Origin: Lama guanicoe
Taxonomy: Eukaryota
DNA length: 64,000 nucleotides
NCBI GenBank assembly: GCA_013239625.1
Contig: MU053810.1
Span: 6,048,122 to 6,112,121 of the forward strand
Direction: 5' to 3'
Below the pieces are notes generated by a model, which was given only the letters and a program-made list of their open reading frames with translations, was not told the origin of the DNA and made no database searches. Each line of letters begins with the position of its first letter. Positions within the stretch are counted from its first letter, which is position 1. The position numbers and the translations under genes were made by a program. Of this stretch, positions 1-64,000 are shown in pieces.

Positions 1-1346
1 ACTTGACCCTTTAGAAAGAAATTGTCGTTTGGTTTCCCAATTTATTTAGTCTTTCTTTAATAACTCTTAAGAGTAGAGTTCAACTTACTTTTATTCATGC
101 TATTTAAAGTTTCCTCTGATCTCTAGATGGGTATTGTATTTTCATGCCTCTTTGCCTTTGCTTACAGTGTTGTTTTTGCGTGGATTTTCCTCTCTGCACC
201 CCCTCCCTGTGTACTGTCTTCTCTTTGGCTGCCACGTACAGCTGGCTAACGTGGTAGGTTTCTTTTACGGAGTCTTCTGATGGTGCTCCAGGAATATTAG
301 TCATTTTTTTCCTCTCGTGCTCTATTTGTGCTTTGTGTGCAATTAAAGACTTTTAAATAATTATAGTTAATAACATTCAAAAGAATAAATGCAATGTACA
401 TTATAAAATTTATAATAAAATAAACATCTAGGACTCTGCCACCAAAGTTAACTAGAAAATGGTCAGTTCTGTTTCTTCTGCCTATGTGTTTCAATCCATA
501 CTCCCAAGGGTATGTTTCTTATTTCCTTGCCCCTTTAAAAAGTTTATCACATATATGTGAACCCTTAAATAATTATTAATTTTGTGTTTAATAAAAATAG
601 ATTGAGGCTGTATGTAGTCTGGCATGGCCTGCTTTTTTAAATTCAGTATTATGTTTCTACTGTTTATCTGTATTTCATACGTAGTTCATTCGTAGTAGTT
701 CATTCTCATTAATGCAATATTTTAAGAATAAATGTGCCACTTATTTGTATTTACACTTAATGTGTCTGGAATTGTTCTTTTCCTTATAGTGTGAGAGAGA
801 GATTCATTCTCAGTATTTCTTTCTGTATGGCAAGCTATTTGCCCTGTTTAAATAATGCATTCTTTCCCCCTGTGCAATCACTGTAAGGTAACAAGTTTCC
901 TTGTTATGAGTATGAATTTATTTCTGAGTTTTATCTTCATTTGAATTGGTCCATTTATTTAACCCTATTTAAGAACCCTGCTGTCTTAATAATAATAAAC
1001 TAAGCAGGCAAGTTCCCCTTTCCACCCCCCCATCTATTAAGAACCATGTCTCGGTCATTCTTTCCCCTTTGCCCTTCCATTCCATGAAAAACCCAGTTAC
1101 GGTTTTTATTGAGAGGCACTGAAGCTTTAGATCAGTTTGGGGAGATTTGGCATCAGTGCAGCATTGGCTGGGAGTAGGGGAATGAGAGGTGTATCTGGCT
1201 GTGAGTAGATAGGGTGTGTTACACCTGGCTTTGTAGACCACACAGTTTTTTTTTTTCAGGTTAATCTGGTAAACCCTTATTTCACAAACCCTCATTTCAC
1301 AATTTCCATATTTATTCCCTTATAACTACACAGGGAGAAAGTTTCT

Positions 1347-1589
1347 TTGGGTTTTATTCAGGGTGTTTTGATTATTTGGGGGATAGAATATTTCTATTGA
1401 TCATTTTATGTTCCCCGTTGTTGTTATTCTCTGTCACAACTCTTTATATTATTCATACTTGTCATAGTATTGGGTTTTATTCAGGGTGTTTTGATTATTT
1501 GGGGGGTAGAATATTTCTATTGATCATTTTATGTTCCCGTTGTTGTTATTCTCTGTCACAAGTCTATATTATTCATACTTGTCATAGTA
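1347..1589. repeat. Tandem duplication, two units of about 120 bp
   Basis: 1347-1469 and 1470-1589 are near-identical (TTGGGTTTTATTCAGGGTG...CATACTTGTCATAGTA). Confidence 0.92.
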
Positions 1590-2091
1590 AGTCAGGAGAG
1601 CTTCCTAGTCGTGTTATATTAGCTCTAGGTTGTGCCTTTCAAATTCCAGGGTCTCGTTTACTTTGTGTTAGGCTTCTGCAGCTATGTCCTTGTTACCAGC
1701 TCATCGCAGTGCAGTTTCACTTCATGTGCAGAAAGTGCAATATAAAATATTAATAAAATTCAAAAAATTATTTTTGTAGAAGTTTGCCTTTTTTTTCTTT
1801 TTTAGTTTTATTAGGTAACATTAGTTTAACTCTACATAGATAATATATTACATGTAAATACATGTATACAATATACTGCACATTTTTTTTTTTAGTTTAC
1901 ATATATGTACTGATCATTGTTTCTAAGAACAGATTAGAGGTTTAGCTTTTTAAACTTGCGGCTGATAGTTACCAAAGAAATAGATAACCGCAAAATAAGA
2001 ATCAATAGAATGCAGTAATCCAATCTTAAAGGACAGTCAAATGTGCTTACACATATTCAAGAAATCAGTCATTTAAGTTATAAATAAAAGC

Positions 2092-2374
2092 AGTTCATTT
2101 GTGTCATTTTTTAAATTTTATTTTTGTTAGATTTCATGTATAAGTGAAATCATATTGCATTTTTCTTTCTCTTTCTGGCTCACTTCACTTAGAATGATGA
2201 TCTTCAGGTCCATCCATGTTGCTGCAAATGGCATTATTCTATTATTTTTTATGGCTGAGAAGTGTTCCGTTGTATATATGTACCACATCTTTATCCAGTC
2301 ATCTGTTGATGGACATTTGGGTTGTTTGCATGTCTTGGCTATTGTCAATAATGCTACTATGAACATTGGGGTGC
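2092..2374 (-). mobile_element. L1 fragment (ORF2 C-terminus and start of 3' UTR)
   Basis: ORF 2127-2366 (-) reads as L1 ORF2 end (MFIVALLTIAK...PKCPSTDDWIK.WYIYT); similar to 45620-45890. Confidence 0.9.
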
Positions 2375-2954
2375 ATTCAAAAAATTATTTTTTAAATGTG
2401 AAGATTTCCTTCAAATTAAAAATTGAGGAACCATTGCATAATTTAAAAACTGAACAGGGAAGTTGTTAAACTATTTTATTGTCACTCAGTGTTTAAGCAG
2501 GAAACCAAAATACTGTCCTGTGTTAAGTGCAGTTCTTGAATTTTTATGAGTTTTGGATTATAGTCAGAGTCTTCACGAGTAGACTAATGCCTTACAAGGT
2601 GATTGCCCTGTACCTGTTCGTCCCATCCATTACTTCCAGATTTGTCTCATAGACATTCTTTCTGTTTATCACTTCTCCTTCAGGTGCTGAATCATCGAGC
2701 ATGGTCATTTATAGCAACTTGTCTTTGAGTTTCTATCTTTTCTCTAGTTTGTTCTACTGATTCCCAGATCTGTAAGATCTGCTTTCCTCTTTCAAATGAA
2801 TTTAGCCTTTAGGACTTAGTTACCTTGGAATCAATGAGTTTCTAGCTTCTAGAATCTTAGTGTTTATTAGACTGGGCTCTGAGGAGTTTTCTAAAATCTT
2901 TTTGTTGCTAGTGGCAAAACGGAGATGTGAACATAATTCATATTCATCCTCTTT

Positions 2955-3410
2955 CCTTTTTATTTTTTAAGATAAAAATTGTATGTACTTAACATGTACA
3001 ACATGATGATTTGATACACGTGTACCTAATGAAATATGACAAACATCCAGCTAATTAGCATATCATCCTCACAGAGTTACCATTTGTGTGTGTGTGATGG
3101 GAGCACCTGAAATCTACTTTCTGAGCACGTTTCCAGGATTCAGTACAGTGTTATTACCTGTAGTCACTATGCTGTACATCGGATCTCTGGACTTAGTCGT
3201 CCTACACACCTGCAACTTTGTACCCTTTGACTGACATTTCCCCATTTCTCCTACTTCCCCACGGCTGTTAAACAACATTCTAGTCTCTGCTTCTAGTGTT
3301 TGACTTTTTTAGATTCCACATATAAGTGAGATGATGAAGTGTTCCCCCTCCGCTCCACCCCCGTATCTGGCGTGTATTTTGCTTAGCATAATGTCCTCTC
3401 GGTTCAACAT
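2955..3410 (-). mobile_element. Older L1 (L1MA-like) 3' end fragment
   Basis: Typical reverse L1 3' UTR text (ttttagattccacatataagtgagat..., T-rich start). Confidence 0.75.
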
Positions 3411-4199
3411 TTATCGTGTTTCTGATTCATGGTGTGCTCTGTCCATGCTTTTATATTTATATTTTAGAAAATAATGTGCCTTAATTGCAGGGTTTTAGGC
3501 TGGATCATTTGATAAACATGTTTCAGATGTGGTTAACTTTTTTTAGTACTTTCTGTATCAAGCTATATTATAGGTTCTAATATTATCCCAGCCCCCATTT
3601 TATATAAACAAAATAGAATCTTAGTGAGTTAAAGCTTGTATAAAATTTCATGACTAGTAAGTGAAAGAGTCAATGTTTAAATCCAGGCTTTCTGGTTTCA
3701 CGTTTGTGTGCCTTTTTAAACCAGTGGTTTTTACCTTGCTTCATTCATGGGTCTGGGGATTGCGGTAGGCTGCTCCCCTGGGCCTGCTAGTCGCCCTGAG
3801 TTCGGGCTACTCTTGAATTTTTTATCTTTATTATATTAGAATTGAAAACTAATTTTCTTTATATCAGACTGTTTCTTTGTCCATCTAAAGATAAAGTGTG
3901 AAAAGTAGGGAAATTCAAGTATGAGAAAGAACTGGTTTCCCTTGGAAAGCTAACTTTGGCTTGGTGAGCATATGCGTGCTCTTGTTCTCCAAATGTTCCA
4001 GGCCTGTTCCTTTCCTCCCACCTGCTTCATTCACTCACCCTGCCGTATGGATGGTTGTACGTTGCTGGACGGGTTGTGATTTGGACTTTCATGATTCCGA
4101 ATTGGGAGCCTGGGGAGGGAGTAAACTCAGAGAAAAATCTTTTCAAGTAATTTGAAGTAGTGTCCTGAATAGTCCTACAGTGTGTGAGGAAAGTAGGAA

Positions 4200-5120
4200 G
4201 GATGAAAAATAGATGATTTTAAGGAGTGTTGTGGACAGCACGATGTTTCAGAAAAATACCGAAAGAACTAGAGCCATTTTGAATTCGTTTTTCCCGTGAA
4301 GACTGGGAGCTATGTGGGATATTCTTTTCAACAGGGTTCAAGCAGGTGCGATTTAGCTAACTACAATTGGTAACATCAGTGACCCTCAAGATCCTTAATT
4401 TTTTCATTTTGTCTTCTCAAGTTTAGTTTTTTGGTAAGATCACCATGGTTATACCGTGGAGAACAGATTAGAAAGAGGCTAGGTTGGATGCAGGTGGACC
4501 AGTTAGAAGGCTGTTGCAGTAGCCAGGGTGAGCAAGGGAGGGTATAGCTCAGAGGTGGAGTGTGTGCTTAGCGTGCACTGGGTCCTAGGTTCAATCCCCA
4601 GCACCTCCATTAAAAATAAATGAATAGCCAAAGTGAGAGATGATCCTAGATTGACTAGGATTAAACTGTCAGAAAGAGAAGGAAACAAATTTCAGTTGGT
4701 TAAGGGTAAATGTGTCAAGATTTAGTGATACTGAATATGTGAATATGTGAATATGTGAAATAAGTGCTAGATGTCTGAACTGGATAACATGATAGAGAAC
4801 TGAAGTAGGAAGTAGAGTTGAGTCGACTATTTGCATGAATTTGGGCACAGTCATTTTGAGGTGCCATTGAAATAGCCGGGAGGAACATCACAGGTGTTTG
4901 TATGATTCTGTAGCACAGAGGAGAGGTCTAGAATATGTATAGAGAAGTTTATGTGTGTGTATAGTAACTTAAACCTGAATGCGGATGAGTTTGCCAAGGA
5001 GAGGTTATAAAGAGGAAGAGCCTACGACTAAACCTGGAGGCACCATGTCTGCCAGGTGACCTTGTCAAAGAGACAGAGAATGGGTATTCAGGGAGTTAGG
5101 AGCAAACCAGGGTGAGTGGT
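4200..5120. mobile_element. Degraded L2 LINE segment
   Basis: L2-like purine-rich text (agatcaccatggtta...gagaacagattag; aatttgggcacagtcattttgaggtgcc). Confidence 0.55.
4536..4626 (+). mobile_element. tRNA-derived SINE (camelid Vic-1-like)
   Basis: GGGAGGGTATAGCTCAG A-box, GGTTCAATCCC B-box, A-rich tail; degenerate TSD tagccagggtgag / tagccaaagtgag. Confidence 0.85.
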
Positions 5121-7075
5121 GATCCATCTTTTTTACCTTCCAATGAAATCTCAATATTTTCCCTTCTATGGGGTAGTGAGTACCTAAACTTAATTCCATG
5201 ACAAGCAGAATTTAGCTAAACTTTGTACTAGTTAATCTTGTGTGGACTTGTTAGAAAAGGAAAGCATTTAAGAGATATGTAGAAGCACCCCCCCCCCAAA
5301 AAATTTAGCTAACTACAATTGGTAACATCAGTGACTCTCAAAATCCTTAATCTGGGAGGGAGGTGACATCATTGTTGTGCTAGATAGTGAACAGACCTGC
5401 CCTTTGTTCCTCAGGGGGACATTTCTGTCCTTCATGGCTGTTTGCTATACAAACATACCTGAGATAGTGTGAAACAAAGAGAGGCAGTACCTCTGCCTAC
5501 AGGATGCACAGAAATGTGATGGCCCAAGGATAACTGCCTTCATGGCTCCTGGTAAAATTTTCCATGATTTCTGTGAGTCATTGGTCACCTTGAGTAATCT
5601 GTCTGACAGAGGCTGGGACCAGAGCCATTCAGTTTGTGTCATAAAACATCTGATTTAGGTTACATACTATCAATATGGTAGCAAAATGAAGCCAAACTGC
5701 AATTTGACCTCAACCCTGCTTCCCAGGGTCCTCGACCAGCTGGCTGAACAAATGCTATAAACCTTTACGATCTGCCTTACCGAGAGCCAAGTGGCTTTTT
5801 CCGGAAGTTTCCGTACTGACTTTCTACTTGACCCCATACTGCAGGAATAATAGGGAGTGCCCAGATTTGGCCTGGCCTGCAGGAAGGAAGTCTAGGGCAA
5901 TTTTGTCATCCATAACAATCCTGGCTGGTGAATTGAGACTGACCTGAATGGCTCCAGAGCTGGTATGATGTCATTGTTCACCTCAGCTAAAGTCACGGAC
6001 CAATTTCAAACCACGTTTTTCTAATTGGATGATTCCCATTTTAGGGATAAATACCTCAGAACAGAGCACACATAATTGACAAGTCAGCTGTCCTTGTGGG
6101 AACCCCCCTACCTCCCAATCAAGAATAGCCCTACTTTGGAGAGAGCACAGCTGCCTGCAGACTGCAGAATCTGCTGGTGGTGCTTGCTTAAACACTTGAA
6201 GGTCTCTTAGGATCATCCCTACAGTGCAAGTCACTGCATTTTTTGGAGGGAGGTCAGTTAATGCCTGGCTTCTGCACAAGTACTCCTGTGAAGAATGTGG
6301 TGTTGCCAGTGGTTGCCCCACCCTCACCCCCCAGGTGGGACCTGTTTACGGAGCACAGGCTGACAGTTTATTCTGTGTTGCCTCCTGGACAGCTGGTTGG
6401 CCTTAGGGCTCCCAGTCATTACAAATAACTAACTCTAGTACTTGTTTTTCTTTTTGGAGGAAGTACCTAAGCTAGTTGGTCCAGTCTTCCCTATTTGTCT
6501 GTGCCACCACCTAGGTGGCAGTAATCTGCCCTTTGGGATGACCAAGTGATAATTTCATTGGCGGAGTGGGTAGGCCCCTGGAGTTACTGGTCGATGTTTT
6601 ATGTGGGAGGCTCAGGGACTGGAACCATCCTCTGCTGCTCCCTAAAGATTTTTCAGTGACACCAGGGAGAACGGTGGTCACGTTGTGCAGGGTAGGGAAG
6701 ACCCAGCAGTCAGTTCCATTTAAGACAGTTGCATAATCTGGGAGAGCTGCACCAGGGAATTTTCCTTTGTGAGAAAGGTTTCAGGGGTGATTGAGAAAGA
6801 CAGAAATCACAGAAGCCCGTCCTTCTCATTTCCTGAGGTTTAAAGTGTTTCTCCCACAGGTGCCAGCGTTGTTCTCCTTCCACTGTGGCACAGCCAGTGT
6901 GTCCCATTCCAGTAGCTAACCTTTTCCTTTTTTCCAACTATCCCTGACCCCTCATCCTGACCTTTTGTCTGGAAGGGTCAGGTACAAAAAGGACAAGGCA
7001 TTTTTATTAAATTTAGGGATTGTTATGTCCCTCATTTTGGTCCACATGGTCCAGTGTAAGAAGATTTGGTGAGAG

Positions 7076-7605
7076 CGTTACCGAGTCCAAACTCATTACT
7101 GCTGGCCGCACGACAGACCAGTAAATCGGGAGACGAGGTGTTGGGGCAAGGAATAGCAACTTTATTCCGAAAGCCAACAGACCGAGAAGATGGCATACTA
7201 ATGTCCTGGAAAACCATCTTCCCCAAGTCAGAATTCAGGCTCCTTTTATACTAAAAAGGGGAGAAGGTATGCTTGGTTGTTGCAGACTTCTTGGTGTAGG
7301 AATTCTTTGTTCTTGGAATCCTTTGTTCTTGCAGCTGTCCACCTTGGTCAGATCATGATGTCCCTCCAACAAAACAAACGTTATTTTCTAATCTGCAACT
7401 TGTTATCTTTATATGAATGGAAAAGTGTTAATATCCTTAAAGGTAAGAGCCTTGAGAATGGGCTCTCCTGTATATTTCAGGCTACAGGCAACATTCTTTT
7501 ACAGAAGGTGCAGAACCAGCAAGACTAAGCCTAGGACAGGAAGCAGTGCAGTGAAATCAAAGGAACAGATCTCATATGGAATCAGATTTGTTCTTTTCTA
7601 TTACA
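7076..7605 (-). mobile_element. Solo LTR, ERV1 / MER41-like, nested in the older provirus
   Basis: (T>C)G...CA termini, 4-bp TSD AGAG (7072-7075, 7606-7609); TATA-like and AATAAA on the minus strand; family name from recall. Confidence 0.8.
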
Positions 7606-7946
7606 AGAGTATACTTACTTAATCATTGGTCATTATCTTTATTATGTAAGACCACAGAAATACAACAGGATAATTCAGGTGGCTAAACTGGAAGTAAGTT
7701 AAAATTCCCAAGGCCCCCTTTTGGCTGGGCTGCCACCCTGAGGCTGTACCAATCAGGCCACCATGGGGTTCCCATTGGGGGAAAGAAAGAAGCATCGTGC
7801 TCAGGGCAGGTCCTAAGTGGCCAAGAGGAAATGATCTCTTTCTGGGCTCAGCCACATTCAGTGACCATACCGCTTTGCTCATGTATGTAAACTAGGAAGA
7901 GGTAAGGGAGGTGTAGTCAGAAATCCTTCTGAGTTGATTAAAAATG

Positions 7947-8838
7947 TTTTTAAAATTGTGGTAAAATACACATAACATAAAATTTCCCATCTTAACCATT
8001 TTTAAATGTACAGCTCAGTGGTGTTAAGTACATTCACAGTGTTGTGCAACTTATCTCTAAAACTGTTTTCTTCTTTCAAGACTGGAACTCTGTTCCCATT
8101 AAACAACAGCTCCCATTCCTTCCTCCCTGCAGCCCCTGGCAACCACTGTCTCACCTTCTGTCTGTGAATTTGACTACTCTAGGTACCGCATATAAGTGGA
8201 ACATATAATATCTGTTGTTTTGTGATTGGTTTATTTCACTCAGCATAATGTCTTCACGGTTCATCCATGTTATAGTATGTGTCAGAATTTCCTTTTTAAG
8301 GCTCAGTAGTGTTCTGCTGAATGTATATTTTGTATATAAAACCACATTTTCTCTATCTACTCTTCCATCGATGGACACTTGGGTTACTTCCACGTTTGGC
8401 TCTGGTGAATAATGCCACTATAAACATAAGTGTACAAATAGCTCTTGGAAACCTTGCTTTCAATTCTTTGGGGTATCTACCCAACAGTGGAATTGCTGGA
8501 TCACATGGTAATTCTATATTTATACTTAAGTATTTAGGAACCACCAGACTGTTCTCCCCCGTTTTACATTTCCCCCCAGCATTTCACAAGGGTTCCAGTT
8601 TCTCCACATCCCTGCCAACAATTGTTATTTTCTTTGTGTGTGTGTGTGCGTGTGTGTTTGCAGGGTGGTAGCCATCCTGATGGGTATGATGTCTCATTGT
8701 GGTTTTGATTTGCGTTTCCCTAATGATTAGTGATCATTTCATATACTTACTGACCATTTGTGTATCTTGTTTGGAGAAATGTCTACTAAAGTCCTTTGTC
8801 CATTTTTGAATCCAGTTGTTTTTTGTTTTTGAGTTTTT
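7947..8838 (-). mobile_element. L1 (L1MA/MB-like) 3' fragment nested in the provirus
   Basis: ORFs 8151-8393 and 8353-8544 (-) give L1 ORF2 C-terminal text ([19 protein letters not shown]). Confidence 0.88.
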
Positions 8839-11800
8839 TGAAGAGGGTTTTTCAGCACTCACCAGCACAAGATGCCTGTGGATGGCAGGGAGTGTAGAAG
8901 GCCGTCACATACCTTGATGAACAGCCCATTTTTAGTGACTTCTGTGGTAAAAAGCATCGCACTGTCAGATAGCAAATGGTTTGGAAAGTGAAAAACATGA
9001 CACAGATGAGGGCCACAGTGGTGTGGCTGGAGTCAGCTGATTGGACTGAAATTGTAATACCGTAACTTGAAAAAGTACCATCAGCGGTGAGGCACCACCA
9101 GCAGTCTGGAGAGGAGGGCAAAGGTCTGATGTAGCCAGTCTGCCAGTGATGTGGCCTCTCTCACCATGAGCCAAATGGGTCTCTTTCCAGGAGTCACAAG
9201 TGTGGGATGCAGTGGTCACCTCTGCATCAGGAACAGAGTCCTTCACTCTGGGGCTGTTCCCTGATGGTACACCTGCGGACACATCTGCTGTGCTGATGGA
9301 CTGGGCAGCAGTGACGGCAGGCGGGGCGGTGCAGGCTGATCAGCAGCTGGACTCCAGTTGGCCTGATTAGACGCCGGGCCCTTACGGGGGCGGCTATATT
9401 AGTGACCCAGGTGATCTGATCAGCAGCTCTCATTTGTCTCCAGTTTTTGGCAAGTCTTTATTAGTATGTCAGTCTGTAGCCTTCCAAGTAGCAGACCCAA
9501 ACAAGTAGGCCACTGGTAATAGCCCCAGGTCAGTGAAAACACAACAAGGTTTATCAAGGGGAGTATCGGCCAGATCTGCGGGAACATCCGTCAGTTCCCC
9601 CACAGAGCACAATGTCCACACCCACTTGCAGCTCTGTGCACTGAGGTCGAACAGCACTGCAGCCCGCTGGACACCACGGGGGTTCAGCTTAGTTGAACCA
9701 TTAGTGTACCAGGCCCAGGCTTTTAGGGGATCCTCTGTGAATCAGGGACCTCACTGAACCGACTGCTTTGCTTTAGGTGACAGAATGGAAGATAAATTTT
9801 CACTAAAGGGATAGCTGCCACTTTTTCATGTAAAGCTGGGATGTCATAGGGTGGCTGCTGTCTTGAACGTACCAGTCCCGGGGGGCACCGCCGGTGGATG
9901 CTGCTCCTCTGGCCAGAGGCTCCAGTCAGTAAAATCATCCGTGCACAGAAACTTACACTCAGAGGGGCCATAAGGACTGTGGGGCACTAAGGCTGCTAGC
10001 GCTCTTCCACATGTGGCTCTTCCCCGTTGGCATGATCCCTTCTGGCACTTGAAAGCGTTCACTGTGCAGGCACGTAAAGTATCAATCCCAGTGACACATT
10101 CACTGGTGGAAGCCCCAGCAGTAATACACTGACTTGGTCCCAAGAGCCCCACCCAAAAGGACACATTAGCTTCTCTTCCCCACTGTGAGCCACACCCAGA
10201 CCTCATGAAAACACGTACCCTCTCCCTCCTTTGATGTGGTATGAAGGTGACAAGGGCTCCTATATATCAAACAGCTATGAAATGTTGAGTCTCCCTCCCC
10301 TCTCCAGTGATCTAGCAAACTCAGGTATGCTTGATTTTCAGCTCCCGTTGGGGACTTGGAGAACTTGGCCCCATCCCAATCTTTTTCTTTAAAGAGTATA
10401 GGGGGAGATTGGGCGAGAGCAGCTCTGCACCAGTAAAACTAGGTGAATTTATTTGAATTTTGAGCAGTGCTGTAGCTGCAAGCTGATCAACCAAATAAAT
10501 GTGCAGTGTTTTGGACCCACCCAAAGCCCTGTATTCTGTGGCAAGGTCATGTTGCTGACATCATCCATTTCTTTGGAGACCACCTTGATTCAACAGCTAC
10601 CGATTCAACAGCTACTGCCACATGACTTCGTGGCGGGGGCCATGGGTTTGTACCCTTTGGCTGACGTGGGCTTGATCTGCACAGTGGTATCATTGTTTTT
10701 AGGAGTCCACCTAATGTGGGCAATTTGCTGCTCCATCGTCAAGATCATAGCTCTTTGCTCCTTGCTTGATTTCAACAGAACGACTAGGGGAGTTTTCTAA
10801 AGATGGCAGATCTGATAGGGAAAATTTATCTAGATTTCTTTGGGTGAGTTTCTCCTCTCTGGTGAATCACCTTCATCATCATTTAAAACCCAGTTTACTC
10901 TGGAAGAGCCTGGAGATTAGTCAGTGCCCTTGGGAAATTATTTTGGGGAAAGTTTCCCCAAAAGAGCCAAAGCTGTCTTACAGCGGGCAGGGCCCACTGC
11001 CAAAAATGCTGAGGTCTTTTGCTCACTGCAGTGGATTGAATGTTGGGAAGACAGATTGCAGGAGGAGCTGAGCAGTAAGATAGCCAGCTGTTGCCATTCT
11101 ACTTTAAGGAGCATTATGCCCCCCGCCACACTCTCCCAAGCAAACCAGCCGCAATTGTGAAGATTCTCCTGGTTCTGCCTACACTGGTTACAATTCCCCT
11201 TCTTTCACATTCATTATAGATACGTTTCTCCGTCACACTGTATGAAAGAACTTCATGTGCTCCCGCCTCCCTCTGCCAGACAAACCTTATTGCTGGTTGT
11301 TTACCAGGCAGACCCGGTGAGCTTGGTGGATAGCTGACAGTAGCCAGGACGTCATTCAGCCCTGTGTTTGAAACTACGTCCTGGTACTCAGCCTGAAACT
11401 GCCACCCCAATTCAACCTCGTTAACAGGCAATAAAGGAGAGGACCAGACATTGCCTGGTTGACCGTGCAATTTGGTCAACATGTTCATTCACCATTCCTG
11501 TGGACTTCTGTCAATTCCTCTTAACTGTCGTTTCATTCTATTTCCAGAAAGCTTTTGCTTTGTCAGTATTCCACCATTACCAAAACTCAAAAATTGTGAA
11601 GGGTTTGAGATTTTACCCTTCTTGGAAATGAACAATTTAGCCCTCCACAATTTCATGGATGCTAGTAGGGGACCTGAGCTCCTGGGTCAGAGACAAAGGA
11701 TGTCATTACTCATGGTAGTAGCCAGAGTGTCAGCATTTGTGTCAGTTAATCAGCCCCAATTTCTACAGGATGCTGCAAAGAGCCAGATGATGCCTGCACA

Positions 11801-13000
11801 CACAACTGGGTGTGTTATAGGAAAGGAGCTCCCAGCCTTGGGGACCAGATCCTTTATAATGGGCAGGAAGGCTTCCTGACCTTTGCCCTGGGGAGTGACA
11901 TTATCTTTATTATACTGGACAGTAAGCAAACCTGCCTTTTCCTCTGCATGGAGACACTATATCTTCTAAGGCTGTTTACTATATAAATATGCAGAATTGA
12001 GGGAGTCAGTACCTTTTTTTTTTTTAACAAGATGTGCAAAAATGCATACAACGTTAAACTTTTTTTTTTCTGACAGTAGCTTCCCCGCACCCCACCCCAG
12101 CACACCCCTCCCCCGCTTTCAGTTCAGTACGTATCCTTGCATTTTCTCATGTAGGCTATTATAATTGCTTCCTAACTGTTCTCACTGCCAGTAGGCTTCT
12201 GTCTGTCCCCAAACCTGTGCTGGAGGGATCTTTTAAAATGCAGATCTGATGATGTCACTCAATTTAAATTTGTTATTGGTGTCTCATTACTGTTAGGACA
12301 AAGTTTAAATTGTTGAGAGGTTGTATAATTATTTCTCTTGTACTGACTGCTATCCAGTTTTTAAATTTTGACAAATTAAATAAGGGGGAAAAACTTGAAA
12401 GTCGTGAAGGCAGGTACTGGATTGGCTATAGATGTTTATAGGCTGTGTGCCACCAGATTGTAACTTCTGCTCTTATTTTTTTTCTCTTACACCTTTGCTG
12501 CAACATACTGTTCTTTTTGCTTTGAATGATGTTTGTGTTTGCTTTTTATATTCCTATTCATGCCTTAAAACCTGCTTACTCTGTAAAGCCTTCTCAACCT
12601 AGTTGGATAGCTTGCTCTGAATACCTTTAGAGTAATTTCAAATAAACTGTCCATGTGTCATTCTGGCACTTACTTCATCAAGCTGTAATTATTGATTTTT
12701 TTTATGGTCTGTATCCCCATAAAATAAAGTAAGCTACACAGAGCAGGTCCCCTGCCCTTTCCATGCACACCAGGTCTTTAGGAAAGAAAATTGCTTTCCT
12801 GAGAATCATTTTGGAATCAAAACCAGTAAATTAGTTTGTGCTTTTAATCAGTTTTCTATAGTACATGTCTTGAGCCTCAAAGATACTATTTTGCTTAATT
12901 TTGAAGGGGAAGATACAGTGTTCACAGGAAAATAGACATGATACAGTCTTATGGTCTATTACTTACGAATATCATGTATATTATTTACTATGCAAAATAA

Positions 13001-13270
<270 letters not shown>

Positions 13271-16200
13271 TAAGAAACATGGTGATAAAGATGATTTTCT
13301 TAAAGAATTAATAGATTCTCATCGTAACTAGCATTACAGTTTTCATAGAATATTTATTTAATATTAATTGTGTATTATATAAGCTTGGGGTAGAACTTTA
13401 CCTGTGGAATAGGCAGTATTCAAGAAGATATTATGACTTGAAATAGCTATTCATTAATTAAGCCGTTTGAATCCTAGACTAATGTTACAAATTTGCGTTG
13501 TGGATGCCAAGTCTTGCTTTCGCTACTGAATAAATATTTAAAAATAAAAAATGTATATCCCTTTCAGAATTGGTTTAGAAAATAATTTATAAATACCTTC
13601 ATTCTTTGATTTCTAAATATGTATATATATTAGTGCATCGATGTAGATAGGGATGTAATTTCAGCAATTTATGGAAATTGTAACAATTATATGTATTTTT
13701 ATTCTGTGCATCACTCCCCACTCTCCCATCCCCTGCCCCAGCAGCCTTTTAGGAAAGAGGTGTAATTTGTTGCCCATGTCCTTTTCTGAGCTTTGCAGAA
13801 ATAAGCTGTTCTTGAAGGATACCTGCAGCCTGTCATCATTTTAGGTATTCGTGCATTATTTTGCAAGCATCTGGAATTACCTGAATTCTTCAGCCATCTC
13901 TGCTCAGGATAAATTATTCTGCTGAAATTTGGTAGTCCCTTTCCTAGGGGATCATTATTTGATTTTGTTTCTGGTGTCCAGAATAATTTGTTAGGAATCA
14001 GCTAGAATCTTGAAGTTTTTCCTAGCTGGTTATCTGACTGATGCTATTGCTGGGTTTGTTCCATATGAATTGTCTGGAGTTCCTGATCAAGAGGCGAGTG
14101 TAGCTGATAACACTGCTCTTTATTCTGCTCTTCTCTGAGCCTGTTGGAATCCGCCCATCACTGTCATGCTTGGAAGTTGGAACACTTTGCAAATGTAGAG
14201 GAAGCTACTTGTTTCTTATATTTTTACCCAAGGATATGGCTAGGGTTGTATAAGAACATAAGTCAATTTTAATTTAAGGTATTTTAGACTAGATTGATCT
14301 ACAGAATTTGAATTTCGGAAGAACTTCTTTTGTATTATTACCTGTCTTGAGAGTGAAAATTATTCATAGATACATACACATGTACAGAGATATGAGTGCA
14401 CACATTCTCACTTGCTCACTTCCCCTTTTGTTTAATCTTGATTTTTCTTGCTGCCAAAGTAGTACACACTCATAAAAAAAAATCTATCACCATCTTCGAA
14501 GTGAATATCCTCTGTTATCTCTCCACTGATAATTGTGTTTCACAGTTTAATACATAGTACTTAGCAGAGTATAAGATGAAACCAGATTTTATAAGTAAAT
14601 TTTGAGTGAGATAATTTAACTGTGTCATTATATATGTATAAAATGGGAAATATAAACACAGCATAATGTATACTGAAAGCGCATAATATACACTGAAAGT
14701 GACAATCTGCATTTTGTAATTTGGATATTTTAGACAGATTTTTTTTTTAAAGTTTTTTATTGTGGTAAAATATATATAACAAAATTTACCATTTAACCAT
14801 TTTTAAGTGTACAGTTAGTTCTGTGGCATTAAGTACATTTACATTATTATATGGGCTATTTTGAAATGTATTTCTGTGGGTAGGAGGGTGGGTGGTTTGT
14901 GAGAACAGTGTATCTTAAAAGCTGGTATATGGCTTATTTGTCCATATTGATTTCTTTGTTATACAAACACACAATTATTTTTCCCCAAGGAGTCTCATTG
15001 CTGCTTTATTTCTCCTGTTTTATTTCCCTTAAAAATCGTTGGCTTCAATATTTCTTAAAGATTGTAGAGATATGTGAAAATTGGAAATTTGGGTAGTAAT
15101 TAATGAGCAAATGCCAGAGTCAAAATTACAAAAGGGAGAAGTTTGAAGTTATTTTAAACTTAGTGTTTTAAGTATTGGAAGACACTCTACTTACAGTTCT
15201 AGAATAACTTTCTTATCTTTTGCCTACTTTTCTGTTTAGAAGTTTGTTTTCTTACTGAGTTAAGGGTTCTTTCTATTGAGGAAATTAGCTCCTTACATTT
15301 TGGCAAATATTTTCTCATGCTACTGTTTGGCTTTTGACTTTGATGTTTCGGTATTTAAAAAAAATATACACAGACTGTTAAAAAATTGTATCCAAACTTC
15401 TTACAGCTACCAAATTTTATGTAAAGGTTTCTATATTCCATGATTAATATTCCATCATATTTTTTCCTTTGTGATGTAAATTTTAGTGTTTTGGTATTTA
15501 TATTAGTCATTTAAATGTTATTTTCTATGTCAGTGCATTTTATGCTATGAAATAGATGGTACACATAAGTTTAGTAAGAACTTAAAATATGGAAAAATGT
15601 CTTGTTTGGTTTGACTTTCAGAAACAATGTAAGATATGAATAAGAGAATCCTTGCATAGAGAAAACATTAGAACATTTGCCAAAAGGCGAATGAAAAGAA
15701 GATGAACAAAAAAGTTCATCCTAATTAAGTAAAATAAAAATAAAAATACTGAAGGTCATCCTAATAAAAAGGAGCACAAGGTTTCAGAGTAAGCTAGAGA
15801 AGGCTTGAGTATTAGTAGAAACATCTAACTTTATTTCTGATAAACAGTTAAGAGCTTTATGGTCTGGTTCATAGCTTATGAAGGACTTTGTTTTCAAGCC
15901 TTTAAAAGACCAGGTGATCCAGTTGTTACATTTTATTAGTGGAGACACTAAAGCTTTATAATTCATAGGAATGTTGTTTTTTAAAAGGTTTCGATTTTAT
16001 TAGATAGAGTAGTGAGCTAATGAATCATTCCAAAAAAAGAATAGGCCTCATACTTTCTGTACCTGTGGTGTGCAGGTCTAACGATCTACTGAGGGCCTGC
16101 AGGTGGGGAGGAATCAGAGAGAGTTCTGTTGTTTTCCGCCTAAGATTCTAGGAAAGTGGTAAGATGACTCATCCAGATATGTAAATACTAAGGAAGTGAA

Positions 16201-16890
16201 GTGATACCTTAAGGAAATAAAAAGCCTTGTTTTGAATGTGTTTGGGAGACATTTAAGTGGAAAATGTTTTAGGTTGTGAATAACAATTACAGTGTTTTGA
16301 GCTGTAAGATACAGAGGTCATTTTCCTTCCAGCACTCCTGAACCCCCTCTCATCTGTATCACAAACACACACTTAGCAGAGGAGGTTGAGCTCCACGAGA
16401 GGTTAAAGGTTACACTATTGCAAAGTAGCAGAGTTCAACTAGAATTTTTATTCCCAATCTAATTTTCCTTTCATTATTTCATTTCATAGTTTATACTTAA
16501 ATGCTATTTTGTTTGTTTGTTTCTTGTTTGCTTGAAATAGCAAATGAGGGAAGATGTGTGGTCATATTTAGAATATTTCTAAGTTACCAAAGAATAGTAT
16601 TTATTTAGTGTATTGTAATGCTATCTTATTAATATATCTTATTTCAAGGATAATAAGGTTATTCACGTTTAATTTCTAAATCCAGGTGTGAAATGTAGTG
16701 TCTAGGTAGAATTCCAGACGTTGTTTAATCTAGATAAAAATGAGCCACATCATTCTAAACAAACATTGAAGAATACCAAAATTCTAGCACAGTTTCTTTC
16801 TAGAAATGAGAATATATCAAAGGCAAAGTGTATTCCTTTTTTGGATGATTTTCTTAATGTTGCTTTTATGGTCTCTTGAAAAATGATAGA

Positions 16891-16896
16891 GTGCTC

Positions 16897-16947
<51 letters not shown>

Positions 16948-16997
16948 GGCCCCTGCGCAAGGATGACACGCAAATTCGTGAAGCGTTCCATATTTTT
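16891..16997 (+). pseudogene. RNU6: Full-length U6 snRNA retrocopy (107 nt), part of a chimeric insertion 16878-17053
   Basis: Identical by eye to canonical U6 (GTGCTCGCTTCGGCAGCAC...ACAGAGA...CCATATTTTT); followed by 26 nt of foreign sequence and an A-tail; 13-bp TSD GAAAAATGATAGA at 16878-16890 and 17041-17053; no U6 TATA/PSE recognised upstream. Confidence 0.95.
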
Positions 16998-17951
16998 GAA
17001 ACAAGGAAATAAAGGCTTAATTTAAAAAAAAAGAAAAAAAGAAAAATGATAGATACATGTTTAGAATGGCAAATGTTATGGAAAGAACTTGAGACTCTCA
17101 AATATCTAGAAAAAGTTAGACTCTGCAACCTGAATATAGTTTCTCTTAAGTGGTACGGTACAAGCAGTGGTGCTTTCGACCCATCGTTTCGTACATACAG
17201 GCTAGTCGGCTTTCATAGAAGTAACCTTTAGGTTCAGAGCAGCTTTTCTTCTGTTTTGTATTATGGCCAGATTTGTTCCGAAGAAAATTTAGAGCTAAAG
17301 CAACTTACAAATTCCTAGCAGTATTGGCCTGCCTGAGATTTGGATTCATAAGCTTCACATGAGAGGGTTCTCCGACTCTGTTTCTTAATCTGGCTAAGCT
17401 ATTATTGTGATTTGTAATTTTGTTTTTAAAAACTGAGGTGCTAGGTCCTTTTCTGAATTTTGAATTTTAATATTTGCAATTTATCACTTTAAAATTTCAT
17501 ACTACTGTTCAAATAATGAGTAGTCATACATGGGCAGTCATTTTCCAGAAGTCTGAGTCTTGGTCACTGATGTATTAAAGTAGCCATACGTTTAATGAGG
17601 TATAGTGTTTGTATTTAAATCAGTTTTGTTTTTTTAATCATCTATGATTTTGTTGGGTTAGTATCATAGAATAAAATACTGACCTTTTTAGAAATTATTG
17701 GATCTACATGAGATTGGCATAATTAAGTGGTGATTTCCTTGTAAGTATATTACTTTGAAAAACTATGCGATACCCGTGATATTTCCCTACTGCCTATGAA
17801 TATCTTTCCTTTACAAACTTTGCGAAGTCTGGCTGGGTAAAAAGCTTGTTAACATGAATTGAGTGACTGTAAATGTAAACCTGTCCTATCAGATATAACG
17901 TATCCAGAATTAATTTCTACTTTTTCCCCCCCTTTTTTTGCCAACGTAAAG

Positions 17952-17966
17952 TGGCTAAAAGCCAAG
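17952..17966 (+). CDS. ABI1: ABI1 15-nt microexon (exon 4), WLKAK
   Basis: Pyrimidine tract then aag|TGGCTAAAAGCCAAG|gtaaga; frame-preserving; matches the ABI1 GVK-WLKAK-HGN sequence. Confidence 0.92.
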
Positions 17967-18693
17967 GTAAGAGATACTACTTATTTGATCCACAGTATTC
18001 CCTCTATGTCAATAGAGGCTTGCAGAGCCACTAAAATTTGAAAACTTTTCCTGTGTCTGTCTGCTTTTTCCCCATAGGATTTATGTAGATTAAATATACT
18101 CAAACTCAGTTCAAATCAGCAACATTTAGCTTGGATGTGTTAATATATCAAAGATATATTGACATCTGCATTTATATAGGAACATTAATTTTGCTAACAT
18201 TTATTGCTTTGCTCATTTTTTGATAGTTGCCTTGCTTTTATTGACTTACAGTTAGGAGGTTTCCCAGACATTATATGTGACTTTGTTACTAAGTTGTTGG
18301 GAAAGATGATTTTTCAGATGGATAGTTAAGCAGTTGACACTGAGATCTGTGGTTTATATTCATGCACACATTTCAAAAATTTCAGAATACCCAGTATTTG
18401 AATTGCAGGTATGTTAGATCTCAGTAAACGTGTTTTAACAATAAAATAATGTATAAAATTTAATAATGTTACCTGTATTTTGTAATAAATTGGTATGAAT
18501 GGCACAAAATAATAAGAAAAGCCAAGTGTAAGTGATAACTTGACTTTTTAAAATGTAGTACCAAAGTCTGTTATTAAAACTGTCTGGGAATCCTTACTTC
18601 ACATTCTGATATTAAAAAAATAATAATACATGGTGTCAAAACACCCAGAGAACAATTTGATATAAAATAAACTCTTTTCTTTCCACATTTTAG

Positions 18694-18795
<102 letters not shown>

Positions 18796-19994
18796 TAAGA
18801 ATTCAGCTACATCTTACAAGAGAGTTTGCATAGTAAAGGAAAGGATGTTTCGTAATTTAAGTTAATGCATGGATCCTTGTGACTGACCCTCTCTATGTGA
18901 CACTACCTTCCACAAATTCATTTTGGTTCTTATTTCCTTCAACAGAATCCAAAATGAATCTGCCTGTTTGTTCTGTAATATTCTCTAAAGAACGCTGTAC
19001 TAAAAATCTTCTTTTGTATGTGTGTAAATGAACATTTTTAAATTTTTTACCTAATTCATTAAAAATATATATGTAAATCTGACATGTTTATTTAAAATGA
19101 AATGACCAGAGCGTTCTATATATGGTTGGTGTCTTTACATGTATTTGCAATATTTATATTGCAGGACTTTGAATAAGTGGTCTATTTTGTGTATTTTGGC
19201 TTGGTAGCCTGCAGTTTTTCTGTTTCCCCTATTTCTGTTTCACTTGAGACTTAGAAGTGCTCAAGGCAAAGAGTCCCTAACTGCTTCTGCTGGAGTCTTA
19301 GGGGCCTTCTTACCAGAGTAGCTTCCAGAAGGCCAGTGAAGAAGTAGAAAAGACAACAGTTTGTTGCTTCTTCCTTCCCAGTTTTCTGTGCAATTCAAAT
19401 ATTGAATACTTGGTAAGACATTACTGAAAGATTATTCACCTTATTATGGAAAATTAGACTCCTTGTGTTTGGAGGAAGGGTGGGGAACTGTTACTTTATA
19501 GTAACAGGGATCAGCAATCAGCTTTTTTAGAGGACCTTAGTTTCTGCTTTCATTCTGTAAACCTCTTGGCCCTGAAAAAAAAAATAAAGTTATTAAACAG
19601 AAAAGTTAAAATCGTTTATTGAGAAATTAATGACATCACATCTAGGATCAGAATGTGCTTGTCCATACGTTTCCGTATTGAGGGAGGAATAAGTTGCAGG
19701 GGAGCTATGTAGCTTCCATAATACACAAGGACAGCAGCTTGTGGGTTACTGAGCTGGGAATAATGTATATTTCAGAGTTTGATATTACTGATCATTTAAA
19801 AATTATAACCATTATTTTTGGAAATCAGGTTGAACTTTTAAATTACCCTTTCCAAGGTTTTCCTAAGAAAGGGTAACAAATTTTAGTTTTTGTGTTAAAG
19901 TAACAAAATTCTTATACCCCGTTTAAAACATCTTTTAAAACAAACTTTATTATTTAAAAAAAAGCTTGTGTTATACTTGGTTATAAAGACATAG

Positions 19995-20207
<213 letters not shown>

Positions 20208-21359
20208 TAAATTTTCAGGTTGAGACTTTGAACATCTGAGAACGTGCATTCTTGGCTGGTGACAAACTCCTGTAAAGTTGCTGGTAAAGGTAAAGTGCTG
20301 CTTGAATGCTGATATTGAATGTAAAAGTTGAGGGTAATGGTATTCTGTATGTTTCTGTAAATTTGTGTCATAATTTCTGTTTTTCAGATTTTTTTTAGTA
20401 TCTACTTATACCACTAGCAGATTGCTTGTATTTCCTTCTTTTTGAAAGAAGTACAACTATTTATTTGGATCAAGGCTAAAGAATGTTTTTTAAAACAATC
20501 TTTTAGAAAAGATCAAGGTAACCACTCTTAAATTCTCTGGACAAAAGGTTAGAGATCAGAAATATACAATGTAATTTAAACTTCAAGGGGCTGGAGGAAA
20601 GAAGACTTAGTTTAGATCTGGGGAAGAATTTCTTCAGAGAGTTGACTACTAGAATGTTCTTATATGAGTTGTTACCGAAAAAAGTTCTAGAAATCAGCTA
20701 CCCAGTAGATTTTTTAAAAAAAACTTGAGTATGGAGCATACCATATATTGAGAACGGTGTATACTTGTTAAGAATAACAACCTGATGTATTAATACAAAT
20801 TGAACATGCTTATGTAACCATCACCCAGATCAGAAAATGGAACATTAGCATCCCTTTTCCAATGATTGCCTCTATTCTCCTCCCCCCAAAAGTAGCTACT
20901 TTATTTTGGGGTACTTCTATAAAGCCAGACAAATTTACTGTATAGCTTAATCTGTCTTGTTCTTTGATTTTACCTCTCACTTAATAACTTGGGCAAGGAA
21001 TCTCTCTTCATCTTGACTTTGACGTTGGTTTCATTAGAGGTACACCCTGGCAAAGTCATTTTTGGGGATTCAGTTCCATAGCTCTTTGGTGCTAAGTAAA
21101 TGATGTTTGTTACTGCTACTGTTAGCAATTAGATTGTCATATTGATATCTCCAGTTACTGTGAGATCAAAGAGGAAAAAATTGTTTTTTAAAAAAATAAT
21201 GTGCTATTGAATTATTATATCAAACTATGTTTTTCCTCTATAATGGATGCTGTGATAGTTTAATCATATTCAACAACCAGTTGTTAAGAGTTACTTCATT
21301 AACTACCAGGGATATACCAGTGAAACAGTTCTTTTTTTCAGGAGCTCATTCTGTTAGAA

Positions 21360-21700
21360 CAGGGATCAACAAACTTCTTTATAAAGGGCCAGATTGTCAA
21401 TATTTTAGGATTTGTGGTCCATATGGTCTTTGCTGCAGTTACTCAGCTCTGTCATTGTAGCATGAGAGCAGCCACCGGGAGCACGTAAGTGAATGAGTGT
21501 GGCTGTGTTCCAGTTAGGCTTTATATATAGCACTGAAATTTGAATTTCATATAATTTTAATGTATTGTAAAGTTTTATTCCTCTTTCGATTTTTTTTCAA
21601 CTATTTAAAATGTAAAAAAAAAAAAATGTTCGTAGCTCACAGGTTATAAAAATCAGACCGTGGGCCACATTTGGTCCACAGGCTCTTAACTCGCCAACCT
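21360..21700. mobile_element. MER58-like hAT-Charlie DNA transposon
   Basis: cagggatcaacaaac...aagggccagattgtcaatattttagg...gaatgagtgtggctgtgttcca. Confidence 0.75.
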
Positions 21701-22725
21701 TCATTAGAAAAAGACACATAAGCCAGTAATTGTAGAAGAGCATTAAGTGCAGAAATACTCTTCTGTTTACGATGCAGTGATGGCACAAAGCAGAGTGTTG
21801 GCCAGCTTGAGAGAGTAGGGAGGCCTTCACATCAAAGCTGTTTTTGTTATATAAATCACTTTTCAAGAAAAAATAAAATTAAATTAAAAAAAATCACTTT
21901 TTTCCCTTGTATTAGTGTGTGATTATGTAATTATAGAATTATCATATTGGAGAAAAAAATTTATCTGTGCAGTGCATATCTTTGTCCTGTTGGGTTTCTG
22001 GGCCTGTTGAGCCAGTGATGTGATTTAAAACATATAATATGGAGCTTAAGGCTGCACGTGTGCACATATGTACATCTGTGTACATATTCACATGCATGTT
22101 CACTTCACTAAAGCTGGTCAGTGCAAAATCATACACCTGCAGGGACAGGAAATCTGTAGGAATTAGAATAGTAGGGAATTGGTTAGAGTTTAACAGTATT
22201 GACTGTTCTAGAATGTTCCTTGCCAGAAAGTTCATTATTGTCTTTTTTTTTTTTGTCATTTGCTCATTTTTTCCAAAAATTTGTTTTATCACCATTGTTT
22301 CAGGTGAGTGGAGATTTACATACTGATTTCAGACTAAAACTGGTTACCATTTTCATTAACTTCCATTGCATCTTTTGTGGCTTCCCTCACGCTATCTTTT
22401 AATGTCTTACTTTCCCCCATTTTCAACTAAGAGTTCTATGACAATGTAGTTCATACCTGCTTTGTTCACTGCTGTTTCTACTAGGTTTTAAATGAATCTT
22501 CGTTGACTCATTGTATTATATTATGATATTGGTCATTCATTTCTCAGTGATCTCTTTTGATAGTTCTGAGTACTGTGTGATTATATTGGTTTCCAGTAGA
22601 TGGAGAAATAGAATGAAACAGAGGGCCACTTCACGTATTAGGGTTAAACTTTGTATTGAACAGTTTATATATATAAACACATGCACACACACATATAAAA
22701 AGAGTGTTGAGTGGCTTTGAGTTGA

Positions 22726-22923
<198 letters not shown>

Positions 22924-23791
22924 TAGTATTTATGAGCTTTATTGTGGAAGTCTGAATTAATTTAGTTCTGTTAGATAAAATTATTAAATTTATGTGATTG
23001 TTGCTGGAATGAAAATGAATAAATTCAATAACAGTTTTTGATTAGTTTTCAGTCTATAATTTTATAGCTGTTTCTCCTTACATATAAAACAGCATATTAA
23101 ATAGCTTTATTGAATAATTTTTTGACAATTTTGCTTTAGAAATACTTGCCTCTGGCACAAGTCAAGAATGATATTTATTATTTCAACAGCAAACCAGTAT
23201 TGTTGATAATTCAACCAAAAGATCAGTGTCTTTTATGTGAGTTAGGTATCGTTGAGCTTTGATGTGGCCATGTAGGCTAGTTTATCACTCTGGTATTAGC
23301 TGGTTCTGTGACTCTACCGTATTTATGATATTCAATAGATACTTCAATAAAATGCCATGAATATAAAATGGGGTTAAATTAGGAAAAGCTCTTTTATTTT
23401 TTAGATTATTTAAAATTTTAAGAAATCATTGCAGAGCATAAAATTGATCTCTTGATTTTTTTAGTAAATGAAAGGAAAACTCTATGGTGTTAAAAATATG
23501 CATTTAAAAAGTAAGTTCAGTAATCAAAACATTAGGGAAAAATTCTTAGCTTCTCAAGGATGTTGTTGAAAAAGGAGAAAAAGCTTAAAAAAACAGGCAT
23601 ATTTTATAGTTAATGCAAGTGTGAACTCAGTGGCCTTTTTATCTAATAAAATTCTTACTCGCTTGAATGTGCTTTACATATGGGTGTGTCTCTTTTTTTC
23701 TGCTTTCCAAAACAGTGCACTTTCTTACTGTTTCAGAATGGTTAGTTCTCTTTCTTGCACTCTGACCAGAATTATAAACTATCTTAATTAG

Positions 23792-23872
23792 AAAACGTGT
23801 CTGTCCCTCCTCCTCCTGGAGCTGCACCAGCGCCCCCTCTTGCGCCCCTGCTCCCAGTGAGCGCAGGGATAG
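23792..23872 (+). CDS. ABI1: ABI1 alternative exon 8 (81 nt), ENVSVPPPPGAAPAPPLAPLLPVSAGI
   Basis: tag|AAAACG and TAG|gtgaga; phase 1-1; resembles human ENISVPPPSGAPPAPPLAPLLPVSTVI (recalled). Confidence 0.88.
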
Positions 23873-24926
23873 GTGAGACTGCATAACCAGCAGTGACCTA
23901 ACTTACTTTGCATAATTCACAATAAACCCCTCTGGTAGATGGCTAGCTTTTATAGATCCTAGGTTGTAGGTGGTAATACAAAGTTTAAAATATTAAATCT
24001 AATTTACCACTAATTTCTTCTGGTGAAAGGCCTCTGAAGTTACACAGAAACTTCTCTGCAATGCCAAGTGCTTCTGTGCCTAGTTTATAACCAATTTAAC
24101 ATGGTTTGCATTGAAGAAAATTATAGCAGTGATTGTTCAGAAATTTTTTTTATTAGTAATGCAGTATTTTTTTTTTTTAAGTGAAACTTGATTTGGAACT
24201 CCCTGGTATATACAACAAAGAAGTGGGAGTGAAGTCAGGGGACAGGAGGAAGAAAAAGGAAAAGGAAAAGGATGTGGTGTGAGGTGCTCTGATCGCAGTT
24301 GAAAAACGCTGAAATAGCCCAGTACTTACAGTGTCTGAGAATGCCATGAAACTCTTTTCAATAAAACACATTTAAATTATTCCCAAGTTGGAGGGACTGG
24401 ATTGAGCATATAAGGAATTCCAAATATAGATGCAGTATAAAACCGTTCAGCCTAGAAAAGTACAGTTGCGTTTGGGTAGAAATGGATAGGGTTGTTTTGA
24501 GTAGTAAGAGCTGAGTGTCAGTTTCTGTGAAATACAGCCATCTAGCAACTTCTTTTCAAAACCTGGGCACTGGTACTCAAAGGAGAAAGAGCAAAAGGAG
24601 GTAATAAAAAAAAAAAAGACCCTAATAATAATAGAAATTGTTGGTAGAAAGTCCATGTGAAAAAAAAATGCCCTCAATCTAATAATAATCAGGAAAATGA
24701 AAATAAAAACTTTGAGATACTATTTTAAATCTACCAGATAGGTAAAAATGTAGGAGTCTCCTAACACCAGACATTGTTGAAGATGTCCAGTAACAGAAAA
24801 GTGCATCGCTGTGGGGAATTCATTAGTTGACATACTCACTTTAGAAAATAATATGTTTTACCTAGTCAAGTTGAAACAGGTTTCTAGCTTAGATTTATCG
24901 GTTTCATTTCTAGATACTTACCTTAG

Positions 24927-25468
24927 AGTACCGGTTCTCAAAATATGGTAATGGGTCTTCTGGGGATTGCCAAGATCCTTCCATGGGGTTCTTGAGGTCA
25001 GAACTATAAGCATAATAATACTAAGACTTATTTGCCCTTTTCATTCTCATTCTAGTATAAGTACACAGTGGATTTTTCCAGAGGCTACATAACATATGAT
25101 AACATCATTTTGACAGCCAATGGAATGTGTATTTGTATATTCATGTGCTTTAAAGATAAATCAGTTTTAATTTCTAGTATGGTAGTTACCTCACTATAAC
25201 CCACCTCAAAGAGCTTTTTGAGGTTCTCTAACTTTAGAGTGGACCCTAAGACCATGGATTTTTAAAACTGCTGTTCTAGAGTAGTAGTTTTTGGAGAATG
25301 ATTTTCTAGACTGATAGCATCATCATGGGGAAACTAGTTGGGAATGTAAATTCTCAGGTTCCATTCCAGACCTCCTCATTCATAACTCTGAGACTGGAGC
25401 CCTGCAATCTGTTATAACAAGCCCTCAGGATGAAATCCTCATCAGTGCTGACGTTTGAGAATCACTGT
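24927..25468. mobile_element. Adjacent hAT-Charlie elements (MER5A-like copy at about 25280-25468) inserted into an old L1
   Basis: ggttctcaaaatatgg start; aatgtaaattctcagg...acaagccctcagg...tttgagaatcactg end. Confidence 0.6.
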
Positions 25469-27567
25469 TCTGAAGAAACTTAGGCACTATATTTAGGGAT
25501 GTTCATAGTAGTGGTAATAATACTAGCAAAAATCTGGATGCAACCCAGGATGCAACAGTAGAATGGATAAATAATTATAGCATGGTCACATGCAAAGAAA
25601 GCAATAAAAATGATACATTGATATATTTATCAACATGGATGAATCTTAAAAAATATCAAAGGAAAACAGCAATCCAACAGAATACATAATCATTCTATTA
25701 TGAAAATTTATAAATTTACAAAATCTTTATGTATTGTTTGAGGTTATAATTATCTGTGATTTAAAAAAAAAACTATATGTAGTGAAGAAAGGGAACATTT
25801 AACACATATCTTTTAGAGTTTAGGATCCAGAAGGGGCAAATAGGAAGCTTCAGGGATACTGGTAATATTCTATTTCTTGGAGCTGGATATTTATCTAATT
25901 TTTCCTTTAATTTATATTTATATATATATAATATTTATGAAAAAATACATATAACCATTATAAATATAGACTATATTAGTATATATAACTGTATATATTA
26001 TATGTATTATTTATATGCCATATATAATTATGTATCAATCACATACCCTTTGGTATTATGATTTATTTCATAATAAGATATTAAGTTCTAAAACAGGCAT
26101 AGTTTAGAACTACTGTAAATAGTTTGGTTTTGGTTTTAAATCACCAATAAAAATAACTTGGATTTTATACACTTTTTATACAAGTCAAAGAAATACAAAA
26201 ATCATTTTACTGAGATTTCTGTTAAAAATGGTTAAAGGGTCACTTCTTAGCTCTTTGGAAATCTTAGTTATTCAAAATTACTCATTCATGAAGGAATTTG
26301 AATAGAGTATTTAAAAGTATGTTTCTGTTTAGAAAATGAGCATGTGGATGATTTAAATAGTGACTGCCTATGCTTGGGAGCTCCAAAATGTTAAATATTA
26401 GCACTTCTTTTAATGAACAACCTCTGCTGTATGATTTTTTCTAATAACTTGCATGACTTCCAGGAGAAGTTAAGTTAGACAACTGAATGAAAGGAAACTA
26501 GGATGCTGTTTTTTAATGTGCTGTCATGGTTAGATGTTTAGGAGGACAATGTGAATCTTGAGTTACCTTTGGAAGGTACAGTTAACTTGAGAGGCTTTGA
26601 ACTTTTTATTAACCTTTTAAATTTTAAACTTTTGAAATGTTGGTAAAGATGACATTGAATAAAATTTTAAGTATTATTAATACTTTAGATAGTTTAGATA
26701 TGCATGATAATTTTTAAAAAGATTGCTTTGGGTGTGGTATGGAAAAAAAGCCCTCCAAGTATGGATAAGGACAATGGATTTTCTACACAAAGCTGCCTAA
26801 AATGTCCATGTTTTACAGAGTCTAAATTTTTTTTCTCTGTTTTATCAGTTACAGAAAGATAAGTGATATGGAAAAATGTGTTATTTTGAAAAATTTTGAG
26901 ATAAATAGCAAATCTGACATTATATAATATGTAAATGCTTTGAAACTCGAAATTATACTTCTCTTGAAAATGATTTTAATATGTATTGATACTAACTGCT
27001 ATCACATTAAATGTTCAAATAAATACAGTAGTACATGTGAAAAATATACTTAACTATTTAAATCTTATAATTTAAGCCAGGTTTGGCTGGATAGATTCTT
27101 ATACTGTGCTTCTGAAGATTTGGCAATAGAAAGGAAGAAGTTTGTAAACCAGATTAATACATTCATATCTGATAACTAAATGCTTTCCACCTCAGGCTTA
27201 TCTTTTGGTACTTTCTTTGCTGGGGAGACACAGTTAACATATAAAAGCTGTGTGTTCTAAAATGATACAGAAAAAAATTTATACACAGTGTTAGCAAAAT
27301 ACCACTTGGGATTATGGTAAATTAAAAGGCTTAAAAATGTTACTTACTTTTGCAGCTTTCCACACAGTATCTGTTTTTCCTTCTTTTTTGTAACTTCAGA
27401 AATAGAGCTATCTATGTTTTATCTTTATCTTTACTTTTCTCTTTATTTCGTGCTGTGGGCTTTAAAAAAAGTCGTAAATATTTCTTACCGAGAGCCCTCC
27501 TTCTCTTTGTCCTGCCATCGGAGGTGACGTGCAATGCTCAAGTTCTCTGTCGGTTGCCTTTGACTAA

Positions 27568-27834
<267 letters not shown>

Positions 27835-30818
27835 TGATAGACAACAATTGAAACCATGCTATTTCATACTCATTTTTGTTTTATAAGAAGTTAGACCTTG
27901 AATGGTACCATTTTAAGAATAATTGCTTTTATCACTTTCAAAAGACTTCCTGAGTATACTTGTATACTAAAATTTAACTGATGAAATTTTTATTACTGTA
28001 AATAGAGCTCGAGAAGAAAACACTGAAATTAATTAAGCTGAATTTATTTTTATTGGCATGTTTAATAGAATTCAATAATAGTAAAGTTAAAAAACATTGG
28101 GACAATTTTTCTTTACAATTATAGAACAAAATTGCTGGCTATCACTTTTAAGCTTGTTAACCTATACTGAAATGAGTTCAAAACCATCAAGAAACATTTG
28201 TGATGCTTGCTTATTCTGTCTCTAATAATTATAACAGTGGGGAGGACTTTTTTTGATTTCTTTCTGTTCACCTCAAATTGCACATCTCAACACTAACTGC
28301 AATCAATGTTTAAAGGCTGATAAGATTAGAAAATAGCTTTGGCATGTAATGTCAGAAAGTTCAAATTGCTCAGGGTAGTCACTAATTTCACTTTCCATAT
28401 CCAGATGCTCACGCCAACAAGGAGAAATCTGAAATGAGCCGATTGTTCAGTATCTGTTACTGGCTTGAAGTGGTGATCACGGGGCATAGTCTGAAACTCA
28501 CTTTCCCACGTGGCTTTTTGTAGCTGGCTGCTTTCTAGAGCTGTGTGCTGTGTTGTATTATTTTACCTAAAAAACACTGAATACCCCACATTTACATAGA
28601 AAGTTGGTTTTAAGTTCCTTTTATTTATGATGTATGTTCTGAACAAGTATTTTAAAGTAGAGCTGGGGGCAAGTTCTCTTATTTATTTTTTGGTTACATT
28701 TTACAGTGAAAGATTAATTGTGTCATAAGCAAAAAACTGCTAAGAATTGAAAACCATTTTAGCAGAAATGTCACAAATCACAGATAATCCCCAAATTTAT
28801 ACAGTCCTTTTTCCAGACTAAAATTTTCATCTAAGCTACTAAGAAACTTTTCCAGTTAGAATTTTACCTCGCATTTCCCCTGGTCTCCTTTTGGGAATGA
28901 AAAGTAGCTGGCGGCCGAATATTCCACAGATAATCTGATTATTAGGCTCACTAGTTTCATGAACTATATATTGTTTTCATTTTATACTGCATTTTTAGGT
29001 CCCATCTTTACTTCATGTTCATTATGTTTCTTTCCATCACTTAGACATTCAGTTTGCTCCACAACAAGGCTTTTTGGTGATTCTGCACCTGACACATGTC
29101 TGTGTAGTAGTGTTTAAACAGTCCTTGGTGGGTCACTTATCCTCACACGACATTTTCATCACTGAATGTCTGTATTTTTTTGGATATTGTGAAGCAAATT
29201 TGGCCTCAACTTTTAAATAAATTATTATGTGTTGTCAAATTAATTATCCTTCAACCTGAGTTACTGTCGGTGTTGTAGTAGTAGTAGTAAGTGTTCTTAG
29301 TGTTGTGATGTGCATATATCCCTCTGTCTGAATGTGGTGATAACGATTAGTATTGTCACAGCATTGCCTTTCTTTTTGTTTATGTACTAACCAGCATGGC
29401 TAGTTACTAAGGGTTGTTTCTAAAATAAATTTTTTAAGTTTGTGGGGTTTTTTTTTTCTTTTTAAGTTACAAAGCTGTAATGTTTTATTTATTAAAAGTG
29501 TCATATATATGTGTATATATATGTGCATATATATATATACACACACACACACTTGTTTGAGTATATACATCCTTGTATATACTTCTGTATATAGAGTATC
29601 AGAATGAACCAGGACCAGTTTCATAGTGAACTGAATGTTATTTTTAGTCATACATGAATATTAATGCACATATATTGCTTTAAGTTGTTGCTTATTTGAA
29701 TACTGAACCTCTTTTCAAATTTTTATGCTTAACCAAACAATTTGTAGATTGGCTTAATTGAAGCAATCTTTCAATTAAATGATTCTTGGGAATCAGTAAA
29801 TTGTTTTTCCCTGGTAACTTAATGTCACTTCTTGGTGACTACCAGTAAACTGAATTTCGTGGTTCAGTCGTGTTGACTTTTTCTGAGCAATCTTTGGCCA
29901 TTACTGTCTTGTTATAATAAGACAGGGTGGTAAACGTAATAATTGACTTCTAGATAGTTAGAATTTTTAATACATTTTCTGCCCACATGAGCAGTTGGTG
30001 TCAATTTCCTATAAATTATGTGTTCTCCAGAAAGAAGTTGGAGTGTTTCCAGCTACCCAGTGATCTTTAGAAGTTACTTTAATGCAAATAATTGCATATT
30101 TTAACTTATTGTTAGATCAGGGTTTTTATTTTTCAGAATAGTGATGAAAAGGAAGAAGTCACTTTTGAAATATCCCATGAAATTCAGTGAATAATTAACT
30201 TGGTAAATGGGGCACTCTTATTCCCTAGTAGATTTAAGAGTGATGCCTTTAAAAATAAAACTGTCAACTTAAAAAAGAAAAATAACTTTGTTTTACAAAC
30301 AAGAATTTTTCCTAGAGAGCTGTGTGTAGATTTAGATACATAATAAGAACTGTTTTTAAAGGAACCCTGTAATTAATGCATTTATTTATACATGGAATAA
30401 ACAGCTATTCCATAACATTTGTTTATTTGAGTTCTAATTTACAACATTACCCTAAAGCTAGGCGTACCTGTTAAGTTAGATGAGATGAAGACACAATATT
30501 CTGGAAACCTTTATTGGTATTTCATTGTTACCCGTTTTTAAAAAATCTTTCCTTAGAATTCAAAAATTTCATTGTATGAAAGTGAAGGTGATGGTACATT
30601 TAAATCTTCCCCCAAACAATATGGCATTAGGATTAAAAGAAATGTATTTGTTTTTTAAAAAAATTAGTCTATTGGCTAAGAACAACTCAGCTTTAGGTTT
30701 GCTCGTGGGAAGTGAACTTGGAGAAGGTTCTGCAGGTTTTTGTTTTGTTTTTTGTTTTGTTTTGTTTCATTTGCAAACTGTTCTTTGCATACTTATGTTT
30801 GTGGTCCTTTGTAACTGA

Positions 30819-31156
<338 letters not shown>

Positions 31157-34100
31157 ATTACTGACCCATATAAATTTCAAAACTGCAACTTTCTTACATA
31201 TTTACATGCTCTAAAACATGAACTCTGATCTTTGGATTCTTAAGGAAAGCCCAGTCAAACCCCATAATTCAAATTGTGTGGAATCTACTAGCTTTCAATA
31301 GTTATTAGGGAAATTCATTTTCTTTTGCCAGCAAATTCATCCAGGTGTATAGTTACACTGTAAGATTAAATTTATTATGTGGTTGGGATGGGTTGTTTTG
31401 TTTTGTTTTTTGTTTTTCTGTTTTTCTCCTTTAGTTAAAAAAATTTTTGAAGAAAGCTTTGTAGCCTCAGATTTTTATCCATAAGTAATTTTGAACCTGT
31501 AGAAAGATTTTTTGTTAGGATAAGAATGAATCTGCAGGAATAAGTAAATTCAATCCAGGCTGTCCACGTGAGAGTAATAATCAGTGTAGAGCCTTCTTCA
31601 TGTTTTGGCTACGTGCGGACCTATGAGGATTATTTCTGAACTCGCAAATCTGGCAACTTTTTAGGTCTTCTCTGAAGGAAGATCAGGTATCGTGATTTTT
31701 GGAAAGTCTTTTGAATACAAGGATTTAATTAGGCTAGAGTAGTTTTTCTATTACTACCTGATTACTTTGAAGTTCTGGGAGACATATAGTCCTAACTACA
31801 GAATCATAGTGAATGTTCCTTGGCAAAATGAAAACCGCCCTGTTACTGAATTGTATTATGCCGAAATAGCTGTTGAGGTTGAGAAGGGAAGGTGGTCTGG
31901 TACTAATGTACCTCATTTGGGATCATCACCGTGCAGACACACCTCAGAATGGTTTGAACAGATGGATAGCTCACTTGACCAGCCCATCTCCCGGGAGAAA
32001 ACATTGTGGCACATCCCATCGTGCAGCTCTTGCTGTCTTTGTTGGGTTCCTCCCCACGTGTCCTCCCTTCCTCTAGTCAAGTATCTGTTCATTCAGTACT
32101 GCGTCCTGGGCTTTGGGAGGAATATACACGTAGGCTAAGACAGAATTCCTACCTCTCAGAAATGTGTGATTTAATGGGCTTTTTATAAAACATTTAGTTT
32201 CAGAATGTTGAAGTTTTTCAGCGTAAACCAACTTCATTGCTGACATTTGTTTTAGAAACACTAACGTGTTTAAACATGTGAATTAAGGTAAATTGTTGGT
32301 CCCTAATGGTCTAAGAGCTTAAAAATTTAGTCTGCAAAAATTTAAAAACTAAGCCAGTTCAACCTTCGATCTGCCTTACAGCCAAGATTGTTTTTAAAAT
32401 TTTTTCTTTTACAGCCAAGAATTTTTAGGAAATATTTTTGAATAGCCGTAATAAACATCCATTTGGTGTGCCCAAAGCTCATTGATTAGCTTTTTGGTAA
32501 CTCCTTTTTAAATAGAAATTCAGTGTTAGTGTACATTATTCTAGGCATGTGTGGTCTTTGCTAAAGAGGCCCATGGTACTATTTTAGCACATGTTTCATA
32601 TGTTCTTTCCCCCAGACATGAACTTGAGTCAGTTTTCCTCCGTGTGCTCCAGAATGCCCAGCTTTGGCATCTGTTTTCTTTGAAAGCATGTTAGGAAGAT
32701 TTTTGATAAACTGTGTTATCGGTTTCTTAAATGTTTTATGAATTACAAATTTTCTGTGTTCTCTTAAACATTCACTGTCTTCTGGCACTCAAATTGGTGA
32801 TAATGCATGTAGCTATTAACCCTATTAATAAATGTGTTTCAGTTTAAGACATGAGCCTCTAAAAAAACAGTATGTTTACATCTGTTTATGATTAACATCA
32901 GAAGAGCGTTTTTGAACTAATTATGCATGGTGCTAGACAGAGTATTATGCACGGAGAAGTACATTGACCAGACTTGCCCCTGTGTGTATAATTTGAAGAC
33001 AAGCCAATGTAGATTACCAGTAGCTAGACATAAAGACAATTGAGTGAAAACACTATAAACTAGTAAGTTATGTATAAATCAAGAGTAAACGTGTACTTTA
33101 GGAATTCAGGTAAACGTGTATAATCTATATATTAAGCCATGAAGGATATGAGCTGTGGCTTTTTGATGTCAGAGTGGATTCATACCCATTTTCTTCTCTC
33201 AGTAACACTAGGAAGCTTCATGGAGGAAGAGATGGGCAAAAATAAAATGGGTCCAAGCATTTGATGGAAGAAGAAATTGTACACCAGTTTGAGACCTATC
33301 AGAATGAGCATCAGCACAAAGGATTTTTTTCTCCTACTAGACTTTTTCATCCCTCAACAGGATAAAATAGAAATCACAGAATTAAAGTGGTTCTCAAGTA
33401 GAGCTGTTAATCTGCATATGTTTTAAACCTAGATTCCTTGATTATATTCTCAGTACATTATTCGAAATAGGGTGTAGAAAACGTTAAAACTTACATTACA
33501 AATAGATTATGACCATTTTCTTTATTCACGTAAATAGCCCCAGGAACTGGCATGAGTCAGTGTGTTGGAGTTCTGATTTCTCCCCTACAGATACTATATA
33601 ATTTCTGTATCAGTTTGTATCAAAGCATTTTCATATGTCTTTAACTTTTAAAGAAATTTGTGGATCAGAAATGTAAGTTAAGAGTTAGTTGTGTTCCAGC
33701 TTTGAATTCCTTAACACTGGGAGCTTTTGTGACCTGGTGTCATAATAGTTCACTGAGCACTGTTCTAGCCTGGCATTTTCCCATTTCACTGTTTACACCT
33801 TGGATTACTTAAATCACACACATGCACATACCACAACCATCTAGAATTTGAGGTATGAGTTGTTTTTATTGTTTTGCATGATATAAGTTCCTTTCTGGTT
33901 GTTTTCTTTTTTTTATTACATCTTCCTACAGTACTTTATTTTTAAAATCTTTGTTGTGGATGTATTCTTAGAAGATTGGATCTTTAAGGATCTACTTGCT
34001 CCCTCAGCCATTCTTAGTTTCACCAGCAATAATGTAAAAATCTTAGCTTGCTTTCTATGTTTAACAAGTTGATTATGAATACAAACATTTTAAAAAATAA

Positions 34101-34748
34101 TGAAATTTTCTACTAGCTTGGAATTACTTAATTTTTAATTTCATTTTCTCTTGTTAAAATTTAAATAAAAGAATAGAAAATGTACACATAGAAGCAGACC
34201 TAATACCACCAGCTCTTTTTTTTTCCTCCAATAAAACAAACAGAAATAAATACATATCAACCCACTGGAGACGTATTTCTGTGGAACTAAAGATAACTAA
34301 AAGCCAAAATCAGGAACATGATTGTGCACAGTAAATGGATATCAGACCACTAAAGTAACATTATTCATAGTGTTTACTGTAGTCCAAGTGACGAATGTGC
34401 CAAAAGGCAGGCTAACTAGAGTGACATTTGTTCTGACCTGACCCTTGGAGTGAGGGAACTTCCTTACTCCTATAATCCTTATAAAAAGAGACATTGTTTC
34501 CTAACCTCTTGCATTCATTAATTTGTAGCACTTCCTAATAGCCTTATTTTTTAGCTTATTTTATTACTGCAAAAGTATTCTTAAGAATAGTAGAAGCTTT
34601 AACACACCGAGCTTTTATTTCTAATCATTGCATGTTTTATTATAGTGCATGCCATATATGATGAATTAGAGCTTTCTTAAACTCTGTTAACTGGTGAATT
34701 TCCACGGAGTGTAATTTCTGATTTAAATTAATTATCTGAACTCTTTAG

Positions 34749-34934
34749 TTGCTGATAGTCCAACTCCACCACCACCACCTCCACCAGATGACATCCCCAT
34801 GTTTGATGACTCTCCCCCTCCACCGCCGCCGCCTCCAGTGGATTATGAAGATGAGGAGGCTGCTGTGGTCCAGTATAACGACCCATATGCAGACGGGGAT
34901 CCTGCTTGGGCCCCTAAGAATTATATTGAGAAAG
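34749..34934 (+). CDS. ABI1: ABI1 exon 11 (186 nt), [62 protein letters not shown]
   Basis: tag|TTGCTG and AAG|gtaagg; polyproline region; phase 1-1. Confidence 0.97.
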
Positions 34935-36099
34935 GTAAGGCACTGTCATCCCTGAATTGCTGTAAAGGGAAGGAACTAAGTATAGTGTGTAAGAGCCATA
35001 AAGAACAGCTAGCCCAGTGCTTCTCCGCCTTTTGAATAAGCTTATCAGCCACAGTGATTTTAGCTAAACTTTATTTCCTGTACATTCCCAATATAAAGGG
35101 AGAATTCTTTCTTAATTTTTTTTTTCCAATTAAAAAAATAATGTTAGATGTCCTTTTTCAAATGACATATGCTTCCAGCTGGAGATGAATTTGCCTGTCC
35201 TGCATTTTATAGATGAAACAACTAAGGCACAAAGACGGAGTTCAATGATTTTCTTCGTTCATCTAATTAGATTTATATGAACTTTATGTATATATATGAT
35301 ATTTAAAAGAGTTTCTAAGCTTTTATAATAAAAATAGAACACTTTCACATCTACATACTGGAAAAGATATTGGTACTCTCCATAAGAAAAAGCCTCAATT
35401 AAGGTTTGCAATTAGTTAATCTTGTAAAAAAAGACAGTTGCTAGAATTTCGTCTCATGAAATTACGTGTAACTCATGTCCAGATTTACCTACATTACTTG
35501 AAATTCACCGTAATAATTAAGAAATAGTGGGTAGAAAAGAAACAAATCCTATTTTTTAAGAGGGTTTGTTTTTCATCAACTCTGTGCTATTTTAAAATCT
35601 GTATTTGTAGTTTTGAAAAATGCTTGTAATTTAGTTGATCACATTTAATTGCCTTTAAATGTATTCCCTTCTATTGGCTTCACTGGATTAACTGACTTGA
35701 AGCAAATAATTCTAGCCTTGAAACCTGAGGCACTCCTACCTGCCCAAGGTTTGAATACGTGGTTGAAAGTCAATGTGCTGTTTTTTAATATTTTTTAACA
35801 GTCAATATTCTACATATTATTTAGGAAATCTTGAATATTCTAAACATACTCCACATGTTTAGATTCTCATGTACCTTGGGATAGAGATATGTTGTGGTTA
35901 TTTTGAGGGTGATACACTTGAGTAGTCTTGAATTGTGTTTTTACCCTTACTTTCTGGCTTGGAAAACAAATTTAAGTAACTATGAAAATGGGACAGTTAT
36001 ATTTATATAACTTAACAAATCTGGAATGATACAAAGGTTAATATACTTGGTAACAGAGCAGGATTTAAAAATCTCTTCACAAATTGAAATAATGAGTCT

Positions 36100-36425
36100 T
36101 AAACCAGGAATCATCACACATTTTTTGTAAAAGACCAGATAATATTTTAAATTGTTTTTAAAGTTAGAAATTGAGGTATAATGAGATAACATATTAGTTT
36201 CAGGTGTACAGCATAATAATTTGATTTTGTGTATACTGCAAAAGGAAATGCTTTAAACTTTGCCGACCATACATTCTTGTCACAGCTACTCAGCTCCACT
36301 GCTGTAGCACAAACGCAAGCATAGACAATACACAAGGGAGTGGATGTGGCTGTGAACCCATAAAATTTTATCGACAAAAAGGCATTGGCTTGGTTTTGGC
36401 CTTGGATCATTGTTTGCCGACTCCT
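36100..36425. mobile_element. MER58A-like element interrupted by a short L1 3' fragment (about 36145-36245)
   Basis: tgtaaaagaccagataatattt...actcagctccactgctgtagcac...tttgccgactcct. Confidence 0.6.
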
Positions 36426-38482
36426 AGTCTAAATCAGAAAGTTGATACTTGGTAGGATTATATTTGAAGCCTTCAGTGGTCACCTTTATAAATTACAAGA
36501 TGATTAAAACCTGGTTTAATACTTGGATTTCAGTTGAATATATTAAACAGTATGACATGGCTGCTCCAAAAGCCAGATTCTTAGGGTCTGTCAGCTGAAC
36601 TTTAACCTGATGTGTACAAATCTGATCATATTCATTTCTATTAGAGTACCACATTTTAAGATCTTGCAAACAAAAATGTCTTCAGAGGAGAATATTTAGA
36701 AAGCTGAAATATCTAGAAAGTGCATCTATAAAGAGAAACAGTTGAAAGCGTTGTTTCTAAGCTGAGGAAAAGAAGATTTCAGAGGGGCTAGATAGTTGTT
36801 TTCAAATTTGTATCATGTAGATACACAGATTAGAATATTAGGTTTCTGGTTCCAAAGAGCCCTCCAGCACATACAGAAAGGAGCGTTTAGATCTTTCTAT
36901 GGATTAAGATTCTGGAGAGTAGGATGGACACTGAATTGTTAATGGTTAAATACTCAGTAGTGAGAGTTGTGATGAGAATATATGCATTGGGAGAGGGGAG
37001 GTTAGGTGTGACTAGATTTCATTACACAGGGGACTTGGAAAACAGCAACATAATTCATTGGGCTCATTTTTTTTTTATCAGCTCTTTGTGTAAGTGGAAC
37101 TAAGAACTTGAGGAAATAAAATTTTCATTCTGCTGAATGATTTAAGGATATCATTTGTCATGACCAGTTTAAGTCATCTATACCACTCAAGATGTGATTC
37201 CTAATACACAAGACAATTACCAAAGTTAAAGAATGATTATTAATATTTGGCAAATCAATAGTTAATTGAACTTTTTATTATTACACAATTTTTTCTTTTA
37301 ACTAAGGGTTTATCTCTAGCAATCACTCAGTTTTCTTGGGTGGTTATTTGGCCCAAAATACCAGGATAATAAGTTAATATTATTTATCCTTTATGTTTTG
37401 GGGTTTTTGAAACTGGATATATTAATTAGCTTGTAATCACAATACTATGATTCTGCTGCAGGATTAAAATGGAGGGGAATGGACTTGTTGAGTTTACTTA
37501 ATGTACTATTTTGTGAGGGGGAAAAGATTGCCTATTTTAATTTAGCAAATGATGCTGTGCAGAAGTACCTCAGGTCTCTTCCTTATTATAATTCACTGAT
37601 TCAGAATAATTCTAGGGAGAAGCCGTCTTTCTTAAGGGAAAGATGAGTTCCAGAATATCTTAAATGTCTTAAAAACTCTATTTTAAGAAAAAGACTATAT
37701 GAGGTAAAGTAATAAAAAAATTATATTGCATACCACTTCACATATACTGGAAAATTACATATAATTTCAGAATTATTGTTATAAAGGCAGAGGGAAGGAA
37801 TAATTAAATTCATAAACCAATAGTTTGGAAGGCTAGTAATTTTTTGATGCCTTTCTACGACTGTTGGCAAAGGAGGTGGATATTTTGAACTCAAAATAAT
37901 CACAGATACCATGGAATTGCAAAACCGTTCTCTAAATCTTAGTGAGTCTTCACTCTCTTACTTCCCCTTTTAAAAAAAATTTCTGTTGACCTTTACAGTG
38001 TATTTTAAAAAAAAGTCTGGGTAAAGCCCATAAGTTACATGAGTATTTTCCTGGGATGAGTACGATGAGATTGGCCTCTCAGTGTAGGGTGTATTTTGAA
38101 ATTAGGGAACTTGAGTTGTTACCTGATTGGCTGTGCAGCTTCGCTCACTAGTTATTTTGAAAAGTGGTGCTTTTGCAAGTGGTTGGCACTTAGTAGATAT
38201 CTGAACAAATGAACGGCAACATCTAATAAATCCTAAAACTCAGCTATCTTTCCTAAATAGATTGGGAGAGACTATTGACTTCTGTAGTCTAGCTGAATTG
38301 TCACTTTGGCCCGAAGATCAAGCCAGTGATGTAAGCATGTGGTGGCCACTTGACCTACCTGAATGTATAGACATAAGGAAATAAAAGAATATTCATAGAC
38401 AGTTGGTTTTGCTGTACTGTTAATTGGCCTATTTTAGAATTCAATGGAATGTTGGCTGTAGCGCACCCACGTTATATTTTGA

Positions 38483-38671
<189 letters not shown>

Positions 38672-39406
38672 GTGCTTGCTTCTGAAGTAGGTTCTTCTCA
38701 TCACTCAGTCATACTGTGGGACCATTATGGTTAACAGAATCGTCTTAAAATGTTTTAAAATGTGCCCATATTTTCAGGACATGCTGTTTTATTGGTATAA
38801 TTGAATGTCTACCTGTAAGCATAAATCTTGGAGGCAGTTTGGGTATTGCTAAACAGCAATTCACACAGGAGGCTGTCTTTAACTGATTATGCTTATATAC
38901 TTACTTACACATTGTTAACTTTATGACCAGCCTAAATATTCTGGGGGTGTGGGGTATACTATTTAACAAATCATGATTCAGATCGTGCCATTACATGTCT
39001 CAGTGCAGCATGGTTACTAACGCTCTGTCAGACTAATAGTAAAATCAGAAACCTTAAATGCTGGTGCTGGTCATAGTTTTTGTTTAGACTCTCATTCTTG
39101 AAATATACTGTTTGTTTAAAGCATGCATACAAATTTATGTATTGAAATATACTTAAAAAAAAATCCAAGATGCTTCCAGTTTGTGTAATATTTACTTGGA
39201 GTACTCGTACTTAGGTCTCTTGAAACGAATTGAGTCTCTAAGGTCTCCATGTGAAACAAAACAAAAAAAGATTTATCTGTAATGTTGTAATTTGTACCTA
39301 AGTTTTTTAATGAGTGAATTTGCATTATAAATTTTTTCATTCATAAATACATAAGTGAACCAAAGGTTTTTGTCCTTTCCTTCACTGGTTTGCTTTAAAA
39401 AATACT

Positions 39407-39416
39407 AATAAATAAA
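39407..39416 (+). terminator. Candidate proximal ABI1 poly(A) signal (two overlapping AATAAA)
   Basis: AATAAATAAA at 39407-39416. Confidence 0.45.
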
Positions 39417-40330
39417 AGATACTGATTTATTGCAGAATTATGGTTCTATTTTCTCAATATATTAACTTGGAAAAAAGTTTTAGCCTTACCTCAACCTGTC
39501 CCAAAAGCAGTGGCTGATTTTTACAGATTTAAAATCTGAGATGGTTATTTACAAGTCAATCTACTGAATTCCTTTTCTTAAGTCACTTTTTCAAAGCTAA
39601 GAAAATGTGTCCAAGTGCACATTCTGTAGGTAGAATTCTTGATTGCTCTATCAGTCCTTCAGTTTTCCAGGGGACTGTTGTATACTGGTTCAATGAAAGG
39701 AAATTACACTTCTCTCTTACCTATTTCTTTTTTCTAGAAGTGGATGCAACTGGTTTTTGACTAGGTACTATTTAAACTCGTTACCTGATACTAGTAACAT
39801 AAAAATATTCTAAAAATAAAATAATTGGGGCAAAAAGGTGGGCCATGTATTAATCATTGAACAGGGAGGGAGATACACCTGACCAACAGATTTGTATTGG
39901 TATAATTGAAATGCAACACATGCACTTTGTGTGTCTCCTTTAATTTAAGGGTTAGAGGGATGTTTTCTCATCGTGTGTGTAACTCTCCATTGCCTGGGAT
40001 GTTAAAGTAGAATACTCCCGTGTGGGTTTCTGTGTATTGAGATTTGTTTGGATTTCAGATTACAGTTATGTACTGGGCGTTACAGACTTACAACAGCATA
40101 GTGAATGGTAAGACTAGTGCAAAACGTTTATTTCTGAAAATTAAAAGACCATTATGGCTACCAAATCAGTGTGACTGTTGCATATGCATTTTGCCTTTGT
40201 TAATTCTAAACATGATTTCAGTACCACTAGTGATCAGCTAGCTACCTGCTTCATTTCATTTTTTTTGAGTGGATTGTTCTCTTAATTTTGTATATAACCT
40301 GTTGGCTAAATTTTATGTACAGTCTTTTAT

Positions 40331-40336
40331 AATAAA
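40331..40336 (+). terminator. Candidate distal ABI1 poly(A) signal
   Basis: AATAAA preceded by TGTA elements and followed by T/GT-rich sequence. Confidence 0.6.
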
Positions 40337-40463
40337 CCATCCTCCTACGAAATTTTGGATACTGTTAAAAATCTAATGTGGATTGAAATGTAGACGTCAC
40401 AATTTGATGATCTTTACTTCTACGGTGAAACAAGATAAACCATTTGAATTTTAACATTGATTA

Positions 40464-40469
40464 TTTATT
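40464..40469 (-). terminator. PDSS1 poly(A) signal
   Basis: TTTATT on + (AATAAA on -), about 290 nt downstream of the PDSS1 stop. Confidence 0.7.
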
Positions 40470-40754
40470 TGTGTAATGGCTTTCCATGTGGATATTAACC
40501 ATGTAAACAATACCACATATAACCGTCAACATACCTCGATTAGAGTTTACAGGACTAGAATGACCTTCAGATGATTTAAGTACATTTAAAAAGGTTTCTG
40601 AAAAACTTTGCCAATAAAAAAAAATCCCATTAATAAGGTGGAAATGATTTTTTAAAATGATTTTTGGTTCTCTGCACATGAAGCAAAATATATTCCACAA
40701 AATTCTGTAGGCACAGTCTGGTAAAATAGCTGCCAGAAATAACAGAAAGAGTTG

Positions 40755-40895
40755 TCATTTATCTCTTGTGAGCACAATTTCCGAAAGCTGGATGAGGGCC
40801 TCTCTCTCTGGGGATGGTCGAAGCTTGCTGATCTCACGTACTGCTTCATGGCTGTACCGCTGGGCGAGGTAGGTTGTCTGCTGCACACCGTCACT
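40755..40895 (-). CDS. PDSS1: PDSS1 last exon (12; 141 nt), SDGVQQTTYLAQRYSHEAVREISKLRPSPEREALIQLSEIVLTRDK*
   Basis: Minus-strand tccag|AGTGAC acceptor, TGA at 40757-40755; matches the PDSS1 C-terminus. Confidence 0.96.
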   Translation of the reverse strand, partial: SDGVQQTTYLAQRYSHEAVREISKLRPSPEREALIQLSEIVLTRDK

Positions 40896-41149
40896 CTGGA
40901 GGACAGCACAAAACACAACAGAGGTGCACACGTCACCCGCTGGGATCAGCTCTCAAATTCCTGCTCTAATGAATTAAAACCTACTTTTGAGACCTGGTTA
41001 GTAAAGAGCCAAACTCTCATGTTCCCCTCCAACTCATGGCTTCCTCTCCCTACATTTTTAGGCTTCTTCTCAGACTGAAGCACATTTTTTTTCTATTACC
41101 ATGCAAAGGAACAAACTCATTAATAAAGTAACCATCTATTTCCTCTTAG

Positions 41150-41271
41150 TTTTTTTGGGGGGGGGTAATTAGATTTATTTTTATTTAATTTTTAGCGGAG
41201 GTACTGGGGAGTGAACCCAGGACCTTGTGCATGGCTAAGCACACGCTCTACCACTGAGCTACACCCTCCCC
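41150..41271 (-). mobile_element. Vic-1-like SINE
   Basis: Reverse complement of the 4536 SINE (gaacccaggacc...ctctaccactgagctacaccctcccc). Confidence 0.85.
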
Positions 41272-43821
41272 TACTTCCCCCTATTTTTAAGTATTCAAGT
41301 TTTTTTTTTTAAAGTTTCTATGTATATTAAAATTTTTAAGTGAAACAGCCTAAAGTGAAAGTTGAGGACATAGATACATAATACATAAAAGTATAAAAGA
41401 ACTTACAATGAAAATCAACAGTTCCCTTCTTCCAAAGGCACCAAATTTATCTGTTGGTTTCAGTATTTCAATTAATAATCTGAGTTCTTAATCTGTTGCC
41501 TTTCTGCTAAGACAGACGAGGATTCAGCCCACGACCCCTCTCCTAACCTGCCCGGATTGTTGCCTTTAGTTCTTCCAGTGATGACATGTGTCATCCTGTA
41601 GCATCACGTCCGGCTTCATCCTGCGTGAGGACAGCAGCCCTCCTGTTCTTCCCCCTAAGGTAACTGTGCACTAGAGAGACTTACATTCCATTCTGTTCCA
41701 TTCTGTACCCTTGTTACCCTTGTTTTCATGTTGGCTCCTTCTGAAAGCTAAACTAATAAAAAATTACTACTCCCATTATGTAAAAATGTTTACTGCAGAA
41801 TCAAGACTTGTACTGTGATTTTATTTCCTTCTCTGTGGTTCCATCATTCAGAACAGAATGTAAGATCATGGTCGAAAGGCCTCTGATGTTCTATACCAAG
41901 TGACACAAAATACAACTTAAAACACGACGCGTTTTAGTTTGCTCTGCCTTCCTGTACGGAAGGCCACTGCCGCATGTAACTGCCTCCTTTTCTTTGTTAC
42001 CTTGACTGCTTTCCAGCTCTGCTGTGCAGCTGCCATCTCAGGAGGACTTTTCATTCAACTTGCTGGTTCGTTCCACTCGTTTTACTACCTACGTCTTTCT
42101 CTTTTGGTGTTTCCATATTTTTGTTGCAGTTTATCCACAGATAACTTACCCAGGATATGTGCATCGGAAGTCAGTTTTTTAGTTCTTAAGTGTGGTAATG
42201 ACTCCTGCTTCATACTTACTGGGCGGTTGGACCAGATACAGAAGTCTAGTCGCTGCCTTCCAGGGCCCGGGGCTTTGCTCTACACTGAGCAAGCTGTCGT
42301 CTCTTTCCCTTTTGTTGGTGACTTTTTTTCTTTAACTTTTGTGTTTTGAGTCTGTTCCTTAAAATAGTTGTTACACGATTGTACTGATCTTCTTAGCTTT
42401 TCTCATTTTCTTCCACTGCTGTTTTCATTTTGGAAGACTTCCTCAGTGTCACATCCCAGCAATTCTTTGGCGTTAGTTTTTCACTTTCATTTAACATTTC
42501 TAAGGGCTTGTTCTTTGTTTTTTTAAAAATATTCTCCTGTTCTTGCTTTATGAATGCAGTATTTTTGAGTCCTGTTTTTTTCCCTGCTTCTTTCTTTGAC
42601 TTGGTCTCTTTCATGCAGTGAGCTTCAGTCAACTGCTTAGCAGTCCTACTAAATAAATCCCAGTTGTCCATTCATACTTGTGACAGAATAGGGCCTAGGA
42701 GCCCTGTCGGGGGAACGGAGCTAGAATTTACAAGTCTTTGGAGAATTTTCTTAGAGAACATTCCTGTGGATTTTCTTCCTAAGTGCATTTCTGCGCAGAC
42801 TTGCTGGAACTTCACTGTTTGGCACAAGAGCTACAATTAATTTCCCTCTTTTCAGTCCCACTTCTTACTTCAGCCTCAGTAACACCTTTATTTCTGAAGC
42901 CGGAACCGCTCCCAGGTATGTCAACTCCATCAGCTCCGGCCCCCTCATGCCGAGTTTCCTATAGTACTGCCAAACTGCCCTCTAAGGGAGGGGGGTGCGT
43001 ACAGCAAATTATGATGCTCAACAGTATAGTTAAAAAAAGAAATACACCCTTTGGAGAGGTTTTGCTCTGTGGAAATTTAAAAAATCTGAAAGGTAATTAT
43101 TTGGGATTCTTTCAAGAATTAGGCTAACGACAGATCTCGGATCACAGCTGCTTACTAACAATTGCTCACTCCATCTCACTCGAGATCTTTTGTCTCCAAA
43201 TGACTTTGGATTTGGTTTGGAAACGGCTCATTCTCAAGATAGTCATCAAAACTGATAATATGCAAAAAGATCTGCCTTCCACAGAAGTTCTGAGGATACG
43301 TGGCCGTGTATCAGAAACAAACTTTAACCTTCAGTGGCTAAAGCTTAATTTGCACATGTTGGTTTAAAAAAACTGCTTTTCTGTTACCATTTCTTTAGTT
43401 ACATTCATAGCGGTTCAGTAGGATGGACTAGGAAAGAGCGGTTTTGAGAGGTCTCCTGGCGTGTGGCTGTGGCAAGGATGAGGGCTCGGACAAGGAGGGG
43501 TATCTGGGTGCCTGGGAGCAGTGTGGCTGCTGGGATGGGCGTGGGGAAGACTGCTCCAAACCAGTGGCTCTTGGCCCAGACTGCATGCTGCAGTCACTTG
43601 ATAGCTTCCAAAAAATGTTAGTGCCCAAGCCCTACCCAAGACCCAATAAATCAGAATCTTTGGGAAGAATTCTAGCAGAAATATGAATTATCTAAGTTTT
43701 TCCCTCTCAGTTTCTATCAAATCAAGAATTGACCAAACTTGGTCTTGTATCGTTTGTTTGGTTCAAGAGCTCTGCCACACCATACCTGCTCTTGCCTTTC
43801 TTCTTTTAGAAATAATCTCAC

Positions 43822-43902
43822 CTGTAACACGTACTGCCGTGCTCTGTCCACGTCTCCTGGTAAACTGAACCGTCTCATTATCATGGCGTTCATTTCTGGG
43901 AA
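43822..43902 (-). CDS. PDSS1: PDSS1 exon 11 (81 nt), FPEMNAMIMRRFSLPGDVDRARQYVLQ
   Basis: tag|TTCCCA and CAG|gtgaga on the minus strand. Confidence 0.96.
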
Positions 43903-44057
43903 CTAACCAGAAAGAAAGAAAATCTATTTAATGCTCTTGGGAAAATCACTAGTTTGTAACAATAGGAAAAAAACCACAAAGGTGATTAAATGTTTAGATG
44001 ATGGGGCCGGGGCTGGTGTGGAGGTGGAGGGAGTAAACTAGCAATGAAAGCAGCAGA

Positions 44058-44400
44058 GGGGCGGAGCCATGATGGTGGAGTGGAGACTCACAGCCCACCC
44101 TCTCTCACAAATACACCAAGAATTACATCTACAAACCCAGTGAATCGCACAGAACACCTACTGAACTCTCTGGCAGAGTGTCTCTCATTTCGAAATATAG
44201 GATTCTCACAAAATCCAATAAACAAGTTTATACAGTAGAGCACAGGGAACCATAGTATCTTGTAGTAACTTATGATGAAAAAGAATATGAAAATGAATAT
44301 ATGTATGTTCCTATGTGACTGAAGTATTGTGCTGTACACCAGAAACTGACAACATTGTAAACAGACTATACTTCAATAAAAATATATTTAAAAAAAAAAA
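44058..44400 (+). mobile_element. Mini-L1: L1 5' UTR start joined directly to L1 3' end and poly(A)
   Basis: 44058-44216 resembles the L1 5' UTR at 53300 onward; 44217-44400 resembles the L1 3' ends at 46015-46190 and 55970-56160. Confidence 0.75.
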
Positions 44401-44779
44401 AGGTAGAGCTAAGAGGACATCTGTTTCCACGCCCGGGACGAGCTGGTGTGGCATCGATCCATGTTTATTCTGCCCTTCTGTTCTATCCTTGGTCCAACAC
44501 TGAGTTAAGAAAGACAAGGAACAAAAGCACATCCCTAAAATCTCCTTAGTGGCTTCTGTGGATCTCAAACTTAAGGTTGCACCAGAATCACTGGGGGCCT
44601 AGGCCCCCCCCCCGCCAGTTTCTAATCAGCAGGGGTGGGGCCTGGGTGCACTTCTGCTGTGTCTGAGATGAGGTTGATTGTGCTCTTCTCTGACAGCAAA
44701 TCTGAGAACCACTGGCCTAAGATGCAGGTGGGCCTTCTGTTTTTCCTACTAAATGGAGTGGCACGTGCCAGCTACCACA

Positions 44780-46190
44780 CAGCCCAGAAATAAGCCCACA
44801 GACCTACGGTTAATTAACCTGCAACGAAGGAGGCAAGAATATACAATAGAGAAGAAGTCTCTTCAGTACATGGTGTTGGGAAAGCCGGACAGCAGCATGT
44901 AAATCAATGAAGGCAGATCACGCCCTCACACCATAACACAAAAATAAACTCAAAATGGCTTAAAGACTTAAATATAAGACATAATAAACCTCCTAGAAGA
45001 AAACATAGGCAAAACATTCTCTGACTTAGATCTTAGCAATGTTCTCCTAGGGCACTCTACCAAGGGAACAGAAATAAAGGCAAAAAATTAACAAATGGGA
45101 CCTAATTAAACTTACAAGCTTTTGCACAGTAAAGGAAACCATAAGCGAAACAGAACAAACTATGGGAGAAAATATTTGCCAATGATGCGACTGACAAAGT
45201 TTTAGTTTCCAAAATAAATAAGTAGCTCATACAACTTAATAACAAAAACAATCCAATCAAAAATGGGCAAAGACCTAAGCAAGCAATTCTCCAGTGAAGA
45301 CATACAAATGGACAACAGGCACATGAGAAAATGCTCAATGTTACTAATTATCAGAGAAATGCAAATCAAAACAACAATGAGGTATCACCTCACACCAGTC
45401 AGAATGGCCATCATTCAAAAGTCCACAAATGACAAATGCTGGAGAGGCTGTGGAGAAAAGGGAACCCTCCTATACTGCTGGTGGGAATGTAGTTTGGTGC
45501 AGCCACTTTGGAAAACAGGATGGAGGTTCCTCAAGGAACTAAAAATAGACTTACCATATGATCCAGCCATCCCACTTCTGGGCATATATCTGGAGGGAAC
45601 TCTAATTTGAAAAGATACATGCACCCCAGTGTTCACAGCAGCACTACATACAATAGCCGAGACATGGAAACACCGTAAATGGCCATCGACAGATGATAAA
45701 GAAGTTGTGGTATATTTATACAATGGAATACTACTCAGCCATAGAGAATAAAATAATGCCACTTGCAGCAACATGGATGGGCCCAGAGATCATCATTCTA
45801 AGTGAAGCAAGCCAGAAAGAGAGAGAAAAATACCATATATCACTTATAAGTGGAATCTAAAAAAAAAAGAAAAGAGGACACTAATGAACACATCTACAAC
45901 ACAGAAAAAGACTTGCAGACATAGTAATCAATCTTACAGTTACCAGGGAAGGGGGTGAGAAAGGATAAATTTGGGAGTTTGAGATTTGCAAATGTTGGCC
46001 ATTACATATAAAAATAGATAAAAAACAGATTTCTTCTGTATAGCACAGGGAACAATGTTCAATATTGTGTAATAACCTTTAATGAAAGAATATGAAAATG
46101 AATGTATGTATATATATGCGTGACTGGGACATTGTGCTGCACACTAGAAACTGACACACTATAAATGACTGTACTTCAATCAAAAAAAAA
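44780..46190 (+). mobile_element. 5'-truncated L1 (ORF2 3' part, 3' UTR, A-tail)
   Basis: ORF 45263-45610 is L1 ORF2 ([21 protein letters not shown]...[13 protein letters not shown]). Confidence 0.93.
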
Positions 46191-49100
46191 TCTGTATTCT
46201 ACAATATTTAGCAACAATTTAGGAGAACTGTTTGCATTAGCCAGGACCACAAGCCTTTCACTTTCTAGAATCGAGCTCCAGTCCTGGCACTGCCACAGCT
46301 GGTTACTCAACCGCTTGGGCCCCTGCTTCCCCATCTGTATTATGAAGGAGCTGAGCTATGTGAGCAGAAATCTGTTACTTCTCATCGCTTTTGGGTCGCT
46401 GAAATAAAAGGTAAGACGTCTGGTTCTGGCCACGTCAGTGTTTACAGCAGTTGCCAGTTCTTCCCTGGCCATGAGCCTGAAGGATGAAATAAGCTGCTGT
46501 CCTGTAACCAGCAGCATGGTATTAGTAATCCTAGAGGAAAAAGTAGGTCACACGTGGACAGATCTCAATTCGATGATGGCAATGAGGAATTAAGAATGTT
46601 CCTTTCAGGGCAAAGTACGCATCGGAACAAAGTTCTAGACACGTAGAGGCTGCTAATAATATGTTTATAAAATTTAAAAAGGCAGCAATTGATGAGTTCT
46701 TAAATGAAAACCAGTAGTTAGTTTTAGTTACTGGTCTTTTAAGAATAAAATTTATGAGGGGTGGGGGAAATAAAAAGAATAAAACTTACGTTTCATTACC
46801 AGTCGGGAAAGCTGAACTGATTAATTTTAGTGGTAAAAAGTCAAATCCGTAAGACGTGTCTTAGTTTTTTAAGAACATATTTCAAAATTGGATTTCTAGA
46901 AGGCTATACATCCTTAAAGCTAACGTGCTACTGTCCTGGGCATCTGGTAACATCACATTGTTTATGGTAGATGAGCTTTTTCTGCAGTGCCAACAACTGT
47001 GTAAAATGTGCTGATTTGGGTGGTTTCTGATTCCTTTTACTATAAAAAGCATTGAGAAAGCAAAGTTTGAAAAAAATTTTTTTGCATTAAGTGTGGCTAT
47101 ATCCTTCCTTTGAAACATGTTGTGTGTGCAATTTTAATATGCAAATATCAAACTCTTCCCCCTGGGCACTCCCTGTCCCCGAAATGTGCACAACGAAATG
47201 AAAAACGGGACAGGCCGGAACGACACCAGCCTGCCTGCAGATTTACTGAGGAGGAGGAAGATCCTTGTTTGCCTGGGCTCTGTTGTTAAGAGTCGGAAAA
47301 TCATCTGTGGACAGATCAGATTCTAACTGTGCGAACTCTGTCCATAAACTAACCAGAGGGGATCAGTGAACTGCAGTGAGCTTATCACTCAGCCAAGACT
47401 TGGGTGATGAAGGCACCAGCTAGTCACCCAGTAGCAGAAGCCTGGGCAGCTGGTGCAGGGGCTGGTGCGGCGGCTGGAAGCCGGACGACAGGCTGACATT
47501 TAGGTCTGGTGACTGATCACAGAGAGAAGAAAAGCACAAGAAAGGAAAGATCTTTAAAGGGTATTTGAGAACTAACGTTATCACCCCCCAAAGAGAAAAC
47601 ACTTCTGTTTGGTTTCTGAAGATCTTGAAATCCAACCTATATTCTTTAAAGGTCTATTTTAACACGCAGGTTTTGTTTCTGCAGACAGTATGTGTACATG
47701 GGTGGACACGGTCCCCCCTGGGACCTCCCCAGAAATCTGGCAGCTTTTCTTAAATCCTCTGTATCACCTGTTATCAGGAAACTCCCTCAGAGAAACATCA
47801 GAAATAGTGAATTCCAAGAGGGGGTTTCTGTCAAGTCGCTGAGTCCAGCAAACTCCAATATCAAGACAACCCAGCAAGTTAAACGAGGAAAGGTGGTTTC
47901 CCAAGGTTGCTGGTCTTGGTCCAGTGAGACTCAATGTAAACGGAAAAGTTCCAAGACTAACTAACCTGCAAACAAAACTCACCTACCTCTGGAAAGACAT
48001 TACTGACATCTTACTAGTCCACTAAAGGGGCAGGTTACCGACAACAGTGAAAGCCGACCCAGAGCCTCTTCTCTGCGTGTCGCCAGTGCCTTTCTGGGTC
48101 CCTGCTCTGCGGGGACTCCTCGAGCTCAGACAAGCCCATCAGGCACCAGCACTGGCCACCACGGACGGTGGCAGGAATTCCGCATCATGTAGCAACGTGA
48201 GTGCTGGTCCTAGAAGACTTGGGGCGTTTATTGCCCAAGATGCCATCTCCCAGATGTTTAATTTTGGCCAAGTCTGAGCATCACTTGCTTATTTGTAGAA
48301 GGGACAGAACACCTACCACGGAGCAGAGCTGTGAGGTCAGAGAGAACATCCAAACTTTGCAAACCATAAAATCATTCAATGGAGAGACTGCACATTCTCA
48401 TGTTAGTTTTGGAACTTGTTTTACCCCAGGTCAACTTGAGCCTCATAAATCTTTCGACAAAGAAAGTTCTGACTAAGAATCTAACTTTTGATCATGTAAT
48501 CTGTAGTAGAGCCTAAACGTGATGTTTTATTTGAAAACAACACACGCATTCGACTCACTTCTGGCCCACACACTACAGGACAGAACAATCAGTCTGCTTG
48601 GGAAACAAGCCCTGTCCCAGCTGCTTCCCACTTGGCCTCATTCCGTGTCCCTTCTCTAAGGCTGCGGTGTGCCTTTAGCTCCTTTTAACTCCTTTCCCTA
48701 CTGCCTTCTGGGCAGACGGGAGAAGTGGTGAGGGTGAGTGTGTGCCCCGGGATGCTGGCCTTTCCCAGTGACACACACAGAGCTGTGGTTTAGGACACTG
48801 GAAACCTGTTTGTTCCTTTTCCTTGTTTTTTTTTTTTTTCTCCAAACCATCATTTTTAATCTCTGTAGATAACCAACAAGTCAGTCTGGAGGAGTGGTCC
48901 ACCTGCCCGCTGAGTTGACCCTGCACATCTGAAAGCAAAGTTAGTCACTCTCCTTTGTGTAAAGGAGGGCAAAGGGGCTCCTTCTGAAGTATGCTCGGAG
49001 TGAAGCACCGTCAGCAGAGGCAAACGTTCTCAGTCACCTTAAGGTCAAAGCAGGACTCAGCGGTTAACCTGGCGTCAAGGGGCCTGTGACAATTATTTAC

Positions 49101-49742
49101 AGTTGTTGAGATGTTTAAGGGCACAGCACCCAGTGCTTCTCAGTAGACTGTGGCTTCTTTAGGGGACAGCGTGTTCCTCAGTTGCCCTGATGACCGGGGC
49201 CGGGCTGAGGGGGGCTTCCTGGGAGGTGGGAGCTCCGTGCGCTCCCCAGCTCCTGGCTCCTCGTTCCCGTCTCCCGACCAGGCCTGGGGAGCTCACTCTG
49301 CGGCCACTGCCTCATCTTTCTCATCTCAGACGTGCCTTACTTTCCCCTGGCTCATGAATCTTCTGCTTTTTGTGGGTTAATGGTAACACAGAAAATGTCC
49401 CTCCCTCGTGCGTTAATGCACACGATTTTACAGACTCTTGTCAGAATCTGGTACTCGTATTAATACTCTTCTTGAGGCCCGGGCTGGCGAGTTAGTCTCT
49501 GTAGGAGGAAGAAGTCGTTCACGGCACCTCTCACCTCTGCGTCCACGCTGAGGCTGGCGGGAGCCCGGTAACCAGGACAGACGTCTCCTTGTGGGGTCGT
49601 TGCTCCGGCACCTCCGCTCACAGCCCTCATCCCTCAGTTGACGGCTGTTGCCCGCGCTAAGCCGGCCCCGCCCCCCGGCCTTCTGAGAATGACCCTGTTT
49701 GCGGCTCTGCGAGGTAGTGGATGAAATACCTCTCCCCCCTCC

Positions 49743-49870
49743 TTTTTTTTAGTTTTTTTTAATGAAGTGGGGTAATTAGCTTTATTTAGTTAGAAGTACT
49801 GGGAATTGAACCCAGGACCTAATGCATGCATGCTAGGCACGCTCTCTACCACTGAGCTATACCCTCCCCC
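49743..49870 (-). mobile_element. Vic-1-like SINE
   Basis: gggaattgaacccaggacc...ctctaccactgagctataccctcccc. Confidence 0.85.
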
Positions 49871-50865
49871 TCTCCCCTTGTGTGTCAGAAACTGATCAAA
49901 TGCAAGGTCACTGGTTTCTAGAATATCAAAATGGAATCATGGAGGTCTTTGGAAGACGTGATTTATCTGCGTAAATTCTAAGAGGAGGCAAAATCTCTAA
50001 GACTGAAAGTTACTAAAATTTGAGGCCAAAGAGCTAATTTTTAATTTCACGGCATGGTGATGAACATCTCACTGCTTTGCTGAATGACAAATTAAATGTT
50101 ACTCAGATAAAAATCTATTAAAATGATGTCCAAATACCAGCTAATGTCCCACTTCTTTCAAACAGCACTTGGCATGGCCAGAGGTGGTGTGGCCCGGGGC
50201 CAGGGCAGGCTCTGGAAATGCCTGCCTTGTGAGTCACGGCAGCGTCTTGGAAGCTCCCTCAGCTTTTCATCCATAGGAGGGAGACTGAAGGCAGCTGTAC
50301 TTACTTCCTGCACTGACAGCCCCCTGGTTTTGCAGGAAGGAGGAACTGTGTGGTTCCAGGGGTGCCTTCCACTGACGTCTTGACACTTTGCGGCCAGGGC
50401 CAAGGCACTGGGAGCTGCAAACAGTCCCATTAGACTTCTGGAACTGGAGGATTTCTCAGGCTTGGAAGCCCTTCCTGGGCCTTTTTAACGGGCTCTGAGG
50501 CACACTCAAAGTCCTGTCCTACAATCAAGATGTGGAAACCCGCCACCCTGTCAGTGCCCCAAATACACGGAAGCACTCTTGACGCCTCCTTAAATTTAGC
50601 ACACCGCTCTTAGTTTACATAGTCTCTCCACGAATATTCTCTCAGTTAATCCTCACAACGACCCCAGGAGGCAGCTGTCTCCTCAATGTTACAGAGGACA
50701 CAGGTGGATCGCAGAGGCACAATGACTGGCCTGGACACCCCGGTCCCTGTGCCCTCTTACAGACACTTCTCCATCTCCTGCGAGACCTGCCCGCCCGCTG
50801 AGCCCGGAAGGAACTGGTTCTGCAGGGCTACCTGGCAGCGCATCCAGAGAGTTCATAAAACCTAC

Positions 50866-50979
50866 CTGCTGACAAGCAAATAAGACAGGGCCGGTGGCTA
50901 AGCCGAGCTTCAGGTCGGCCGATGTTGGTTTGCCCATCTGGTCAGAACACGAGGTGAAGTCCAGGACGTCATCTATCAG
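50866..50979 (-). CDS. PDSS1: PDSS1 exon 10 (114 nt), LIDDVLDFTSCSDQMGKPTSADLKLGLATGPVLFACQQ (second Asp-rich motif)
   Basis: cag|CTGATA and CAG|gtaggt; DDxxD motif of trans-prenyltransferases. Confidence 0.97.
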
Positions 50980-51084
50980 CTGGCAGGAGGGAGAAAGGGT
51001 TGTCGCGGGCACCCCCCCCCCAGCGTCCCTGCTGCCCGTCCCACCGCACCAGCAGGCTGCCCGCTGACCAAGCCGAGGACCAAC

Positions 51085-51165
51085 CTGGAAAGCGATGCCC
51101 ACGTTCCTTCCATATTGATAGGCAATCTCGTGCACCACTGGGTCAGGGCATCCCAGGACAGAGAC
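51085..51165 (-). CDS. PDSS1: PDSS1 exon 9 (81 nt), VSVLGCPDPVVHEIAYQYGRNVGIAFQ
   Basis: cag|GTCTCT and CAG|gttggt. Confidence 0.96.
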
Positions 51166-53297
51166 CTGAAAGAAAGAATCCAGAGATAAGGCACTGGGTG
51201 GCAGAAGCAGGGCAGCCAACCCCGGCGTGGAAGGAGCAACATGTCCTTTCTCTTAGGAAAGAGGCAGTGAGGCTGGATGATGCTACCTGGAGACCAAACA
51301 CGTGCAGAGTACCTGTGCTTTTAATGAAAGGATTTCTGCCTCAGATTGTTTTCTTAAACTTTAAGAAAACCATCCTTTTCCCCATCACAGGGTAAGCCGT
51401 GTTTCCCACCATGTAGAAAAACCCAAGAGATGACTGGACCAGTTCTGCTGTAAGCCTTTTAGACATGCAAAAGAAAGAGACTCCAGTAATGTGAAATGCT
51501 GGCTTCCAGGACCCGGCAACCTCGACAAACTGTTGGCATTATTTTTATTTTTCCATTGACTTACCCTTATTTTAGAGATAAGACATCTAATCTGATGTAA
51601 TCACATACAGGAAATTGCTATGCATATTTCCCCATTTGCAGTCCTTTCTTACAGTCGTCTTTGGTGATTTCACTTAATTTGAAATGCAGTTTTTTTCTTG
51701 ATGCATCTGTAAGAGCCTCAGGCCTCGAGCTTCAGACACATACTATTCCTTCATTCTCAAATGACTTTCCTTGGTCCTAAGGTTTCCAGATTTCTCTCAC
51801 AAGTTAACTGCATAAAAACATTTTTCCTCTTTTCAGTCGGGGAGAAATAGGACTTCTAAATCTTTGGTAAAACTCCAAAAAGTCAACTGGCACCAGCCAC
51901 TCAGCGCACTTCCTGCTGCTCTGCTAAGCATGCTAAGCAGGCCAGGCCACCCTGCAAACGACAAAGATGATAAAAACCAAAATGGGGGCAGGAGGGACAC
52001 TCCTCTACCGGAGGGGGCAGGTAGGTACTGACCCACGAGAAAGTCAGATGGGGCTCCTCCAGCCCTTCTGTCACTGGTCCCTGACCTCAGCCCCCACCTC
52101 TGGCAGGGACCCTGCTTGGCTCAGGCATCGGTGTGCCGGGGGGTGAGGGCTGGGCTCTGCAGCTGGCCGGCAAGGGCGGCCCCTTAAAATCACCACTGTG
52201 ACCTTCGTGTGTTAGTGAGTCTGTGCTTCAGTTTCCTCATCTGGGAGACGTGGGACCAAAAGCACTTACAGGCCCACACGTGGTGCTGCCAGGAAACCCT
52301 CCCTGGTATGTTTGCTGTTACCACTAACGGCCCTCCTCCTCCTGGGGCATTTGATGCAGGAACAGGACAGGGCGGGTGGCCCACGCACCTCTGTGAACCG
52401 AAGCCGGGGCCCATTCCCTGCTCAGCCCGGAGGATGTCTTTGACGACATAATGACTGAGTGCGTAATGTCTGGCCAAACGTTCTCCATAAAAACGCACAC
52501 GTCATAAAAGGTCAGGCAGCCACTTAACTTGAATGAATAATAAGCTCAACTGCTTTCAACAGCAAAGACCTCACCCCTCGCGGGCACGGCCCCGCGGGCT
52601 GTAAGGAGGGATCCCCCTTCCACGAGCGACCCTAGGAGGTGACACGCGAGACAGCCTAGACGTTTGAGAAGTCAAGAAAGGCATCAACTCGGCTGAAAGC
52701 GTCAGTGTCGCGAGATCTGGGCTGCCTGGGAAATGCCGAGCTCCGACCGCAACGAGACCCCTTTCTAGACAGAAAAACCTCACACGGCGGTTCCGCAGCG
52801 CGGGTGACGCCGCTTCCTCCACACAAAACAGCACAGAAATACAACCTTCCTTCCTGAGAAGTAGAAGGTTTTAAAAACCCCATTCTATTTCTAAACTCAA
52901 TGAATTAAAATTTATGGAGTACGTAGGACGGGCACTTTACATTCTCTCAGTTAAGTCTCACGACATCCCATAAATATTTCTTCTGCGGGTGAGGATGGTA
53001 AAAGCTAACCATTCCTGAGATTTCTCACGTGTCCCTCACTTAGGAGGAAGGAGCGGAGGCACAGAAGGTGCCAGGCGTTGCAGGACCAGGAAATGGTGGG
53101 ATCAGAGTTGAATTCCAGTGGTCTCCCTCCAGTGACTGCTCGCAATCACCAAGTTCATAACCTGGCTCCAGTCACACAAACCCAACTAGAAACAACGTAA
53201 CTTGTACAACTTGGCTTGTAGTCTTCAAAATACCAAGGTGATGTAAGAAAAAAGAAATACCCAGGAATTACCATTAAGAGACTAAAGACTCAGGACA

Positions 53298-56162
53298 CAG
53301 AGGATCAAGACGGTGGAGTAGGAGGCCGAGGAGCTCGCCTCCCAGCACCAAGCGTATCAAAAATACACTGACACGTGGAACAATTCCCACAGAAAACCAA
53401 CTGGAAACTGGCAGAAGACCTCTTACACAATCAAAGCTGCAAAAAAGATCTCTACATAACTGTGTAGGATGGGTAAAAAAAAAAAAAGAAAAAGGCATCA
53501 GGATGGGACAGCGTCCCTAGGAGGGATGGTGAAGGAAGGCGGGAAGGTCCACAAAGGCAGGCCCCTCACCCAGGGGAGCCCCCTGTCTCCCCGGAGGTCC
53601 ACTGGGACAGGCAGAGGGGCTGGAGGGGCCTGACTCCGCTGGGAGGCGTGCGCATGTGCCGACTTGCTAGCTGCAGAGATCCGCACATGCGCACTTGGCT
53701 GCCGCAGGGCCTTGTGCCTGCGCTTCCCGGTCCAAAAGTCAAGGGGCGCTGCCAGTATCAACGGCGGCTAGGGGCTGAATCTCAGGGGTCCGCCCAGGAG
53801 AGGACTTGGTCTAGTTGCGCAGACAGCCCAGAGGGCCTGGGATATGGTCAACAGGGCCTATTTTTCCCTCACATATGGTGGGGGTGGGTCCAGCAGTGGT
53901 GGGCCTGGCATCCACAATGGGTGATGCCACAGAAACGCACGTCTTGAGTGGACAGCCCCTGGGAGGAGTAGGGCATCCGTTCACTTCCCAGCAGGAGTGC
54001 TCTGGTTTGCCCACCCCACACCGCAGCTTAGAGCTGCATCTGAGGCTGTCACCATCTGCAGATGACATGATACTCTACACAGAGAACCATAATGACTCTA
54101 TGCAAAAACTATTAGAACGTATAAATGAATTCAGCAAGGCAGCAGGATACAAGATTAATGTAACAAAATCTGTTGCATTTCTTTATGCTAACAATGAAAT
54201 ATCAGAAGGTTAAAAAAAAAATCCCATTTAAAACCTCATCGAAAAAAACCCCTACAAATAAACTTAACCAAGGAGGTGAAAAACCAATACATTGGAAACT
54301 ATAACATTGATAAAGAAAACTCAGGATGATTCCAAGAAATGGAAAGATATCCCATGCTCTTGGACTGGAAGAATTAATACTGTTAAAATGGCCATCCTAC
54401 CCAAAGCAAGCTATAGATTTAATGCAATCCCTATCAAATTACCCAGGACATTTTTCACAGAACTTGAATAGTCCTAAAATTTATACGGAATCACCAAAGA
54501 CCCAGAATTGCCAAAGCAATCCTGAGGAAAAAGAACAAAGCTGGAGGCATAACCCTTCCAGACTTCAGATACTACAAGATACAGTAATCAAAACTGTATG
54601 CTATTGGCACAAAAACAGACATATCGATCAGTAGAACAGAACAGAGAGCCCAGAAATAAACCTACACACCCACGGTCAATCGATCTGCAACAAAGGAAGC
54701 AAGAATATACAATGGAAAAAAGACAATCTTTCAACAAGTGGTGTTCAGAAAGCTGGACAGTTGCATGTAAATCAATGAAATTAAAACACTCCCTCACACC
54801 ATATACAAGAATAAACTCCAAACGGTTTAAACACCTAAATGTAAGACATGACACTATAAAACTCCTAGAAGGGAACATAGGCAAAACATTCTCAGACATA
54901 AGTCAGCAATATTTTCTTAGGTCAGTCTCCCAAGGCAAAAGAAATAAAAGTAAAAGTGAACAAATGAGACCTAATCAAACTTAAAATCTTTTGCACAGTA
55001 AAGGAGACCAACAACAAAATAAGACAACCTACAGACTGGGAGAAAATATTTGCACATGATGCCACTGACAAGGGGTTAATATTCAAAATATACAAATAAC
55101 TCATACAACTCAATATCAAAAAAACAAACAACCCAAACAAAAAATGAACAGAAGACCTAAGTAGACATTTCTCCAAAGAAGACATGCAGATGGCCAATGA
55201 GCACATGAAGAGATGTTCAACGTCGCTAATTAGAGGAATGCAAATCAAAACTACAATGAGGTATCACCTCACATAGGTCAGAATGGCCATCATTAAAAAG
55301 TCAACAAATAACAAACGCTGGAAAGGGTGTGAAGAGGGAATCCTTTCACACTGTTGGTGAGTATGTAAATTGGTGCAGCCACTATAGAAAACAGTATGGA
55401 AGTTGCTTAAAAAACTAAAGACAGAGCTACCATATGATCCAGCAATCCCATTCCTGGGCCTGTATCTGGAAAAGATAAAAACTCTAATTCGAAAAGATAC
55501 ATGTACCCCCAATATTCATAGCAGCACTATTTACAATAAGCAAGACATGGAAACAACCCAAGTGTCCATCAACAGACGACTGGCTTAAGAAGATGTGTTT
55601 GGTGTGTGTGTGTGTGTGTACATATATATATATACGTATATATATATATATATATACGTATATATATATACACACACACATCTAATATAAAGGAATATTA
55701 TTTCACAGCCATGAAAAAAGAATTAAAATATTGCCATTTGTAGCAACATGGATGGACCTAGAGAATATTATACTAAGCAAAGTAAGTCAGAGAGACAAAT
55801 ATATCACCTATATGTGGAATCTTAAAAAATAATATAAATGAATCTATATACAAAATAGAAACAGACTCACAGACATAGAAAATAAAACTTACGGTTACCA
55901 TAGGGAAAAGAGAGGTGCAGGGATAAATTAGGAGTACAGGATTAACCGATACAAACTACTGTAAGTAAAACAGATAAGCAACAAGGATTTACTGAACAGC
56001 ACAGGGAACTACATTCAGTATCTTGTGATAACCTAGAGGGGAGACAATCTGAAATATATATTATTTATATATATAATAATCTGAAACATCTAATACCACG
56101 TTGCTGTACACTTGAAACTAGCACAATATTGTAAGTCAACTACACTTCAATTAAAATAAAAA
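53298..56162 (+). mobile_element. Internally deleted L1 (5' UTR fused to ORF2 RT-to-3' end), inserted in an old L1MC-like remnant
   Basis: GC-rich 5' UTR 53298-54045, then ORF2 text from [10 protein letters not shown] at about 54050 to 3' UTR and A-tail; degenerate TSD aaagactcaggaca / aaagattcttgaca. Confidence 0.88.
55603..55680. repeat. Compound (TG)n(TA)n(CA)n microsatellite
   Basis: Read directly from the sequence. Confidence 0.9.
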
Positions 56163-56896
56163 GATTCTTGACAACTAAATGCAACATGAGATCCTGGACT
56201 GGATTCTGGATCAGAAAAAAAAATTTTCCCGTTTGTTAGAACAAGAAAATTGTTAAAACTGGAGTAAGATCTATCTACAGATTATCAAAATCCCAAAAAT
56301 AGGTGTTCTGCAGATTTGACCCACATATCAAAATTCTGCAGTGGCCCCAATGTGGCTTTGAAAATGAGGCAACAGGAAGACAGTCCATTGATTCCAGGCC
56401 ACACGCAGCACTGGAGAGAATACAAATTCAGGAAAAAAAAGTGCAAAAAATAAATGAATCTGCAGGATCATCATACCCAGTTCTAGGTTCAAATCCTGGC
56501 TCAGCTACTGTCTGACAGCAGAGAGGAGACACCAGGGCCCTCTGGAGTCAGTCCTGTCAGATTTTCTGGGGACCAGGTCACAGCGTTCATCGGTAAGCTA
56601 CAGAATGGATCTGGCATGACTACATACAGAAGCCAGTAGCCAATCATCTTTTAAGATTACTTCTACTTTGACATCAATCAATGTTGGTGTTGCAGATCAC
56701 TCCTAAACAGTCCTCTCTCAGATTCAATACTATTTTCCATTAAATAATCCTTAGGACAATGAATTATATGCTGCTAAGCTTCCTTCAAATTCCTATAATA
56801 TCTTGGAATTCCATTAGTTCTTCTGTAACAATTCTGATGTTTAAATTTTCCTTACCCTTTTTTTGGGTAACTCTAATGTGCTTTTTAAAAACATTA

Positions 56897-56998
56897 TTTG
56901 TGGGGGATAATTAGGTCTATTTATTTATTTTTAGAGGAGGTACTGGGGATTGAACCCAGGAACTTGTACATGCTAAGCATGAGCTATACCCTCCCCCC
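56897..56998 (-). mobile_element. Vic-1-like SINE (internally shortened)
   Basis: ggaggtactggggattgaacccagg...gagctataccctcccc. Confidence 0.8.
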
Positions 56999-58915
56999 TC
57001 TAATTTGCTTTGCACGCATTCTTTTAAAGCCACAGTCTTTGCGTTTTAAATACCAGGAGCACATAAAAATAGTAATTTTGAATATATAACACCTCTGGAA
57101 CATCTCTATCCATAGGCACTTAAATTTAGAAACTTTTATTCAGAGAGCTCACACTATGATTTTGCTTTATTATTCTAACAGCTCTGGAGCTTAGGAATAA
57201 ATCACATGAAAAGCGGGTAGTTCTGGGATGAAGCCAGCATGCCTCCCAGTGGAGGGCGTAAAACATCTCTTTTGTGATGAGGGTCGAGCCATGTTAATTA
57301 TGTAAGTCCCTTTTTACTTGCTAATCTGTGAAGAATGAGGTCTTCTTCATAATCGAATACACGTGCTATCCTGTCTTTGGCTTCCTCAGCAGAGGACAGT
57401 GAATTCAGTTCTTCCTTGAGGCCATGGGTTCATTTCTGTAGGCTCTGCACAGGATCCGATCACTGAGCTCCCCAGCCTGGTTCTGGCTCCAGTGGGGGCT
57501 GCTGGCTGTCGCTGTGGGAGGTCCACATTGTGTGGACAGCAACCCTCAGTGTTTCCAGTTTCAACTGCCTCACCAGCTGCTCGTACTTCTAATTGCAGTG
57601 TCAAGCTTGGGAGGTCGGCACTTAACACACTAGTGGTGGCTTATGAGGACGGGTCTCCCATCTCCTTGGATATTTTCATCGTCAAGTAGAAGATGATCAA
57701 TGAAGGACTCATGTCACAGCTTTATGGGGCCCATTTAAATCAGTCATTCTTTTATTTAGCATTCTACTGTCTATCATATTTTTGTCTCTCTCTCTCTTTT
57801 TTTTTTTTTTTGAAAAGCACACTTGAAATTTCTTGGAAATTAGAAAAAAAAAAGCTCTTTCAACAAAAAGACAAAAATGGCTAAGATTGCAGCCAGCATG
57901 TTCTACATAATTCACATTCCTCAGGGTTTCAATTAGGTCTTTTTAGGAAGAAATGTTGGCCTCATTCTATTCTGGCTCACAATCACACATTTCTTGACAC
58001 TTTTCCAAACAGAGACACTATTGGCAAGGGACTTTTTCACCTGGGAGGCCTGAGAAAAAGCTCTCTTCAGCTGTAATTATGTTGAGCATATCATGACACT
58101 AATTGACATTTGCTTCTTAGAAGCCTTTTTTTCTTGTTGCTTTAATTACAAGGGCCTCTTAATTGCCCAGTTTTCATCTCATGTTTATCTGTTAGGCTGA
58201 GAGATGGTCAGATGGACAATTCTCTGGAGAGAACTGTCTCTCATTCACGAGCTAGCACTGAACACCACATTTTAGTCTACAGGTTAAGGATCATATGAAC
58301 TGATTTTTGAAAAGGAAAATTATGTGAAGAGTGGCGAGAAGGCCAAGGAGAAAGCAAAGGGTGAAAAAAGTTATGGTTCACATTCAGTTTACACTTGGAG
58401 GAAAAATGGTTTGTTTGTATTTCATAAAATTGGAAGGATCTACTACTTATGAAGAAGTACACAGAACACTAGTACACTCTAGTGCGCATTTTCCTCTGGG
58501 TCAATATTATATTTAAGAACACAGCACTTCATAACTTTGTACGTGTAAAATGTCAGACATAGTGTGTGATAAACACAAGAGAAACTATGATAAGTTGCTC
58601 AAAATGTTGCAGTTTGGAAGTTAGATTGGGGAATATATTATAAAGCTAATTTTCATTCAATCCTTGGGAGGAAAGATAAAAACTTAAATGTCTGCACAGC
58701 AGAAGAAGTCAGCAAAGGTGAAAACCACAGAAGTTCTTTGCTGTTTGTGGGAGGTAATTCGTTTCTCATTGACCTCTTGGGATTCTGATTACTATTTAAG
58801 TTTCTCCAGTGAAATTTTTTCTAGGAGAATTAGCTCCCAAGGAAAAGCTAGGAGGTTTTTTGTTTTTGTTTTTGTTTTTGTTTTTTTAACTATCTAAAAG
58901 ACAGGACGTACATAC

Positions 58916-59025
58916 TGCTTTACAACTGTTGGCAATCAGACTTGCAGTCTTCTTGAATGTCTTTTCAAGGTAGTGTGCAAATCTTTCATTCTCATTTTCT
59001 TTTGACCCAAGCTGAAGAAATTCAC
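58916..59025 (-). CDS. PDSS1: PDSS1 exon 8 (110 nt), GEFLQLGSKENENERFAHYLEKTFKKTASLIANSCKA
   Basis: tag|GTGAAT and GCA|gtatgt; KTASL motif. Confidence 0.96.
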
Positions 59026-59126
59026 CTATAAAGAAAGAAAGGGGTCATTTGAGATATGGATTTTTTTTTGCCTGCCAAAATCCTAGGAGATTAAATAAAA
59101 AAGAAGAAAAGTCAGAATTAACCTAC

Positions 59127-59238
59127 CACGCACCAAATCTTCAATCACCTGGGTTAAAATAGATATAACAGTTGTATTTCCAGTTCGTGCCAGAGCCATC
59201 GATGCCGCAGAAAGAATTAAATCCCCAGCAAGGACAGC
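59127..59238 (-). CDS. PDSS1: PDSS1 exon 7 (112 nt), AVLAGDLILSAASMALARTGNTTVISILTQVIEDLVR
   Basis: tag|GCTGTC and GTG|gtaggt; AVLAGD motif. Confidence 0.96.
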
Positions 59239-61777
59239 CTAGAAAAGAAGAAAAACTTAAAGTATCCGAGCATTGGAGCCAATGAAGTTGACTTCTCAGA
59301 AGAGAAACATTGAACGGGAGGGCGGGGTCCCCTTGGGTCTAAGATTTTCCCCCTCCTCTTCCTCAGCATGATGGTATCAGTCACAGATGTGGGAGGTGTT
59401 TGAACTGGATTGGCTCTCAGAGATTACGGGGTCTGTCTTTCCAGTTCAGAGCTGAAGGAGGCGGGAAGTAGCTGACCCTCTGGCTTCATTCCTGGCCCTG
59501 GCAAAACGGCAAAACACAGCTGCCTTTAGTTTAGTTACGCTGGACCATTCGCTCTCCCCTCAAACCAGGCGGTTTAGCCTCTGCACTTACTGTTTTTTTC
59601 TGCTCAATAAGTCTCTCCCCTTCTTCACCTGGCAGACTCATTTGCATACTCAGGTGGCACCTACAGGAAGTTCACTCAGACCCTCTGTCTCATCTTCTGT
59701 GAACACGGCATCCCCTGGACACTGTTGTCTTCCCACATTTTTTTCCTATTTACAAACTCCTAAGGGCATGGACTGGGAATTGTCCAGCTAGTATGCAGCA
59801 TGCACCAGCGCCTGGCACAACCCACGCTTTTCTCAATGAAAACTAACCAAGGAATCTTGGCTCCAAGCTCAATGATCTTTGCACCCCATGACACTGCCCC
59901 TCATTCCAGGACAAAAAATCTTTTTCACTAAACCCTAGACAACATTTTTCCAATCTTCTTTAGATTGTGAGTACATGTCTATACTGTATTTAAAACTAAT
60001 TATAAATTATGCATGATTGAATTGCACGCTGTAATCAAATACACTAATCTGCACAAAGACATGCATAAGTGTTACAGAGTAGCTATAAATGACAGAGTTC
60101 GTGGAGCTCTTAATTCATGGAATTGGCAACATTACCACATTTTAAGTTTTTAATGTCTGTCCTCTAGTTTCTAAAATCAGTGACATTCAGTATGTTTACC
60201 AATTGATCATTTTGTGTAACGTACATTGTATAAGCTATACAATTGATATAAACGTGACTATACACTTATAAAATCACTGTACACATTACGATATATAAGC
60301 ACACACACATCCACCCCTACATCACTAGCCACTGAGAGCTCAGGACCGCTAGGCTTTGACTTCTTTCCTCTCCTGGCCCTGGGGATCCCAGAGGCCAAAA
60401 GGTTCCAGCATTTGGAACTGAAGCTGCCACCTTGGGGATGGCTAGGGTAAGGGGCTAAGGGAAAGATGTGCCAGGGTCCCAGGCAGGGGAACGAGGCTCA
60501 TGGAGAAGCTATTCTGTGAATGGATTTTTACTGGTAACACAGTAGTTTTGTTTGAGGGACAGAATAGTGGAGGAGACTGGCAGGCGGCCCCGTGCAGGGC
60601 AGACCAGTCTCACGGCTCAGAGGCAGGTGACAGTGGAAACACAGTCTTTCACGCGTGCTCAGAAAAGTAGAGGCAGTTGGCAGAGGGGACCAGCCAAGGA
60701 GAAAACCTTAACTTCAAGTTCACTCATTCCTCCTCCTCCGCCCATACACTCGGGTACCAAGGCTTTAGGACAGGCCCTGAAAACGGCCCCAGCCGACTGC
60801 AGGACGTGCCACGGAGGCACCCGTGACCTCTCCACAATGCAGCTCCACCCTTCCCACCAACAGTCTGATGCATGGAGTTCTGTCCACAGGACAAAAACCT
60901 CGTCGTCTAAAAATCTGAAATCAGAGGCTTACCATTGAAACTGCAGGGCTTGACACAGCAAAACCAGCATGTCGAGATAATAATTAAGATGCATTTCTTC
61001 TTTGACTCCAATTAGAAAACAGGTGGGAACCAGGTCCGACAGACAGGAGAGAGAGGGGCAGGGAAACTTCCGTCCCGTGAATGTTGTGTTTGTGCTTCGG
61101 GAGGGCAGGGGAGGGGGTGCCCGTGCGCTGGGAGACGCCGCTCCCAGGAGGCCTGCGGGTCTTGTCTGCCCAACTTCACCCCTTCCTCAACCCATGACTT
61201 AAACATCCTCAAACAAGACTCCACATTCTACACGTCCCCTTCAAGAAATGCTACTGAAATACGTAACACATACACATGAACCAACTCAATTATAGTGCCT
61301 CTATTTAAAAAGGTAAAAATTTCATGGGCAAACAGTACCCCTCTGAGATAGATACAGATGGGTATTCAGACATATATACACATGGTTTCAGTTGTATGTA
61401 CTTGCCCTGACACTCCGGCATGTGGCAATTAATACATGAAGTAATTAATGTGAATCTGAGTGATCTCAGCCCCAAAGCAAAAGGTGTGATTCCTCATGAA
61501 ATATGCTTTCTGGATAACTACAAAAATCTCTTTCCTTAACCAAATTCTATATAAAACTGTGAATAAACAGGAATGCTAAGTTGTTTTTTTTTCCCCTATG
61601 GTATTATCTATGATCAAACAGCCATATACAGACCAGACATGGAAACTATTCTGAAAGCTGGCAGACCACATTTGAGGAAGCATATTTCATTTTTCAATGA
61701 GACAACTCTGAAAAATAAATGCAATTCAATGAACGTGGGATTTGCTAAGAAAGAGTTAAAAAACCCAAAAGCCGTAC

Positions 61778-61919
61778 CTTCTTTTCCCCCCAGATCTTAT
61801 TAACTGTGTGTTTTCCTCTCCGGGAACTGGCGTCGTCGATGACGTCGTCATGCACCAGGCTGGCAGTGTGGATCATTTCTGCTATTAAGGCTATGGTGCG
61901 CTGGCTGGCTTGCACATCT
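61778..61919 (-). CDS. PDSS1: PDSS1 exon 6 (142 nt), DVQASQRTIALIAEMIHTASLVHDDVIDDASSRRGKHTVNKIWGEKK (first Asp-rich motif)
   Basis: tag|AGATGT and AAG|gtacgg; HDDVIDD...RRG motif; upstream exons lie outside the window. Confidence 0.97.
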
Positions 61920-64000
61920 CTAGTTAACAGAAAGCAATGCTTTTTTAACACAGACGCCACCTATAACCTTCTCAGCAATCATCTTGTGAAAACTGGACAT
62001 CAGATCTAGTATAAAGAATTTTATTTCTCTAAGAGAAACTGCATAAAAACTTCGGCTTCCCTACATAGCCGATTCTATCTTCTGGAGAACATATTAAAAA
62101 CGCAGAAGATACCCTGCACCAGGATTATGTTTTAGGGACACATTAAGAAGTAGAATTTATATAATTAACGACAGAAAAAGGATAAACATCTTAGAAGTCT
62201 GGGTATCAGGCTGAAGAACTGTCTTTATGTCTTGTAACGGTGGTCTGAGTCAGTTGATCAAGTTTACAATCAGGTTATAATTAAATCCCAGGGATGGATG
62301 GGGAAGATGGGGAAGACGGGTGAATTTAATATTAGCTTAAATGTTTAGTAAGAAGACCTGCTGGAATCCCTAATTCCAATTCATATTTAACCTGCAAATT
62401 AGAAATTTAAATGTTTCCTTCCCAGATTTAACACAAAACACTCCCAAGAAGACAGACTGATGTGAGTTTTACAGTTAAAAGGGAACCCCATTTCTTTTTA
62501 ATTATCATCATCTATGCGAATTTTTAAAAACTGAATTTCCAAAAAATCAAACTGAGGAAAATAACCAGCTGAATTTTCTGAACGTAAAACAGAAGGCTGG
62601 CTTAAACACATGCTAACCAAACGTTTCACTTATTCCAATACCTTACTTTGCAAATATCACCACGTTCTCTCTCAGAGGAGAGAAGCGTTAGAGGGATACT
62701 GAAATGTGGCTTTTTCTTTAAAAAAAAAAAAAATCTAATCTGAACATCTGCAAAAGCCAGTGCTCATCCGAATTCCTCAGATCTAGCAGAAGCCATGAAA
62801 AATGAAGTGGAACTGCACTACAGACGCTGGGATTTAACCGCAAACACCGAATCAGCCCGAACGGTATCTTCCTGACTTGCTTTAAATGTAATTTTAAAAT
62901 GTGGTGCTTTGCCGGCAACTCTTAAGATTTTTAGAACTAAACCTCAGAACCTTCCAACTGCTGTGAGCCCGGAAATCAACTGTAAAGTGCTGCTCATTAT
63001 TTATTAATATGTCACAACTTCAACAGTTCTAGATGCTTCCGATCACAACACATTTTTTGGAGGGGCAGGAGTAAAGCAACCGAGAAAGGGGTACAAATCA
63101 TCCTGCGAAACCACTTTGGTTGAGGAGAAAATGGACTAAGCAGCTTCTAAGCTTTTTCTGAATCCCTCAGCAAGCCATTTACAGAGCCTAGAGAAGGGAG
63201 CTTGGACCTTAAATATTTTTCAGGTAAATTTACTGGATCCTGTCTTACCTGAGTTGCTTGTGCAAGAACAGATGTAGCCTTATACAGTTGTTTTTTTAAA
63301 AATAAATATAAAGGCTATGTTTTTAGAATATTTTCTCAAGTGAATTTCACTCACTGAAATATATACCTGCTACTGGTTAACAGCAGATCTGACGTGAAAA
63401 CAACTGGTAAGACTCGAGCCTTCCTCACACATCTACAGGTTGGGTACCACATCCATCAGCACAAACCACGTCGGCAGGCAGGGCCCCTGCTGTCGAGCTG
63501 CACTCGGACAGGAGTGCTCACTGAGATGCTGGGGCTTTTGTCTTTGTTTTAGTGCCTTCCAAGTACAAAGATTTCTTACAATAGTTTGAAATTTCATAGA
63601 CTCTACATGTATGTAAAAAATGCCATATTGCATGGCTAAATTCCCGACGGGTGAAACAGGATTCCTGCTTAGAATGTTCTTCCTTGGCATTGTGACACAG
63701 CCCCTACCTAGGAGAAACATATTTTAGACACTTTATCATTTTTCCTGATGTACTTTTTCCTCTACAATGAGGCTTTGGTGTGTGTCAGCTTCTATCTGGA
63801 AAACACCGCCACAGTGTGTCCACAGCACAGCACTTGGTCTGGAACTCGAATCTCCAGATTACAAGAACAACTCGCACTGTCTTTAAGACGAAATCTTGGA
63901 AGTACCAAACTGAGTCATGCCATCAGAAGCTGGGCACCATTTCTACTTCCTGCTGCCACACTTTCCCAACTTTGGGAGACGAGCTAAGAAAAGCCAGCCA

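Follow-up and report, generated by a model that had tools for sequence, protein, structure and literature searches.

A 64,000-nt stretch of Lama guanicoe DNA (contig MU053810.1, positions 6,048,122 to 6,112,121; hereafter the window) contains a U6 snRNA copy fused to a very short second piece within intron 3 of ABI1. A single event of target-primed reverse transcription driven by L1 very probably placed this copy of a two-part U6-RPLP0 RNA in the intron. The evidence comprises the anatomy of the insert, an exact 21-nt match between the second piece and a primer for the 3′ end of human RPLP0 mRNA, and the comparison of the insert with the known classes of U6 chimeras.

Anatomy of the insert in ABI1 intron 3

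The insert and its flanking exons comprise the following features, with positions given in the window.

13034–13210, + strand: upstream ABI1 exon (exon 3 by inference), 177 nt, bounded by AG/GT; Pfam Abi_HHR, E 2.1e-35, with frame and splice sites
16876–16882, − strand: L1-endonuclease-like nick site, bottom strand 5′-TTTTC/AA-3′; from sequence, the same site being listed in Doucet 2015
16878–16890, + strand: 5′ copy of the TSD, 13 bp; 100% identity to 17041–17053
16891–16997, + strand: full-length U6 snRNA copy, 107 nt, with a five-T end; Rfam RF00026 and human U6 comparison
16998–17023, + strand: partner piece, 26 nt, most likely a 3′-terminal fragment of RPLP0 mRNA; human RPLP0 primer match
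17008–17013, + strand: AATAAA hexamer within the partner, with the A-tail 10 nt further 3′; from sequence
17024–17040, + strand: A-tail of the form A9-G-A7, 17 nt; from sequence
17041–17053, + strand: 3′ copy of the TSD, 13 bp; sequence identity to the 5′ copy
17952–17966, + strand: alternative ABI1 microexon (exon 4), 15 nt, WLKAK, bounded by AG/GT; human exon 4 match

The flanking Abi_HHR exon and the 15-nt exon 4 place the insert in the sense orientation in ABI1 intron 3, which is 4741 nt long. The original prediction had named this intron as the host, and the assignment holds, since the 15-nt exon fits human ABI1 exon 4, an alternative exon of five residues, 155–159 (bioRxiv 10.1101/2023.05.26.542350). 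A sense U6 copy and an AATAAA upstream of the microexon were also correctly anticipated; the distance proposed, about 950 nt, is in fact 899 nt when measured from where the 3′ TSD copy ends and 939 nt when measured from where the AATAAA ends.

The U6 copy scores 118.8 bits against Rfam RF00026 (E 1.8e-30), covering model positions 1–105 of 105, and, when aligned by eye with the human template from Table S9 of Moldovan 2019, is identical at 106 of 106 positions. The copy ends in five T, as against four in that template. U6 and the partner abut directly, and the only A-tail is at the far 3′ end. The two TSD copies are identical at 13 of 13 positions and cannot be extended on either side; a repeat of at least 12 nt in the same geometry was found at none of 3415 anchor points across the ABI1 span, the longest being 11 nt. 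The one TSD encloses both U6 and the partner and lies at an L1-type cleavage site, TTTTC/AA, which is one change from the L1 consensus 5′-TTTT/A and is the L1 cleavage site of chimera 10 in Suppl. Table 1 of Doucet 2015 (PMC4476161). Hence the main structural claims of the original prediction are borne out: a 107-nt U6 free of mismatches with a five-T end, a 26-nt piece with its AATAAA at 17008–17013 followed by an A-tail, and a perfect 13-bp TSD at an L1-endonuclease-like site.

The A-tail reads A9-G-A7 and the TSD begins with G-A5 (17024–17046). Owing to this resemblance, the G inside the tail may be a product of slippage, or of priming more than once on the target, and not of a later mutation.

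The single TSD around both parts, together with the absence of an A-tail after U6, indicates a single insertion, and two separate insertions are rejected on the same grounds. The reading of the locus as one L1-type insertion of a U6/mRNA chimera is thus supported. In the proposed sequence of events, L1 ORF2p would nick the bottom strand at TTTTC/AA and, having recruited the end of an RPLP0 mRNA in trans, prime on its poly(A) tail; reverse transcription would then proceed through 26 nt of the RPLP0 3′ UTR and the entire mature U6 snRNA, and cleavage of the second strand 13 bp away would generate the TSD. L1 as the enzyme, host RPLP0 mRNA as the donor, and the manner in which the two RNAs were joined are elements that we infer; the nick, the tail, and the TSD together suggest priming by L1 ORF2p in trans on poly(A). 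Since the 3′ part is not L1, mobilisation was necessarily in trans.

Identity of the partner and joining of the two RNAs

The original prediction had matched the 26-nt piece to the end of the RPLP0 3′ UTR, so that RPLP0 was named as the donor before the primer match described here was found. Positions 16999–17019 are identical, over 21 of 21 consecutive bases, to the reverse complement of a 26-nt reverse primer for human RPLP0 (NM_001002; PMC3141519, Table 2), and the agreement over the whole primer is 23 of 26. By chance, an exact match of 21 nt is expected at 9e-13 per position under the local base composition, or 9e-5 for 1e8 positions. A full-text search of approximately 8.4 million papers with three spellings of an 18-nt motif of the partner matched, in the text searched, only the RPLP0 reverse primer of PMC3141519, and a 22-nt motif had 0 exact matches in the metagenome contigs scanned. 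Elsewhere in the window, the longest exact word of the primer is 11 nt; the primer is A-rich, and an unrelated site (minus strand near 1803) matches it at 21 of 26 positions ungapped, without a long exact run. Furthermore, the AATAAA lies 10 nt ahead of the A-tail, as expected of an mRNA end. Three of the last five primer bases are unlike the window, the comparison sequence being a human primer; this mismatched end may reflect a species difference or a different donor. On these comparisons, the partner is most likely the 3′ end of a 5′-truncated RPLP0 mRNA in the same orientation as U6, and the earlier naming of RPLP0 as the likely partner is backed.

Other repeats and genes in the window were compared or located as follows.

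4536–4624 (+), 41196–41275 (−), 49749–49869 (−), and 56894–56990 (−): four copies of a tRNA-derived simple SINE, three of which pass the Rfam tRNA threshold
about 45000–46190, + strand: L1 3′ fragment, C-terminus of ORF2p; PDB sequence search E 5.6e-54; an A9 run at 46182 follows its 3′ end
about 50689–61960, − strand: polyprenyl synthetase exons, with Pfam E 1.6e-16 for 61748–61960

The SINE copies are 75–84% identical to the copy at 41196, and we take them to resemble camelid Vic-1. In SINEBase, vic-1 is a simple camel SINE. Pfam named none of five L1-like fragments, and a PDB sequence search of one of the five identified L1 ORF2p. A similar putative L1 end precedes an A12 run at 44390. The polyprenyl synthetase gene is presumably PDSS1, a neighbour convergent with ABI1. 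In an open frame at 1265–1753 (+), a stretch of about 20 codons occurs twice, which suggests a short local duplication; Tandem Repeats Finder gave no report of a duplication in 1265–1753.

The partner is unlike the verified L1 3′ end near 46150–46190 and unlike the three SINE tails compared among the four copies found, and 17004–17023 has no better ungapped match in the rest of the window than 16 of 20, in the A-rich flank past a SINE tail. The earlier statement that the 26-nt piece is not an L1 3′ end is accordingly consistent with the single L1 3′ end verified here. A U6/L1 chimera was rejected because the partner matches RPLP0 and is unlike that L1 end, the one L1 end compared. A poly(A) U6 retrocopy does not describe the insert either, given the 26 nt between U6 and the A-tail.

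Several other origins were weighed. The partner could be another polyadenylated RNA with a similar end, such as an RPLP0 retrocopy that is transcribed, or the 3′ end of an L1 or SINE subfamily of the host beyond those sampled in the window; the bases just before the A-tail do depart from human RPLP0, with agreement at 23 of 26, and a single verified L1 3′ end in the window served as the basis of comparison. This origin is nevertheless quite unlikely in view of the 21-nt exact RPLP0 match and the dissimilarity of the L1 end and the three SINE tails, the best match in the window reaching only 16 of 20. Alternatively, the insert could be the daughter of an older source locus, either a U6-RPLP0 chimera that arose before it or a U6 gene with read-through into a flank containing this sequence, in which case the joint would occur in several copies. 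We regard this as highly improbable: U6 has no internal promoter, and such chimeras are reported as not self-propagating (PMC11838501, PMC6789731); furthermore, a flank with 21 nt of RPLP0 identity would itself require a prior chimera.

An origin as an active U6 gene, or as an artefact of the assembly, is extremely improbable, even though the U6 sequence is unmutated. In the 300 nt upstream, the best match to the PSE consensus has 7 mismatches in 18, with 9–17 mismatches at the expected position, and neither an octamer nor a TATA-like word was found in the same 300 nt. True U6 genes are described as having no TSD (Doucet 2015, section 5, PMC4476161), and the TSD and A-tail are marks of a retrocopy. 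An active U6 gene with a type 3 Pol III promoter was therefore rejected, in agreement with the original prediction that the copy is not a genuine U6 gene, and an artefact would not produce a perfect TSD at an L1-type nick.

With a single L1-mediated insertion of a U6-RPLP0 RNA as the preferred reading, two routes of joining may be considered. Template switching is one published route by which U6 is joined to a partner (Doucet 2015, PMC4476161). The other is ligation by RtcB of the U6 2′,3′-cyclic phosphate to a 5′-OH RNA, described for L1 and GFP RNA (Moldovan 2019, PMC6789731), with U6 ligated to GFP RNA in HeLa extract (PMC6789731). Joining before insertion, with RtcB ligating U6 to a 5′-OH RPLP0 fragment, is modestly favoured in our analysis, because mature U6 ends in five U bearing a cyclic phosphate (Moldovan 2019, PMC6789731) and the same five-T form is present here. 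The T run of five compares with the 4–8 T expected of an RtcB ligation product joined precisely without microhomology. Template switching instead would be a substantial possibility. The human RPLP0 3′ UTR is presumably T-rich directly upstream of the matched piece; a T shared at the joint is thus possible and would suit template switching.

Age of the insertion and its relation to ABI1

No difference was found over 106 U6 sites and the two 13-bp TSD copies, which bounds divergence at ≤2.3% (95%), or at 1.2% if the 7 CpG, counted by eye, mutate ten times faster. With rates assumed at 1.5–2.5e-9 per year, the sequence supports an insertion age under about 5–15 My, and the youth of the insertion claimed originally is upheld; this support does not extend to the polymorphism suggested there. 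A listing of sequencing runs gave 24 rows, 14 of them with 0.92–0.96 of the words (7 studies, 3 organism labels; 6 RNA rows). As 31-mers tied to the insertion joints make up only 103 of the 2471 in the stretch compared (4.2%), and those wholly within U6 77 (3.1%), such shares cannot tell a missing insert from ordinary SNPs, and neither these rows nor the RNA rows enter the conclusions.

Regarding the host gene, the insert could act on ABI1 either through its AATAAA, by causing intronic polyadenylation, or through the sense U6, by pairing with U2 or U4 and shifting the inclusion of exon 4. Its sense orientation, 899 nt ahead of an alternative exon that alters ABI1 DNA binding in human cells (bioRxiv 10.1101/2023.05.26.542350), is in keeping with such a role. 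The intron itself argues otherwise. It holds eight sense AATAAA hexamers, seven besides the inserted one, and the density over the gene span is 1.46 per kb; the inserted hexamer has no upstream TGTA, and the T fraction downstream of it is 0.22, below that of four of the seven other hexamers (0.37–0.44). In addition, sense intronic U6 chimeras are ordinary, since 8 of the 13 intronic human U6/L1 copies detected in RNA lie in sense (PMC6789731). An effect of this kind is consequently very unlikely. The original prediction of a cryptic poly(A) signal acting on ABI1 is unsupported, given the eight hexamers in the intron and the T-poor region past the inserted one, and so is a regulatory effect of the insert in general. 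Furthermore, its genomic A-tail, with an A fraction of 0.90 directly past the hexamer, would yield false signals in oligo-dT 3′-end data at the insert through internal priming. Most likely the U6-RPLP0 copy is an inert pseudogene whose only transcription is within the ABI1 pre-mRNA, from which it is spliced out with the intron.

Comparison with known U6 chimeras

Chimeras of U6 with mRNA are rare. The 13 full-length human U6 chimeras in Suppl. Table 1 of Doucet 2015 (PMC4476161) comprise 12 with L1 (119–4885 nt) and one with ACAA2 mRNA (1314 nt). The present insert is pristine, and its partner is shorter than in any of those 13. If the donor is host RPLP0 and the joint is without microhomology, the insert would be another natural case that fits ligation of U6 by RtcB to a piece of cellular mRNA and subsequent retrotransposition of the product in trans. 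Confinement to some lineages or individuals would make the insert a clean marker for phylogeny. Nothing points to a function, and the importance of the insert is modest.

A broader reading is that a subclass has been overlooked in which U6 is ligated to very short 3′-terminal fragments of abundant mRNAs, and that the insert is its visible example. Chimeras with such short ends could fall into the "poly(A) U6" bin when a pipeline finds no repeat, and this bin is unusually large in alpaca: of 36 U6 copies analysed, 27 were classed as poly(A) and 6 as carrying a repeat (Doucet 2015, PMC4476161), with no by-locus listing of them in the covered parts of that source. If many poly(A) U6 copies hide mRNA ends of 20–40 nt, they would preserve, in fossil form, the sites at which germ-line mRNAs were cleaved a short way 5′ of the poly(A) signal. 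Ligation and template switching could then be weighed against each other genome-wide from the joints of such copies. We consider this subclass rather unlikely, since the Doucet 2015 pipeline includes a manual check of unknown partners and admits class errors of 5–15% (section 15, PMC4476161).

In the literature searched, nothing was found on this locus, and no report joining U6 chimeras with RPLP0 was found; Buzdin 2003 and Garcia-Perez 2007, which may list ribosomal-protein partners, lay beyond the scope of that search. Neither PMC6789731 nor PMC11838501 contains "RPLP0" in its main text, and "RPL" and "RPS" have 0 occurrences in two of the three supplement files of Doucet 2015. The U6/processed-pseudogene class is credited by Doucet 2015 (PMC4476161) to Buzdin 2003 and Garcia-Perez 2007, and class features of such retrocopies are given in PMC2104539.

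Among the closest counterparts is U6-ACAA2 (Doucet 2015, row 23), in which a full-length U6 is likewise joined directly, in the same orientation, to a 5′-truncated mRNA end within one TSD at an L1-type cleavage site (15 bp there, 13 bp here); by contrast, its partner measures 1314 nt as against 26 nt plus a tail, and the present insert has a probable RPLP0 partner and a non-primate mammal as its host. U6/L1 chimeric pseudogenes (Buzdin 2002; Doucet 2015; Moldovan 2019) share the full-length U6 with a T-run end, the TSD, and the L1 cleavage site, and frequently lie in introns in the sense orientation (8 of 13), whereas their 3′ part is L1, of 119–4885 nt in the 12 full-length rows, and that of the insert is not. 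Poly(A) U6 retrocopies (Doucet 2015) resemble it in that U6 is full length, the 3′ end is A-rich, and a TSD lies within 100 nt; here, however, U6 and the tail are separated by a templated, non-A stretch of 26 nt that includes a poly(A) signal. A U5 copy followed by 29 nt of "sequence unknown" (Doucet 2015, row 9) likewise pairs an snRNA, within a TSD, with a very short stretch that is not a repeat, although that U5 is 3′-truncated and its partner was left unnamed. Judged by its sequence, the insert is a member of the already described class of U6/processed-pseudogene chimeras, and is unusual only in the shortness of its partner.
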